From: an uncultured Rivularia sp.
Lineage (GTDB): Bacteria > Cyanobacteriota > Cyanobacteriia > Cyanobacteriales > Nostocaceae
Assembly: GCA_963665115.1 (NCBI GenBank)
Contig: OY762007.1
Location: forward strand, 2,432,001 to 2,496,000
Direction of reading: 5' to 3'
DNA length: 64,000 nt
Shown here in pieces: positions 1 to 64,000 of this stretch. Made by a program: the position numbers and the translations under genes. The notes beneath the pieces were generated by a model, which ran no database searches, had not been told where the DNA came from, and saw only the letters and a program-made list of their open reading frames with translations. Position 1 is the stretch's first letter. Each line of letters begins with the position of its first letter.

Positions 1-773
1 TGGATAATAAATATCTACCAGGTTTTTCATCTGGAAAGCAAAATCTACAGCCGTTCTGCGGTCTGTTACTTCGATGTGTCGCCAGCCTTGATAGGGTTCT
101 AAGAATACGAATAGATTGCAATTTCCCATGCGTTCATATTCATAGTCAACACGTTTTTTTTGCCCTGGCTTAACTGGTATTGGGATTTTAGTATCACCAA
201 GTAATTGTGTTGGACGCTCGTCAAAGCAAATAATTGGGCGCTTTATATCTGAGCTTCGGGCATATACATCTAAAACATCTTCCATCCGCCACACATATTC
301 GGCACTAACTGTGGGAATACACCATTGCTCAACTAGCCAAGGTTTTATTTCGTTTTTTTTAGAGTTCGACGTACAGTTTCATCACTAATATTATCAACAA
401 CAGATAGTTGAACTAATTTGTTAGCTAATAACTGCATTGTCCAGTTACTTCTTCCATCTGGTGGGTCACTACAAGCAGTTGCAATTAAAAATGCTTCATG
501 TGAACCAATTAGTTTTTTTGGTTTACCTGGTCGTGGTTTCTCGTTGAGTGCCTCTGCCAATCCGGATTGCACAAATTTTTTACGAACTCGTTCTATTGTA
601 TCTACGCTTATTTTTAACGCTGTGGCTATTTCAACATCAGAATATCCACTTTCCGACATCAATAGAACCTGTATACGTTTGTATTTTCTTGCTGAAATTT
701 TTCCCTTCTTGCTCAGTTGCTCTAGTTGCTCTCTTTCCTGAATATTTAAGTTAATGTTATATTTTTTGTACAT
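1..773 (-). CDS. IS630 transposase, OrfA (345-773, HTH) joined to OrfB (DDE) by -1 frameshift at A8; 3' end outside window
   Basis: OrfA has RPGKPKKL...ACSDPPDGRSNWTMQLLA...SDETVRRTLKK. The -1 frame continues KNEIKPWLVEQWCIP...MEDVLDVY...ICFDERP. A8 run at 353-360. Confidence 0.9.
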
Positions 774-881
774 GACAAGTGGATGCAGACAATATCGCTA
801 TAAATACTTTAATATATAGCTTACTATCAGATGGCGATCGCACAGTCGTGTACCCTGCAAAATTAATGTGGTGGAGTACTA
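1..881 (-). mobile_element. IS630-family insertion sequence, left part (truncated by window edge)
   Basis: Two-ORF transposase; ~30 bp terminal repeat TACCCTGCAAAATTAATGTGGTGGAGTAC ending at TA 880-881 (CTAG context), typical of IS630. Confidence 0.85.
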
Positions 882-1008
882 GTCCTCCACCACGATGATT
901 CTGCGGGGTTCCGGGAGTGCGAGCGTCTCGCTCGCTAGTTGTCACGAGGGAGCGTCTCGCTCCCACTACGAATGTTTTACCCCGCAAAACTAATGTGAAT
1001 TAGTAGTA
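882..1008. mobile_element. TA-flanked MITE with IS630-like ends carrying a REP doublet
   Basis: Left end GTCCTCCACCAC mirrors the IS end GTGGTGGAGTAC across TA 880-881. Right end ACCCCGCAAAACTAATGTG...TA resembles the IS terminal repeat. Internal GCGAGCGTCTCGCTCGC and GGGAGCGTCTCGCTCCCACTAC. Confidence 0.65.
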
Positions 1009-1136
1009 GTCCTTCTCAAGAAGTATTTAAATTTATTTCAAGAATAAAAAACCCAGTAAAAAACCGGGTTTATACAAGTATTCCAATAAGTAACTAATTG
1101 TTATTTATTAGCAATATTACTAAAAACTAAATTAAT

Positions 1137-1700
1137 TTATTCACCGTAACAAGTTGTACCTGGAACTCTTTCGTATTTAAACTTATTACAATCCTTAAGG
1201 GTTTCTGACTGTGAAGCCCACCAATAAGGCTTATCAGATGAAACAACACCATTTCTCAAGGTTGTTAATCGGAAATTTGCTCCTCGGAAGTTTGCTAGAA
1301 ATACATTTGCTCCAGTTAAGTTAGCTGCCGATAAATTAGCACTCATTAAAGCAGCATAAGACAAGTTAGAATTTTCCATTGAAGCTGACCTCAGATTCGC
1401 ACCTACCAAGGAAGCGCTTGAAAGATTAGCATTGCTCATAATGGCATTTTGTAAATCTGCACCCGTAAGGTCGGCATTTGAAAGATTAGCACCTGTTAAA
1501 TCCGCACCTTTTAAATTCGCATCTCTTAAATTTACCCCTGACAAGTTAGCTTTCGATAAATTAGCACCACTTAAATCGCATCTCGGACAAGCACCATTTG
1601 CTTGAAAACGTTCTATATCTTGCGGATTAAATGCTTTTGTTTGTTGCATAAATCCCAAACAAGCTAACAAGGTAATACTAGCTACAACTGCTGATTTCAT
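1137..1700 (-). CDS. Exported pentapeptide repeat protein
   Basis: Signal peptide, CPRCDLSGANL, then A(N/D)LxG repeats. Confidence 0.93.
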   Translation of the reverse strand: MKSAVVASITLLACLGFMQQTKAFNPQDIERFQANGACPRCDLSGANLSKANLSGVNLRDANLKGADLTGANLSNADLTGADLQNAIMSNANLSSASLVGANLRSASMENSNLSYAALMSANLSAANLTGANVFLANFRGANFRLTTLRNGVVSSDKPYWWASQSETLKDCNKFKYERVPGTTCYGE

Positions 1701-1980
1701 TTTCTTTAGAGATACTTATGAAGGTCGGGGTTTTAAACAATTATGTATTGCTATACTTACATATACAAACTGTTTATTATATAACAAGTATAAAGAATCA
1801 ATAAATAAATTATAAAAAAGTTGTAAATTGTTAACTCTGAACTACTCAATCCCATATACAAGTTTTAGAATAGTGACATCGAGAAATATACCGAAAGTTC
1901 TATAGTCTACGAATTATCGAATCCCTCTAGCCCAGTTATATGGTGGCGGAGGGATTCACTTTTTTTGGTAATTGGGCATT

Positions 1981-2113
1981 GGGGAGAGGGGGAGATGGTG
2001 AGAGGGGGTAGAGGGGCTAGAGGGGGTAGAGGGGGAGAGGGGGTAGAGGGGGTAGAGGGGGTAGAGGGGGTAGAGGGGGAGACAAGGAGACAAGGAGACA
2101 AGGAGACAAGGAG
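1981..2113. repeat. Short tandem repeats (GGGGTAGAG)n and (GACAAGGA)n
   Basis: Directly visible, intergenic. Confidence 0.85.
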
Positions 2114-2158
2114 ATATTTAAGACAATTCATAATTCATAACTGTTCACTGTTAACTGT

Positions 2159-3922
2159 TTACCTCCAGCCTAGAAGCTTTAATGCGGGAACTACTAGGTA
2201 GTTACTGATTCCTAACCAAAAACTGATGAAGATACCTAACATACTGAAGAAGCCGATTTTGAGCCAAAGTTGCGATAAATCGAAGGGGCTGGAGGAATTT
2301 AATATGGTTGGTGATAATCCGAGGTTTATTAAGCCTGCAAAAATAATTGCCGTACCAAATGCGGTCATTATGGCATGGATGATTTGATGGGAACGAAGTC
2401 CTAAACCCAAGGTGAGAAGGGACATGGCAAATAATATTAGCCCTACCCATGCTTCTGCTTGTTGTGGTGCTATTAGCTGTAAGATAAACCAGCCTCCGCT
2501 ATAACCTATTATTCCCATTACGGAAGATATCAAAAATCGTCGCCGTTGACTAAAACCCCCTGCTAAAGTTATTCCCCAAGCTGTTCCTAAACCGGATGCT
2601 GCAAACAAAACTATCTCCGAACCTAATACGGGTTGAGGATTGGATGTAAAAGCTATTATTAGATTCGCAACCACTTCGCCAACTCTATCGCCGAAAACTG
2701 TACCAAATGCCAGGAAAAAACCGGCAATTGTACCTATGCAAGCGCCGATACTTGCTAAAATCATTGTCCACAACGTTTCAAAACAACCGCGAATTATCCC
2801 TACAATTGTTTTAAATGCGAACAAAGTAGTATTGCTGACACCTTGAGTTGCTCCTAAAATCAATTGCTGAATAAATTCTTTGATTCCCTGGAGAACTTTT
2901 TTTATAGATTCTGCTGTTCTTTTAAAAATATTTTGTCGCGGACGTGCTGGCAGATATGATGTCGATTTGATTATTTGCGCCAAACGTTTTTGAAGAATTA
3001 CTGCATTTTCGGGACGCGATCGCACTTCTTCTTGTGCCATATCGTCCAGTAAATCTACCAGCAGAGGGTTGACATCGCCGCCATACTCGGAAAATTTTAA
3101 CACTTCTCGCCAGCGTAATGCTCCCGTTAGCGGATCTTCCAATTCTTGAGGATTTTTACCCGTAAGTAATTCAATCATTGTTCTTGCAAGAGCGTAAAAA
3201 TCGGCTGATGGCCCAACATTACGTCCCGTAACTTGTTCTGGCGGGCTGTAGCCGGTGGAAAATAATCTGGTAGAACTAGATTGGCGGTGAGAGGCTGCAA
3301 CGCTAAAGTGTTTGGCACCACCAAAGTCAATTACCACCAATTGAGCGTTCTTTAAATTGGAAGAAAAATCGCGCAGCATCAGATTTGAAGGTTTAATGTC
3401 GCGGTGAATAATCATATGTTCGTGGAGGTGTCGCAAAATATCCACCGTTTGCTTCAACCAACCCAAAATCAACTCTTGAGAACAACCATTCGGATACAAA
3501 TAACGAACTTCTTCCAAAGTTTGGCCGTTGATTTTTTCCATGATCAAACAAGGTAAATCCATATCTTGGTTAGAACTTGAGAGATGATGGAAAAAATGCC
3601 CATCCGGTTCAACTTTAGGAACACCCCCATGCTTTAAACGCTGTAAGACTTCTGCTTCCTGAGCAAATAATTCCAGTGCTTTCGGCGAAGTTTCCACCAG
3701 TACTTTCAAAACTTTTTCTGTTTGTGTCTTGATATCCCAAACCGTGTAAATGCGAGCAAAACCCCCAGAACCCAAACGTTCCAGAGGAATAAATCGATCT
3801 TGCATCTGTAATTGTGCGCCACAGGCAAGACAAAATTTGTTTCCCCAAGGCTGAGGATAAGGACGCGAACAGTTAGGATTTACGCAGTGAATTGCATTTA
3901 AATTAGGTTGGGAATTGGACAT
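2159..3922 (-). CDS. Ser/Thr protein kinase with N-terminal 4-Cys motif and C-terminal multi-TM region
   Basis: CVNPNC...CLACG; LGSGGF, VLK, HRDIKPSN, DFG, GYSPPEQ; hydrophobic C-terminal third. Confidence 0.93.
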   Translation of the reverse strand: MSNSQPNLNAIHCVNPNCSRPYPQPWGNKFCLACGAQLQMQDRFIPLERLGSGGFARIYTVWDIKTQTEKVLKVLVETSPKALELFAQEAEVLQRLKHGGVPKVEPDGHFFHHLSSSNQDMDLPCLIMEKINGQTLEEVRYLYPNGCSQELILGWLKQTVDILRHLHEHMIIHRDIKPSNLMLRDFSSNLKNAQLVVIDFGGAKHFSVAASHRQSSSTRLFSTGYSPPEQVTGRNVGPSADFYALARTMIELLTGKNPQELEDPLTGALRWREVLKFSEYGGDVNPLLVDLLDDMAQEEVRSRPENAVILQKRLAQIIKSTSYLPARPRQNIFKRTAESIKKVLQGIKEFIQQLILGATQGVSNTTLFAFKTIVGIIRGCFETLWTMILASIGACIGTIAGFFLAFGTVFGDRVGEVVANLIIAFTSNPQPVLGSEIVLFAASGLGTAWGITLAGGFSQRRRFLISSVMGIIGYSGGWFILQLIAPQQAEAWVGLILFAMSLLTLGLGLRSHQIIHAIMTAFGTAIIFAGLINLGLSPTILNSSSPFDLSQLWLKIGFFSMLGIFISFWLGISNYLVVPALKLLGWR

Positions 3923-4240
3923 GGGGAATTGGGCATGGGGAGTTAGGAGTAGGGAGTAGGAAGTAGGGAGTAGGGAGTTAGGAGTTAGGATTTGGGAATT
4001 TAAGGAAAGAATTTGATCAAGATTTTAGCAATTGGGGTATGAGACTACTTTTACATCTTTCACTTGTGGCTAGTTCCTACAGAAAGTTTCCAATCACAAG
4101 ATTTTTAATTCCTGACGACGGAATTTTTATTTGTGTGCGGACAGGAAGTTGGGGAGATAGGGAGAGTGGGAAAGAGAATTCTTCACTACTCATTACTTGC
4201 TACTTACTACTCTTAACTCATAACTCCTAACTCCTAAACT

Positions 4241-5840
4241 TTAACTACACCCTTCCCAAGAAATAGGGAAAGTTTGTTTTGATAGTAATGAGAAATCATC
4301 TTCATGGCTTGGGGTTTCTTGATCGAGAACTTTGACTACTCTGTTATAGATTTCTTGTGCTTGTTGCGGGGAATCACCGATGCTGGTTAATCCTAATTTA
4401 CCAAATTGTGATAAACAACCCATTAAATGGAATACTGTACCCGTTTCGGTTCCGGTATCGAAATGCAGTCTGTGTTGAGCAATAATATCCATTAAATCGT
4501 TGGGTAAAAGTCCCTTGTAGCGATCTTTTTGCAAGTTATCGGTGGCGATATAATATTTTGGTCGTCCTTGCTGAGAGTAAAATAAACCTGTAGAAGGTTC
4601 GTAGCGACCATTTGTAAGTAATTTTAAGGTCATGAAGGGATGGGTGGTACCACCTTTTCGCAAATTTATTTCAATTGCCTGGATATCCCATTGTCCATCA
4701 TGTTTGACAACTATAAAATCTACGCCGTATCTTTCTAAAGCGCCTTTTTCTGCTAACTTGCGACCAACTTGTAAGCCCAACTGCTGCAACTGCAATCTAT
4801 AATCTTCATCAGCAGGAAATTTACAACCGAGGAAGATTTGACCATCTGGCCCCCCCTAAAATTTGGTCGTGAGTAGAAAGAATTTCCACTTCTCCCGTCG
4901 GCGTAATCCTTCCTTGAACGCTTGGTGAAAGCTTAATTTCACCTTCTACAAAAGCTTCTACAATTGCGCCTAATTCGGCTATTCTTCCCGAAAATGTTGA
5001 CCAATTTTCAAGTTTTGCTTGAAAACTCATATTGTGAAAATTTTCAGTAATTTTCGCTACCCTTTCTTGATGAGATGCTTTTGGAGGAGCTATTTCAAGA
5101 ATCGGTCTTAAATCTAACAGCGCATTTCCTTCCCCAGAAATTCCTTCATTAAGTTTTACCACCATCCTTTGTAATGTTGGCTCGCGTTCCCATAATTGAA
5201 CTGCGGCTTCTGCTAAATCTTCTATATTCCACTTCAGTTCGCTACCATCTGGAAAAGGAACTTCAGCTTCGGCAAAAATTTGTCTGGAGCCGCTTTTTGT
5301 CCCCCAATTCTGTAAATCTGGAGCAGCGGCATACAGCGGAACTCCCAATTTTAAAGACAATTCCGCTTCAAAACCAGTAGAGTTGTAACATATCATAAAA
5401 GACTTATCTATTCTTAAAGCTTGTTGAATATGCTGTAATAACCGGGGACGTTCTAAAATTTTTTGACTCAGAGGTTTGAGTGAGGAATCGTAAGTAGAAA
5501 GCAGTAGTAAGCGATTGCGAGCATGAGAGAAAGGAATTCCCGGTAACAGTTGTAAATAATAATCGATAATACTTGGATGTAAAGGCACCGATGTTACATA
5601 AATTAGCCGGTTGCGGGGGTTCCATAACCGAATTAAAGAAAATAACAAACGTTCTTCATAATGTTCGTAACCTTCAACCTTTTTTAATTCCCGCTGATCG
5701 AGACTAAGAGAAGGAATTACTAAAATATCTACATCACTCGTATCGCTTTCATCACCTTCTATACATTTCCACTTATCGCGCAAACCCGACTGAAGATAAC
5801 GAAATTTTTCTAACAACTCTTTATCTGTGATGTGAAGCAT
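4241..5840 (-). CDS. PGM1-related ATP-grasp peptide ligase (split by +1 G at ~4850, probable sequence error)
   Basis: HYEERLLF, VVKLNEGISGEGNA, SPSVQGRI, STHDQILGG then PDGQIFLGCKFPA after removing one G; GVDF, EINLRKGGTTHP. Confidence 0.8.
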
Positions 5841-6050
5841 TTTATTAATTTTGGGTTATTTACGATCAATTATCAGTTATTGGTTGCATTAAGACGTAAT
5901 GCGACTTGGTGCGGATGCAATATATAGCAATTTATCATTTAAATTTATTCCTAATAGCCTAAAAAGTGTTCAACCATTCGAGAGATGAGCATATGCACAA
6001 CTGCTGTTACCATAGCAATGACTATTGTTAACCTAATTACAAATATAAAT

Positions 6051-6308
6051 ATGCCATCTCCTACACCACTAAAAGGGACCGATCTAGTAGACTGCGCGAA
6101 AGCAAACGCTAAGCAAGGAATAGAAACCGCTGCTTTTCTATGTGGGTATGGTACTGATTTAAATACATTTAGACAAGAACTGAGTAATGCTTGCGAAGAG
6201 ATGAATTTACAAGTTTCCGAACTCAACGAATTAATTACCGACCAAGATATGCTTTTAGATATCGGCAATGGGGAAATAGTTGCTCCCGATTCTCCAGGGA
6301 AATTGTAA
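6051..6308 (+). CDS. Small conserved cyanobacterial hypothetical protein
   Basis: ORF MPSPTPLKGTDLVDCAKANAKQG...; ATG at 6051 preferred. Confidence 0.65.
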   Translation: MPSPTPLKGTDLVDCAKANAKQGIETAAFLCGYGTDLNTFRQELSNACEEMNLQVSELNELITDQDMLLDIGNGEIVAPDSPGKL

Positions 6309-6317
6309 TCAGTTACC

Positions 6318-6420
6318 TGTAGGGTGTGTTACGGCTTTAAGATAGATGGAAAGCGTAACGCACCAATATCAGTGAACAGTGAAATATTGTAGGCTGTGTT
6401 ACGGCATAAATAACGCACCA
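6318..6420. repeat. Two GTAG-footed REP-like palindromes (GTAGGGTGTGTTACG...TAACGCACC)
   Basis: Copies at ~6318 and ~6389; a related copy at ~62714. Confidence 0.55.
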
Positions 6421-6485
6421 TTATCAGTTAACGGTAAATTTACCGGCATTACTTGAAGGTGTAACTATCCACTATCAACTATCAA

Positions 6486-7887
6486 TCACAATTTAAGAAT
6501 AAACTTTGCCAAAGCGAAGTAAATCATAACACCTGCAACATCGACTGCTGTAGTAATAAACGGTGCAGACATCAATGCTGGATCTAACTTCATGGAGCGG
6601 AATAAAAACGGTAGCGAGGAACCGGAAACTGAAGCCAAGATCGAAATCGCAACCAAACTAGTACCAACTGCGATCGCAACTTGTAAGTTACCTTGCAATA
6701 GAAATGCCCATAAGGTGGCGATGCTTCCTAATGTTATTCCTAATATTGCACCAGCGAGGGCTTCTCTACCTATTACTTGAAGTGTACCCAACGAGCGGAT
6801 TTCATCGGTGTTCATGCCGCGAATCACTACCGTGGATGATTGAGCGCCAACATTACCTCCGGTACCCGTAAGTAAAGGAATAAAAGCCGCTAAACTAACG
6901 ACTTTTCTTAAAATATCTTCTTCGGATTTAATAATCGTTCCCGTTACGGTGTTAGTGACTAATAATACTAATAACCAAACTACGCGCTTGCGAGCAACGG
7001 TAAATAAATCTGTCTGAAAATAGTTGTCACCGTCAGACTGTACGCCACCACCGAGGGCGTAAATATCTTCAGTGGTTTCTTCCTGGATAATATCTATAAC
7101 ATCATCTACCGTAACAATACCGACTAATCTTTCCTCTCTGTCTACTACAGGTACGGCTAGAAAATCATACTTTTGGATAAGTCTAGCGACTTCTTCTTGG
7201 TCGTTATCGGTATAAACATATATTGGATCGCGACTGATGATTTCGCTAATTTTTTGTTCTGTATTAGCCGTTACCAATTGTCGCAGTGAAACAATACCAC
7301 TTAAACGCCTAGCATCATCGGTAACGTAAAGATAATAAATCATCTCGCTGGCGTTAGCTTGGCGGCGAATCCGCTCCAAAGCCTGCGCTACAGTAAAATT
7401 TTCCTTGAGCAAGATCAGCTGAGGAGTCATGATCCGTCCAGCAGTGCCGGATTCATAACCCAAAAGTAGTGCAGTAGCTTCCCTTTGAGCCGGGACTAAG
7501 TTGTTCTAAGAGGCGATTGACAACTTTAGCCGGTAACTCATCAAATAACTTTGCACGGTCATCTGGTGACATTTTATCAACAATATCAAGAACTTCCTGC
7601 GAACGAAATTCCTCGATTAACTTTTCTTGAACGTTACGATCGAGATATTCGTAAACCTCAATCGCTTCATTTTTGGAAAGCAAGCGAAACACCAAAGCGT
7701 GCATTGTTTCGGGTAAACCTTCAATCACTTCAGCAATATCCGCAGGCTGCACTGGTACGAGGATTGCCTTTGCACCTCGCAAGTCGCCTTGTTCGAGCAG
7801 CATTTGCAATTGAGTTCGCACTAAATCCCGCAATTCCTGGCGGGTTGATTCCTGAATGACAGAAGCTACATTGTTCATTTCGGTCAA
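6486..7887 (-). CDS. mgtE: Magnesium transporter MgtE (split by +1 at ~7490, probable error)
   Basis: MgtE_N (MSPDDRAKLFDELP), TAGRIMTP CBS pair, GTGGNVGAQSST, DPALMSAPFITTAVD; TTG start with GAGGAG RBS. Confidence 0.92.
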
Positions 7888-8109
7888 TTCGGGTATCTCC
7901 TCAAGGTGATTTGATAATGGTTTACCACTCATAGTTTATGGGAAATTGGCAACCAAAAACGTTCAATCAGTTAATTTTCATTCCTAAGATTGATATCAAG
8001 CACTAGTTTAGTTGTTTAATTTTATTTATTTTGGTTGAGGGCTTTGCTTTACAGGCACCATCTTTGAGTTACTGCAAAACGAGCGGGTTTTCCAACGCCT
8101 AAACTTGAA

Positions 8110-8423
8110 ATGAACAAAGAACTAATCGCGGCGATCGCCATATTTGTATTGGGCTTCGAGTTGATTTCTAAGTCAAGCTCTTTATATTAGCAAAAAGCAT
8201 TACTAACCTTACCGATGGCTTTGTAAGTTTACTTGGTATGGGCAGGGAATTCATCTTTTCTACGATGGTAGTAACAGTTTTGATCGGCATTTTTGCTCAT
8301 GGTTTAACCGCTTTTCCTGGAGCTAATTGGTACGCTAATCGCATTTCAAGCAAGGAAAATATTCAAGATCAAATGCCCGAAATGCTCCTAACCGAAGATA
8401 TGCCCGTTCGCTTACCTTGGTAA
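8110..8423 (+). pseudogene. Cation:proton antiporter (NhaP-like) remnant with large internal deletion
   Basis: N-terminal MNKELIAAIAIFVLGFELISK at 8110 lies next to C-terminal ...VTVLIGIFAHGLTAFPGANWY; middle absent. Confidence 0.55.
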
Positions 8424-8490
8424 ACATAAATGAGGGTAAAAGCTGATGAATAATCCTAATGCAAGCAAAAAGCCCTTGTTTGCAGCAATC

Positions 8491-9345
8491 TTAAAATTTC
8501 CGATCGAATTCGCTGGCGACTTGACAACAGTTTAAAAAAGGGTAGTTAGCTAATTTATCCAGTTTTTCAGATTTTAGCAAGCTTGTCCAATTAGCTAATA
8601 GGGAAGCATTTGATGGTTGACTAAGACGAGCTTCTCCTAAAGTTGTAAGAGCATTGTGCCAGATTCCGTTTTCTGCATAAAGTGCTGCTTTTTGTAAAGG
8701 TGTTGCTTGCTCAATACGTTTTGCAAGCTGAGAATTTAGGTTAACCCGTTCTATCCAACCATCAACAGACTTTGATTCTACTGCTTGCTGGGGACTGCAT
8801 TTGACTTTTAATTTCAAAAACCAATGATATTTCTTTTGATGTTTTGTTTTGCTAATTTGTAATGGTTCTTCTATTGCTTTTTTTGTGGAAACACTGATAA
8901 TTCCTGGCTTTTCTGGTTTATCTAAAACAGTTCTATATATTGTTTTGCTCTTGTTTTGAGACTTATCTTGGATGACAAATTCCATTTCCGTAATTGATGA
9001 TTTGTCATAAGGAACAAAAAACCAAAAAGTAGGATATTCATCGGTTGTTAAACCCCAAATTTTGGTGATTGGAATTGTTTCTCCTCCATCCAGGTTAATA
9101 GTTTGTTTGTAATCGGGAGCCAATGCCATTAGAGATTGTTTGCCATTCCCACATCCCCTACTAGCTGCTCCTCCACGCTCTCCTGCGGCACTTCGATCGG
9201 GTGGTGGTGGTGGTGGAGTAAAGTTGATCGAGCTTTTGCTAGAGTTACCTAATTGTGCGTTTATTGGTAACAAGTAAGCAATGCTGCTAAAAACAGCCGT
9301 AATCAAAGCAACAGAAAGATGTGTTTTATGATAATGGTTTTTCAT
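8491..9345 (-). CDS. DUF928 domain protein (exported)
   Basis: Signal peptide, PPPPPP..GAASRGC, LMALAP, PTFWFFVPY, GWIERV, YAENGIWHNAL, WTSLL. Confidence 0.92.
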   Translation of the reverse strand: MKNHYHKTHLSVALITAVFSSIAYLLPINAQLGNSSKSSINFTPPPPPPDRSAAGERGGAASRGCGNGKQSLMALAPDYKQTINLDGGETIPITKIWGLTTDEYPTFWFFVPYDKSSITEMEFVIQDKSQNKSKTIYRTVLDKPEKPGIISVSTKKAIEEPLQISKTKHQKKYHWFLKLKVKCSPQQAVESKSVDGWIERVNLNSQLAKRIEQATPLQKAALYAENGIWHNALTTLGEARLSQPSNASLLANWTSLLKSEKLDKLANYPFLNCCQVASEFDRKF

Positions 9346-9389
9346 AATTAGTTGTTAGTTGTTGGTTGTTAATTGTTAATTGTTAGTTG

Positions 9390-11775
9390 TTAACTGTTCA
9401 CTGTTTTGCAGACAACCGTTGTACTTCCGAAAGCAATGATTGCAGGAACTAAGGGAACCCACCAGCCTTGGGAAGTTAATAAAATGAGACTGCTACCATA
9501 TAAAATAATTAATCCTACTCCAACAGCTAATACTAAATAAATTGGTTTTCGCAAGTACCAAGCTGTTAAACCACCAGTTAAAGCCCATCCCCAAACCCAA
9601 AGTACTTCACCACCTAGTTCCCAGTTTGATATTAAAGCCCGCCGATCCAATGCAGCACTAATTAATTGACTTGTCATTTGGGCTTGTAAAACAACTCCTG
9701 GTATGTTCTGTAATTTCCCTCCAACTGTATAAGGAGTTAAAGCATAATCTTTAAAACTCTCTGCTGTTGTCCCAATTATCACTACCTTTCCTTTAACATC
9801 TTTTTCGTTTAATTTACCTGCTAGTACTTCTCCCAAAGTAATTTTTGGAGCAATTAATTCTGGGGAGGGAGAGGAACGATAGTTAAGTAAAATTTGGTGC
9901 CCCAAGGCATCAATTCCTTGGTAGCCTCCGGTATGTGCTTCTAAAGGTTTAAATTTTAGTTTGCCTAGTTGCCATGCACCGTCTTGAGTGAACTGTAGCT
10001 TAATACCTTTTTCATAAAGGTAACGGCGAGCTAGTTCTACACTTAAAGCATAGGAGGCATTACAAGCTGAACCCGAAGGAGGAGTTAAAGCCAAATAATG
10101 ACGACGCACTACACTATCATTATCTAGAAGAATATCGCTAAAACCCAAATTCTGCGAGTCAACTTCTGGTGGTGGTGCAACACCAAATTTATCCGTAGGA
10201 GTCCCTGACTTGACAAACTGCTACAAAGCGGCTGTTTTGTATCTGCTTTGTTAATTTGGGATAGTTATTATCTACTGGATAATCCCGGTATATATCCAAA
10301 CCAATTGCCGCTGGTTGATATGGCTCTAATTTTTCTAAAAGTTGGCTAAGGGATTTGTCAGACAAGGAACCCCGTGGTTTTTCTGATTGTTGCGATCGCA
10401 CATCTTCTTCTGTCACAGTTACTACCAGTAGCCGTGAGTCTGGAATCTCGGAGGGACGCAATTGCATCAATTGATCGAAGGCTTTAAGCTCAAAGGGTTG
10501 CAGTATTCCCAGATATCTTATTCCCATTAACAGCACGGTAATTACAATGCTTGTGGGGATAGTTAATAGTAAATTAAACCCTTTTTTAGGTGATTTATGA
10601 CGGAATTCTGTATCTGATGTCGCAATATTATTGGTAATTCTATTTTTGTTTATATTTGAATTTACATTTGAATCTATATTTGAATCTATATTTGAATTTG
10701 AACTGTATAAATCTCGCCAATATACGGGAATTTCGGCAGGATTTTGATATATGACAGGCAACCATGTTGCACAAGGGTATTGATTTTCCAATCCCTGCAA
10801 TCTTTCTCTAGCTTCTTTGACTGATATATATAATGATTCTCCTGCGGCGAAAGCTTCCAGAAAATATTTCAAAAATTCCTGTGCGACTTTATCGGGTACT
10901 GGCTCTCGCATCACAATAATTTGGGGAATATTCAAATCTGCGAATTCCCTTGCTAATCCCAAACCATCGCAGGAATTGAAAATCGCTAATTGCAAACCTC
11001 CTTTTAAGGCTTTTTTCAAAGCATATCTTAGCTCGGCGATTGTCAGACTTTCAGTTTGATTAATGTAGATTTTTCCAGTTGCATTAATTTGAGTAATGCT
11101 ATGCCCAGCAAAAAATAAAATTTGCCAATTCTGCTGCCACAATTTATCGTTGATATCTTTTCGTTCTGGCTCTACCAAAAAGCTGATATCTGCATTCGGT
11201 AATTTTTCTAATATTTCGCGGTCAGCTTGGGTATCAATTCCTTCACTATGACCTAAAATAGCTAATATTTTGACTTTATCATCGCTAATTTTATTTTTAA
11301 CAATTTGCTCGTAGTTAGGGGCACTCAAAGCAATTTCTGCTTTAGGATAGCGTTCGAGTAAATCCCACAAATGCCAGGGCATTTTTTGTAACTGGAAGTT
11401 TTTAGTTTGTATAAGTATGCGTATGTCATCTTCTGGTGTCAGTTTCTCCAGCAATTTATCGCAAATCGGACGAAAGGAATCAGCACTAAGCCAAAAATTA
11501 AAATTAACTTTAAACTCGTCAATTTTTTCTTGGAATTCTTCTAAAGAAGACGTTTGAGTAATGTACTTTGGTAAACCTTTAACGCGAGATGGTAATTTGA
11601 AACTACGATAAATAGATTGCCACTGATAATAATCTTTGGCAATTTCTGGATTCGGAGGTAACTTACCTGTAATTTCCAAACTAGGGCGTACATTGTCGTC
11701 ACTTATTTGTAAGATTACAGGAAACCCTTGTTGAAACTCTCCTTCTCCTAACTTTAAGATGACTAATTTTCCCAT
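9390..11775 (-). CDS. CHAT (caspase-like) protease - TM - CHASE2 sensor - TM protein (split by +1 near 10200, probable error)
   Basis: MGKLVILKLGEG, LFFAGHS / IFNSCDG dyad, VMREPVPD; then ELKAFDQLMQLRP, AIGLDIYRD, GFSD, VVRR, PGVVLQAQMTSQL, three TM helices. Confidence 0.85.
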
Positions 11776-12519
11776 AGATAGATAGTTTTGTGCAGATTGC
11801 GATCGCCCTGAAGGCGACGTATGGCCCTTTGAGTTTTCAAATATCATATCAAACTGATAGCGAAAGTGCTGAAGAAGGCATGGCGTAAATTAAATCTTTT
11901 TGTTGTTAAGTTCATAATTACCTATGAATACATATGAAATTGAATTGAACAGAAGATCCACGTTTGTTTACTAATAAGAGTGCATATAACTCTTTAGGAA
12001 CAGTTTTTTATTTTTATGCACCCGTAGAAGCAAAAATTTTCAAAAATAATCTGTAAAATCCCGATACAGCAAGGAATTGGCTTTTTGGATTTTACTCATG
12101 AGCTTTATCACTAATATAATCTCTGCCAAACAACCTATTTGCTGATAAAAGCTGTTTTATTTTTACTGATTTGCCAGTGAAAAAATAATAGTAGTTGCTT
12201 TTAATACTTTTGTGTCAGTTGCAATACAATTTGAGAGTCTCGCCTCATCTCCGGTATCCTTCTCTTTTATTTAGCTTAAATTACTTCGTTCGCGCTCAGT
12301 ATTTATGCGTTTCTTTTTATTTTATAGTAAAGATATCATGAAGCTATAGAAATTACACTGTGTTGCGTGGTTTAATACAAAACTAAGTCATCCCAGTGGA
12401 AACAGTATTATTGTTCTTAATAATTTTAATGCATAAGAAAAATAAATATAAATGATAATTTACTGTTCGGAAACTAGGGAAACAAAAAAAATTATAGCCG
12501 CTCTTATGGCATATTTATT

Positions 12520-13290
12520 ATGAACATTACAATTTCACAAAAATTAGGTTTATCTACGGCATTAGTTGTCAGTATAGTTAGTTGTTTTCCTCAGTCTGCA
12601 CAAGCACAATTGTTTAGATTTTCCGGACAATCAAATATAAAAGAAGGAACTAATAACTCTGTCTTTACTGAATTTATTCTAGATACAGATACAGGGGTTA
12701 TTCAAGATTTTACAGCCATAGAGCAAACTGCTGGAACTCCAGTATTAAATGTTAGTTCTCCTAGAGCAACAGTTACGACTTCTGAATTAACAACAAACGA
12801 ACGTCAAACTCTAAGTGACTTGCTAGTTCAACTAGATCAGAATCTAGACGAAGATGAATTAAACCAAGTAGTTGAGTATAACCTAAACTCTTTTGATGGA
12901 TTACCTAACTACGAAGCAACATTATATATTCCCTATAGAACAGAGGATGAAAAAGATAGTTTAATTAGTAATCTCGCTGCTTTTGAAAATGCTTTTGACA
13001 CTAACGAACAAATTAGAAATGTTGGGTTCCCCGGTATAATCGTTCGCGACTATATTGAAGAACTCGATGCCAGTCAAAGAATTACCATAAATGGAGTTGA
13101 TAAAACCATCGATTTCTTTGAAGTTGCTAATAATCCTAATTCAACGGAGTTCACGATCGAGAAGGTGAATATTCCCGAACCTACTACAACAACTGTAGGT
13201 TGGTTAGCAGCATTAACTGTAGGCGGGTTGTCGCTGCGTAAGGGGCATAAGCTCAAAGGGCATGGGAAGAGCGATCGCCAGATGAAATAA
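12520..13290 (+). CDS. PEP-CTERM sorting domain protein
   Basis: Signal peptide ending SAQA; C-terminal IPEP-TTTT-TM-RK. Confidence 0.85.
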   Translation: MNITISQKLGLSTALVVSIVSCFPQSAQAQLFRFSGQSNIKEGTNNSVFTEFILDTDTGVIQDFTAIEQTAGTPVLNVSSPRATVTTSELTTNERQTLSDLLVQLDQNLDEDELNQVVEYNLNSFDGLPNYEATLYIPYRTEDEKDSLISNLAAFENAFDTNEQIRNVGFPGIIVRDYIEELDASQRITINGVDKTIDFFEVANNPNSTEFTIEKVNIPEPTTTTVGWLAALTVGGLSLRKGHKLKGHGKSDRQMK

Positions 13291-13313
13291 AAGTATACTT
13301 CACTGTAAGTCGC

Positions 13314-13447
13314 ACGCCACTTGCTACAACGGAGGGAACCTCCGCAACGCAGTGGCTTGGCTACACAAACAAAACCCGTCTGCACGGGTTTAAAATTAGT
13401 AGTCTACGCAGGTAGACTTTGCTTGTGTAGTAGCGGTTTTAACCGCC
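13314..13447. repeat. Small structured repeat (GCCACT...CGGAGG-GAA-CCTCCG...AGTGGC) fused to a multi-hairpin dispersed element
   Basis: Nested palindromes; architecture shared with 49045-49156 and 51387-51497. Confidence 0.6.
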
Positions 13448-13589
13448 AGATATTTTCAAACATCCTATCAGTTTTATACAGAGGGAATTACCCCGCATTT
13501 ATACATTTTAATATTGATGGATACGTAGCAGAACTACGTCTCTAAAAGAGTTTGGTATTCGATACAATTTGTTCGTGAATTTTAATTCA

Positions 13590-13626
13590 AAAAATCCTGC
13601 TAGCAAGAAAGTTTAGCAGGATTTTT
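13590..13626. terminator. Bidirectional intrinsic terminator
   Basis: AAAAATCCTGCTA-N11-TAGCAGGATTTTT downstream of the PEP-CTERM gene. Confidence 0.6.
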
Positions 13627-13854
13627 ATTTTACAAATTTTAATGCTTTGAATCAGGTTAATTCGTTATATGATGCTTTTAGTTATATAAATTGGTACGTA
13701 GTTGGGCTTTAGCACTATTTACTATAACTTTTTGCAAAGACAGCGCAACTACAAACCCAAGCGGGCTATTTAAATAGTCTTTCTATAGATAAATATAAAC
13801 ATCAACATATAAAAGTAAAAAACTTCGTCATAATTAACCTAAAAAAATAATCAT

Positions 13855-16599
13855 ATGAAAGCTTTTACTTATCAATTATTATGCATCAAAGTAAGTATTT
13901 TACTCTCGTTATTTGACTTTGGTAGTGTCAAAGCAGAAATCATTCCAGATCAAACATTACCAGTCAATACTCAAGTTATTAACCAAGGAAATATTCAGCT
14001 GATTCAACAAGGTACCCAGCGCGAGCAAAATCTGTTCCATAGTTTTCAAGAGTTTTCTGTGGATTTGAATGACATTGCCCGTTTTAATCACAATGCTGAT
14101 GTTCAAAATATTATTACACGGGTAACGGGTGATTCAGCTTCTAATATTAACGGTACAATTCAAACATTGATTAATGGCACTACAAATACAGGTAATGCCA
14201 ATCTTTTTTTAATCAACCCGAATGGAATTATATTTGGAGAAAATGCCACTTTAAATATTGGTGGTTCATTTCTTGGTTCTACGGCAGATAGTATTAGGTT
14301 CCAAGATGGAACGGAATTTAGCGCTACTGCCAATGATAATAATGCTTTACTGACAGTTAGCGTTCCTCTAGGTTTACAATTTGGTTCCAATCCTGGGAAT
14401 ATTATTAATCGCTCCCAAGCCAGCCCTAATGGTGATGTAAATTTTTTATTTCGGCCTGTTGGACTAAAAGTGACTGATGGTAACACTTTGGCATTAGTTG
14501 GTGGTAATATTGCTCTCGAAGCTGGTAATTTAACCGCAAGAGAAGGAAGAGTAGAGTTAGGTAGCGTTGCAGGTAATAGTTTTGTTAATTTGAGTGAAGC
14601 AGAAACAGGCTTTGCACTTGGATATACAGATGTACAAAACTTTCAAGATATTAGCCTTTCTCAAATTTCATCTGTTGATATCAGTGGTACGGGTGCAGGT
14701 TCAATCCAAGTACGTGGTAAAAATATAGAACTTAGTCAAGCATCGATAATTTTTGCAGTTACAGAAGGCTCAATTCCTGGGCAAGATTTAATTATTAATG
14801 CTGATGAATCAGTAAAATTGAGTGGAGGTGCAAATATTGGAACTTTTGTTGTCGCTGAAGCCAAAGCTGGAAATGTATTAGTAACAGCTTCCGAGTCTGT
14901 GGAATTAATCGGTACTACCTCAGCAACAGATGGTGGTTTTTTGACCGTGATTGGTTCTCAAGTACTTGAAGGAACAGGTGATGGTGGTAATGTAGAAGTT
15001 AACACTAAGCGAATCATTATCCAAAATGGAGGCGCTATTGAGTCTTCCACATTCGATGCAGGAAACGCTGGAAATATTTTAGTTAGAGCTTCAGATAATA
15101 TCCAACTCATAGGTACTACAGCAGATGGTAATAATTCAAGTGGGATTTTTGCTCAAGTTGGACAATTTGCCGCAGATAATCCCGGCAACGCTGGAAAATT
15201 AACAATTGAAACCAGAGAACTAACCCTTACAGAGGGAGCGCAGATATCCAGTTCAGCACGTTTGAGCGGTAGCGGAGGAGATATACGTATTGACGCGAGT
15301 GACTTTATTACCCTTTCTGGTAGTTCAGCGACTGCCACAGAAGTAAGAGGTAGTAGCGGTATTTTTGTTTCTGCGGAGCCGCAAGGAACTATTGGGGATG
15401 TAGGTAGCTTAACCATTAATACCGGAGTACTGACGGTAGAAAATGGAGCAAAAATATCAGCGGATAACTTTGCTACAGATAACAATCCAGGTACGGTAGA
15501 TTTAAACCTCAGCAAATTGATAATTCGCGATGGGGGATTAGTCACGGCTGGTTCTTTTGCTAGCAGTGATGGTGGTATCTTAAATGTTAATGCCACAGAT
15601 TCTGTAGAAGTTACGGGTACGGGTGTAATTGGTGAAAATATTCCTGTTAAAAGTACCTTGTTTACTCGTGCTGAATCTTCTGGAAATGCCGGGAATTTAT
15701 CTATAAACACACCAAGTTTACTGGTAAGAGATAGTGCAGAAATTACCGTCAGTAGCACGGGTACGGGTAGAGCAGGGAATTTAGAAGTAAATGCCGATAC
15801 TGTGGAGTTAAATAATCAAGCCAAATTGATTGGTGAAACTGTAGCAACTGCCGATGCTGGTAATATCACGCTCAAGTTAGCAGATTTCTTGTTAATGCGG
15901 AATCAAAGCCAAATTTCAACTTCGGCGGGTACAGATGCGGCTCCTGGAAACGGCGGTAATATTTTTATTGATGTTCCCAACGGCTTTATTATTGCCCTGC
16001 CCAATGAAAACAGCGATATTACAGCCAATGCCTTTAGCGGTAGCGGCGGACAAATTACAATTGATGCCAATAATATATTTGGAATCACACCTTTAACTAG
16101 AGACGAATTAATTCAACAACTGGGAACAGATAACCCCCAAGAACTTAACCCAAATAATTTAGCTAGCAGCAACATTACAGCAATTTCTCAACAAAACCCG
16201 AATTTAGACGGTGATTTTACAATTACAGATCCAGATATAGACCCGAATCGTGGTTTAATCGAACTACCCGAAAATCTAGTAGATGCATCACAACTAGTTT
16301 CTCAAGCTTGTACACCTAGAGGAAGACAAAATGCCAGTACTTTTATCTCAACAGGAAGAGGTGGATTACCGTTAAGCCCAAATCAGCCTGTACGTAAACG
16401 TGCGGTAATTACAAATTGGGTTGATTTACCGTCGCAAACAACCGAAAGAAGAATAAATAAATTACCCACCGCCGAAGCAACTAAATCTACTCCAAAAATT
16501 ATTGAAGCCCAGAAAATAGTAGTTGATAAAAATGGCGACACTTTCCTGGTAGCTGAATCTCCACAAAATCACACTCCCTCGACTATCTCCTGTAATTAA
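13855..16599 (+). CDS. Filamentous haemagglutinin N-terminal (TPS) domain exoprotein
   Basis: IIPDQTL, NLFHSFQEFS, NIITRVTG, LFLINPNGIIFG, beta-helix GNAGNI repeats, ENSDITANA, TGRGGLP. Confidence 0.93.
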   Translation: MKAFTYQLLCIKVSILLSLFDFGSVKAEIIPDQTLPVNTQVINQGNIQLIQQGTQREQNLFHSFQEFSVDLNDIARFNHNADVQNIITRVTGDSASNINGTIQTLINGTTNTGNANLFLINPNGIIFGENATLNIGGSFLGSTADSIRFQDGTEFSATANDNNALLTVSVPLGLQFGSNPGNIINRSQASPNGDVNFLFRPVGLKVTDGNTLALVGGNIALEAGNLTAREGRVELGSVAGNSFVNLSEAETGFALGYTDVQNFQDISLSQISSVDISGTGAGSIQVRGKNIELSQASIIFAVTEGSIPGQDLIINADESVKLSGGANIGTFVVAEAKAGNVLVTASESVELIGTTSATDGGFLTVIGSQVLEGTGDGGNVEVNTKRIIIQNGGAIESSTFDAGNAGNILVRASDNIQLIGTTADGNNSSGIFAQVGQFAADNPGNAGKLTIETRELTLTEGAQISSSARLSGSGGDIRIDASDFITLSGSSATATEVRGSSGIFVSAEPQGTIGDVGSLTINTGVLTVENGAKISADNFATDNNPGTVDLNLSKLIIRDGGLVTAGSFASSDGGILNVNATDSVEVTGTGVIGENIPVKSTLFTRAESSGNAGNLSINTPSLLVRDSAEITVSSTGTGRAGNLEVNADTVELNNQAKLIGETVATADAGNITLKLADFLLMRNQSQISTSAGTDAAPGNGGNIFIDVPNGFIIALPNENSDITANAFSGSGGQITIDANNIFGITPLTRDELIQQLGTDNPQELNPNNLASSNITAISQQNPNLDGDFTITDPDIDPNRGLIELPENLVDASQLVSQACTPRGRQNASTFISTGRGGLPLSPNQPVRKRAVITNWVDLPSQTTERRINKLPTAEATKSTPKIIEAQKIVVDKNGDTFLVAESPQNHTPSTISCN

Positions 16600-16604
16600 T
16601 AACT

Positions 16605-16712
16605 TACAGCATATTTCATTTTGGCGAGGTAGATTCTGACGGGCAGGGATGCCCATCCCACAAGAGTTTTAGCATACAGCTTTGTACCTCCTGCAAGTTG
16701 CAAAGTGCTGTA
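16605..16712. mobile_element. TA-ended MITE-like element containing a REP-like palindrome
   Basis: Imperfect TIRs TACAGCA...GAGGTA / TACCTC...TGCTGTA; internal CGGGCAGGGATGCCC-ATCCCAC recurs inverted at ~38891-38917. Confidence 0.5.
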
Positions 16713-16784
16713 TTACTCAAAAACACTCAGCGTACCTCCGCGTTTACCTCCCTTTCCTCTGCGTTTAAAAAATATATCAATACC

Positions 16785-19445
16785 ATGATATTCAAAAATA
16801 ATAAATATATAGCTTTTTTTAAACTTGAACAATACAAACTAGAATCCCTCTCCTTTAAAAGGAGAGGGAAAAAGGGTGAGGTTATTAAAATCCGTGATTT
16901 CCGCGTTTTCATTGCCTTGGTGTTGGTAACAGCTATTTGCATTATTAATTCTCCCGTTGCAGCAAATATTATATTAAAATCACAAGCTCAAGAAACGCAA
17001 TACATAGCATCTCTACAACAAGGCAAACAACTATATGAAGCCGGAAGAATTACCGAATCTATCAATGTATTGCAACAAGCGATCGCAAATTATCGCAATC
17101 GAGGAGATGAATTAAAACAAGCCGTTGCATTGAGTAATTTAGCTTTAGCTTATCAAAAATTGGGTAACTTAAATCAAGCTCAACAAGCAATTACCCAAAG
17201 TTTAGAATTATTTGGTATTAACCAAAATTCAATCCAAAACCCATCCGTTGCCAAAATTCTCGATATTCAAGGTAGCATCCAACTAGATTTAGGAAAAGCC
17301 GAAGAAGCACTGAAAACCTGGCAAAATTCAGAAACTATATATAAACAAATTAATAATCAAAATGGTGTTGTTAGTAGTCGGATTAACCAAGCCACAGCAT
17401 GGCAAGTTTTAGGATTTTACCGTCGGAGTTTAACAATTTTAACTGCATTGCAACAAGAAACCCAAACACAACCAAACTCTATAAATAAAGCAATAGAACT
17501 ACGTTCTTTAGGAGATGCTCTACAATTAGCAGGTGATTTAAAACAGTCTCGTCAGGCATTAAATCAAAGTTTGAAAATTGCCCAAAGATTAAATTCACCA
17601 CCAAATATCAGCGCTGCTTTTTTAAGTTTGGGTAATACAGCGCGAGTAGAGCAAAATTTTTCACAAGCAATCAAGTTTTATCAACAAGCTGCTCAGTTTA
17701 CGACAAACCCGACTACTAAAGTTCGAGCTACTATTAATCAATTAAATCTTTTAGTTAATAATGAAAATACCGAAGCCGCCAAAACACTATTACCGCAAAT
17801 TGAAGCTCAATTAAATAATTTACCAGCTTCTCAAACCAATATCTACGCTCGGATTAATTTAGTTCAAAGTTTGCTCAAATTAAATACTAAACCCGAAACT
17901 ATTGCTCAAATCTCCGCTACAGCAGTACAGCAAGCCAAAAATTTAGTAGATAAACGAGCAGAAAGCTTTGCTCTTGGTACTCTAGGTAGCGTCTACGAGC
18001 AAACTAAACAATTCTCCAATGCCCAGAAACTCACCCAACAAGCACTAACTATTGCTCAAACCATTAATGCTGCTGATATATCTTACCGCTGGCATTGGCA
18101 GTTAGGAAGGTTATTAAAACAGCAGGGAAAAATTGAAAGTGCGATCGCATCTTATGATAGTGCGGTGAATGATTTGCAGAGTCTCCGCAGCGATTTAGTA
18201 GCGGTGAATCGCGATGTACAATATTCCTTTAGAGAAAGTGTGGAACCCGTATATCGGGAATCGGTAGCATTGCTGTTGCAGTCACAGCAAAGCAACAACA
18301 GCGAAAAGACTTTAGATAAAGCTAGACAAAGAATTGAATCACTGCAATTAGCAGAATTAGACAATTATTTTCGGCAAGCTTGTATAGATACTCAAAAAGT
18401 AGTGCTAGACAAAGTAGTAGACGAAGATAATCCTACTGCTGCAATTATTTACCCAATTATTTTGCCGCAACAGCTACAGGTAATCGTTAAAATTCCTAAT
18501 CAACCCCTGCGTAACTATACAATCAATGAATCCCAAAGCGAAGTTGAAAAGCTTCTCACAACCTTGCGGGAATATCTTTTAGAACCTGATAGAGTTGAGG
18601 AAGTGCAGTCACTCTCACAGCAAGTCTATGGTTGGTTAATCAAAAATATTGAGTCAGATTTGCAAAAAAGTGGAGTCAAAACCCTGGTATTTGTACTAGA
18701 TGGGGCATTGCGTAATATTCCGATGGCTATTTTGTATGATGGCGAACAACATATTATTGAAAAATATGCAGTAGCCTTGAGTTTGGGACTTCAGTTACTC
18801 ACACCCAAACCCTTATCAGAAGAACCACTCAAAGTTTTAGCCGCAGGGTTAGTAGAGCCACCAGCAGAATTTGATCGGATGTTTCCACCGTTACCAGGAA
18901 TTAAATCTGAGTTTAATTTAATTAGCAAAACAGGGGTATCGAAAAAACAACTTTTAAATCAAGAATTTACTAGCACTAGCTTAGAAAAAAATGTAAACAC
19001 CACTCCCTTTAATATCCTGCATCTAGCAACCCACGGTGTATTTAGCTCCCAACCCGAAAATACTTACATCCTAGCGGCAGATGGTAAGATTAACGTTACC
19101 CAATTTGATAGTTTGCTGCGTAGTCGGAATGAAAGCCGCTCGGAAGCTTTAGAAATGCTGGTGTTAAGCGCTTGTCAAACTGCTGCTGGCGATAATCGCG
19201 CCACACTGGGTTTAGCAGGAGTATCCGTCAAAGCTGGAGCGCGGAGTACCTTAGCTTCATTGTGGCACGTTAACGATAAATCAACGGCTCTGTTGATGGG
19301 CGAATTTTATCGCGAGTTAGCCAATACCAAGGTAACTAAAGCAGAAGCTCTGCGTCGTGCCCAAGTAACACTATTAAAAAAATATCCTAATTACGAACGC
19401 CCTCAATTTTGGGCACCCTATGTATTAGTTGGTAACTGGCTTTGA
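16785..19445 (+). CDS. TPR + CHAT domain protein
   Basis: N-terminal hydrophobic segment, TPRs, QLAELDNYF, FVLDGALRNIPM, LHLATHG / VLSACQT dyad, ASLW, FWAPYVLVGNWL. Confidence 0.93.
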   Translation: MIFKNNKYIAFFKLEQYKLESLSFKRRGKKGEVIKIRDFRVFIALVLVTAICIINSPVAANIILKSQAQETQYIASLQQGKQLYEAGRITESINVLQQAIANYRNRGDELKQAVALSNLALAYQKLGNLNQAQQAITQSLELFGINQNSIQNPSVAKILDIQGSIQLDLGKAEEALKTWQNSETIYKQINNQNGVVSSRINQATAWQVLGFYRRSLTILTALQQETQTQPNSINKAIELRSLGDALQLAGDLKQSRQALNQSLKIAQRLNSPPNISAAFLSLGNTARVEQNFSQAIKFYQQAAQFTTNPTTKVRATINQLNLLVNNENTEAAKTLLPQIEAQLNNLPASQTNIYARINLVQSLLKLNTKPETIAQISATAVQQAKNLVDKRAESFALGTLGSVYEQTKQFSNAQKLTQQALTIAQTINAADISYRWHWQLGRLLKQQGKIESAIASYDSAVNDLQSLRSDLVAVNRDVQYSFRESVEPVYRESVALLLQSQQSNNSEKTLDKARQRIESLQLAELDNYFRQACIDTQKVVLDKVVDEDNPTAAIIYPIILPQQLQVIVKIPNQPLRNYTINESQSEVEKLLTTLREYLLEPDRVEEVQSLSQQVYGWLIKNIESDLQKSGVKTLVFVLDGALRNIPMAILYDGEQHIIEKYAVALSLGLQLLTPKPLSEEPLKVLAAGLVEPPAEFDRMFPPLPGIKSEFNLISKTGVSKKQLLNQEFTSTSLEKNVNTTPFNILHLATHGVFSSQPENTYILAADGKINVTQFDSLLRSRNESRSEALEMLVLSACQTAAGDNRATLGLAGVSVKAGARSTLASLWHVNDKSTALLMGEFYRELANTKVTKAEALRRAQVTLLKKYPNYERPQFWAPYVLVGNWL

Positions 19446-19585
19446 ATGGTGATAAATATTCCCTATTCCCTGTTCCCCACTCATTGTCTAAAATTTGATG
19501 TAGTTTGTCCAACATACTTCTTTTGATAGTATTTTTCCCTCAAGTCTAGACTTAAGATTTGCGAGAGGGATAGTAACTATAAAAA

Positions 19586-20159
19586 ATGACTACAACTACG
19601 CCAAATCCGCTATCAACTGCTGTAGGAAATAACAGCGTTGAAGTGACATTAAAGGTTAACGGTACGGAACATACTTTAAACATCGAACCCCGCGTTACTC
19701 TTTTGGATGCATTGCGGGAACGTTTAAATTTAACTGGTAGTAAAAAAGGTTGCAACCACGGGCAGTGTGGAGCTTGTACTGTTTTAATAAATGGAGAAAG
19801 AATTAATTCCTGTCTGGCTTTAGCAATCATGCATGAAGGAGACGAAATTACAACTATTGAAGGGCTGGCTAATGGTAGCGAACTTCATATAATGCAGGCT
19901 GCATTTGTGAATAATGATGGTTTTCAATGCGGTTACTGTACTTCGGGACAAATTTGCTCTGCGGTGGCTTTGCTTTCGGAAATAGAAGCAGGGCAAGCAA
20001 GTACGGTAACTGATTTAGAAGAAATTGCCAACCCAACCGCATCAATTGAATTAACCGACACAGAAATACGCGAAACGCATGAGTGGAAACCTTTGTCGCT
20101 GCGGCGCTTATCCGCATATTGTAGCTGCCGTTAGGGAAGCTTATCAGGTTAAAGGTTAG
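19586..20159 (+). CDS. paoA: Aldehyde oxidoreductase/xanthine dehydrogenase 2Fe-2S subunit (+1 A at ~20074, probable error)
   Basis: GSKKGCNHGQCGACTV...NSC, FQCGYCT, corrected frame ERMSGNLCRCGAY; no Tat leader. Confidence 0.88.
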
Positions 20160-20205
20160 AGAAGAGAGAGGGGGTAGAGGGGGAAGAGGGGGAAGAGGGG
20201 GTAGA

Positions 20206-20268
20206 AATTACCAATTACCAATTACCAATTACCAATTACCAATTACCAATTACCAATTACCAATTACC
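20206..20268. repeat. STRR heptamer (AATTACC)x9
   Basis: Counted directly; similar tracts at ~21426, ~41426, ~59587. Confidence 0.9.
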
Positions 20269-20293
20269 AATTAATAACTGTTCACTGAAAAAG

Positions 20294-21277
20294 ATGAAAC
20301 CATTTAATTACCAAAAAGCTGATTCTTCAAATGCTGCTGTACAAGAATTAAGCAGTAATAACCAAGCAAAAATAATCGGTGGCGGTACAAATTTACTCGA
20401 TTTGATGAAATCTGGTGTGGAAGTACCGGATAGTTTAATTGATATTACTAAATTACCGCTGGCTGAAATTACAGAATTACCTAATGGTGGGGTACGTATT
20501 GGTGCTTTAGCTCGTAATACTGCGACTGCAAATCATCCTTTAATTCGAGAAAGATATCCTTTGTTGTCACAAGCTTTTCTTTCCGGTGCAACTCAGCAGT
20601 TACGCAATATGGCAACCGTTGGTGGAAACTTAATGCAAAGAACTCGTTGCTATTATTTCTACGATACCGCAACGCCATGTAATAAGCGGGAACCGGGTTC
20701 TGGATGTCCTGCGGTGGAAGGTTTTAACCGAATTCACGCCATTCTGGGTGCTTCCGAAAATTGTATTGCTACTCATCCCTCAGATATGTGCGTTGCTTTA
20801 GCAGCTTTGGATGCAGTTGTGAGAGTAGTTAGCGCATCGGGTGAGGAAAGAGAAATACCCGCAACCGAATTTCACCGTTTACCCGGAGATACCCCAAATA
20901 TAGATACAAATTTACAAGAAAACGAATTAATAACCGCCGTTGATTTGCCTCCATCTTTGAATGCAAAATCTTATTACTTAAAAGTTAGAGATAGAGCTTC
21001 TTATGCATTTGCTTTAGTTTCAGTTGCTGCTGTATTGGAAATTGAAAATAATTCCATCAAAACCGCACGTTTGGCAATGGGTGGAGTAGCACATAAACCT
21101 TGGAGAGCAACTAATGCAGAAGAAATATTAGTCGGCGCAATTCCCAGCGAAGAAGTATTTCGACAAGCAGCAGAAACCGCATTACAAGGAAGTCTTGGTT
21201 ATCAACATAATAATTTCAAAATTGAACTAGCGAAGCGGGCGATCGTTCGCGCATTGATGACAGTTGCAAATGGGTAA
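20294..21277 (+). CDS. paoB: Xanthine dehydrogenase family FAD-binding subunit
   Basis: GGGTNLLDLMK, QLRNMATVGGNLMQRTRC, CNKREPGSGC, ATHPSD, KVRDRASYAFA. Confidence 0.92.
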   Translation: MKPFNYQKADSSNAAVQELSSNNQAKIIGGGTNLLDLMKSGVEVPDSLIDITKLPLAEITELPNGGVRIGALARNTATANHPLIRERYPLLSQAFLSGATQQLRNMATVGGNLMQRTRCYYFYDTATPCNKREPGSGCPAVEGFNRIHAILGASENCIATHPSDMCVALAALDAVVRVVSASGEEREIPATEFHRLPGDTPNIDTNLQENELITAVDLPPSLNAKSYYLKVRDRASYAFALVSVAAVLEIENNSIKTARLAMGGVAHKPWRATNAEEILVGAIPSEEVFRQAAETALQGSLGYQHNNFKIELAKRAIVRALMTVANG

Positions 21278-21474
21278 TAGGTAATAGGGGGAGGAGGGGG
21301 GAGATGCGGAGATTAGGAGATATAGCAGATTGCAGCCTTATTAATTATTAGCAGGGAGCGAGACGCTCCCACTACGTTTTTGACTGCTACTCTTTACCAT
21401 TCTCAATGCCCAATACCCCATCCCCAATTACCAATTACCAATTACCAATTACCAATTTTTAATCTAAAATCGTT

Positions 21475-23616
21475 ATGGCTCAAACAATCGGAAAACCTTT
21501 AAATCGCGTTGACGGTAATCTTAAAGTTACTGGTGACGCACATTATTCGGCTGAATTTTCTCAAGAAAAACTGGCTTATGCTGTTGCTATTCCTAGTACT
21601 ATAGCAAGGGGAAAAATTACAAGTATTGATACGAGTGCGGCAGAAAATTTATCAGGTGTTGTAAGTGTAATAACTCATGAAAATGCCCCAAAACTACAGC
21701 CTCTGAAAACTTTTATGGAAGGTGGAGCTGCGGCAGAAAAACGCTTACCTTTACAAGATAATTCTGTTTATTACAGCGGCGAACATATTGGTTTAGTAAT
21801 AGCAGATACCTTAGAACAAGCGACTTATGCTGCTTCTTTGGTGCGATTTACCTATGAAGAAGAAACTCCAATTATAGAGATGCTTCTTGAGCGAAAACAA
21901 GAAATTGAACCGTCAACTGTAATGGGGAAACCGCCGAAAGTTGTTAGAGGTAATCCTGAAGATGCTTTTAATTCTGCGGATGTTAAAATTTCGGAGATTT
22001 ATACAACACCTACCGAACACCATAATCCCATAGAACCTTCTGCAACAACTGCTATATGGGAAAACGATACATTAACAGTTTATACTTCCACGCAAAATAC
22101 TTACGGAACAAAAAAAGCTTTAGCAACTAGTTTACAAATCCCGGAAGAAAACGTGCGGGTAGTTTGTCAGTTTATCGGTGGTGCATTCGGTTGCAAAGGT
22201 ACTTTTTGGTCGCACATGATATTACCAGTAATTGCAACTCGTCATGTCAATCGTCCGGTAAAGTTTGTTTTAACCCGCGAAGATATGTTTAACGTTGTCG
22301 GGCATCGTGCCGAAACCGAACAAACTGTTAAATTAGGGGCAACTAAGGAAGGTAAGTTAACGGCAATCATTCACGATGGTATTTCCCATACTTCGATGTT
22401 TGATGAGTTCGCCGAACCTTTCACCATTGCAACTCATATGCTCTACGCTTGCGATAATTTACAGGCATCTCAACGGTTGATACGTTTGAATAAAGGTACT
22501 CCTACATTCATGCGTGCCCCTGGGGAGGCTTCGGGGGTTTTTGCACTAGAAGCGGCAATGGATGAACTTGCTTATGCTTTAAAAATTGACCCTATAGAAT
22601 TAAGATTAATCAATTACGCCGATACCGATCCTGACGAAAATTTACCTTGGTCGAGTAAGTCTCTGAAAGAATGTTACCAAATCGGTGCGGAGAAATTTGG
22701 CTGGTCGAAACGCAATCCCGAAATCGGCTCGATGCGCGACGGTCATTATTTAATTGGTATGGGTATGGCAACGGCAACTTACCCAGTCTTGACCTCACCT
22801 GCTTCCGCTAAAGCCAAAATGCTTTCGGATGGTAGCGTGCTGGTACAAAGCAGCACTCACGAGATGGGTGGTGGTACGGCTACCGTGATGGCGCAACTGA
22901 TCGCCGATACTTTAAATTTGCCCTTTGAAAAAGTCTGCTTTGAATATGGAGATACCAAATTACCCTATGCCCCCGTCAGCGGTGGTTCGATGACAGTAAG
23001 CAGCGTTGGGAGTGCGGTACATGGTGCTGTCAAAGGATTGCAAGCAAAGGTTTTAGAACTTGGGGGAGTAAGCCAAAGCGACTCCCTAACAATTGAAGAT
23101 TACGCAAGTATATTGAGGAAAAAGAACAAAGAACAAATCGAAGTTGAATACGATGCTAAATTTGACCAAGATAAAAAATATTCAAAACACGCTTTTGGCG
23201 CTCAATTTGTCGAAGTGCGGATAGATCCAGATTTTGGCGAGGTGCGGATTAACCGTTATACGGGAGCCTTCGCTTGCGGAAAAATATTAAATCATAAAAC
23301 AGCGCGATCGCAATTCATGGGCGGTATCATCATGGGTATCGGCATGGCGTTGATGGAAGAAACCGTAGTCGATCCAAATTTAGGAAGAGTAATGAATGCA
23401 AACCTTGGTGAATATCACGTTCCAGTAAACGCCGATATTCCCGATATTGACATAGAAATGGTTGAAGAAATTGATAACCATGTCAATCCAATTGGCACAA
23501 AAGGTATTGGTGAAGTTGGCATTACAGGAGTAGCTGCTGCGGTAGCAAATGCCGTTTATCATGCGACAGGTAAACGGATTCGCAATTTACCAATTACCCC
23601 CGATAAAGTGATGTAA
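21475..23616 (+). CDS. paoC: Xanthine dehydrogenase family molybdopterin-binding subunit
   Basis: RVDGNLKVTG, HHNPIEP, IGGAFGCKG, MRAPGE, GGSMT, KGIGEVG, KRIRNLPITPDK. Confidence 0.93.
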   Translation: MAQTIGKPLNRVDGNLKVTGDAHYSAEFSQEKLAYAVAIPSTIARGKITSIDTSAAENLSGVVSVITHENAPKLQPLKTFMEGGAAAEKRLPLQDNSVYYSGEHIGLVIADTLEQATYAASLVRFTYEEETPIIEMLLERKQEIEPSTVMGKPPKVVRGNPEDAFNSADVKISEIYTTPTEHHNPIEPSATTAIWENDTLTVYTSTQNTYGTKKALATSLQIPEENVRVVCQFIGGAFGCKGTFWSHMILPVIATRHVNRPVKFVLTREDMFNVVGHRAETEQTVKLGATKEGKLTAIIHDGISHTSMFDEFAEPFTIATHMLYACDNLQASQRLIRLNKGTPTFMRAPGEASGVFALEAAMDELAYALKIDPIELRLINYADTDPDENLPWSSKSLKECYQIGAEKFGWSKRNPEIGSMRDGHYLIGMGMATATYPVLTSPASAKAKMLSDGSVLVQSSTHEMGGGTATVMAQLIADTLNLPFEKVCFEYGDTKLPYAPVSGGSMTVSSVGSAVHGAVKGLQAKVLELGGVSQSDSLTIEDYASILRKKNKEQIEVEYDAKFDQDKKYSKHAFGAQFVEVRIDPDFGEVRINRYTGAFACGKILNHKTARSQFMGGIIMGIGMALMEETVVDPNLGRVMNANLGEYHVPVNADIPDIDIEMVEEIDNHVNPIGTKGIGEVGITGVAAAVANAVYHATGKRIRNLPITPDKVM

Positions 23617-23627
23617 GCAAATAATGG

Positions 23628-23654
23628 TGTAGAGACGTAGCAGTGCTACGTCTC
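23628..23654 (+). repeat. REP-like palindrome GTAGAGACGTAGCAGTGCTACGTCTC
   Basis: Near-identical copy at ~42500-42525; inverted degenerate copy at ~13520-13543. Confidence 0.7.
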
Positions 23655-23755
23655 CCTAAATTTCGATTAGCAACGAGAATTTATGAATTAAAGAACCTTA
23701 CTAGACGCAGAGTACGCAGAGGAAAGAAGTAGAGAGAGATAATTAAGAAGTCATA

Positions 23756-24862
23756 ATGAAAGAATTAAAAAATATAATTTCAGCTATAGAAAATTTAAAA
23801 GAAACTAATAAAACAGCAATAGCAACATTAGTAAAAGTCAGCGGTTCGACTTACAGAAGTCCCGGTGCGAGAATGCTAATAAGCACCGACGGCAATAGTA
23901 TTGGTTCAATTAGCGGCGGTTGTTTAGAAAGTGATGTTTTTGAAAAAGCACAAGCTGTAATTAAATCTGGAAATCCCCGCCTTATCAAGTACGATACCAC
24001 CTCAGAAGAAGATATGATTTGGGGTTTAGGGCTTGGCTGTCAGGGTATTGCTTATGTTTTAATCGAAGCCTTACAAGAGAATAAATTACAGGAAATTAGT
24101 TTTATTAAAAAATGTCTTGAAACTCGAACTTATGGGGCGATCGCCACGGTAATTTTAGTTGAAGGTGATAGTCAAACCCATGTCGGACAGCGTTTATTAT
24201 TAGGTGATGATACTATTATTAATAATTTAACAGACGACAATTTGTTAACAGAAGTTTTAAGCGATACTAAAGCAGCATTGCAAAATAATCAATCTATTTT
24301 AAAAGAATATAATTTAACAAATGGAAAAATAGAAGTTTTTATCGAAGTAATTCAACCACCTTTATCTTTAATTGTATTTGGTGCCGGTTACGATGTTTTA
24401 CCATTAGTAAACTTTAGCAAGCAACTAGGTTGGGATGTAACTGTAGTAGACAACCGTCAAAGAGAAGCCAGTAAAAAGCGATTTGAACAAGCAGATAAAA
24501 TACAGCTTTCCTCCCCCGAAGATATTTTAGAAAATATTGAAATTACAGAGCGTACCGTCGCCGTGGTGATGAGTCATAATTATTTAGATGATTTAGAAAT
24601 GCTCAAAGTATTGTTACCTACTAATTTAAAATATTTAGGAATACTTGGGCCGAAAAAAAGAACAAATCGCATATTAGAAGAATTACAAGAGGAAGAAGTT
24701 ACACCAAATGCTAATATTTATAGTCCCGTTGGATTAGATATAGGAGCAGACAACGCCGAAGAAATTGCACTTTCGATAGTTTCTGAAATTCAAACAGTTA
24801 TATCTCAACGTCAGGGAGGATTTTTAAAAAATCGCAACGCTCCAATTCATGCTAAAGATTGA
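23756..24862 (+). CDS. xdhC: XdhC/CoxI family Moco maturation factor
   Basis: GSTYRSPGARM, GSISGGCLE, GLGLGCQG, VFGAGYD, MSHNY, SPVGLDIGA..EEIALSI. Confidence 0.92.
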   Translation: MKELKNIISAIENLKETNKTAIATLVKVSGSTYRSPGARMLISTDGNSIGSISGGCLESDVFEKAQAVIKSGNPRLIKYDTTSEEDMIWGLGLGCQGIAYVLIEALQENKLQEISFIKKCLETRTYGAIATVILVEGDSQTHVGQRLLLGDDTIINNLTDDNLLTEVLSDTKAALQNNQSILKEYNLTNGKIEVFIEVIQPPLSLIVFGAGYDVLPLVNFSKQLGWDVTVVDNRQREASKKRFEQADKIQLSSPEDILENIEITERTVAVVMSHNYLDDLEMLKVLLPTNLKYLGILGPKKRTNRILEELQEEEVTPNANIYSPVGLDIGADNAEEIALSIVSEIQTVISQRQGGFLKNRNAPIHAKD

Positions 24863-24880
24863 ATAAATTTCCACACCGAA

Positions 24881-24941
24881 ACCTCACCCTCTTTCCCTCT
24901 CCTTAACAAGGAGAGGGATGTCCGTTAGGACAGGGTGAGGT
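24881..24941. repeat. Three-way-junction palindromic repeat
   Basis: ACCTCACCCT/AGGGTGAGGT enclosing TCCCTCTCCTT-AAC-AAGGAGAGGGA and TGTCC-GTTA-GGACA; partial copy at 16845-16883. Confidence 0.7.
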
Positions 24942-24975
24942 AAAACGCTATAGTTGAATTGATAATTGATAACTA

Positions 24976-25569
24976 ATGCTAAACATAGGTTTAATAATCT
25001 TAGCTGCGGGAAAAGCTAGTCGCATGGGAAAACCAAAACAACTGCTAACTTATCAAGGCACTAGTTTGATATCTCATGCCGTAAAGATTGGTTTAAATTC
25101 TATTTGTGAACCTGTATTAGTGGTTTTGGGTGCTTACGCTGAACAAATTAAACCTGAAATAAATAAATTACCCATCAAAATAGTAGAAAATCCACAATGG
25201 GAAACAGGAATGTCTTCTTCAATTCGTGTGGGAATAACTGCAATCAAAGAAAGTAATTCTAAGTTAGATGGAGTAATTATTGCATTAGCAGATCAACCGT
25301 TGATTGATGTAAAAGTTTTTAATAAATTAATTCAAAGCTATCAAGAAACGAGGAATATAATTATTGCTTCTGCTTATGATGGTGTTGTTGGTGTTCCAGC
25401 TTTATTTAATAATATTCTTTTTTCTGAGTTAATCAATTTAGAAGGTGATAAAGGTGCTAAAGCTTTGATGCGGAAATATCGAGATGAAGTGTTGAGTATT
25501 GAGATACCGGAAGCCGCGATTGATATTGATACGGAGGATGATTATGAGAAGTTGTTAATAGGTTCGTAG
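24976..25569 (+). CDS. mocA: Molybdenum cofactor cytidylyltransferase (MocA-like)
   Basis: ILAAGKASRMGKPKQLL, NPQWETGMSSSI, LADQP, GDKGAK, DIDT; operon context. Confidence 0.88.
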   Translation: MLNIGLIILAAGKASRMGKPKQLLTYQGTSLISHAVKIGLNSICEPVLVVLGAYAEQIKPEINKLPIKIVENPQWETGMSSSIRVGITAIKESNSKLDGVIIALADQPLIDVKVFNKLIQSYQETRNIIIASAYDGVVGVPALFNNILFSELINLEGDKGAKALMRKYRDEVLSIEIPEAAIDIDTEDDYEKLLIGS

Positions 25570-25586
25570 TAGCGCTTCAGCGCCTC
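25561..25586 (+). repeat. REP (GGTTC-GTAG-TAGCGCT-TC-AGCGCCTC)
   Basis: GTAG foot plus GCGCT/AGCGC stem; same family as the REPs flanking the RAYT. Confidence 0.85.
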
Positions 25587-25613
25587 TTAATTTATAACAA
25601 AGATAATAGGATT

Positions 25614-26093
25614 ATTACGTAAAACTACGAATGACACAGCGATTCTTTGAGTAAAAGCACGTTGGGTTTATTCGGATGCGCTGAAGCGCTACTATGAGCC
25701 ATTTTTATTAGATTACGTAAAACTACGAATGACACAGCGATTCTTTGAGTAAAAGCACGTTGGGTTTATTCGGATGCGCTGAAGCGCTACTACGAGCCAT
25801 TTTTATTAGATTACGAAAAACAGCGATTCTTTGAATAAAAGCACGTTGGGTTTATTCGGATGCGCTGAAGCGCTACTACAAGCCATTTTTATTAGATTAC
25901 GTAAAACAGCGATTCTTTGAGTAAAAGCACGTTGGGTTTATTCGGATGCGCTGAAGCGCTACTATGAGCCATTTTTATTAGATTAAGAAAAACAGCGATT
26001 CTTTGAATAAAAGCACGTTGGGTTTATTCGGATGCGCTGAAGCGCTACTACAAGCCATTTTTATTAGATTACGAAAAACTACGAATGACGCAG
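25614..26093 (-). repeat. BIME-like tandem array: 5 units (98,98,86,86,86 bp) plus partial sixth, one reverse REP per unit
   Basis: Unit starts 25614, 25712, 25810, 25896, 25982, 26068; each full unit has GATGCGCTGAAGCGCTACTAYRAGCC. Confidence 0.93.
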
Positions 26094-26124
26094 CACGAAT
26101 TCATCTGTTACCAAATAAATGATC

Positions 26125-26150
26125 GGTTCGTAGTAGCGCTTTAGCGCTCT
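26125..26150 (+). repeat. REP immediately 5' of RAYT
   Basis: GGTTCGTAGTAGCGCTTTAGCGCTCT. Confidence 0.85.
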
Positions 26151-26159
26151 TTAAAAATA

Positions 26160-26753
26160 GTGTATGAATATCGCAAACTCACTCCTGAACAAAAAGCAGC
26201 TATCGTAGAAGAAAGACTAAAAAAAGGGTTTCCTCCACATTCACCTCCTCATCCTATTAAAAATAGCGAGTATTACTTAATTACAGCTACTTGTTACGAA
26301 CATAAAGATCGAATAAATACATATCAAAGACGACAACAATTATTAAATTTAATTTTTGAACGGTTTATATACACAGATATCGATATACTCGCTTGGATTA
26401 TTTTGCCAAATCATTACCATTTGTTACTAAAAAACATCAGATTCTATTATCTTAGAAAGATGTTACGTTCAATTCATGGAAATCTTGCTCGTCAATGGAA
26501 TAAAGAAGATAATATGACTGGCAAAGTTTGGTGTTCTTTTAGCGACCGTGCTATACGTTCTGAACGCCATTATTATACTACTTTAAATTACATTCATTAC
26601 AACCCAGTAAAACATTATTGGGTAGAATCTCCTTATGATTGGAGCGAAAGCAGTGTTTATTGGTATTTAGAAAATTACGGAAGAGAATGGTTGCGAAGTA
26701 ATTGGGTTGAATATCCTGTACGCGACTTTGGTAAAAATTGGGATGATTTATAG
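26160..26753 (+). CDS. REP-associated tyrosine transposase (RAYT/TnpA-REP, HUH Y1)
   Basis: YYLITATC, AWIILPNHYHLLL (HUH), VW..F.DRAIRSE, YIHYNPVKH, W..SS; flanked by inverted REPs. Confidence 0.92.
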   Translation: MYEYRKLTPEQKAAIVEERLKKGFPPHSPPHPIKNSEYYLITATCYEHKDRINTYQRRQQLLNLIFERFIYTDIDILAWIILPNHYHLLLKNIRFYYLRKMLRSIHGNLARQWNKEDNMTGKVWCSFSDRAIRSERHYYTTLNYIHYNPVKHYWVESPYDWSESSVYWYLENYGREWLRSNWVEYPVRDFGKNWDDL

Positions 26754-26777
26754 TAGGATGAACTAACTCGGAATTAA

Positions 26778-26803
26778 GAGGCGCTTCAGCGCTACTACTA
26801 ACC
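26778..26803 (-). repeat. REP immediately 3' of RAYT (inverted)
   Basis: GAGGCGCTTCAGCGCTACTACTAACC. Confidence 0.85.
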
Positions 26804-26816
26804 ATTAAAAAGCTTT

Positions 26817-27888
26817 ATGTCTCAACTAGAATATTTTTTATTAACTCGCGTTTTACTTCACTTCGAGCAAGAATCTAGCGATATTATCAGCGATATTTCA
26901 TCTGCGACTTTTAGTGATGATGGTAGCTTATGGATTGGTTCTGATGAAATGGTTGGGGTTGAACGTCTTTCTCCTATCGGTTGTCATAGTTATGGCGAGC
27001 ATAAACGCTTTTTGTTAAAGGATTATATAGAGCTATTTGATGATGACGAAATTGATATTGAAGGTATGGATTTTAGGGATGGTTATCTGTGGTTGACTGG
27101 TTCTCATAGTACTAAGCGAAAAAAACCTAAAGGAAAAGATTTAGAAACCGATTTAGAAAGACTTGCGACTATTACTACCGATTTGAACCGTTTTATTTTG
27201 GCGAGAATTCCGGTTATTAATGGTGAATTGGTTAAATCTTGCGTTCCTGTGGAAGGAGAAACCAAAACCGCTGCTTGTTTGCAGACAATTGATGAGCGTA
27301 ATGTGTTATTTGAGGTGCTGAAAGAAGACGTACATTTGAAACCTTTTATTACTAGTGGAATCCCTTCTAAAGATAATGGTTTGGATATCGAAGGTTTAGT
27401 TATAGGAAGTAATAACCGCCTTTTTCTAGGTTTACGCGGCCCCTGTTTTGCGGGGGTGGGCTGTAATTATTGAAATACAGTTAACGGAATCGGAACCTGG
27501 TGTTCTGACGTTGGAAGAGATAACCGATGAAGGTGCAAAATACAAAAAGCATTTTCTCGATCTGAATGGTTTGGGAATACGGGAATTATGTTTGCAAGGG
27601 GAAGATTTAATCATTTTAGCAGGGCCGACGATGGCTTTAGAAGGAGAAATGGAAGTTTTTCGCTGGAAAGATGTTTTAAATCATTCTGGTAATAATATCC
27701 ACCACCAAGATGATAGTTTGTTTCCTTTATTTGATTTACCTTTTACTGTAGGTTCCGATCATGCTGAAGGTTTGGCGCTGTATTCTTGTTGGGGAGAACA
27801 AAATAGCTTGATGATATTTTACGATTCTCCAAATAGTAACCGCTTGCGAGCAGACAAAAAAATACTGGTTGATGTATTTCAAATTTAG
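26817..27888 (+). CDS. DUF3616 domain protein (+1 C at ~27441, probable error)
   Basis: EIDIEG, WLTGSHSTKRK, PSKDNGLDIEGL, LGLRGP then VLRGWA after correction, HFLDLNGLGIREL, LAGPTM, DHAEG. Confidence 0.8.
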
Positions 27889-27970
27889 CTGTCCCATATT
27901 TAGATAAAAACTAGGTCAAAACCACCGTATAATTATTTTTACTTATAGCTTGAGTCAGGAGAGTAAAGCC

Positions 27971-28282
27971 ATGCCAATGGCAGTAGGAGTAATTGAAACA
28001 CTAAGTTTTCCTGCAATACTTATAGCCTCGGATACGATGGTTAAGGCTGCCGCAGTTTCAATAGTTTTTTACGATAAGTCGGAAAGCGGACGCTTTTTTG
28101 TGGCTGTCAGGGGAAGAGTTTCTGAAGTGACGCGAGCTGTGGAAGCGGGGATTGAAGTTGTTGAAAAAGAATCTCATGGGGGTAAAGTAATGGAATATTA
28201 CATCGTCCCCAATCCTCCAGAGAATGTGGAAAGCGTTTTACCAATCCACTTTACTTCAAAATCAGAACCTTTCCGTATGTAG
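27971..28282 (+). CDS. ccmK3: Carboxysome shell protein CcmK3
   Basis: BMC domain MPMAVGVIET..DTMVKAA...VPNPPENVESVLPI; AGGAG RBS; tandem with ccmK4. Confidence 0.85.
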   Translation: MPMAVGVIETLSFPAILIASDTMVKAAAVSIVFYDKSESGRFFVAVRGRVSEVTRAVEAGIEVVEKESHGGKVMEYYIVPNPPENVESVLPIHFTSKSEPFRM

Positions 28283-28353
28283 TTCGCGATTGGTCGATTT
28301 CTGAGATGATAAACAATATATCGGTAGCTATTAATTAATATTGGAGATAATAA

Positions 28354-28704
28354 ATGTCAACACAGGCAGTTGGTGCTTTAGAAACTAAAGGTTTTCCGGC
28401 TGTATTAGCAGCAGCTGATGCAATGGTAAAAGCTGGTAGAGTTACGCTGGTTGGCTATATCAGAGTTGGTAGCGCTCGGTTTACAGTTAATATTCGCGGT
28501 GATGTTTCGGAAGTTAAAGCCGCTATGGCTGCTGGTGTTGAAGCCGCAGAAAGCTGTTATGGCGGAACCCTCGAATCTTGGGTAATTATTCCTCGTCCCC
28601 ATGAAAACGTTGAAGCTGTTTTACCGATTGGTTATTCCGAAGATGTTGAAGAATATCGACTCTCTGTAGAAAATCCAATTATAGGTAGATCAAACCGTCT
28701 TTAA
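28354..28704 (+). CDS. ccmK4: Carboxysome shell protein CcmK4
   Basis: [26 protein letters not shown]...RGDVSEV...[15 protein letters not shown]. Confidence 0.88.
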
Positions 28705-29736
28705 TTAATTTAATTTAATTGAATTTAAAAGGTTTTGGGCAGTATTGAGCTAACAGGGTTATTACCTTAAACTCTTATATTACGCGCCCAATAGCCCGTT
28801 TTTAAATAAGTATTTTATTTGTTGAATAAACCGTGTTACCAAAGCCCTTCGGGCTTAAGTAAGAAGTAAGAAGTAAAAAGTAATAAATATTGCCCGAAGT
28901 ATGGTATAAGGTCTCGTCTTTTAAAGACGAATAAAAACGAAATTCATTACTTGAATTCTCTACCCTTTAGGGAGAGGTGTTACTTATTACTTTTTACTTA
29001 CTAATTATTACTTGTGAAAAATAGTACCCGTTTGGGTACTTCCTTATTTTTAGTATTTTTTTCAGAATAAGATTAGATCCGCTTGCAGATGTTCCCATTA
29101 AGAGAGGGCTAATGTAAGCCAAATAGGAACAAAACTATGAATAACTATAGATAATGTCCTAAACTTCGGATTATATAAGTTAATTTATCTTATTTACTTG
29201 CGGTTTAATTTGTTATCGCATAAGTTTTACCGATAATTGTAATCTGAAAACGTTTGCGAAATAATACTAGCTTATATTAACTATGATGATATACAAACGA
29301 ACTTCCGAGAATAATCAAGTATCTGTCAAAAGAAATACTAATTTACTTAGACATTTTAGAGGTGAAACTAATATGTATAAAGTAACGTCTCGTTTAATGT
29401 AAATTCTATTGCTTACGTTTAAAAATAGTCTTATGTTATTAGCTTTAATATTCACTTAGCTGGTAATCTGTAAATCTGTCTTAAGACATATATAGAGAAT
29501 TTAACTGGAAATAAAAGATTTTCCTTGACAAAAATTAACAGTCTTCTAAAACCAAGGAAAATAGCTTAAAAGCGCAATTAAATTACTTATTATATTGATT
29601 GGTTTTTGAGTTGACGGGTAGATTCTGCATAACTTGACTTGAAACAGGCGTATTAAAAATAGAATCAATAAACGTTTTTTTTTGGATATTTTAGTCCGAT
29701 GGAACGACAAATAGTTAAATACACCAATTGTGATAA

Positions 29737-30924
29737 GTGGGGGTTGTGATGCAAACTTTAAAGCAGGGTTTTGAGGAGCGCAATCTCAATATGACATCAT
29801 CTGAAGCGGAAAAACTGAAAGAATATTGGCACAATCGTTTGGCAGAAGAATGTTCGCAACATAGCGAAGCAATAAGAGAAAGTGTAGCTAAGTGGCTGAT
29901 AGGAAGCGATAAAAAACGGTTTGACAATCTCAATGTCAAGGAATTAAAGATTGCCAAGCAAGCGATGGAATATCGCTATCGGATTTTGTGTCAGCGCTAC
30001 TTGGGGATTGGTAGGGAGCGTGCTTATCGTAACTTAATTACTCGTTTGGGAAGCCTAGCGACATTACGTAGCAAAATTCAAACTTGGATTTCCTTGAGTC
30101 GCGATCGCCAACGTAAGGTATTGGATGTATTGCAAGAGATACTCCAAGAATTGTTGCAGAGCGATAAGTATATGGTTTCTCAGATGGCTTGTATTTCTGA
30201 GTTTACTCAAGATAGTAGATTGAGAAATGCTTTAGTGTTTGCCAGCTTAGAAGAGTATTGTATGCGGCCAATACGCAATCAGCCATTGCTGGTATATCGT
30301 TTTGTCAACTATTTGAAGAGAACCCAACGCGGTGGCTTAACTCAGGTACCTACTAAAGATATGGTGCGGTTGGTTTCTGAAGAAGTGCTGGGTGAAGATG
30401 GGGAAAATCGCATCAGCTTGGTAGATCAAAATGCCATAGAAGATTATCAAGAAGAGGAGAAAAGCCAAGAGCAAGAATTACAGCGTCACTTGGTAAAAGA
30501 AGAATTTGAGGAATATCTCAAAGAAAATTTGGGAGAAGATGCCACCATTTGGCTGCAACTGTATCTTAAAGGCTTTACCCAAGATGCGATCGCCAAAAAA
30601 TTAGGTAAACCGATTAAAGAGATTTATCGGTTGCGAGAGAAAATTGGCTATCATGCAGTACGGGTTTTTGCACTCAAGGATAAACCGGAGCTAGTCTCAA
30701 ATTGGCTGGAAACTTCTTTGCTAGAGCATAATTTGGGGCTGACACTCCAACAATGGGAAGAATTGCAAGAAAAATTATCACCCGTGCAAAAGCAAATTTT
30801 AGAGATGTCCAAAATGGGTAAAACTATAGAAGAAATTGCCCAAAATCTCAAACGTAAAACTCATCAGGTGATGGGAGAGTGGACAAAAGTATATTTAGCG
30901 GCTCAAGCTGTACGCAGTGAGTAA
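29737..30924 (+). CDS. HetZ-related protein (sigma-like HTH regulator); ATG 29749 possible start
   Basis: YRYRILCQRY, SRDRQR, IRNQPLLVYRFVNY, QRGGLTQVP, two C-terminal HTH-like segments. Confidence 0.75.
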   Translation: MGVVMQTLKQGFEERNLNMTSSEAEKLKEYWHNRLAEECSQHSEAIRESVAKWLIGSDKKRFDNLNVKELKIAKQAMEYRYRILCQRYLGIGRERAYRNLITRLGSLATLRSKIQTWISLSRDRQRKVLDVLQEILQELLQSDKYMVSQMACISEFTQDSRLRNALVFASLEEYCMRPIRNQPLLVYRFVNYLKRTQRGGLTQVPTKDMVRLVSEEVLGEDGENRISLVDQNAIEDYQEEEKSQEQELQRHLVKEEFEEYLKENLGEDATIWLQLYLKGFTQDAIAKKLGKPIKEIYRLREKIGYHAVRVFALKDKPELVSNWLETSLLEHNLGLTLQQWEELQEKLSPVQKQILEMSKMGKTIEEIAQNLKRKTHQVMGEWTKVYLAAQAVRSE

Positions 30925-31110
30925 GCGTTGGCAAAGACATTACAGTCTCCCTTCGCCTGCTCAAGCCCTGCCAATGCAAGTCTTTACCCAGGTTTAAGAC
31001 TAAGTTCAGTAAATAATATAACTTGTATTTACTGAAAAGTATTTGTAAATATAGTGTCAAATCACCAATAGAGCGAATACGATGGAGTAAAATACTTATC
31101 AATTTGACCT

Positions 31111-32454
31111 ATGTTGTCTTCCGAAGGCAAACCTACTGATAACAATTCAGCAATTGCCAATCAAAAGCCATTTAAGACTATAGGGACTAACGGTGCATCA
31201 TATCTTAAGCCAAGCCAGCAATTAGATCGCGAGCAGATATTTCGACTGATAGAAGAAGGAATCTTGTGTTTTGAGGCTTGCCTCTATCATCAAGTTTTAC
31301 CTTTGAAGTTAGAATATAACAGTCTGTTGTTGGGCATCGTTAATCCAAAAGACACGGTAGCATTAGACTATGTAAATAGCATATTATCCTACCTAAAAAT
31401 CGCGGTAACAATTCAATCGGTGACTGCCGAAACTCACCGCATAATATTGTCGGAATACCTGAACTACAAAAATCCATCGTCCGAGCCTAAATTAGATAAA
31501 CAAGAAACTAAAGTGGATTCTAATAATGGACAAAGAAACCTTGGGAATCCATTAATTACAGAAGATTTAGAGGAAAAATCACCAGAAACTCAAGTGGATT
31601 CCAATAATATACAAAGAAACCTTGGGAATCCATTAATTACAGAAGATTCAGAAGAAGAATCACTACCTGGAGATAATACTTTAATATTGTTCGATTCTGC
31701 GAAGGGAGTTAAATTCAAAAGTTTATCCAATCAACAGCTTAAGAAACATCCCATTACAGCACCTTTAAATCACAAAAAGAAGCAAGAATCCGATAAAAAT
31801 ACCGATACAGATATTTTTGAAATTGTATCGGCAAAGAATTTACCCGTATTAAAATTACCTCTTCCGGAATCATTTAGTGCCGATCGAGTACTCCCAACGC
31901 TTCCATCCAAGAAACTGCTTAACGAATTATTAGCAAGAGTTTTAGCCGGAGGTATCGGTCGCTTATATTTGGAAAGACAGCCTTATCAAGGAAGAATACT
32001 CTGGAGTTTAAACGGAATAGTACAGTCGGTAGTAGAAGAACTGCCATTATCAGCATTTCAAGGCGTACTCAATGAATTGAAACGGCTGAATTCTTTACCT
32101 ATGATGACATTGGCAAAAGCAAAGCAAGTAGAAACAGAATGCCTGTATCAAAAACAGCGCTTGTTGTTACGTTTGCGAGTGATGCCAGGAATGCACGGAG
32201 AAGAAGCAACTTTACAAGTATTGCGTGGAGCGGCATTAAAGTTTTACCAGCAACAACAGCTAACCCATATTAGTCGTGACGCTTTGGGAGCTTCTCAACA
32301 GTTAAGCTATAAAGTACGCGAACTACAGCGAAGGCTGGCTGTGAATAAACAAGACTTAAGTCCTCAGCAATTAGAGGCTTTGGAATCTTTGGACGGACTT
32401 GTCGAAAATTTAGATCGTCATCTAAGAATACTTACAGACATTCCTACCTTATAG
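31111..32454 (+). CDS. PilB/GspE N-terminal-like protein lacking the ATPase core
   Basis: FEACLYHQVLPL, GGIGRLYLER, LRLRVMPGMHGEEATLQVLRG; no Walker A. Confidence 0.7.
   Translation: MLSSEGKPTDNNSAIANQKPFKTIGTNGASYLKPSQQLDREQIFRLIEEGILCFEACLYHQVLPLKLEYNSLLLGIVNPKDTVALDYVNSILSYLKIAVTIQSVTAETHRIILSEYLNYKNPSSEPKLDKQETKVDSNNGQRNLGNPLITEDLEEKSPETQVDSNNIQRNLGNPLITEDSEEESLPGDNTLILFDSAKGVKFKSLSNQQLKKHPITAPLNHKKKQESDKNTDTDIFEIVSAKNLPVLKLPLPESFSADRVLPTLPSKKLLNELLARVLAGGIGRLYLERQPYQGRILWSLNGIVQSVVEELPLSAFQGVLNELKRLNSLPMMTLAKAKQVETECLYQKQRLLLRLRVMPGMHGEEATLQVLRGAALKFYQQQQLTHISRDALGASQQLSYKVRELQRRLAVNKQDLSPQQLEALESLDGLVENLDRHLRILTDIPTL
31504..31665 (+). repeat. In-frame 81 bp (27 aa) tandem duplication
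   Basis: ETKVDSNNGQRNLGNPLITEDLEEKSP / ETQVDSNNIQRNLGNPLITEDSEEESL. Confidence 0.9.
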
Positions 32455-32656
32455 ATAAAGACTCAGTGAAACCGCTGATGAGTATTCGCAAATCATTGTG
32501 CTGTAATAGAAGCATTAAACGTTAGCTCTAAGAGTTACGGTTAGATAAATCAAAATTTTACAATCGTAATCTGCTCGCCGATTACGGTTGAAAATGTATG
32601 TATCTACATAAACCTTTCTCTATCCAGTTTTTTAATCTATTTGTGGCAGATATTTC

Positions 32657-33340
32657 ATGCAGACAGAGGTTTTTAGTGAAATTTTCCCCTTAATGAGTAC
32701 AGCTAATCCCCAAACTTTGGAATGGCTGCTCAACGTTGCAACAATGCACGAATATCCCGCAGGGCGAGCCGTTTTAATGGAAGATTCCTGGGGTAATGCG
32801 GTTTACTTTATTTTGTCGGGTTGGGTGAAAGTACGACGTACCAACAGCGAAGATACTCGCGCTCTAGCGATTTTAGGTAAAGGTGATTTTTTTGGGGAAA
32901 TGGCTATTTTAGATGAATCTCCCCGCTCTACCGATGTAATTGCTCTTTCCCCAGTCGAGTTGATTAGCGTATCTAGGGAAAGCTTTATTCAAATATTATT
33001 TAAAGATTCCCAGCTACACCACAGAATGCTGCAATTGATGGTAAAACGGATGCGTTACGTTAATTTACGTCTGCAAATGCGAGCAGCACCGCCAGCTGTC
33101 AAGCTATCTCATACTTTGGTTACTTTGGGAGAGAGTTACGGTGAAGCAGCTGAAAAAGGAAAAGATATTTACAATATTCCTTTTCAAGATTTAGCTGACG
33201 TTACCGACATCGGAATAGAAGAAACTACCCAAATTATGGAAAAGTTACATGAAAAAGCTTGGGTTAACATCAATACCGCTCAAGATATGATTCATCTACT
33301 TAATTTCAAGCAATTGGTCAATTTAGCTGGCAGAATTTGA
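32657..33340 (+). CDS. Crp/Fnr family transcriptional regulator
   Basis: YFILSGWVKV, GDFFGEMAIL..PRST cNMP domain, C-terminal HTH. Confidence 0.9.
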   Translation: MQTEVFSEIFPLMSTANPQTLEWLLNVATMHEYPAGRAVLMEDSWGNAVYFILSGWVKVRRTNSEDTRALAILGKGDFFGEMAILDESPRSTDVIALSPVELISVSRESFIQILFKDSQLHHRMLQLMVKRMRYVNLRLQMRAAPPAVKLSHTLVTLGESYGEAAEKGKDIYNIPFQDLADVTDIGIEETTQIMEKLHEKAWVNINTAQDMIHLLNFKQLVNLAGRI

Positions 33341-33376
33341 GTGAGAGGGAGTAGGGAATAGAGAGTAGTGTTTGTA

Positions 33377-33403
33377 AACCCGGTTTTTTGGAAAAACCGG
33401 GTT
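33377..33403. terminator. Palindrome AAACCCGGTTTTT-TGG-AAAAACCGGGTTT (REP-like/terminator)
   Basis: Perfect stem after the crp-like gene; degenerate copy at ~1049-1071. Confidence 0.5.
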
Positions 33404-33538
33404 TATAATTATTTGTTCTACGTACCGCGATTTATCGCTTTTATCTTAGCTGGTGTTTTATTTGAGTAACAGCAAAAGTCTATCAAGCTATAAGTTGTAA
33501 GTTAGATTAAGAATCCTCGATCGATAATTCCAAAAAAT

Positions 33539-35303
33539 ATGACCGAATTAACTGCTCCTCCCACCCAAAATTCTGCAAAGTCTACCAGAGCAACAATTAA
33601 TTACCAAGTTGCAATGCCTCATCCTCAAACGCATCTGTTTGAGGTAACTTTACATTTAGAAGATTATTCGTTATCTACTTTAGATTTGAAAATGCCCGTC
33701 TGGACTCCCGGTTTCTTACTTAGTACGGGAATATGCCAAGCATTTACAAGATTTGTCTGCCATAAGTAGCGATAAAGCTTTAACTTGGCGCAAAATTGGT
33801 AAAAATTATTGGCAAATAGATACAGATGGAATTTCACAAGTAACTGTTAAATACCGTATTTTCGCAAATGAATTAAGCGTGCGAACAAATCATTTAGATG
33901 CAACCCACGGTTATTTTAATGGAGCGGCAATATTTTTCAGAATACCTGAATTTGATAAGCAACCGATTCACATTAATATTCAAACACCACCTCAATGGCA
34001 AGTCACCACAACATTACCAGTAGTTGAAAAACAAAAAAATACTTTTGTCGCTGCGGATTTCGATACTCTTGTAGATAGTCCTTTTGAAGTCGGTACCCAT
34101 CAGCTACATGACTTTGAAGTTAGAGGGAAACCCCATCAGTTAGCGATTTGGGGAAAAGGTAACGTTAAAGTCGAGCCGTTAATCGAAGATATTAAGAAAA
34201 TCATCGAAGTAGAAGCAAATATGTTCGAGGGTTTACCTTACGAAAAATATCTATTTCTGCTCCACTTATCCGCGCAATCCTTCGGTGGATTAGAACATAA
34301 AGATTCTTGTTCCTTAATATACAAGCGGTTTGGATTTGGCGATCGCGATCAATACGAACGTTTCATGCAGTTGGTAGCTCACGAATTTTTCCACCTATGG
34401 AATGTGAAGCGGATTCGTCCCAAAGAATTGGAAGTTTTCGATTACGATGGAGAAAACTATACACCTTCTCTATGGTTTTGCGAGGGAACCACAAGTTACT
34501 ATGACTTATTAATTCCTTTGAAAGCAGGAATTTATGATGTTAGTTCATACTTAAATAATTTAAGCAAAGAAATCAGTCGATATCAAACCACACCCGGACG
34601 TAAAATACAGCCAGTTTCCGAATCAAGTTTTGATGCTTGGATTAAACTTTATCGTCAAGATGCTAACAGTCCAAATTCACAAATCTCCTATTATTTAAAA
34701 GGAGAAATGATTACCTTGTTGTTAGATTTAATGATTCGTTCCCGTCATAAAAATCAGCGTTCTCTTGACGACGTGATGCTCAAATTATGGCAGCAATTTG
34801 GTAAAGATGAAATTGGTTATACTGCCGACGAATTAAAGCAAATTATCGAATCAGTAGCAGGCACCGATTTAACAGACTTCTTCGATCGTTATATTCACGG
34901 TAGAGAAGAATTACCTTTTAACGAATATCTCGAACCCTTTGGTTTAGAATTAGCTGTAGATACAACCGAAGAGCCATTTTTGGGAATAAAAGTAGTTAGT
35001 AACAATGCAAAAGAATCAATCAAATTTGTAGAATCAGATTCTCCCGCCCAAATTGCTGGAATAGACGCAGGAGATGAATTACTAGCAATTGATGGGATTA
35101 AAGTAACCGGAAAACAATTAAGCGAAAGATTAAAAGATTATCAACCACGAGATACCGTTGAAATTACCGTATTTCATCAAGATGAACTGCGTAATTATAG
35201 CGTTACATTGGATGAACCTCGTGCAAATAAATACGAAGTAGTCCCAGTAGAAAATCCTTCTGCCGTTCAGAAAGAGAATTTTACGAAGTTTTTGAAATTG
35301 TAG
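33539..35303 (+). CDS. M61 family metallopeptidase with PDZ domain (+1 T at ~33714, probable error)
   Basis: MPVWTPG then SYLVREY after correction, GGLEH, HEFFHLWNVKR, EGTTSYY, YYLKG, C-terminal PDZ. Confidence 0.9.
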
Positions 35304-35330
35304 ATTATAACTTGTAACTTGTAATAACTT

Positions 35331-35514
35331 GTAGGTTGGGTTAGACACGAAAACCAATTTAATTAATCATGAAAATGTTAGTTTATCGTGTCGTAACCCA
35401 ACATGATGATTGCTGATGAATATTATCAAATACCTATACGTAATATTGGGTTACGGTTCAAGTGTAAGTTATTCGTTAGAATTTATATTTGCTTGTGAAT
35501 CTAACCCAACCTAC
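35331..35514. repeat. ~185 bp REPIN/MITE-like element, copy 1
   Basis: GTAGGTTGGGTTAG...CTAACCCAACCTAC with two internal long hairpins. Confidence 0.85.
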
Positions 35515-35517
35515 AAA

Positions 35518-35850
35518 CTATATTATTTTAGAAAATACAAATAAAGTACCGCTATCATTTCGTCCAAATAGAATATCATCATCTATATAACTTATTCTCC
35601 ATAACTTTTCATTATTAAAAAAATCGAAAAGAGGAATTTTCAGTCCGGGTAACATCAAAGGTAGAAGAGGTCTAGTTAATTCAAATCCAAAAGTTTTCAA
35701 TTTTACTAACACAGTGTTGTCATCAAGAAAATTCCAAACACTTTCAAGTTCCATTTTCCATTCTGCAAAAGCAGCTACCTCAATAATTTGTTAAAGATTA
35801 TTTGGGTATGCTAAATCTTGAAAAATTATATTTTTATAATACCCATATTA
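35518..35850 (-). pseudogene. PAP/fibrillin-family remnant
   Basis: C-terminal WRISYIDDDILFGRNDSGTLFVFSK; upstream frame ...QDLAYPNNL*QIIEV has an in-frame TAA at 35791-35793. Confidence 0.6.
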
Positions 35851-35970
35851 AACAAAAAAATAACATAATCCAACGTAAAAGCTCTGCTTTCAAATTATAT
35901 GGAAGGCAGAGCCTTCTATTATGGATTCCCAGCCGGAGACTGTGAACCAGTTGGGTTCCCAAAATTTCAA

Positions 35971-36843
35971 TCACATAAAAAGCTTCGCAACACCAGTAAT
36001 ATTATCGCTACCATATCCTTTATCTCGCGCATCCAAATAAACCCGATAAATCGCTTCTGATATTGGACTTGCTGCTTCAACATCCGCAGCAGTTTGCATT
36101 ACATAGCGAAAATCTTTCTCTACTAAATCAATCGGAAACATCGGCGCATGATTACCTTTCAATATCAAACTTGCTGCATTATTTGCCGCTGGGCTAGTTA
36201 CGGGTAATTCACTTAAACATTGAATTGCTTTTTCCAATTCTAAACCGTTTTTCGTTAACATTCCGATAATTTCAGCAAATGCAGCAACTTGAATACCAAA
36301 CATTGCATTAACTGCTAATTTCATTGCCATTCCCTCACCGATATCTCCCACATGATTGATTTTTCCACCACCTGCGGATAACAGAATATTTTCGGCTTTG
36401 CTCAAGATTTCGGCTTTTCCACCTACTAGATAAATTAGATTCCCGCTATCTGCTTGGGGGCGAGTACCAACTACGGGAGCATCAAGAAAGGCTATTTCAC
36501 GATTTGTAATTTCTGCTGCTAATTCTTTTACCCAATTAACTGTTAACGTACTTGATTCAATGGCAACTGCACCTTTACGCATCCCCAACAACGCACCCAT
36601 TTCCGAATTTAACCAAACTGCTCGCGATGCATTGGTATCCGTTACCATGCTAATAACAACATCGGCTTCTTTAACTGCAAGTCTTGGTGTAGTTGCGACA
36701 GTTGCGCCTTTTGCTGCTAAAGCTTCTACTGATTTAGGGGAGCGATTCCAAACCGTAACGTTGTAATTTGCTTTTAACAGATTAGCTGCCATGCGGGAAC
36801 CCATCGCACCAAGCCCAAGTACCGTAATGTTTTGCTTATTCAT
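35971..36843 (-). CDS. NAD(P)-dependent oxidoreductase, 3-hydroxyisobutyrate dehydrogenase family
   Basis: VLGLGAMGSRMA, WNRS, FLDAPVVG, MKLAVN, KD. Confidence 0.92.
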   Translation of the reverse strand: MNKQNITVLGLGAMGSRMAANLLKANYNVTVWNRSPKSVEALAAKGATVATTPRLAVKEADVVISMVTDTNASRAVWLNSEMGALLGMRKGAVAIESSTLTVNWVKELAAEITNREIAFLDAPVVGTRPQADSGNLIYLVGGKAEILSKAENILLSAGGGKINHVGDIGEGMAMKLAVNAMFGIQVAAFAEIIGMLTKNGLELEKAIQCLSELPVTSPAANNAASLILKGNHAPMFPIDLVEKDFRYVMQTAADVEAASPISEAIYRVYLDARDKGYGSDNITGVAKLFM

Positions 36844-36925
36844 ATTTTGATAATTTTGATTTGACAGTGAATACACTATATTTGCTGCACTAAAAACAAT
36901 AAATACTAAATTATGAATTAAACTC

Positions 36926-36940
36926 GTGTAAATTATGCAC
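36926..36940. promoter_or_regulatory. Possible LysR T-N11-A box
   Basis: GTGTAAATTATGCAC imperfect palindrome between the divergent dehydrogenase and lysR genes. Confidence 0.35.
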
Positions 36941-36949
36941 TAATTAATT

Positions 36950-37005
36950 GGCTTGTAGTAAGGACTTTAGTCCTCGAATTTAGGGCTAAAGCCCTTACTA
37001 CGAAC
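36950..37005. repeat. Inverted REP doublet
   Basis: GTAGTAAGGACT-TT-AGTCCT ... AGGGCT-AA-AGCCCTTACTAC. Confidence 0.75.
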
Positions 37006-37018
37006 AAAAACTATCAAA

Positions 37019-37916
37019 ATGGATTTATCAGTACTGCAAATTTTTGTGGAAGTGATGCGACACGGTAGTTTTGCCGCAGTCGCACGAGAACGAAATATCG
37101 ATCCATCTTCTGTTTCGCGAATAGTTGCGGGCTTGGAGTCGGAATTGGGTATCAGGTTATTTCAGCGCACCACACGTAAGTTATCTCCAACTGAAGCAGG
37201 GATGACTTATTTTGAAAGAGTTGAACCGCTCATCGAAGAAATGCACCAAGCAGCAGCGGTTGCAAAAGATATTTCTGGAAATCCCAAGGGAACAATCCGC
37301 GTCACGGCTTCGGTTTCTTTTGGGACTCAAGTGTATTGTGCCGTTGTTACCCAGGTTTGAAGCGAAATATCCAGAATTGACGGTAGATTTATTGCTTACA
37401 GATTCGGTTGTAGATTTATTTACCGAAAGAATTGATGTTGCAATTCGTTTAGGACAACTTGCTGATTCGACTTTAATTGCTCAACAATTGATGCACACCA
37501 GTTATTCAGTTTGCGCGAGTCCAGATTATTTACAGCGATGCGGACAACCGCAAATACCGAAAGATATTGAGCAACATAATTGTCTGCTTTTTCCTTTATT
37601 AGGTTTTAGAACCAGATGGATATTTAAAGATAAAACTACGAATATACAGGAAATCCCAGTCAAGGGAGACACAATTATTTCCAACGCGATCGCACTGCAA
37701 CAATGTGCAATTTCAGGAATGGGTTTATCACTGCTTCCCCACTGGTTAATTGATGGAGATGTTCGTAGTGGTAAGTTAGTTAAGCTATTTCCAGATTACG
37801 AAGTTACGGCAACGGATTTTAATACCGCAGCTTGGTTTGTTTACCCCAGTCGTGCTTATATTCCTCTTAAAGTAAAGGTGTTTGTTGAGGACATTACAGC
37901 AGTTTATAATTCGTAG
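37019..37916 (+). CDS. LysR family regulator (+1 G at ~37323, probable error)
   Basis: HGSFAAVAR..PSSVSR..LE.ELGIRLFQRTTR; DVAIRLG, CASPDYL substrate-binding domain. Confidence 0.9.
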
Positions 37917-38097
37917 GTTGGGTTAGAGACGAAAGCCAATTTAATTAGCAATAAAAATGTTAATTCATCATGTCGTAACTCGACATCGTGATTGCGGATA
38001 AATATTGTGAAATACCGATAACGTAATGTTGGGTTACGGTTAAAATACAAATTATTTGTTTTGAAATAAATATCTTTGTGAACCTAACCCAATCTAC
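37913..38097. repeat. ~185 bp REPIN/MITE-like element, copy 2
   Basis: Same ends and internal sequence as copy 1; its GTAG supplies the lysR stop. Confidence 0.85.
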
Positions 38098-38183
38098 AGA
38101 AAGTTTATTTATACTGATGGTAAGGCTTAGTAATAATCAGCCGCATTTAAAAGGTTATAAAAAATAAAATAAAAATAAAAAAC

Positions 38184-38663
38184 ATGAGAAGGAATTTTTA
38201 CACTGCTTTTTTATTAGGGATAGCTATTATCCTCATTAACGAGCTGACTACGTGCGAACCTTACCTTATTTTTAAGGATTATAAGGACTGTATTATATGG
38301 GGTCCGTTTAGGTGGGGAATTACTTTAGAACAAGATTGGGCTATTGAGAAAAATCCTAATGATGCTGCTGCTTTCTATAACCGGGCATCTATTCACGCTG
38401 AATGGGGAAGGAGGGAGAAAGCCATTGCAGATTTCGCTGAGGTGATTAGAATTAACCCCACAGATGCAAATGCTTTCCCTAGTGTTGCTGGTGCCTACTC
38501 CCGGCGAGGGCAGCAATATCATATACTTGGAAACAAGCAGAAAGCACTTGCAGACTATCATAAAGCAGCAGAAATTTGTAAACAAAAAAAGAACTATTTT
38601 TGTTATAAACGTACATTAGATGACATTAAATGGGTTCAGGAGTCATTACCTTCAACACCTTAG
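38184..38663 (+). CDS. TPR repeat protein with N-terminal signal/TM
   Basis: AAFYNRA...AIADFAEVIRINP, AYSRRG...ALADYHKAA. Confidence 0.8.
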   Translation: MRRNFYTAFLLGIAIILINELTTCEPYLIFKDYKDCIIWGPFRWGITLEQDWAIEKNPNDAAAFYNRASIHAEWGRREKAIADFAEVIRINPTDANAFPSVAGAYSRRGQQYHILGNKQKALADYHKAAEICKQKKNYFCYKRTLDDIKWVQESLPSTP

Positions 38664-38666
38664 TTA

Positions 38667-38852
38667 GTAGGTTGGGTTATGCACGAAAACCAATTTAATT
38701 CCCAAAGAGAATGTTAATTAATCGTGTCGTAACTCGACATCGTGATTGCGGATGAATATTGTGAAATACCGATAACGTAATGTTGGGTTACGGTTCAAAT
38801 ATAATTGATTTATTTTTTTTCGATATATCTTTGTAAACCTAACCCAACCTAC
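38667..38852. repeat. ~185 bp REPIN/MITE-like element, copy 3
   Basis: GTAGGTTGGGTTA...TAACCCAACCTAC; shares internal TCGTAACTCGACATCGTGATTGCGGA with copy 2. Confidence 0.85.
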
Positions 38853-38931
38853 AAGAATTAATATTTTTTCTTATAAATCTAATTGAATAATTGTGGTACG
38901 GGCATCCCTGCCCGCACTTTAATAAAATTTA

Positions 38932-39669
38932 TCAAGCGTATCTTTTCAAAACCCCCGGCTCTTGCTGCATGGGTAACACATCCAAAGTGTCAATTTGAGA
39001 ACAGTATTTTAAATCATCATTGCAGTCCAAACCTATCAAGCGTTTACCGTGGCTGGCATATTTAAACATTTGCAACAAATCATCTTTCCACTGAGAATAA
39101 AGTGCCATTGCAGCAACTACTTCATCGTTACCCACAACATCATCTATAGATAACTTAGTTTTTTCCAATAGATGATGAGCGATCGCACCAGCGCAAGCAG
39201 TATCTTCAAGAGAATAACTACCTTGCCATCCAGAACCCACCATCCAAACATTTTCCGGTTTATTCTTGGCTAAATATTCGACTACAGACGTGAGATTGAC
39301 AAACGCTCCGGTAATAACCGTTGATGCCTCCTGTATTCTTTGTAAAGCACGTGTACCGTTAGTAGTACTGATAAACAAGCGCTTTCCTTCTACAACTTCC
39401 CGTTTGCAGTCGAGAGGAGAATTCCCTAAATCAAAATTAGGAACCTTTGCACCACCCCTTTCCCCAGCCCGCAAACGTTTGTCAGCAGGAAAATTTTCGC
39501 TGACTTCCACAAGTTGATCCAAGTCGCTGAAAAATTGAACAGCTTCCCCACCGTGAGCTAAAACCGTTGCCATAGTTGTAGTTGCACGCAAGACATCAAC
39601 TGCGATCGCGCATTCTGGCATCCCAGTTGTTGGAGTTTCTTCCGGAGCATGATAGATAAATAATTTCAC
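38932..39669 (-). CDS. comB: 2-phosphosulfolactate phosphatase family protein
   Basis: [40 protein letters not shown]. Confidence 0.9.
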
Positions 39670-39887
39670 GCGCTTGATACACCTACTTTTCTATACTCCC
39701 GAGATTTTAATACGCTGCCGGTGTCAACAGGAAGATGGGGCATGAGCGAGTAGCGAGTAGCGAGTAAAGAGTAAAGAGTAAGAATTTATTCGCAAAAGTA
39801 TGCTTTCGGGTGAGATGAACATGGTTTACCAATAGTTCTGAAGACGTATCTAATATGCTTTTAACAGAAATATATTTTTTCTACTTG

Positions 39888-40020
39888 CTACTTACTACTT
39901 ACTCACTACTCACTACTCACTACTCACTACTCACTATTCACTACTCACTACTCACTACTCACTACTCACTACTCACTACTCACTGCTCACTACTCACTAC
40001 TCACTACTAACTGCTCACTG
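39888..40020. repeat. STRR heptamer (ACTCACT)n, ~15 copies
   Basis: Directly visible, intergenic. Confidence 0.9.
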
Positions 40021-40127
40021 TTGACTGTTCGCTGTAGTCTGGAAAGAGAACAACTTAAAATAAAATATATTTAGCGTTTAGCTGCACGCAACACTTCTCA
40101 ATCCAAAATCCAAAATCTAAAATCAAA

Positions 40128-40544
40128 ATGGCTCCTCTACCAGATTACCGTCCCAAACAACTTTCTCTCGGTCCGTTGGAAGCGGAAATTCTAAATATTG
40201 TTTGGCAGTTGGGAAAGGCTACGGTAAAAAATGTACACGACCGCATTTTAGCTGATCCCAACCGCGAATTAGCTTATACTTCAGTTACTACCGTGCTGCG
40301 ACGACTAACCGAAAAAGGTTGGCTCGAATGCAATAAACGGGGAAAAGCTTTTTATTGGCAACCGCTGCTAACAAAGCAACAGGCAGAAGTTATTCAAGCA
40401 CACGAACAGTTACAGAAATTTCTTAAGGTAGGAAATCCCGATGTAATTGCGGCTTTTGCAGATAGCCTAGATGAAGCAGATTCTGCCAAAATACAAGCAA
40501 TAGCAAAACGAGTTCAAGCTGCGCGACAAGCGAGGGAGGAATAA
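40128..40544 (+). CDS. BlaI/MecI/CopY family repressor
   Basis: LGPLEAEILNIVW, LAYTSVTTVLRRLTEKGWL. Confidence 0.92.
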   Translation: MAPLPDYRPKQLSLGPLEAEILNIVWQLGKATVKNVHDRILADPNRELAYTSVTTVLRRLTEKGWLECNKRGKAFYWQPLLTKQQAEVIQAHEQLQKFLKVGNPDVIAAFADSLDEADSAKIQAIAKRVQAARQAREE

Positions 40545-40547
40545 TAA

Positions 40548-41389
40548 ATGCATTTATTGATAATTTTTTTAGCTTTAATAGTTGCCTACACTACAAGATG
40601 TCAATGGACTCAAAACATCGCTAGATGGAATGAACGTTGGCACAAAGCACTATTTTTCTTTTTATTTCCTCCCTTATTGATTTTCACCACAACCTTAGCT
40701 TTAGTGTTTATGGGGGCCCTCAAGGCAGAATGGGAGGCTTGCAAACTGGTTGTTATGGCTATGCGATCGCCTTACTTGCTATTGCCTTTTTTGCAATAAT
40801 GTGCGTCAAACAAGCATGGCAAGGATGGCTATCTGTAAAAGAGACGAGTGACTGTCCGACAATTAATGTGGGGGGAAAACAAGTTCGCTTATTAAATACA
40901 TCAGCATTATTTGCCGGTCAAATTGGCTTTCTAAAACCCGAATTAGTCTTAAGTTCTGGATTATTAAAAACTCTTTCAAGCAATCATTTAGAAACCGTTT
41001 TAGCCCACGAACAAGGACATTATTATTATCGCGATACATTTTGGTTTTTTTGGTTGGGTTGGATGCGAGAATGTACTTCCTGGTTGCCTAATACAGAAGC
41101 TTTATGGCAAGAATTATTAACTTTACGAGAATTGCGAGCCGACGCTCACGCAGTTTCATTTGTAGATCCCTTGTTGCTAGCAGAATCTCTACTAATGGTT
41201 GTTAGCAGTCCCCCGATTACTTCAGAAGTACTTTGTGCAGCATTGGGTTCACCCGGTGCCAACCGTTTAGAAGAAAGAGTAGAAGCCCTCTTATCTCCAC
41301 CGCAACCAACACTAAAAATTCACTTCACCTCTTTGAAATGGCTTGTATGGACTTTTATTCCTTTAGTTAGCATCGCGTTTCATAGTTAA
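40548..41389 (+). CDS. M56 (BlaR1-like) membrane metallopeptidase (indel at GGGGGCCC ~40715)
   Basis: FLFPPLL, GPQGRM, LAHEQGH (HExxH), RELRAD; 3 bp downstream of blaI-like gene. Confidence 0.85.
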
Positions 41390-41502
41390 TTAAGAATTGG
41401 GGATTGGGGATTGGGGATTGGGCATGGGTAATTGGTAATTGGTAATTGGTAATTGGTAATTGATAATTGATAATTAATTTCTCCCCTTGTCTCCCCATCC
41501 CC

Positions 41503-42444
41503 CTATCTCCCCATCGTTTGATAATACCAACGTCTAAATAACAAAGTGCCTTTATCTGTAGGAACGTTTAATTCTTCTGTTGTATTGGGAATTTCACCAA
41601 CTTGAGATTCAATTACTACTTTATCTTCGATAACAGGTTTGATAAATTCATCAACAATATATCCTTTTGATTTCTCGTTTGTTTCTCCTAACATCAATAT
41701 TGATAAAATATATCGCGTTTGCTGCTCGTTAATTGGTACGCTAAATAAATGTACTCGCACTGGTATTCCCATTTCATCAAACTTTAATACAACTAGATTG
41801 GGTTGATGCCATTCCAATGCAAAACCAGATGGAGTATTATCGAAACGATTAAAAACTTTGATGCTTGTTTCTGTTTGTTCAATTTGATATTCAGCAACAC
41901 TCTTTGCTTCTAAAGCTTTCTTACCAATCGCACCACCAAAAGAGTTACGATGCACGAATGGTAAATGTACAAAATCCATTGCATTTTCAATTACTCGCGT
42001 CCAATGAACATTCCAAATTTCATCATGAACGTAGTAAGATTGTTGGGGTTGTTTCAAACTTTCAGGAATTTGCGGCTCCGATACTTTCTCAAATCCTGTA
42101 AAAACCCATACTAATCCGGCAATAATCTGCGTTGGGAAACTGACAGCAGATAACTTAGATAAATTAATTTCTTTGGGATTGTTGAAAGGAATTTCAGTAC
42201 AGTTTCCATTATTATCAAACTGCCAACCATGATAGGGACATTCCAAACAGCCGTTATCGTTTATTTTACCTAATGAAAGCGCAACTCCTCGATGAGGACA
42301 TTTATCCAAAAGCGCTCCAACTTCACCCGATAAATTACGAAATAAAACTAATTTTTCCCCTGCTAATTTCACCGTAATAGGTGTATTCTTAATTTCTTCC
42401 ACCGATACTACAGGTGTCCAAAAATCCGAAAACATTTCAAACAT
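41503..42444 (-). CDS. Rieske non-heme iron oxygenase alpha subunit
   Basis: CPHRG...CPYHGW; ENAMDFVHLPFVH; EDK. Confidence 0.92.
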   Translation of the reverse strand: MFEMFSDFWTPVVSVEEIKNTPITVKLAGEKLVLFRNLSGEVGALLDKCPHRGVALSLGKINDNGCLECPYHGWQFDNNGNCTEIPFNNPKEINLSKLSAVSFPTQIIAGLVWVFTGFEKVSEPQIPESLKQPQQSYYVHDEIWNVHWTRVIENAMDFVHLPFVHRNSFGGAIGKKALEAKSVAEYQIEQTETSIKVFNRFDNTPSGFALEWHQPNLVVLKFDEMGIPVRVHLFSVPINEQQTRYILSILMLGETNEKSKGYIVDEFIKPVIEDKVVIESQVGEIPNTTEELNVPTDKGTLLFRRWYYQTMGR

Positions 42445-42465
42445 AATTTCTCCTTTTATTCTAAC

Positions 42466-42485
42466 TACCTAAAATTAAGTAGGTA
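42466..42485. promoter_or_regulatory. Putative TetR operator upstream of the Rieske gene
   Basis: TACCTA-N8-TAGGTA. Confidence 0.65.
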
Positions 42486-42562
42486 AATTAATATCTGATG
42501 TAGAGACGTAGCACTGTTACGTCTCCCCAACGTTAAATATCACAGCTAATACATCTCAAAAA

Positions 42563-43144
42563 TCACCTTTTTACCGCACCCTTCAGCAGCAAAGCAATCA
42601 AATCTGCGACTAACTGGCGATCGCCTTTAACTCCATAGCGCTTAAAAGTGTAAAGTGCTTCAATGGAAGATATAAAAGCACCACCAATAAAACCTGGATC
42701 TTGCTGTAAATCATCTTGTAAATCATCGCGATATCTAGCAAACAACTCCTCAATCGGTGCAAACGCGCCTTGGTACATAGCAGATTCGAGTTGAGCGGCT
42801 TTATTAGTAGATAATTGCGGTAAATCGGTTAAAATCATCCTCCCCCCATTCAAAGGAGGTTGCTCGATTAACCACATTCCCACAGAAAACAAACAACTTT
42901 CTAAATCTGGATTTGCTTGAGCTATTAATTTTTTTAAAACAGCGCTACGGCGTTCTAAATGACGCAGCATTACCTCTACGTACAAATCTTCCTTTCCCAA
43001 AGGAAAATGATAGTAAAGCGAAGCCTGTTTTATACCCAACGCTTTGGCAATATCCTTTAACGTCACGGCAGTATAGCCACGAGAGGTAAATAGCTGCTCT
43101 GCGGTATCAAGGAGATTTTCTCGCGATGATTGCTGTTTACTCAT
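42563..43144 (-). CDS. TetR/AcrR family regulator
   Basis: LLDTAEQLFTSRGYTAVTLKDIAKALGIKQASLYYHF. Confidence 0.93.
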   Translation of the reverse strand: MSKQQSSRENLLDTAEQLFTSRGYTAVTLKDIAKALGIKQASLYYHFPLGKEDLYVEVMLRHLERRSAVLKKLIAQANPDLESCLFSVGMWLIEQPPLNGGRMILTDLPQLSTNKAAQLESAMYQGAFAPIEELFARYRDDLQDDLQQDPGFIGGAFISSIEALYTFKRYGVKGDRQLVADLIALLLKGAVKR

Positions 43145-43146
43145 AT

Positions 43147-43181
43147 TACCTAACTTAAATTAGGTAGATAGTTTTTGTCAA
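43147..43181 (-). promoter_or_regulatory. tetR promoter (TTGACA-N18-TAAGTT, likely leaderless) overlapped by operator TACCTAA-N6-TTAGGTA (43147-43166)
   Basis: Minus strand reads TTGACA...TAAGTT-AGGTAAT-ATG. Confidence 0.6.
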
Positions 43182-43391
43182 GACGATAAAAAAGTTTGTA
43201 GTAAGGGCTTCAGCCCTTTAATTTGAGGGCTAAAACCGCCACGTAGAACCCATTAATTAAATATAAATTTAGTTTACGCAAACATTCCTTAACAATCTTA
43301 ATATTCGTAAAGCACTCTTAACAATCGCGATAGTAAACATTCAAATTATGGGAACATAAATACAATCAACGTTGATATTTAGAATTTATAG

Positions 43392-44408
<1,017 letters not shown>

Positions 44409-44526
44409 AATATAATGTTATGTTCCCAGGCTTCGGTTTGGGAATGTATTTACAAAATCACACTTTTATATATTTATTGTAAAATGCCCATTTTTTCATA
44501 TGTCTTTAACCCAAACTACTATGTTT

Positions 44527-44887
44527 TTAAATAGGATTGCTCAAAAACACTAACTGATTCTCCATATCTTGGGCTGACTTTGTTGCAATCAATTTCAAAA
44601 CTCGTCGCATTTGCTCGCCAATCGAATATTCCTGTAATGAGATAATAATTCCAGCGTGAGTTCGACTTTCATTGATAAAAATAGTATGTAACTGGCAGAA
44701 ATCACCAACATTAAATGTGTAAAAAACTCGCTGTTGCTGTGTCGCAATAATCAACTGTTCTTCATCACTCAAGCTGATTGTACCAATTTCTCCAACCGTC
44801 ACGATATCTACTCCTCGCGCTCTCAAAGCCTGAACGAATCGCCGATCCATTGAGTCCCTCATCTATGAATAATCGAATTGGACTCAT
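44527..44887 (-). CDS. DUF5615 PIN-like toxin (+1 G at ~44857, probable error)
   Basis: Corrected start MSPIRLFIDEDSMD, SDEEQL, YTFNVGDF, HAGII; ATGA overlap with the antitoxin stop. Confidence 0.8.
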
Positions 44888-45171
44888 GTAAACGATCCCA
44901 TTTCTTTAGCTAATCTTTCATAATCATTTTTTTCAGAAGCAATATAAGCTTCAATCTCTTCTCTATTCGCATGATAATACGTCAGAGCCGCATAAACTTG
45001 CGCTAGCGTCACATTGCCCATACGCTCGACAATTTCCTCCGCATTCATCCCATTTTTGTACCAAACAGCTATACGCTGAACGGATATTCTAGTTTCAGCG
45101 ATGCGCGGACGACCACCGCAAATTCCTGCCGTGCGTACAATTAGTGTGCCAATGTCAGTAACGGCTTGCAT
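44884..45171 (-). CDS. DUF433 antitoxin
   Basis: ICGGRPRIAETRISV, LAQVYAALTYYHANREEI. Confidence 0.9.
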   Translation of the reverse strand: MQAVTDIGTLIVRTAGICGGRPRIAETRISVQRIAVWYKNGMNAEEIVERMGNVTLAQVYAALTYYHANREEIEAYIASEKNDYERLAKEMGSFT

Positions 45172-45351
45172 AGCTTATTTTTCCATTTTTGCTCTTATCA
45201 TAACCTGATTTAAACAATTTTATCGTTATGAAAATTGACCGATTACTTAATGTCTATCTAAACTATAATATTTGGTTAATGCCCTTCTATATCTTTTATT
45301 AAAAATCAATTTTTTCATACTTATTAAACTAAAACTACCTATAAAATAAAT

Positions 45352-45663
45352 ATGATTATCCGTCCTATTTACTACCGAATTATTGAACGTCGCGGTTATG
45401 GTTGGGCTTTTAAGCATGGAAAACCTTTTATTAATCTATTTAATGCACCTCGGCTTGAGCAAGAGGAGGATTTATTTTCAGTATTTAATACTTCAATGAA
45501 AAAAGTCGCGATAGAACTCTTTCGCATCAACGGTGGTAAACAAGGTTATTACATCGCCAATATTTTGGATAAAAAATATTACTATTGCGGTACTGAGTGG
45601 AAAGATGTGAAAACGAAGTTTCGAGAGTTAGGAATTGGTAGAGACAATCCAATCAAATCGTAG
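45352..45663 (+). CDS. Hypothetical protein
   Basis: 103 aa ORF with ELFRINGGKQGYY..L..KKYYYCG, cyanobacterial-type. Confidence 0.65.
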   Translation: MIIRPIYYRIIERRGYGWAFKHGKPFINLFNAPRLEQEEDLFSVFNTSMKKVAIELFRINGGKQGYYIANILDKKYYYCGTEWKDVKTKFRELGIGRDNPIKS

Positions 45664-45732
45664 TTTGCTTAAAACACTAGGATGAAAACCGCTATATTGA
45701 AAGCTTACAATTAGAAAAAATAAATTTACAAA

Positions 45733-46359
45733 ATGGCTTACAGCGATTTTAAATTAGCTCAAGTTATCCAATCTTTTGGGTTAACAGTTCATGAAGGCTC
45801 TAGAATATTCGCTGATTTCCCCGAAGAAAAATGTAGCGATTTGCTTAAAACTATTCTTAAAGAGAATGTAGATTTAGCGGTTGCTATTAATACAGAAAAA
45901 GCCCGTTCTGAAATGATAATTAGCCCAATACTGCTTGAAGTTCGGCGTAAACTTGATAACAAAATTAGTTTATTTTCAGGAGTAGATTTTAATGTCGATA
46001 GTACAAGAGGATTAAATGGCTTCTGCGATTTCCTTATTAGTCTTTCTCAAGAACAACTTTTCATCCGGGCACCTGCAATTACTCTGGTTGAAACAAAGAA
46101 TGAAAACCTTAAATCGGGATTAGGTCAATGTATTGCAGAAATGATTGCAGCACAGCTTTTTAATGAAATGCAAGGAAATAAAATTAAAACTATTTATGGT
46201 GTAATATCGATTGGAACGATTTGGCAGTTTTTAAGATTGGAAGATAATAATATTTTCATCGATCTAAGTGAATATTATATTCAAGATGTTGAAAAAATTT
46301 TAGGAATTTTAGTAAATGCACTCCGACAAAATTTAAAATTAAACCTTTTCTTTTGCTGA
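45733..46359 (+). CDS. Restriction endonuclease-like (PD-(D/E)XK) hypothetical protein
   Basis: MAYSDF, TEKARSE.IISPIL, GLNGFCDF, VETK, GQCIAEMIAA, GTIWQF. Confidence 0.75.
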   Translation: MAYSDFKLAQVIQSFGLTVHEGSRIFADFPEEKCSDLLKTILKENVDLAVAINTEKARSEMIISPILLEVRRKLDNKISLFSGVDFNVDSTRGLNGFCDFLISLSQEQLFIRAPAITLVETKNENLKSGLGQCIAEMIAAQLFNEMQGNKIKTIYGVISIGTIWQFLRLEDNNIFIDLSEYYIQDVEKILGILVNALRQNLKLNLFFC

Positions 46360-47526
46360 AGGTATCCCCAATTTATTTAAAGTAGCATCAATCTCTTCTA
46401 AAACTTGAAAATCTTCTTCAGGTAAAGTGCTATTACTACGTTTTTCTAAAAACGAAAATGCTTGTCTAAACTGATTTGGTGTTGCTTCTATTGGTGCATC
46501 AAAGTGACAAGGAATAATTCGTTTAAAATCCCACTTGGCAATCTTTTCTGCCCATGCGATTGTTTCTTCAGGTGCGCGATTCAGAATTAAAGTCTGTAAA
46601 ATTGGTGCTACGAATAACCTACCGTTACCTCGCAACGCTTCAAAACAACGCTGCCAATCATGCTTCCATTTGAAGGGATATAAGCCAAAATAAGCTTTTT
46701 TAGAACGTTCCGGAGCTTTAGCAGCATTGCGAAATACTTCCCCCCATTTTGGTACATCCAAGACGCTGGGACGAAAATATAAGCCAAATAACGCGATGCG
46801 CTGCCACCCTTTACGACGATTTTCGGGCGTATCTGCAATGATGTCAGTTGCTTTATCTCTAGCGTGGAAAAGTAAGGGGTATGTGTCTAATAAAGTAATT
46901 GCGGGAGGTTGTTCGGGTACGGAAACTATTGAGTCAGTAACTAAGAGAGTATTTGATGATTTATGCAACAATGCGACTTCCGCAAATCTACCAGCACCCA
47001 GTTCGATAGGGCCGAGAATTTCATAGTCAAATTGATTGCCGAAAGGTGTTTTGCTGCTGTCTTCTGGAAGTACTTGAGTGCGTTTTGCGGGTATGCCCAA
47101 CCAGCTTAGAGGAAGATTCACGGGAAAACTCCACTGTTTGGGTGCGACGAATATCTGTGAATCGGGAAAACGTCTGGCAAAAGGACCAACAAATACTTTA
47201 TGTTCTAAACCGGAGATAGTAGGCAAAATTATATACTTTACTCTACCGTGGGAAGCCACTAATTCCTCAACAAGACGAACGCATTCCGGCGTTGGTGCAA
47301 TTGGTGCATAAACCAGCAAACCGCCTTCTTTGAGCTTAACCACCGTCATGCGAATCGGGACAACAACGTAGAAAATGCCTTGAAGTTGGTCAAAAGTCCA
47401 AACTGTATCCTTAACTACTTCCTTACGGATGGTTCGCCGCTTACCGAATGGGTAAATTGGCAAAGTAAACCAGAAGTTCCATGAATAATCTTTGGAATTA
47501 TTTTGCTGTTCTAAGGTTTCAAGCAT
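46339..47526 (-). CDS. DUF4336 domain protein (metallo-beta-lactamase-like)
   Basis: VPIRMTVVKL, GLEHKVF, TLLVTD, RIIPCH. Confidence 0.85.
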   Translation of the reverse strand: MLETLEQQNNSKDYSWNFWFTLPIYPFGKRRTIRKEVVKDTVWTFDQLQGIFYVVVPIRMTVVKLKEGGLLVYAPIAPTPECVRLVEELVASHGRVKYIILPTISGLEHKVFVGPFARRFPDSQIFVAPKQWSFPVNLPLSWLGIPAKRTQVLPEDSSKTPFGNQFDYEILGPIELGAGRFAEVALLHKSSNTLLVTDSIVSVPEQPPAITLLDTYPLLFHARDKATDIIADTPENRRKGWQRIALFGLYFRPSVLDVPKWGEVFRNAAKAPERSKKAYFGLYPFKWKHDWQRCFEALRGNGRLFVAPILQTLILNRAPEETIAWAEKIAKWDFKRIIPCHFDAPIEATPNQFRQAFSFLEKRSNSTLPEEDFQVLEEIDATLNKLGIPSAKEKV

Positions 47527-47530
47527 TTTC

Positions 47531-47600
47531 AGGAGTAGGGAGTAGGGAGTAGGGAGTAGGGAGTAGGGAGTTAGGAGTAGGGAGTAGGGAGTTAGGAGTT
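47531..47600. repeat. STRR heptamer (GGGAGTA/TAGGAGT)n
   Basis: Directly visible; similar tracts at ~3940-3990 and ~58124-58153. Confidence 0.85.
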
Positions 47601-47954
47601 AAATTATCTAAGTATTGGTCACTGATTACTGATTACTTATTACTGCTCGCTGACAATAATTAATCTTTTTTCAATAAATTGTATTATCTCACAAACATCT
47701 ATTGAGTTAAATATTTAAGATTGCTTTGAAGTCAAAAATTCTACATCGAGTCAAAGGTAACTTTTTTTACGCTTAATTTTAACGGGTTGCAACCGCGTGT
47801 ATTTTTCAATAGTCTATGCTCGACTATTATTTTAAACAATCAAAATGCTATAAATAGTTCAAATAATTGACTATGTTTTAAGTATATATTTTTTTAAAGC
47901 TGTGATTTTTTCGATACAATATATAGAGAAATTCAGTGTTCAAAGTGAAGGCAT

Positions 47955-49016
47955 ATGATAGTAGGACAATCCACTCGTCAGAAAGTATTTGACACTAACA
48001 TTGAGAATTATCATGTTTTATTGACACCACAAGAAGTTAAATCAAAATTACCTTTAACACCGTCGGCGGAAGCAAATGTTTTAAAATATAGACAAGAGTT
48101 AAAGGATATATTAGATTTTCAAGATACAAGAAAATTTATCGTAATTGGTCCTTGTTCGATCCATAATACAGAATTAGCTTTAGAATATTCTCAAAGATTA
48201 AAGAAGCTTCAAGAAAAAGTTGGAGACAAATTACTGTTAATTATGAGGGTTTATTTTGAAAAACCTAGAACAACAGTAGGCTGGAAAGGTTTAATTAATG
48301 ACCCGGATATGGATGATTCTTTCCGTATCGAGAAAGGTATATTGACTGCACGGGAATTGCTTTTAAAAATTAACGAATTAGGATTGCCCGCAGGTACGGA
48401 AGCTCTAGACCCGATTATACCTCAGTACATCAGCGAATTAATTTCTTGGTCTGCAATCGGGGCACGTACTGCTGAGTCACAAACTCACCGCGAAATGTCG
48501 AGCGGGCTTTCGATGCCAGTCGGTTTTAAAAATGGTACGGATGGTAATGTTCAAGTTGCTTTGAATGCTCTACATTCAGCTAAAAATAGCCATCATTTTC
48601 TGGGGTTAAATCGACAAGGACAAGTCAGTATTGTTCAAACCAAAGGTAATGATTACGGTCATGTAATTTTACGTGGTGGTGGTGGGAAACCAAACTGCGA
48701 TCGCGAAAATGTAAAAGCCACCGAAGATCAACTCAAAAAAGCAGATTTAACACCAAGAATTGTGATTGATTGCAGTCACGGTAATTCTAATAAAGACTAC
48801 AAAAAGCAAGCTGGTGTTTTAGAAGATGTGGTAAATCAAATAGCGGACGGCAACACATCTATCGTGGGGATGATGTTGGAATCTAATTTACATGAAGGTA
48901 ATCAAAAGATTCCTGCCAATTTACAAGAGTTAAAGCATGGAGTTTCCGTGACAGATGCTTGTATTGGTTGGGAAGAAACGGAAAAAATTCTTTTGGCTGC
49001 TCACGAAAAGTTGTAA
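47955..49016 (+). CDS. aroF: 3-deoxy-7-phosphoheptulonate (DAHP) synthase, class I-alpha
   Basis: GPCSIH, RVYFEKPRTTVGWKG, AIGART, GFKNGT, DCSHGNS, SVTDACIGW. Confidence 0.93.
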   Translation: MIVGQSTRQKVFDTNIENYHVLLTPQEVKSKLPLTPSAEANVLKYRQELKDILDFQDTRKFIVIGPCSIHNTELALEYSQRLKKLQEKVGDKLLLIMRVYFEKPRTTVGWKGLINDPDMDDSFRIEKGILTARELLLKINELGLPAGTEALDPIIPQYISELISWSAIGARTAESQTHREMSSGLSMPVGFKNGTDGNVQVALNALHSAKNSHHFLGLNRQGQVSIVQTKGNDYGHVILRGGGGKPNCDRENVKATEDQLKKADLTPRIVIDCSHGNSNKDYKKQAGVLEDVVNQIADGNTSIVGMMLESNLHEGNQKIPANLQELKHGVSVTDACIGWEETEKILLAAHEKL

Positions 49017-49044
49017 TCAATAAACGGTGAATTTAGTGCACCTA

Positions 49045-49156
49045 CACCCTATAAGGGTGAGGCTATAGGAACAAAGCCTACCTGCGTAGGCTATAAAGAA
49101 AGATTCTTAGCCCACGCAGATGGGCTTTGTAATATTAGCCCCACCCTTATAGGGTG
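49045..49156. repeat. Symmetric four-hairpin dispersed element
   Basis: CACCCT-ATA-AGGGTG, AGCCTAC-CTGC-GTAGGCT, AGCCCA-CGCAGA-TGGGCT, CACCCT-TAT-AGGGTG; between convergent genes. Confidence 0.75.
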
Positions 49157-49173
49157 AGGGCTTTTTTTATTCC

Positions 49174-49956
49174 CTATTCCCTGTTCCCTATTTTCTTTTT
49201 CCAAGGAAATAATCCGCCAACTTCGTCACGATAGCGTTGATATTGTTCGCCATAGATACGAACTAAATCTCGTTCTTCAAGGGTTATTCCAATTAATATA
49301 TAAAATGTAAATGTTGTTGATAAAACGAAATGGTCGAGTTGCATATATGGAGTTGCCCATATACCTATAAGTATTCCTGTTTGGATTGGATGGCGATTGA
49401 AGTTGTACATCCAGCGTTTCATAAATGGAAATTCCTGATAAGTTTCTCCTTTCCAGTAAAGATATACCTGACGTAAACCAAATAAATCAAAATGGTTGAT
49501 GGCAAAACTTGCGAAAACAAAATAAATCCAACCGCAGCCAAATATACCCCAAATTAAATATTTTAGTTCTATATTATTAACCGACCAAATTGTTATTTGT
49601 ATAGGCTGCCAGAAGTATAATAATGTGGTTAAAGCAATAGCAGAAGAAAAGACATAAGTACTTCGCTCCGCTGCAACGGGTATTTTTTGCGTCCACCACT
49701 GTTTAAAAACTGGACGTGCCATGATGCTATGTTGCAGTCCAAATAAAAATACTAAAACTAGATTAATGCATAGTGCTAAAAAAATAGAGCCTTGATTTGA
49801 AGATATTGAAGCTAACGGATGCTTACCAGCACTGTAAAAAATCAAATATAGTATAGTCAACATTGCGATCGCGTAACTAACAACACCGTAGATAAGTACG
49901 AGAAATCGTTTACCTTGTGATATTTGAGTTAGCTGTTGTTTGTTTGGAAACGTCAT
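49174..49956 (-). CDS. mddA: Methanethiol S-methyltransferase MddA-like membrane methyltransferase
   Basis: FGLQHSIMARP.FKQWW..IP..ERSTYV, WQP, NHFDLFGLRQV, RHP, EERDL. Confidence 0.7.
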   Translation of the reverse strand: MTFPNKQQLTQISQGKRFLVLIYGVVSYAIAMLTILYLIFYSAGKHPLASISSNQGSIFLALCINLVLVFLFGLQHSIMARPVFKQWWTQKIPVAAERSTYVFSSAIALTTLLYFWQPIQITIWSVNNIELKYLIWGIFGCGWIYFVFASFAINHFDLFGLRQVYLYWKGETYQEFPFMKRWMYNFNRHPIQTGILIGIWATPYMQLDHFVLSTTFTFYILIGITLEERDLVRIYGEQYQRYRDEVGGLFPWKKKIGNRE

Positions 49957-50039
49957 TATATCCGCTCTGCTTTACCCAACCTATTACCATGCAAAGGTTA
50001 GATTTTAAGGTTTGTAGCGAGCGGTTTATTTTAAAAAAA

Positions 50040-50107
50040 AGTTCGTAGTAAGCGATTTATCGCCTCATGATTCGGAATTTGGAGGCGCTGAAGCGCTACT
50101 ACAAACT
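50040..50107. repeat. Inverted REP doublet (RAYT family)
   Basis: GTTCGTAGTAAGCGAT-TT-ATCGCC ... GAGGCGCTGAAGCGCTACTACAAAC. Confidence 0.8.
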
Positions 50108-50171
50108 ATGATTACCCGGCAAAATACTACGTTTTCCGGTTAGGAATTTTCTGTTACCTATGCCCTATGCC

Positions 50172-51067
50172 CTATTCCCTTCCTATCATCTCTTGAATAA
50201 ACCCAGGTAAAGCAAAAGCAGCTTTATGAATATCTGCATTGTAATAGCGTAAATTATGTTCTTTAACAAATTGAGTGGCTTTTTTTGAATCCAAATTATC
50301 AACGGGATGCTTGCCTTGTTTGGAACAATAAGTTAAACTCCACATTCCGGTAGGATACATGGGAATAAATACTAAATAACAATGTACCGAATCATTGCCA
50401 AAAACTTGTTTGAGACATTGATTTAAATCTGTAAAAGCCTTTTGATGAAAGATTGGTGATTCGCTTTGTACCGTTACTACTCCACCAACACGGAGACAGC
50501 GATATACATCTTGATAAAACGATTTAGTAAATAATCCTTCTGATGGTCCCCTACGGGATCTGAAGAATCAATTATTACTAAGTCATAGGAATTATCGGCG
50601 GCATTTTTAACAAATTCAATCCCGTCATCTATGAGTAAATTTAACTTTGAATGTTCTAAAGCTGAAGAAATAGTAGGTAAAAATTGCTTGGAAGCACGCA
50701 CCACCGCTTCATCAATTTCCACCATTGTGATTCGCTCAATTCCTTGGTGGCGAACTAATTCGCGAATCGTTCCCCCATCTCCAGCGCCAATTACCAGCAC
50801 ATCTTTGACATCGGGATGAGTCAACATTGGGACATGAGCAATCATCTCGTGATAAGCCGCTTCATCCGCTTCGGTACACATCACCATCCGATCGATAGTC
50901 AGCATTTTCCCTCTGTCGTGAGTATCAAATACTTCTACAGTTTGAAAGGGAGAGACTTCATGAAAAAGCCTTTCTCCTTTTAAACGAATAGATATAGCAA
51001 AATTTCCATTGCTATCTGTTACCCATTCGGTTGAACTGATTTTATTGGGTTGTTCTGAAATGGTCAT
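50172..51067 (-). CDS. speE: Spermidine synthase (indel at GGGG ~50549, probable error)
   Basis: SPFQ, DEAAYHEMIAH, VLVIGAGDGG, VEID, DSSDPVG then PSEGLF...QSESP after correction, YPTGMWS, YYNADIHKAAFALP. Confidence 0.9.
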
Positions 51068-51386
51068 TTCAATTTTGGATTTCGGATTTTGGATTTTAGA
51101 TTTTGGATTGTTCTCTGTTCCCATACTTCAAATAAAATATGTGAGAACAACTGTAGATGCGTGGTAGATTACGAATGCACCAACCAGGGATTAAGTATAT
51201 GATTTTATGGTGATTGATTCAATAGTTTTCTTTTTATAAAACGGGAAAATACAAAAAAATATTTGAGCCTAAATAAAAAAAGATGATTTATCAAATTGTA
51301 AACTTATAAATAAAATTTGATGATTTTTTTAAATAAAATATTTAATTTGCCTTTCAACTAAAAACTATTTATTACTATGAGTTCTA

Positions 51387-51497
51387 CCTTGGAATAAATT
51401 CCCAGGCTTATACATTAAGTCTTCTAAAGAAGACTGAACAAGGATTTCAGTACGTTTTAACGTACTTTGTATATTAGCCTTGAAATAAATTTCAAGG
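51387..51497. repeat. Symmetric four-hairpin dispersed element
   Basis: CCTTGGAAT/ATTCCCAGG, AGTCTTC/GAAGACT, AGTACGT/ACGTACT, CCTTGAAAT/ATTTCAAGG. Confidence 0.75.
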
Positions 51498-51683
51498 CGG
51501 GAAATCTGGCTTAATAAGAATGTTGCAAAATATTCAGTTTTAAAGAACTTATGCTATTTAAGCAATATACTTTGTTATAAACTAAATAAACTAAATAAAA
51601 TATAAAACCGCTATAAACGGACATTTTCTCAATACTTATAAACATTTAATATTATTTATACTACCCATTACTTATTACCTAAC

Positions 51684-53027
51684 CTAAAAAGGAATCTGAA
51701 TTAAAAATTCCGTTCCTTCTCCTGGAGAAGAAATACACTGCAAATTTCCTCCATGATTTTCAGTAATAATTTTATAGCTAATTGAAAGTCCTAAGCCAGT
51801 ACCTTTTCCTTCTGGTTTGGTAGTAAAAAAAGGTTGGAAAATATCATTCTTTACTGACTCTGACATTCCTTTACCATTGTCAGCAATTTTAACGGTAACT
51901 TGGTATTTATCTATAGTAGTTGCAATCCGGATATTGGGGTTTATGCAAGTACAATCTTTCCGGTTTAAATCTTGATCCTCAATTATTGATTCTTCTAATA
52001 TATCGATCGCATTAGCTAACAAATTCATAAATACTTGGTTGATTTGCCCCGGATAACATTTGACTTTAGGTAAAATACTATAATCCTTAACAACTTGAAT
52101 AGCGGGGCGTTTGGGATAAGCTTTGAGACGATGTTGTAAAATCATTAATGTTGCTTCTATCCCTTCATGAATATCAACTAATTTCTTATTTTCTCCATCG
52201 GTACGAGAAAAGTTTCGTAAAGACTGCATGATTCCTTTGATAGTATCGGTACCCAATTTCATCGATGACATTAACTTGGGTAAATCTTTGTCAATATGTT
52301 CTAAATCCATAACTTCCATTTGTTCTTTAACTTCGTAGCCGGGATTAGAACAATTTTTTTGAAAAAGTCGAACTAATAAAAGTAAATCTTCAATGTATTG
52401 GTTAGCATAATGCAAATTAGTAGAAATAAAACCTATAGGATTGTTAACTTCATGGGCAACACCAGCAACTAATTGTCCCAAAGAAGATATTTTTTCTGTT
52501 TGAACTAATTGTAGCTGAGTTTGTTTTAATTCATCTAAAGTTTGAGATAGTTCGGAGGTTCGCTCTTTAACTCGTATTTCTAATTCTTGCTTCTGCTTGT
52601 CTAATTCAATATTTAATTTACGCAATTTTAAATGTAGACTAATTCTAGCTAAAACTTCTTCTTGTTCAAATGGTTTAGTTATATAATCTACAGCACCTAA
52701 AGTTAAACCTTTAACTTTTTCTTCTGCCTCTGTAAGTGCGGTTATAAAAATTATCGGAATATCTCTGGTAGAAGGATTAGCTTGCAATCTCCGACAGGTT
52801 TCAAACCCGTCTATTTTAGGCATCATTACATCTAATAATATCAAATGGGGAGGATTTCTCTCAACTTGCTCAATTCCACTCGCACCATCCATTTCAACTA
52901 ATACTTCATAGCCAGCATTTCCTAAGACATCATGGAGAATTTCTAGGTTAGTTGGACTGTCATCAATGACTAAAATTGTTTCTAGTTTTTTATTAGAGTC
53001 AAACTCTTGCTCGTAAGATAAGTTCAT
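51684..53027 (-). CDS. Hybrid response regulator - histidine kinase
   Basis: ILVIDD, LLDVMMP, KPF; AHEVNNP, NLLANA, DNGKG, GTGLGL; ATG 53027 with GAGG RBS. Confidence 0.93.
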   Translation of the reverse strand: MNLSYEQEFDSNKKLETILVIDDSPTNLEILHDVLGNAGYEVLVEMDGASGIEQVERNPPHLILLDVMMPKIDGFETCRRLQANPSTRDIPIIFITALTEAEEKVKGLTLGAVDYITKPFEQEEVLARISLHLKLRKLNIELDKQKQELEIRVKERTSELSQTLDELKQTQLQLVQTEKISSLGQLVAGVAHEVNNPIGFISTNLHYANQYIEDLLLLVRLFQKNCSNPGYEVKEQMEVMDLEHIDKDLPKLMSSMKLGTDTIKGIMQSLRNFSRTDGENKKLVDIHEGIEATLMILQHRLKAYPKRPAIQVVKDYSILPKVKCYPGQINQVFMNLLANAIDILEESIIEDQDLNRKDCTCINPNIRIATTIDKYQVTVKIADNGKGMSESVKNDIFQPFFTTKPEGKGTGLGLSISYKIITENHGGNLQCISSPGEGTEFLIQIPF

Positions 53028-53061
53028 GTCAACCTCTTTATTTTCAAATAATTTTATAGTC

Positions 53062-55407
53062 TTATGATTTGATATTTTCTTGCAGAAATTGACGAATCTT
53101 ATTAATATTAAAAGATTGTGCAAATAAATTTAGTTCGGAAACAAACTGTTGATATTCTCGATCGATTTCTGCAATTCTATCTAATTCCTTTTGAATCCCT
53201 TTTATTTTACCCTGTTTAGCAAATTCTAATAGCATTGTTAATTCTGAAATTGGCGGAATAATTATTTTATTTTTAGGAGGTGCTTTTGATGGTATTAATT
53301 TAATATTTTCTTCAACGCTATAACGCCAAGTAAGATTTAATTGTTTTGCTAATATACGATACAATTCGTTTGATTTAACAGGTTTGTTTAAAAAGTAGTT
53401 TGCTCCTGCTTGCATAGCTTTTTGATTTTCGTTATCGGATGTACTCACAGAGCAAAAGAAAAATAAGGTATTTTCTAGTTGTTCCAACTTGCGAATTTCA
53501 TAAAGCATTTTCCATCCATGCATAATGGGCATTTTTATATCAGAAATAATTAGATCTGGTTGATATTTTATTGCTTTCTCTAAACCATCTTGTCCGTTTT
53601 CTGCTTCTATTAAATCAAAGCCAATAGTTGATAATAGATTAATAAATAAAGAACGATTTTCCCATCTGTCATCTACAATTAAGATTTGCTTTTTCTTACC
53701 GATATAACCGATAATTCTGCCGGTACGGGTAATGCTGCTTGTTCCTGTCCAATCGTCAGCAACAGGACATTCTATTTCAAATTGAAATACACTTCCCATC
53801 TCTAATTCACTTTTGACTATAATTTTACTATTCATCATCTCGATTATTTTTTGACTCAAAGCCAATCCCAGCCCCGTACCTTCTGATTTGTTTTTGGTTG
53901 TACCTAATTGCTCAAAAGGTGAAAATATTTTATCTATTACTTCGGGTTTCATTCCTATTCCAGTATCTTCAATATGAAAAAGCAATCTTACTGTTTCTGA
54001 AAGAGACTCTTTTTTTATTTCTAATACCTCTACTTGTAAAGTTACGCAGCCTTTTTCGGTAAATTTAATAGCATTACTAAGTAAATTTATTAATACTTGT
54101 CGCAATCGTCTTTTATCGATGTTAATTCCAGATGGTAAATTCTCTGGAGTCAAATAGATAAAGCTCAACCCTTTTTGTTCGGTTTTGATACGGCATATTT
54201 CTACAACTTCTTGTAAAAAAGAAGGAAAATGAAAATCACTAGTGTGAAGCTTAATTTGATGCGCTTCTATTTTTGTAAAATCGAGAATATCGTTGATTAA
54301 AGTTAATAAGTGCTTGCCGCAACGATGAATAATTTCTATACCCCGCTGTTCCTTTTTCGAGAGATTCGGGGAATTTTGAATGATTTGGGTATAGCCTAAA
54401 ATACCGTTTAAAGGCGTGCGAAGTTCGTGACTCATATTTGCCATGAATTCGCTTTTCGCATAACTTGCTGCATCGGCAGATATTTTGGCTTCTTCTTGTT
54501 TTTGAATATTAATTTTTATCAGATCGAAAAGCTGGTTTACGGAAGCTGCAAGTTTTTTTGCTTCTATATTTCCGATGATGGATAATTGTAGATCGTAGTT
54601 TGCTTCTTCTAAAGCTTTTTCTGTGACTTCAGTAACTGTTGAAATCGGTTTAACAATCATGCGACTGCTGTAAATAGCGATAACAGAAGCGAGAGTTAAA
54701 GACAAAATCAAACTCATAATTGTAATTACTGAACGCAGCATTTGCGTTCGACTCAAATTAACTTCTGCTTTTTGTTCCTGCCCTTTTAGAGATTCGACAA
54801 AAACTTGCAACTCATCTACAAATTTCAGCGTTTCAATTCGAGAATTGCTTGCTACCAAATTAGCAGCTAGCCGTTGTACCTTAATCTCTTGCGTTCTTAA
54901 CTGATTCGATTCAATCTGTTTTAAAGTCTTTTTAGAGTCTTGAGCAAATTTTTCTAAACTATCGTTATACTTATTCAATTTTTGTTTAAAATTTACTGAA
55001 GCATCCGTATTAACTTGATTCAGTAATTCTTTAAAATTATTTACTCTACTAATCGCCTGTTGAAACTCCTGGGGTTTTTGTAGATAAGGATAAACATCGC
55101 TAATGAGTTGTAAACTTAGAGTTGTATTTAGCAAGCTATTTAACAGTGTTAATTCTTGACGAATATCTTTTCTTTCTTGATTTGCTCGATCAACCAAAGA
55201 ATTTCCTACACTCAAACCAAGGCCAGTACCCCCGACAGTAATACCCAGCGCAACAGCATATCCCAGAAAAATCTTTTTTTGTAGAGTGAGACGATTAGTT
55301 ATCCAGGTAACGGGCTTAAATGGCCATCCCGATGAAATCCAAGAAGCTGTTTTGTGCTTCTGGGTATCCGGTTGAGAAATTTGATGCTCTGAAGAAGGAT
55401 AAGTCAT
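53062..55407 (-). CDS. Membrane hybrid sensor histidine kinase/response regulator
   Basis: Two TMs, MSHELRTPLN, NLLSNAIKF, DTGIG, GTGLGL, receiver ILIVDD..SDIKMP. Confidence 0.93.
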   Translation of the reverse strand: MTYPSSEHQISQPDTQKHKTASWISSGWPFKPVTWITNRLTLQKKIFLGYAVALGITVGGTGLGLSVGNSLVDRANQERKDIRQELTLLNSLLNTTLSLQLISDVYPYLQKPQEFQQAISRVNNFKELLNQVNTDASVNFKQKLNKYNDSLEKFAQDSKKTLKQIESNQLRTQEIKVQRLAANLVASNSRIETLKFVDELQVFVESLKGQEQKAEVNLSRTQMLRSVITIMSLILSLTLASVIAIYSSRMIVKPISTVTEVTEKALEEANYDLQLSIIGNIEAKKLAASVNQLFDLIKINIQKQEEAKISADAASYAKSEFMANMSHELRTPLNGILGYTQIIQNSPNLSKKEQRGIEIIHRCGKHLLTLINDILDFTKIEAHQIKLHTSDFHFPSFLQEVVEICRIKTEQKGLSFIYLTPENLPSGINIDKRRLRQVLINLLSNAIKFTEKGCVTLQVEVLEIKKESLSETVRLLFHIEDTGIGMKPEVIDKIFSPFEQLGTTKNKSEGTGLGLALSQKIIEMMNSKIIVKSELEMGSVFQFEIECPVADDWTGTSSITRTGRIIGYIGKKKQILIVDDRWENRSLFINLLSTIGFDLIEAENGQDGLEKAIKYQPDLIISDIKMPIMHGWKMLYEIRKLEQLENTLFFFCSVSTSDNENQKAMQAGANYFLNKPVKSNELYRILAKQLNLTWRYSVEENIKLIPSKAPPKNKIIIPPISELTMLLEFAKQGKIKGIQKELDRIAEIDREYQQFVSELNLFAQSFNINKIRQFLQENIKS

Positions 55408-55691
55408 TCGTCTGACAGCGTTTGCACCGATATATGGAATTTGCGCGGTTAATTACATGATTCCCAAAATGCAACTCAGAATTGTCATTATTTTTAACGA
55501 ATTACCTCTTTAGGGCTACTTTTTCGGCTATTTACATCCGCTGAATTAACCTAACGTTCAATATTTCAGCACTGTGGCGACTTACACAAAAATGATTTTT
55601 CCCCTTGTCGTATCGTTCCCCGTTGTTGCATCTGCCATCGATAAAGTATCATGCAACAAATAACTATTACGGCTCTGTCACCTCTAATTTT

Positions 55692-55985
55692 ATGGATAAC
55701 AATATAAGAATTTGGTTCATTTGCTTCGTAGTGCTATTTGCTTTATCACAGCTATTCGATTGGGTACAGCAGCTTTATTTACCTTTACCTATCTATATTT
55801 TAGGTGGAGCATTTTTGGCAGTTGCTTCAAATTATGAAAAGCTTTTCGGTAGTTATCTGGGCGAATATTCAGGTGAAAATAATACTCAACAGCAATTAGA
55901 TGCTGCTTCTCAACCTGAAGTATCAAGCTATGAGGATGCTTATCAATCTGAGGAAGTTGAAGAATTAGAGATTAGGGAATTGTAA
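55692..55985 (+). CDS. Small membrane hypothetical protein
   Basis: RIWFICFVVLFALSQLFDW...PLPIYILGGAFLAVASN, acidic tail. Confidence 0.65.
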   Translation: MDNNIRIWFICFVVLFALSQLFDWVQQLYLPLPIYILGGAFLAVASNYEKLFGSYLGEYSGENNTQQQLDAASQPEVSSYEDAYQSEEVEELEIREL

Positions 55986-56010
55986 AAAGAAGTAATACTT
56001 AAAATAAAAT

Positions 56011-56361
56011 TTATTTAGCTTTGTTTATGTAAGAAATATATTCAACAAAACAAAATCCAGCGACTAAACCAGTAATTACCGCACCAATAATTACTCCTTT
56101 CATTAGACTAAATTTTCTTTGTCTTTTACAGCTTAGAATTAAAGGAATAACGTATAAAAGTTGATATAACCATACAGCACTAATACCGAGAGCAAGAGGT
56201 TCGTATCCTCTACCGAGCGGCAAATTAGAATTATCTGCTAGAAAAGCAAAAAAATACATTCCTAAAATACTAAGAATAAAGTTAGTTGATAATACTAATA
56301 AAATTCCCCCGATAATTGTCAACCAATCGTTACTGCGAGGATTAGGATTTCTGTTTGACAT
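56011..56361 (-). CDS. Small 3-TM membrane protein, paralogue B (C-terminal G-x-C)
   Basis: QLLYVIP...KRQRK...KGVIIGAVITGLVAGFCF; 12 bp after paralogue A. Confidence 0.8.
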   Translation of the reverse strand: MSNRNPNPRSNDWLTIIGGILLVLSTNFILSILGMYFFAFLADNSNLPLGRGYEPLALGISAVWLYQLLYVIPLILSCKRQRKFSLMKGVIIGAVITGLVAGFCFVEYISYINKAK

Positions 56362-56373
56362 GGTTTTATTCTG

Positions 56374-56679
56374 TCAACGTATAAATATCAAAAAGCAGCC
56401 ACCATTTACTAACGCTGTAATTACTGCACCAATAATTACTCCTTTTACGATGAAATTATTGCGTTTACGTTTAAGCCAAATACAAACTGGAATTACGTAT
56501 AGCAGTTGCAATAGGAACAATCCGCCAAGCGCAAAGAAAAAACCTAAAATGGTATAGCCACCATAAATCATCTGTAAAATATAGCTAATCACAAATATTA
56601 TTAAGATTGCTAAAGCGTGCATTCCAATTAGTAATAAGAGGCCTTGAATAACTCCCCTAATTTCATTTTGTTGCGACAT
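56374..56679 (-). CDS. Small 3-TM membrane protein, paralogue A (C-terminal G-x-C)
   Basis: QLLYVIP...KRKR...KGVIIGAVITALVNGGCF; 22 bp after the radical SAM gene. Confidence 0.8.
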   Translation of the reverse strand: MSQQNEIRGVIQGLLLLIGMHALAILIIFVISYILQMIYGGYTILGFFFALGGLFLLQLLYVIPVCIWLKRKRNNFIVKGVIIGAVITALVNGGCFLIFIR

Positions 56680-56701
56680 AGTTATTTAGTTAAACTGATT
56701 A

Positions 56702-58114
56702 TTAATTCCGATTATTAACTAAATCATACCCCGCGCTACCTTCGCGATAAAACATATTAAAAGTATCAAAAGGAATAATTCTACCGTCGGGGTGTACGAT
56801 GTGAATGCAGGAACGTTTTACCGATCGCACATCAAAGTTAAAAGGATCGAGAAACTGCACAACCATCACCCGAAAGATATTTGAATAATTCAATCCTGCG
56901 GGTACGTTAACCATCGGCAAACAACACAAAAGCTGTTTTAATGAAGTTGCAGCGGAAGCTGGTGAATGACTTGTAGAAAACAACTCAAAAATCTTACTTT
57001 TTAACTCTTCATTCTGTTCGTAAAGTACGCTATTTGGCATCATTTCCACAAACGCTTCCGGATTAACTAATCCAGTTAAAGGTATTACTTTACCATTCAG
57101 TTTCAATGCATATCCCATAGCCAAACAATCGGGATGACAGGGAACCGGAAGAATATCTTCTGGTTTAAAATATGGACTTTGTTCTAAAATAGATCTGCGA
57201 ACTTCTGTAAGCGTATATCTATCAGTTTTCGGGTTAAATCCTGACAATCTTCCCGCAGCTTGTATCGGTTGAAAAGTTACACCGCGAACGCATTTTTGCT
57301 GCAATCCGTATTCGATGATTTTACCGATTTCACCGTCATTTAAACCTTTTTTGACGGTAACAACCAAAGTTGTAGAAATATTATATTTATTTAGTTGCGC
57401 GATCGCCTTTTCTCTGACAATTCGCAAATCCGCTCCCCGCAACTCTTGTAGAGCTTCCGCTTCAAAGCTATCAAACTGTAAATATATCTCAATTCCCGGT
57501 ATATATTGGGAAAGACGCTCGCAAAAAGCTTTATCTTGAGCAATTCTCACACCGTTAGTATTAATCATCAAATGCTTTATCGGTTTGCTTTTGACAATAT
57601 CTAATATTTCAAAAAACTCAGGATGAATAGTAGGCTCACCACCGCTCAACTGCACAATTTGCGGTTCCCCTTCATTTTCTACAACCGCATCAATCATGCT
57701 TTCAATTAGTTTTAAACTGCGATGTTTTCGAGGTTGATGGGAATCCGAAAACTCTTCCACACCAGAATCAGCATAACAAATTGGGCAAGAAAGATTGCAT
57801 TTATCAGTAACTTCGATTAAAGTCAAACAGCTATGTTGTTCGTGATCTGGACAAAGCCCGCAATCGTAAGGACAACCGTATTTTATTGGTGTATTAAACC
57901 GTCTGGGAATATCACCCGGCTTAATAAACTCCAGACACTTTTTATAATATTCAATATCGTCAGCAATTAAAACCTCTTCCCTTCCATGAGTGGGACAATG
58001 TTTAACTAAATAAACATAATCATCCTGAAAAATAATTTTTGCTTCCACCTTAACAAGACACTTTGAACAAACACTATTAGTCAAAGCATAGAAAAGATAA
58101 TTACGACTAGGCAT
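56702..58114 (-). CDS. Radical SAM enzyme, MJ0619/Tes (GDGT-MAS)-like architecture
   Basis: CSKC..CPTH, CPYDCGLCPDH, CNLSCPIC, SGGEPT, NTNG, YLQFD, FQP, PCHPDC, FLDPFNFDV..VKRSCIH..PDGRIIPF. Confidence 0.85.
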   Translation of the reverse strand: MPSRNYLFYALTNSVCSKCLVKVEAKIIFQDDYVYLVKHCPTHGREEVLIADDIEYYKKCLEFIKPGDIPRRFNTPIKYGCPYDCGLCPDHEQHSCLTLIEVTDKCNLSCPICYADSGVEEFSDSHQPRKHRSLKLIESMIDAVVENEGEPQIVQLSGGEPTIHPEFFEILDIVKSKPIKHLMINTNGVRIAQDKAFCERLSQYIPGIEIYLQFDSFEAEALQELRGADLRIVREKAIAQLNKYNISTTLVVTVKKGLNDGEIGKIIEYGLQQKCVRGVTFQPIQAAGRLSGFNPKTDRYTLTEVRRSILEQSPYFKPEDILPVPCHPDCLAMGYALKLNGKVIPLTGLVNPEAFVEMMPNSVLYEQNEELKSKIFELFSTSHSPASAATSLKQLLCCLPMVNVPAGLNYSNIFRVMVVQFLDPFNFDVRSVKRSCIHIVHPDGRIIPFDTFNMFYREGSAGYDLVNNRN

Positions 58115-58286
58115 GGATAAAAGTTAGGAGTTAGGAGTTAGGAGTTAGGAGTTGGGGATGGCGCATCGGGCATGGGGCATAGTTAAGAGTTAGGAATTAA
58201 GAGTTAGGAATGTAGTGGGAGCGTCTCGCTCCCTTGAAAAAAATTCCCTGCCCCTCTCCCCCATCTCCCCCTCCCCATCAGCTTCC

Positions 58287-58856
58287 CTACTCCTTCTCCC
58301 CATTTGAGACAAGCTCTGAAAGTATATTTCCGGTCAAATCTAAAAGCTGATCTAGTAATAATCCGATAGCACCAATACAGATTATACCTTCAATAATGTC
58401 ATCAACTTTACTTTGTTTATAAGCATTCCAAATGATAAAACCTAGCCCTTGATTAAGAGTCAACATTTCTATGGCGATCGCACTAAACCAAGCAATCCAA
58501 ACTGCAAATCTTAAACCCTCAAATATATGGTTAATTACTAATCTAAAGTTTCTTCCTTGTTTACGTCCATGTCGTATTCCTTTAGCAGTATTAAGAATAA
58601 TTGACCAAATGGCGCTAAAGAAAACAATTACAATTGCCGCAGCTTCAGCTTCTTTAAAAATGATTAGGGCAATCGGCAGTAAAGCGATAGGAACAATAGT
58701 ATTTGGTACTTGAAGTATCCATTTACATATTTGATAAATAATTCTATTTAAACCAATTAAATAGCCAATCAAAATACCTAAAACAACAGCAGAAATATAG
58801 CCAACAAGTAATAATTGCAAGCTAGATAAAAGATTAAAAAAAATACTTCGTTCCAT
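58287..58856 (-). CDS. NrtB/SsuC-like ABC permease-type membrane protein, shortened
   Basis: GILIGYLIG, IVPIALLPIAL, W.IILNTA.G, IFEGLR, AW...IAIEML..GLGFIIWNAY, IGLLLD. Confidence 0.7.
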   Translation of the reverse strand: MERSIFFNLLSSLQLLLVGYISAVVLGILIGYLIGLNRIIYQICKWILQVPNTIVPIALLPIALIIFKEAEAAAIVIVFFSAIWSIILNTAKGIRHGRKQGRNFRLVINHIFEGLRFAVWIAWFSAIAIEMLTLNQGLGFIIWNAYKQSKVDDIIEGIICIGAIGLLLDQLLDLTGNILSELVSNGEKE

Positions 58857-58859
58857 TAT

Positions 58860-59609
58860 TTAAGATTTTATGCGGAACATTTTAGGGATAGTGCGACGAT
58901 AATACAAAATTGCCATGAGACAAGCTGTTTGAATTGCACTTAATCCTAAAAAGGCATGAAAATCTGGTTTAATAAAATCTATCAGGAAGCGAAAGGTTAA
59001 ATAAGAGATGAAATAAAATTGAAATAAATCGCCTTGTTGGTAGTTATAGCGACTGCGAAACCGTATAAATATAGCTAAAACAATTAAAAAAATAATTTCA
59101 TATAGCTGCGTTGGATGTCGTGAAATGCCATCGCCAAAATCTATACCCCAAGGTAAATTGGTCGCAATTCCGTAAGTTTTATCGCTCAAACCAGTTAAAA
59201 AACAGCCAATTCTACCGATAGCAGTTCCCGCAATTAAAGGGTAAACAAATACGTCACCAGTTGACTGCTTGACACCGATAATTTTTTTAGTAATTTCTAC
59301 ACCAATTAATCCACCCAACAAAGCACCGACAACAGTTTTACCCTGCAAAAATAGGAATAAAAATTGTTGTCTATCTTGCCATAATAAATTAATGTGCTGT
59401 AGTAAAACCAGCAACTTCGCACCCAACAAAGCCCCTAACATTCCACCTACAACCACAGAAGAACGTTGAGTCGTAGAAATCGAATCTTGACGAACATTAC
59501 GCAACATCAAACGAAACGCCACAGTATAAGCCAAAGACTCGAATAAAATATGTGGATGAATTTTAAAAAAGCCAAGAGAAATATAAATTGGGAATTGGGA
59601 ATTAGGCAT
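58860..59609 (-). CDS. Prolipoprotein diacylglyceryl transferase (Lgt)-family paralogue
   Basis: GAKL, GRIGCFLTG, LPWG, RHPTQLYE, Y..FRFLIDFIK. Confidence 0.85.
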   Translation of the reverse strand: MPNSQFPIYISLGFFKIHPHILFESLAYTVAFRLMLRNVRQDSISTTQRSSVVVGGMLGALLGAKLLVLLQHINLLWQDRQQFLFLFLQGKTVVGALLGGLIGVEITKKIIGVKQSTGDVFVYPLIAGTAIGRIGCFLTGLSDKTYGIATNLPWGIDFGDGISRHPTQLYEIIFLIVLAIFIRFRSRYNYQQGDLFQFYFISYLTFRFLIDFIKPDFHAFLGLSAIQTACLMAILYYRRTIPKMFRIKS

Positions 59610-59690
59610 TGGGCATTGGTAATTGGTAATTGGTAATTAGTAATTTTCCCCTTGTCTCCTTGTCCCCCCCATCCCCCCATCCCCCATCTC

Positions 59691-60287
59691 TTATTTCCCC
59701 ATCTTCCGTTTCATCTCATCCAACTCTGCTTCAGTTTCCCAACGAAGGAATTTTTCTTCTAAATCATCGTAGGTGTTAGAACTGGAGTTAGGATTAGAAT
59801 AGGTGCTACTTGCGCTCCACCAGCCAGTATCTGTGTCCATACGTTGTTGTGATTGAGCTTTTGTACGTGCTGCTTGCGCTTGTGTGGCTTTGGTTTGTAC
59901 TTCTTGTCGCCGTAATTGAATTTTTCGATATAATTCTTTGGCTTGGGTAATGCGTTCTTTTACACCTTGCATTTGCCCCCAAAGCTGGTTGCCTTGTCGC
60001 AATAATGCTGCTTCTCTTTCTTCCGCTTTTGCCGCTAAATCTTCTCTGCGAGCATTTTTCGCTTTTTGTACGCGGATATGCCATCTTTGGATTTCTTGCG
60101 CTGTAGACAATACTTCGTCTTGCTTGCGCTTTTCCTGTAGCTGCAAATCTGCGATTAATTTTAGAGTATCTTCTTCCTGCTCCCGTAACTGCTCCAATAG
60201 CGCATCTAGTTCCAAATGCGGGTTATTCCGCAGGAATTCTTCCAAACGACTTTCCAGAAACTTGCTCAAATCGTCAAATAAGCCCAC
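59691..60287 (-). CDS. Cyanobacterial PspA/IM30-like coiled-coil protein (TIGR04376-type)
   Basis: MGLFDDLSKFLESRLEEFL amphipathic N-terminus, W..R..KA...REDLA..A, DDLEEKF..WE.EAELDEMK. Confidence 0.75.
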   Translation of the reverse strand: MGLFDDLSKFLESRLEEFLRNNPHLELDALLEQLREQEEDTLKLIADLQLQEKRKQDEVLSTAQEIQRWHIRVQKAKNARREDLAAKAEEREAALLRQGNQLWGQMQGVKERITQAKELYRKIQLRRQEVQTKATQAQAARTKAQSQQRMDTDTGWWSASSTYSNPNSSSNTYDDLEEKFLRWETEAELDEMKRKMGK

Positions 60288-60573
60288 TTTGCCTTAACTC
60301 CAAACGGATTCGTAATTAAATTTATTGTAATGATTATTATCGGTAATGCGAAAGGAGTTGTTGTAAGTTTTGAGTCAGTAATTAGTAGTTAGTAATTATC
60401 TTCCCCTTATCCCCCTATCCCCCATTTTTCCATCCTGGGTAATAGTAATTAGTCAACCCCAGGTTAGATAAACAAGTTTATTAAATCATTTAATATAACT
60501 GTACTTATTAATTGCAATAGCGATTTAGGTATATTTATATCCATTTTATTTATGTATTCGGTCGTATATAAAA

Positions 60574-61707
60574 ATGAAAATAGCAGTATTAGGACATAGA
60601 ACTTTTCCAATTAGCGAACCTTTTGCAGGAGGATTGGAACGTTTTATTTATACATTAGTACGGGGTTTACAGGGCAAAGGATGCGATGTCACTTTGTTTG
60701 CACATCCAGATTCAGATGCAAGTCTTAATATTGCTTCGACTTCTTTTATAGATACTTCTTTTTGTACTACTTCAGAAGAAAAATCCCATGAGTCTTTTTT
60801 GAGCATCATGGATTATTTAGATTACGATGATTTTGATATAGTTCATAATAACTCTTTAAATTATTTTCCTATAGTTCTATCAGATACTATCAATACTCCA
60901 TTAGTAACTACGCTGCATACTCCACCCTTTCCACTACTTTCCAGCGCTGTCAAGCATCGAAAACGAAGAGGGAACTATATTTCTATTTCTAAATTCAACG
61001 CCGAAAGTTGGGGTTTAAATGATGGATTATCAAAAGTAATTTACAACGGTGTAGATGCCGATTTTTTTTCTTTTGCTAACAATAATTCACAAGATTTTGC
61101 AGTTTGGACGGGACGAATTATTCCTTGTAAAGGTACTCATTTAGCAATTGAAGCAGCGAAAAAAGCAAATATAAACTTGGTAATAGCAGGTCCAATTTGC
61201 GATTCCGAATACTTTGAAAAAGAAGTGAAACCTCATTTAAATGAAGGAATACAATATGCGGGACATTTAGGTAAAAATGAACTTGTATCGCTAATACAAA
61301 GCGCTTCCGTATGTTTATGTACGCCTATTTGGGCGGAACCCTTTGGCTTGGTTGTAATTGAAAGTCTGGCTTGCGGTACCCCGGTAGTTGCTTTTAACCG
61401 TGGAGCTATAGCAGAAATTATTGACGAAAATACTGGAATATTAGTAACTCCAGATGATACAGATGCTATGGCACGTGCAATAAAACAGGCTAAATATATT
61501 TCTCGATATGCCTGTAGAGAAAGAGTTCTCAAACATTTCAGTATTGAGGCAATGCTGTCAAATTATTTGCAAGTTTTTGAACGTATAGCAAACACTCGTA
61601 TCAAAAGACAAAAATCATGCACATCGGCTACTACATCCATTCTCACGGCAAGGGGGGACACTTACAAAGGGCGCAGGAAATTGCAAAACACATTAAATCG
61701 GACGTAA
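60574..61707 (+). CDS. Glycosyltransferase family 4
   Basis: EPFAGGLE, VHNNS, TLHTPP, GRIIP.KG, WAEPFGLVVIESLACGTPV. Confidence 0.92.
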   Translation: MKIAVLGHRTFPISEPFAGGLERFIYTLVRGLQGKGCDVTLFAHPDSDASLNIASTSFIDTSFCTTSEEKSHESFLSIMDYLDYDDFDIVHNNSLNYFPIVLSDTINTPLVTTLHTPPFPLLSSAVKHRKRRGNYISISKFNAESWGLNDGLSKVIYNGVDADFFSFANNNSQDFAVWTGRIIPCKGTHLAIEAAKKANINLVIAGPICDSEYFEKEVKPHLNEGIQYAGHLGKNELVSLIQSASVCLCTPIWAEPFGLVVIESLACGTPVVAFNRGAIAEIIDENTGILVTPDDTDAMARAIKQAKYISRYACRERVLKHFSIEAMLSNYLQVFERIANTRIKRQKSCTSATTSILTARGDTYKGRRKLQNTLNRT

Positions 61708-62726
61708 CTTTTTTAGGAAGCAATCTTTTAAATTCAGATGTTGCAAATAATTTCAATATCGTAGATTTACCTCCCGATGAGATTGAATATGTTCCTAACG
61801 TCGCAATTAACAAAAACTGCGAAACTCTTTCCTTTCACTACGCACCTTACGCAGCTAAAACATATCAGCAGCGAATGTTGAAGTTAGCTCAGTGGGTAGA
61901 AACAACTCAGCCCACATTGGTTGTAGTTGATGTTTCTGCTGAAATAACTCAATATTTTCGGCTTTTGGGAGTACCCGTAATCTCGATGCTTCAACATGGC
62001 GATCGCACTGATTCGGCTCATCTTTGCGGTTACGATGCAGCTTACAAATTACTCGCACCTTATCCCGAATCCTTAGAATCTGATTCTGTACCTTTGTGGA
62101 GAAAGCAAAAAACCATTTACGTTCCCGGTTTTTCGCGTTATTCGGGATATTCTTTGAGTAAATCACAAGCAAGAAAGAATTTAGGAATTACCCAACAGCA
62201 AAAAGTAGTCTTAGTACTCAAAGGAAGAGGAGGAGACAAACATTGTTTGCAGAGCATTTCGGAAGCTGCCTCATTTACTCCAGAATGGCAATGGTTTATA
62301 GTTGGCCCCATAGAGATTAACTGTAATCAATTACCAACAAATATATCTTGCGAAGGATGGCAACAAGACACTTTTCCTTATTTAAAAGCTGCCGACATTG
62401 TAATTGCTTCTGCCGGACATAATACTACAATGGAAATTGCTGAAGCCCAAGTTCCATTTTTATGCATTCCCGAAGAAAGACCTTTTAACGAGCAAAAAGT
62501 CAAGGCAGAATTATTAGAAAATATGGGTTTATGTCTTTGTAGTAATTCATTTCCTACAAATTATTTAGTTAAAAGTACTTTAGAATTATTGATAAAAATG
62601 GATACTTCAAAATGGAAAAATATAGTTTCACCAGATGGAGCTAAAAAAGCTGGAATGGTAATTGAATCAGAAGCTTTCAAAATACAAAATTATCTACTAA
62701 GTAAAACTTATTGTAGGGTGTGTTAA
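61617..62726 (+). CDS. Glycosyltransferase (GT-B, GT28 C-terminal-like)
   Basis: IGYYIHSHGKGGHLQRA, VVDVSAE, QHGDRTD, ASAGHNT..E, PEERPFNEQ. Confidence 0.85.
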   Translation: MHIGYYIHSHGKGGHLQRAQEIAKHIKSDVTFLGSNLLNSDVANNFNIVDLPPDEIEYVPNVAINKNCETLSFHYAPYAAKTYQQRMLKLAQWVETTQPTLVVVDVSAEITQYFRLLGVPVISMLQHGDRTDSAHLCGYDAAYKLLAPYPESLESDSVPLWRKQKTIYVPGFSRYSGYSLSKSQARKNLGITQQQKVVLVLKGRGGDKHCLQSISEAASFTPEWQWFIVGPIEINCNQLPTNISCEGWQQDTFPYLKAADIVIASAGHNTTMEIAEAQVPFLCIPEERPFNEQKVKAELLENMGLCLCSNSFPTNYLVKSTLELLIKMDTSKWKNIVSPDGAKKAGMVIESEAFKIQNYLLSKTYCRVC

Positions 62727-62868
62727 ATGCACGATTATATTTAACTTACAAACGATAATTTATATTCCGTTTAACGTACCATCCGCGATTAGCCCTAAAT
62801 CACCCTCATTCTGGAAGAGTGTAGCTATAGAAACAAAGCCCAGATGGTGCGTGGGCTAAATTATTTTC

Positions 62869-63717
62869 CTATGAACTCTCTTTTTTAAAACTCTCAATCT
62901 CTTCTTTTGAAGGCAATTTAGTTATTTCAATCTGATTATTTTCTAATTTAATATATCCCAACTCTGCAAACTGTTTCAACCACTTATCCATCGGCAAAAA
63001 ATTCCATTTATCGTAAAAAACTTTCGCGTTTTCTACAATATCCGCCAAATGATTCAATGGAGGAGAATAAGAAGCGTGAAATTGATGATATGCTAAAGCG
63101 CTGATTTTATGAAAAGGAATTTTATGTAGCCGTGCAGTAAACGAAAAATCTGTATCTTCTCCACCGTAGCCAGTAAAACGGGTATCGAATCCGCCGATTT
63201 TAGTAAAAGTCGATTTTCTAATTCCAAAACAAAGCGACCAAAAAAACTCATATTTATGAATAACTCGTTGATTTCCTGCTAATTCTTCACCCTGGAGTTG
63301 GTGTGGTGCAGAATCAAAATTCAGCGTTTCAAAAGTCCATTGTTTGCGCCATTGAGAATGTAAATAACGAATTGAACCTTGATAAAGTGCATCTTCTTGC
63401 TCGAGATGATAAGTAAAGGTTTTAACTAAATCAGGATGAGGAATACAATCAACATCTAAAAAGATTAAAAAATGACCATTCGCAATTGAAGAAGCTTTCG
63501 TGCGTGCTGCGGCTAAAGGTAATTTATGAAGAGAATTAATTACAGAAGACTTAATTTTGAAAGGTGTCGGTGGTAATTCAGGAAGAGAATCATTCATGCA
63601 TATAACGACAAGTTCCGAAGGATGCATTTTTGACTGAATCAAACCTTCAACTAAATTCTGTAAATGCGAAGTTCTTTGAGAGTAGAGCGTGCAAACTGAT
63701 ATTTTATGGTTTGTCAT
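62869..63717 (-). CDS. Glycosyltransferase family 2 (galactosyltransferase-like C-terminus)
   Basis: LPLAAAR, FLDVDCIP, FWSLCF, GGFD..FTGYGGEDTDF, YHQFH..PP. Confidence 0.9.
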   Translation of the reverse strand: MTNHKISVCTLYSQRTSHLQNLVEGLIQSKMHPSELVVICMNDSLPELPPTPFKIKSSVINSLHKLPLAAARTKASSIANGHFLIFLDVDCIPHPDLVKTFTYHLEQEDALYQGSIRYLHSQWRKQWTFETLNFDSAPHQLQGEELAGNQRVIHKYEFFWSLCFGIRKSTFTKIGGFDTRFTGYGGEDTDFSFTARLHKIPFHKISALAYHQFHASYSPPLNHLADIVENAKVFYDKWNFLPMDKWLKQFAELGYIKLENNQIEITKLPSKEEIESFKKESS

Positions 63718-63744
63718 TACACCGCAAAATTATGACATAAATAA

Positions 63745-63802
63745 GGTTCGTAGTTGCGCTTTAGCGCCTCTTATCGGAAGCGCTGAAGCGCAACTACGAA
63801 CC
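63745..63802. repeat. Inverted REP doublet (REPIN) of the RAYT family
   Basis: Perfect 17 bp arms GGTTCGTAGTTGCGCTT / AAGCGCAACTACGAACC. Confidence 0.85.
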
Positions 63803-63813
63803 ATTATATAAAA

Positions 63814-63999
63814 CTAACCGATCTTTAATTTTGCAATCGAATTGTTACTACCAGATTTTACTATTTCAAATTCTGTACCCTGAATAACTGAATTTAAAAA
63901 TTTTTTCCATTGACTAAATCCTTGTTTCTTATAATCAAAATCTGAAATTTGCTCTTTAAAAATCCTCTGAACTTCTGAAAAAGATATACCATCTTGTTT
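63814..63999 (-). CDS. C-terminus of an OST-HTH/LOTUS domain protein (probably NYN-LOTUS), truncated by window
   Basis: Manual translation KQDGISFSEVQRIFKEQISDFDYKKQGFSQWKKFLNS...KIG*. Confidence 0.55.
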   Translation of the reverse strand, partial: KQDGISFSEVQRIFKEQISDFDYKKQGFSQWKKFLNSVIQGTEFEIVKSGSNNSIAKLKIG

Positions 64000-64000
64000 T

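What the first reader, a model, noticed from the sequence alone, without database searches (positions are those of the whole stretch)
56011..60287. Candidate undescribed lipidation/lipid-crosslinking system: Tes/GDGT-MAS-like radical SAM + Lgt paralogue + Cys-tailed small membrane proteins
Seen: six co-oriented genes (PspA-like, Lgt-like, permease-like, radical SAM, two small paralogues). Gaps are 3, 22 and 12 bp at three junctions, and mostly repeat DNA at the other two. Established: the motif string CxxC..CxxH / CPxxCGLCxxH / CxxxCxxC / F.D..NFD..R..C.H...DGRIIPF is the layout of the MJ0619 family (Tes, GDGT-MAS), which joins lipid chain termini by C-C bonds in archaea. Lgt transfers diacylglyceryl from phosphatidylglycerol to a Cys thiol. 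Cyanobacteria are not known for tetraether lipids. Inference: the dedicated Lgt lipidates the small proteins on their conserved Cys, and the radical SAM enzyme couples or cyclises acyl tails, giving a membrane-spanning or macrocyclic lipid anchor, possibly linked to PspA-type membrane stress.
Basis: partly seen in the sequence, partly recalled or inferred. Interest (0 to 1): 0.88.

Follow-up and report, generated by a model that had tools for sequence, protein, structure and literature searches.

The report
Lgt paralogue, Tes-like enzyme, cysteine miniproteins
Four of these six genes form a three-part set that recurs across many bacterial phyla (an altered spare copy of the enzyme that lipid-anchors proteins, a relative of the archaeal tail-joining enzyme that lacks that enzyme's invariant C-terminal cysteines, and small membrane proteins with one conserved cysteine), and it likely attaches a chemically remodelled lipid to those small proteins.

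Summary
The six ORFs, gaps and motifs are real, but only four genes belong together. The Lgt paralogue, the Tes/GDGT-MAS-like radical SAM and the two G-x-C membrane proteins form a cross-phylum module. The paralogue flanks the enzyme in 66 of 80 loci. It occurs in 18 of the 19 enzyme-bearing genomes and in none of 182 others, and is fused to the enzyme in 17 proteins. The PspA-like gene (TIGR04376, 151 of 151 genomes) and the permease are host genes, so the PspA link fails. The enzyme has the GDGT-MAS fold but lies outside the Tes clade. Two of three Tes-invariant C-terminal cysteines are absent in all 116 members and the third is variable. These are the inferred ligands of the cluster used for C-C coupling, so tail welding is now the weaker reading. 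Best guess (0.5, untested): dedicated S-lipidation of a non-canonical Cys box, with a one-radical change to the acyl tail. A metalloid-binding rival arises from relatives' neighbours. Ten literature searches found no description. This scan has reported the same trio before on other genomes.

The parts
58860..59609 (-). Lgt paralogue, 249 aa, 7 predicted membrane helices. Keeps the residues equivalent to E. coli R143, R239, E202 and Y235; H103 is replaced by Val, Y26 by His and Y30 by Glu. Core member.
   Evidence: E. coli residues from PMC4728403 passages
56702..58114 (-). Tes/GDGT-MAS-like radical SAM, 470 aa. Keeps the rubredoxin-like, N-terminal auxiliary and CxxxCxxC motifs; lacks the Tes C-terminal cysteine set; invariant C96, C326, C397-C398 and C436. 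Core member.
56921..56926 (-). Vicinal Cys397-Cys398 in a loop the model predicts poorly; 115 of 116 clade members, not conserved in Tes.
56374..56679 (-). Small membrane protein A, 101 aa: basic loop, last helix, N-G-G-C95 (codon 56395-56397), short hydrophobic tail. Predicted acceptor. Core member.
56011..56361 (-). Small membrane protein B, 116 aa, paralogue of A (36% identity), A-G-F-C104 (codon 56050-56052). Core member.
59691..60287 (-). TIGR04376 family coiled-coil protein (weakly PspA-like). Co-located host gene, not a member.
58287..58856 (-). Lone ABC permease (PF00528, NtrB-like). Co-located host gene that sits beside TIGR04376 in relatives lacking the module; not a member.
58115..58286 (.). 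Intergenic short tandem repeats; not specific to the module.
59586..59690 (.). Short tandem repeats that run into the first codons of the Lgt paralogue.

Best explanation
The Lgt paralogue, the radical SAM enzyme and the small G-x-C membrane proteins are inherited as one module, which likely S-lipidates the small proteins with a remodelled lipid. Step 1 (inferred): the radical SAM sits on the cytoplasmic face, tethered to or fused behind the Lgt paralogue, and makes a single radical change to an acyl tail of a phospholipid, most plausibly a carbon-heteroatom (C-S) bond or a desaturation, rather than the two-radical C-C weld of GDGT-MAS. Step 2 (inferred): the paralogue transfers the diacylglyceryl group from that phospholipid onto the Cys that ends an inside-to-outside helix, a box that ordinary Lgt and signal peptidase II would probably not read. 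The product would be an uncleaved, lipid-modified small membrane protein whose job is not known. Shown: the linkage, fusion, folds, residue patterns and phylogeny. Not shown: any chemistry, binding or expression.
For: Linkage: paralogue within about 4 kb in 66 of 80 GTDB loci, 64 of them upstream on the same strand; 5 of the 14 negatives have under 700 bp upstream. For 7 of 9 further negatives tested, the genome holds a paralogue-level hit. In 201 genomes of the window's phylum the enzyme is in 19 and the paralogue in 18, all among the 19; the small-protein profile hits 8, all among the 19. Fusions: 17 of 21 long Lgt hits carry PF01790+PF23545+PF04055, with Lgt first in the three read. E. coli Lgt has 7 helices and a periplasmic N-terminal strand (PMC4728403), so a fused enzyme would be cytoplasmic. 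Small proteins: a motif detector fires in 56 of 75 loci against 15 of 300 random windows of the own genome and 4 of 75 on the opposite strand. A profile built without the Cys region finds the Cys in 23 of 25 new members; 118 of 119 scorable database homologues carry it. Last K/R to Cys is a median 18 residues, against 16 in 43 own-genome lipoprotein-like ORFs; basic residues lie before the helix (3.3 against 0.4 after the Cys); only 2 of 94 match the canonical lipobox. Lgt pocket residues R133, R207 and Y203 are 74 of 74 and E171 71 of 74; the model matches only 5AZB (TM 0.59). Against C-C welding: Tes-invariant Cys positions (24 of 24) hold Cys in 54, 0 and 0 of 116. In 80 metagenome loci not picked by Lgt, an Lgt-like gene flanks 20 of 20 well-flanked triad-less enzymes and 4 of 18 triad-keeping ones, and the triad was lost at least twice within the Lgt-linked branch.
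Against: No chemistry was tested. The paralogue lacks H103, Y26, N146 and E151; H103, Y26 and E151 mutants are inactive in E. coli Lgt (PMC4728403), so it may not transfer lipid at all. Six of the nine other Lgt-family proteins aligned also lack His there, which softens this. The residues after the Cys are hydrophobic (mean hydropathy +1.6 against -1.1 in lipoproteins), so the Cys may be buried rather than at the interface. One of 19 genomes (95% complete) and two MAGs have the enzyme without a paralogue hit; the small-protein detector misses 19 of 75 loci. That the three lost cysteines ligate the C-terminal cluster is my inference: the passages I read name only Met439. The new cysteines (C326, C436, C397/C398) lie next to the old positions and could rebuild a cluster; residues 362-405 are under pLDDT 50. 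Some Lgt-linked relatives keep the triad (L224, L280, L296). Genomes sampled are kin, so counts overstate independence.
Confidence: 0.5

Rival explanations
1. One reading: the radical SAM joins two acyl tails by a C-C bond, as GDGT-MAS does, giving a macrocyclic or membrane-spanning lipid anchor on the small protein, using a rewired C-terminal cluster.
For: Whole-chain fold match to 7TOM (TM 0.80; Z 44.6 over 408 residues, rmsd 3.0). Met at the Met439 position in 70 of 116, and M439A and Y459 variants of GDGT-MAS stay active (PMC9433317). Invariant C326 and C436 neighbour the old positions. GrsA/B are said to form C-C bonds without an auxiliary cluster (PMC11186832).
Against: Outside the Tes clade; below the Tes cut-off (277 against 450 bits); Tes triad lost; about 55 residues shorter, with deletions in the C-terminal region. 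Tes homologues were found in only 3 of 14 iso-diabolic-acid-producing Acidobacteria and in none of the other producers screened (PMC13159169).
Confidence: 0.18
2. The retained cysteines bind a soft metalloid such as As(III) or Se, and the enzyme makes a carbon-metalloid bond (an organoarsenic or similar lipid), which the Lgt-like protein hands to the small protein's Cys or exports.
For: In ArsL a Cys-Cys motif binds arsenite rather than an Fe-S cluster (bioRxiv 2024.02.01.577332); this clade has an invariant C-C in a flexible loop. 28 of 34 triad-keeping relatives sit by a DVU_1556/ArsM-like methyltransferase, and 4 of the neighbours scanned are MerA-like reductases. ArsP-like permeases occur in L224, L226 and L248 and an arsenic efflux protein in L223.
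Against: No arsenic or mercury family among 65 hand-picked neighbours of the window's own clade. ArsP, ICMT and DUF4395 queries hit none of the 80 clade loci or the own genome. The methyltransferases score under their family cut-offs.
Confidence: 0.12
3. The Lgt-like protein is not a transferase but a membrane anchor that presents phospholipid to the radical SAM; the small proteins are subunits or sulfur donors and the product is a free modified lipid.
For: H103, Y26, N146 and E151 positions changed; new invariant E105, K108, G118 and D119 lie at the predicted cytoplasmic end of helix 3; natural fusions. When the module splits, the small genes stayed beside the enzyme in L013, L019, L021, L025, L032, L079 and L101.
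Against: The outward pocket (R133, R207, E171, Y203, H165) is kept and a new invariant H20/E24 pair could serve as base (inference). The Cys is predicted on the outer side, away from the enzyme. Small genes followed the paralogue in L104 and L113.
Confidence: 0.12
4. A ribosomal lipopeptide pathway: after lipidation the protein is cut before the Cys, releasing a short lipopeptide that the radical SAM tailors.
For: Tandem, variable paralogues (up to three per locus) with short tails (median 8 residues). A sister lineage adds an ICMT-family methyltransferase (8 loci), reminiscent of the eukaryotic CaaX route (recalled).
Against: Only 2 of 94 boxes are canonical and the -1 residue is often bulky; no recurrent protease or exporter among 65 neighbours; the fold is GDGT-MAS-like, not SPASM-like.
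Confidence: 0.08

Closest known systems
GDGT-MAS / tetraether synthase Tes (M. jannaschii MJ0619; PDB 7TOL, 7TOM; NCBIfam NF045702)
   Same: Fold over the whole chain (TM 0.80, Z 44.6); rubredoxin-like, N-terminal cluster and CxxxCxxC motifs (ligands from PMC9433317).
   Different: Separate clade; 277 bits against a cut-off of 450; Tes C-terminal Cys triad lost, Tyr459 replaced by Ile, about 55 residues shorter, new invariant cysteines. No Lgt-paralogue hit beside any of 24 true Tes loci (1.5-kb flanks).
Prolipoprotein diacylglyceryl transferase Lgt (E. coli; PDB 5AZB; PF01790)
   Same: Seven-helix fold; R143, R239, E202, Y235 and the HP motif kept.
   Different: A second copy beside a housekeeping Lgt; below all NCBIfam Lgt cut-offs; HGGL replaced by a K-T-V/I-V-G-type segment; Y26, N146 and E151 changed; putative acceptors have internal, non-canonical boxes; linked and fused to a radical SAM.
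TrsS radical SAM (seleno)protein (NF045646) and methyltransferase-linked Tes-like enzymes
   Same: Best NCBIfam score, full length (313 bits); the related enzymes share C96, C326 and C436.
   Different: Below the cut-off of 490; those relatives keep the triad and sit beside DVU_1556-like methyltransferases rather than Lgt.
Bacterial membrane-spanning-lipid synthase Mss
   Same: A bacterial radical SAM that joins acyl tails (PMC13159169).
   Different: Described as only remotely related to Tes and confined to anaerobes; many hosts here are genera I recall as aerobic (names). I did not compare sequences with Mss.

Membership tests
Tes / GDGT-MAS | NCBIfam NF045702 score at or above 450 bits | tested here: not met
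   277 bits; five other clade members 219-245 bits
Tes / GDGT-MAS | Rubredoxin-like, N-terminal auxiliary and radical SAM metal motifs | tested here: met
   each 116 of 116; ligands listed in PMC9433317
Tes / GDGT-MAS | Three invariant C-terminal cysteines (inferred ligands of the cluster that holds the first radical) | tested here: not met
   Tes 24 of 24 at each; clade 54, 0 and 0 of 116; the window protein has C, S, D. Ligand role inferred, not read from the structure.
Tes / GDGT-MAS | Met439 and Tyr459, invariant in archaeal homologues | tested here: not met
   V419 and I439 here; Met 70 of 116, Ile 111 of 116; both residues are dispensable in vitro
Tes / GDGT-MAS | Groups with Tes in a tree | tested here: not met
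   39 rows form one branch (SH-aLRT 99) apart from 14 Tes and 15 acidobacterial Tes-like rows; quick trees, midpoint root
Tes / GDGT-MAS | Two hydrophobic lipid pockets | tested here: inconclusive
   fold matches but residues 362-405 are low confidence and no pocket could be measured
Tes / GDGT-MAS | C-C coupling of lipid tails | not testable with these tools
   needs an assay
Lgt (PF01790 superfamily) | Pfam score and seven-helix fold | tested here: met
   103 bits; pLDDT 94, only match 5AZB at E 6.5e-7
Housekeeping Lgt | R143 and R239 | tested here: met
   R133 and R207, 74 of 74
Housekeeping Lgt | H103 of HGGL, Y26, N146 and E151; equivalog cut-offs | tested here: not met
   V94, H20, C136 and no Glu; TIGR00544 59 bits against 118.9
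Housekeeping Lgt | Diacylglyceryl transfer to a Cys thiol | not testable with these tools
   needs an assay
Canonical prolipoprotein | N-terminal signal with [LVI][ASTVI][GAS]C (pattern recalled) | tested here: not met
   2 of 94 curated small proteins match; the box is mostly C-terminal with Gly at -2
TrsS | NF045646 at or above 490 bits | tested here: not met
   313 bits
PspA/IM30 stress system | PF04012 above cut-off and linkage to the module | tested here: not met
   21 against 33.9 bits; 1 of 80 loci; TIGR04376 in 151 of 151 genomes

The most novel reading that the evidence does not exclude
A previously undescribed post-translational system, spread across at least eight bacterial phyla, in which a tetraether-synthase relative that has traded its C-C-coupling cluster for a new cysteine site writes a heteroatom (sulfur, or a metalloid such as arsenic) or a cross-link into a lipid tail, and a dedicated Lgt installs that lipid on an internal cysteine of small membrane proteins.
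Probability: 0.4. Interest if true: 0.88.

Novelty: categorically new. Interest (0 to 1): 0.72.

Why it matters
Bacterial Tes homologues are unexplained in the papers read and are used to infer which microbes make branched GDGT climate-proxy lipids (PMC8941075, PMC11868695). The window's enzyme matches GDGT-MAS at E 3e-62, the order of the published cut-offs (1e-50), yet belongs to a separate, Lgt-linked clade without the Tes cysteine set, so such screens probably include it wrongly; the cysteine pattern gives a simple filter. If the module works as inferred it would be a new kind of protein lipidation coupled to radical lipid chemistry, testable in E. coli or in named hosts such as Flavobacterium, Paenibacillus or Fischerella with three genes.

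Tried and rejected
Complex prediction of the Lgt paralogue with small protein A gave no answer (score 0.13, mark 0.32). The only RNA run offered held 0.07 of the words; its contigs come from a relative and cover pieces of several genes, which shows neither transcription nor an operon. Promoter and terminator scans were at chance level (13 against 18.2; 3 against 3.2). The ESM Atlas returned only unnamed clusters for protein A; Pfam and NCBIfam gave no family above cut-off for the window's small proteins or, apart from a B-box piece in one, for ten relatives in Pfam and four in NCBIfam. PspA and permease membership rejected. MoaA/SPASM affinity rejected. The careful tree did not finish; both trees are quick trees without bootstrap. 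C136 of the paralogue as a special catalytic thiol was set aside because 5 of 9 other Lgt-family rows have it too. My first detector was too strict and was loosened; eight detector hits judged unrelated were dropped by hand before the box statistics. Distances between cysteines could not be measured because model coordinates are not returned. The C-terminal cluster ligands were not found in the passages or the one readable supplement of PMC9433317; a second, image-only supplement may bear on this. A search for more of the sister lineage in one class gave only the query genome (1 of 10).


Full report
OBSERVATION. Family scans give TIGR04376 for the first gene (269 bits, cut-off 125; PspA only 21 against 33.9), PF01790 for the second (103 bits, below every NCBIfam Lgt cut-off), an NtrB-like ABC permease for the third, PF04055 plus PF23545 for the fourth (TrsS 313 of 490 bits, Tes 277 of 450), and nothing above cut-off for the two small proteins. 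The genome has a second, housekeeping-type Lgt and one copy of the enzyme.

WHAT TRAVELS TOGETHER. An Lgt-paralogue profile hits 66 of the 80, 64 upstream on the same strand; 5 of the 14 negatives have under 700 bp upstream. Of the other 9, 7 genomes hold a paralogue-level hit, several just beyond the flank, and 2 MAGs do not. In an even sample of 201 genomes of the window's phylum the enzyme is in 19, the paralogue in 18 of those 19 and in none of the other 182, and the small-protein profile in 8, all among the 19. Of 21 long Lgt-like proteins, 17 carry Lgt, zinc-ribbon and radical SAM domains and one more carries the first two. One plasmid record read shows the same gene order. Kin are not independent, so these counts show pattern, not probability.

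WHAT DOES NOT. TIGR04376 is in 151 of 151 genomes of the order, where the enzyme is in 16. It lies beside the permease with no module gene between in six loci (L208-L213), and it appears in 1 and the permease in 0 of the 80 loci. The arrangement is old in some cyanobacteria (TIGR04376-lgt-permease in L103; lgt-permease-enzyme in L214), and three related genomes keep only a short lgt remnant before the permease (L215-L217). The PspA stress link has no support.

THE SMALL PROTEINS. They come from several unrelated-looking scaffolds but share a basic loop, a hydrophobic helix and a Cys with mostly Gly two places before it; the helix is usually last, first in some Acidobacteriota-type loci, and signal-like in one deep-branching group of the window's phylum. 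The detector fires in 56 of 75 loci with at least 700 bp downstream, 15 of 300 random own-genome windows and 4 of 75 opposite strands, two of which look like true members. The Cys is not an artefact of selection: 23 of 25 new members found by a profile without that region have it, as do 118 of 119 scorable proteins among the 120 listed of 213 homologues. In 94 curated cases the last K/R lies a median 18 residues before the Cys (16 in 43 own-genome lipoprotein-like ORFs), basic residues sit before the helix, only 2 boxes are canonical, and the residues after the Cys are hydrophobic. By the positive-inside rule the Cys would lie toward the outer face, where E. coli Lgt has its active site (PMC4728403); this is inference.

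THE LGT PARALOGUE. The model has seven membrane helices (pLDDT 94) and matches only E. coli Lgt. In 74 paralogues the equivalents of R143, R239 and Y235 are invariant and E202 nearly so, but H103 becomes Val, Y26 His and Y30 Glu, E151 is lost, and K91, T92, E105, K108 are new conserved residues. In E. coli, H103, Y26 and E151 mutants are inactive, so transfer activity is not assured; six of nine other Lgt-family rows also lack that His. The H20/E24 pair could replace the base (inference). In fusions the enzyme follows helix 7, which by E. coli topology is cytoplasmic.

THE RADICAL SAM. The model (pLDDT 82) matches GDGT-MAS far above MoaA or SPASM enzymes (TM 0.80; Z 44.6 against 19.6). In GDGT-MAS the first lipid radical is held on a sulfur of the C-terminal cluster (PMC9433317). 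Twenty-four Tes proteins above cut-off have three invariant C-terminal cysteines, mapping to about C338, C455 and C470 of MJ0619, which I infer are that cluster's ligands. In 116 clade members these positions hold Cys 54, 0 and 0 times; C96, C326, C397, C398 and C436 are invariant or nearly so; about 26 residues after PVPC and part of the next helical region are missing. The clade is one branch (SH-aLRT 99) apart from Tes and from 15 acidobacterial Tes-like proteins. Of 21 acidobacterial outgroup loci only L134 has an Lgt-like neighbour, and that enzyme has lost the triad too.

WIDER FAMILY. Eighty metagenome loci picked by similarity to a sister-lineage protein, not by Lgt, test the link. With 1.5 kb on both sides, 20 of 20 triad-less and 4 of 18 triad-keeping enzymes have an Lgt-like gene; over all complete rows, 35 of 43 and 5 of 34. 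A quick tree places most Lgt-linked rows in one 30-row branch (SH-aLRT 90, not strong) that includes triad-keeping members and at least two losses. So the Tes-type site is dispensable for Lgt-linked enzymes, the main reason to prefer one-radical chemistry. The sister lineage has enzyme, ICMT-family methyltransferase, DUF4395, Lgt-like gene and G-x-C small proteins. Of 34 triad-keeping loci, 28 have a DVU_1556/ArsM-like methyltransferase, and ArsP-like, arsenic-efflux and MerA-like genes recur nearby. With the ArsL precedent of a Cys-Cys motif binding arsenite this raises a metalloid rival, but none of these genes accompanies the window's own clade.

MECHANISM AND ODDS. Best: dedicated S-lipidation with a one-radical tail change, 0.5. 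Tail welding 0.18; metalloid chemistry 0.12; non-catalytic Lgt-like anchor 0.12; released lipopeptide 0.08. All chemical steps are inferred.

LITERATURE. Ten searches found no paper describing the module; four that paired radical SAM, GDGT-MAS or its old annotation with Lgt or lipoprotein terms returned zero, and for the rest I saw listings. The library lacks most subscription journals. Read: PMC9433317 (abstract, sections 5 and 8, part 1 of the extended-data legends, passages, one of two supplements); passages only of PMC4728403, PMC8941075, PMC13159169, PMC11868695, PMC13274423, PMC11186832 and bioRxiv 2024.02.01.577332. PMC8941075 reports 456 bacterial Tes homologues of untested function. 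The lipobox pattern, the positive-inside rule as applied here, the CaaX comparison and host aerobiosis are recalled.

EARLIER NOTES. The scan has reported this trio on other genomes. My reading was set before I looked; the notes gave the fusion lead, which I confirmed. In the short excerpts shown I saw no account of the cysteine-set exchange, the methyltransferase-linked relatives or the metalloid rival.

VERDICT. Real, widespread and undescribed in the sources searched; four of six genes belong; mechanism open. Interest 0.72.

Noticed in passing
L222, L225, L226, L227, L190 (ICMT also in L221, L228, L231): A sister module: triad-less Tes-like radical SAM, ICMT-family membrane methyltransferase, DUF4395 protein (fused to the methyltransferase in L226), Lgt-like gene and G-x-C small proteins; L226 adds an ArsP-like permease.
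   Followed up: partly
L230-L294 (28 of 34 triad-keeping loci): Tes-like radical SAMs with both cysteine sets sit beside DVU_1556/ArsM-like methyltransferases, several also beside MerA-like reductases; a possible metalloid-handling system.
   Followed up: partly
L138-L153: Fifteen acidobacterial Tes-like proteins group with archaeal Tes and have no Lgt neighbour; one tested passes the Tes cut-off (568 bits). These, not the Lgt-linked clade, are the better branched-GDGT candidates.
   Followed up: partly
L215-L217: Only the first 30-45 codons of the Lgt paralogue remain upstream of the permease in three related cyanobacteria, consistent with loss of the module.
   Followed up: no
window 59586-59609: The first codons of the Lgt paralogue are made of tandem-repeat DNA, unlike the starts of its homologues; this could affect translation.
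   Followed up: no
window 58287-58856 and L208-L213: A lone 189-aa ABC permease is kept next to TIGR04376 in several genomes of the family; I did not look for its ATPase or binding-protein partners.
   Followed up: partly
window 50172-51124: A spermidine-synthase-like gene (recognised by eye) appears split into two ORFs, 50477-51124 and 50172-50360, suggesting a frameshift.
   Followed up: no
window 55605-55985: The convergent 126-aa ORF has homologues beside the module in 7 of 29 cyanobacterial loci, a synteny marker without a family hit.
   Followed up: no
L014-L018, L020, L081: One deep-branching group of the window's phylum replaces the multi-helix small protein with a 60-70-aa signal-like peptide ending in x-A-C followed by a proline-rich tail with a second Cys.
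   Followed up: no
L066: The module occurs on a contig labelled archaeal, and its enzyme nests among bacterial rows; the binning was not checked.
   Followed up: no
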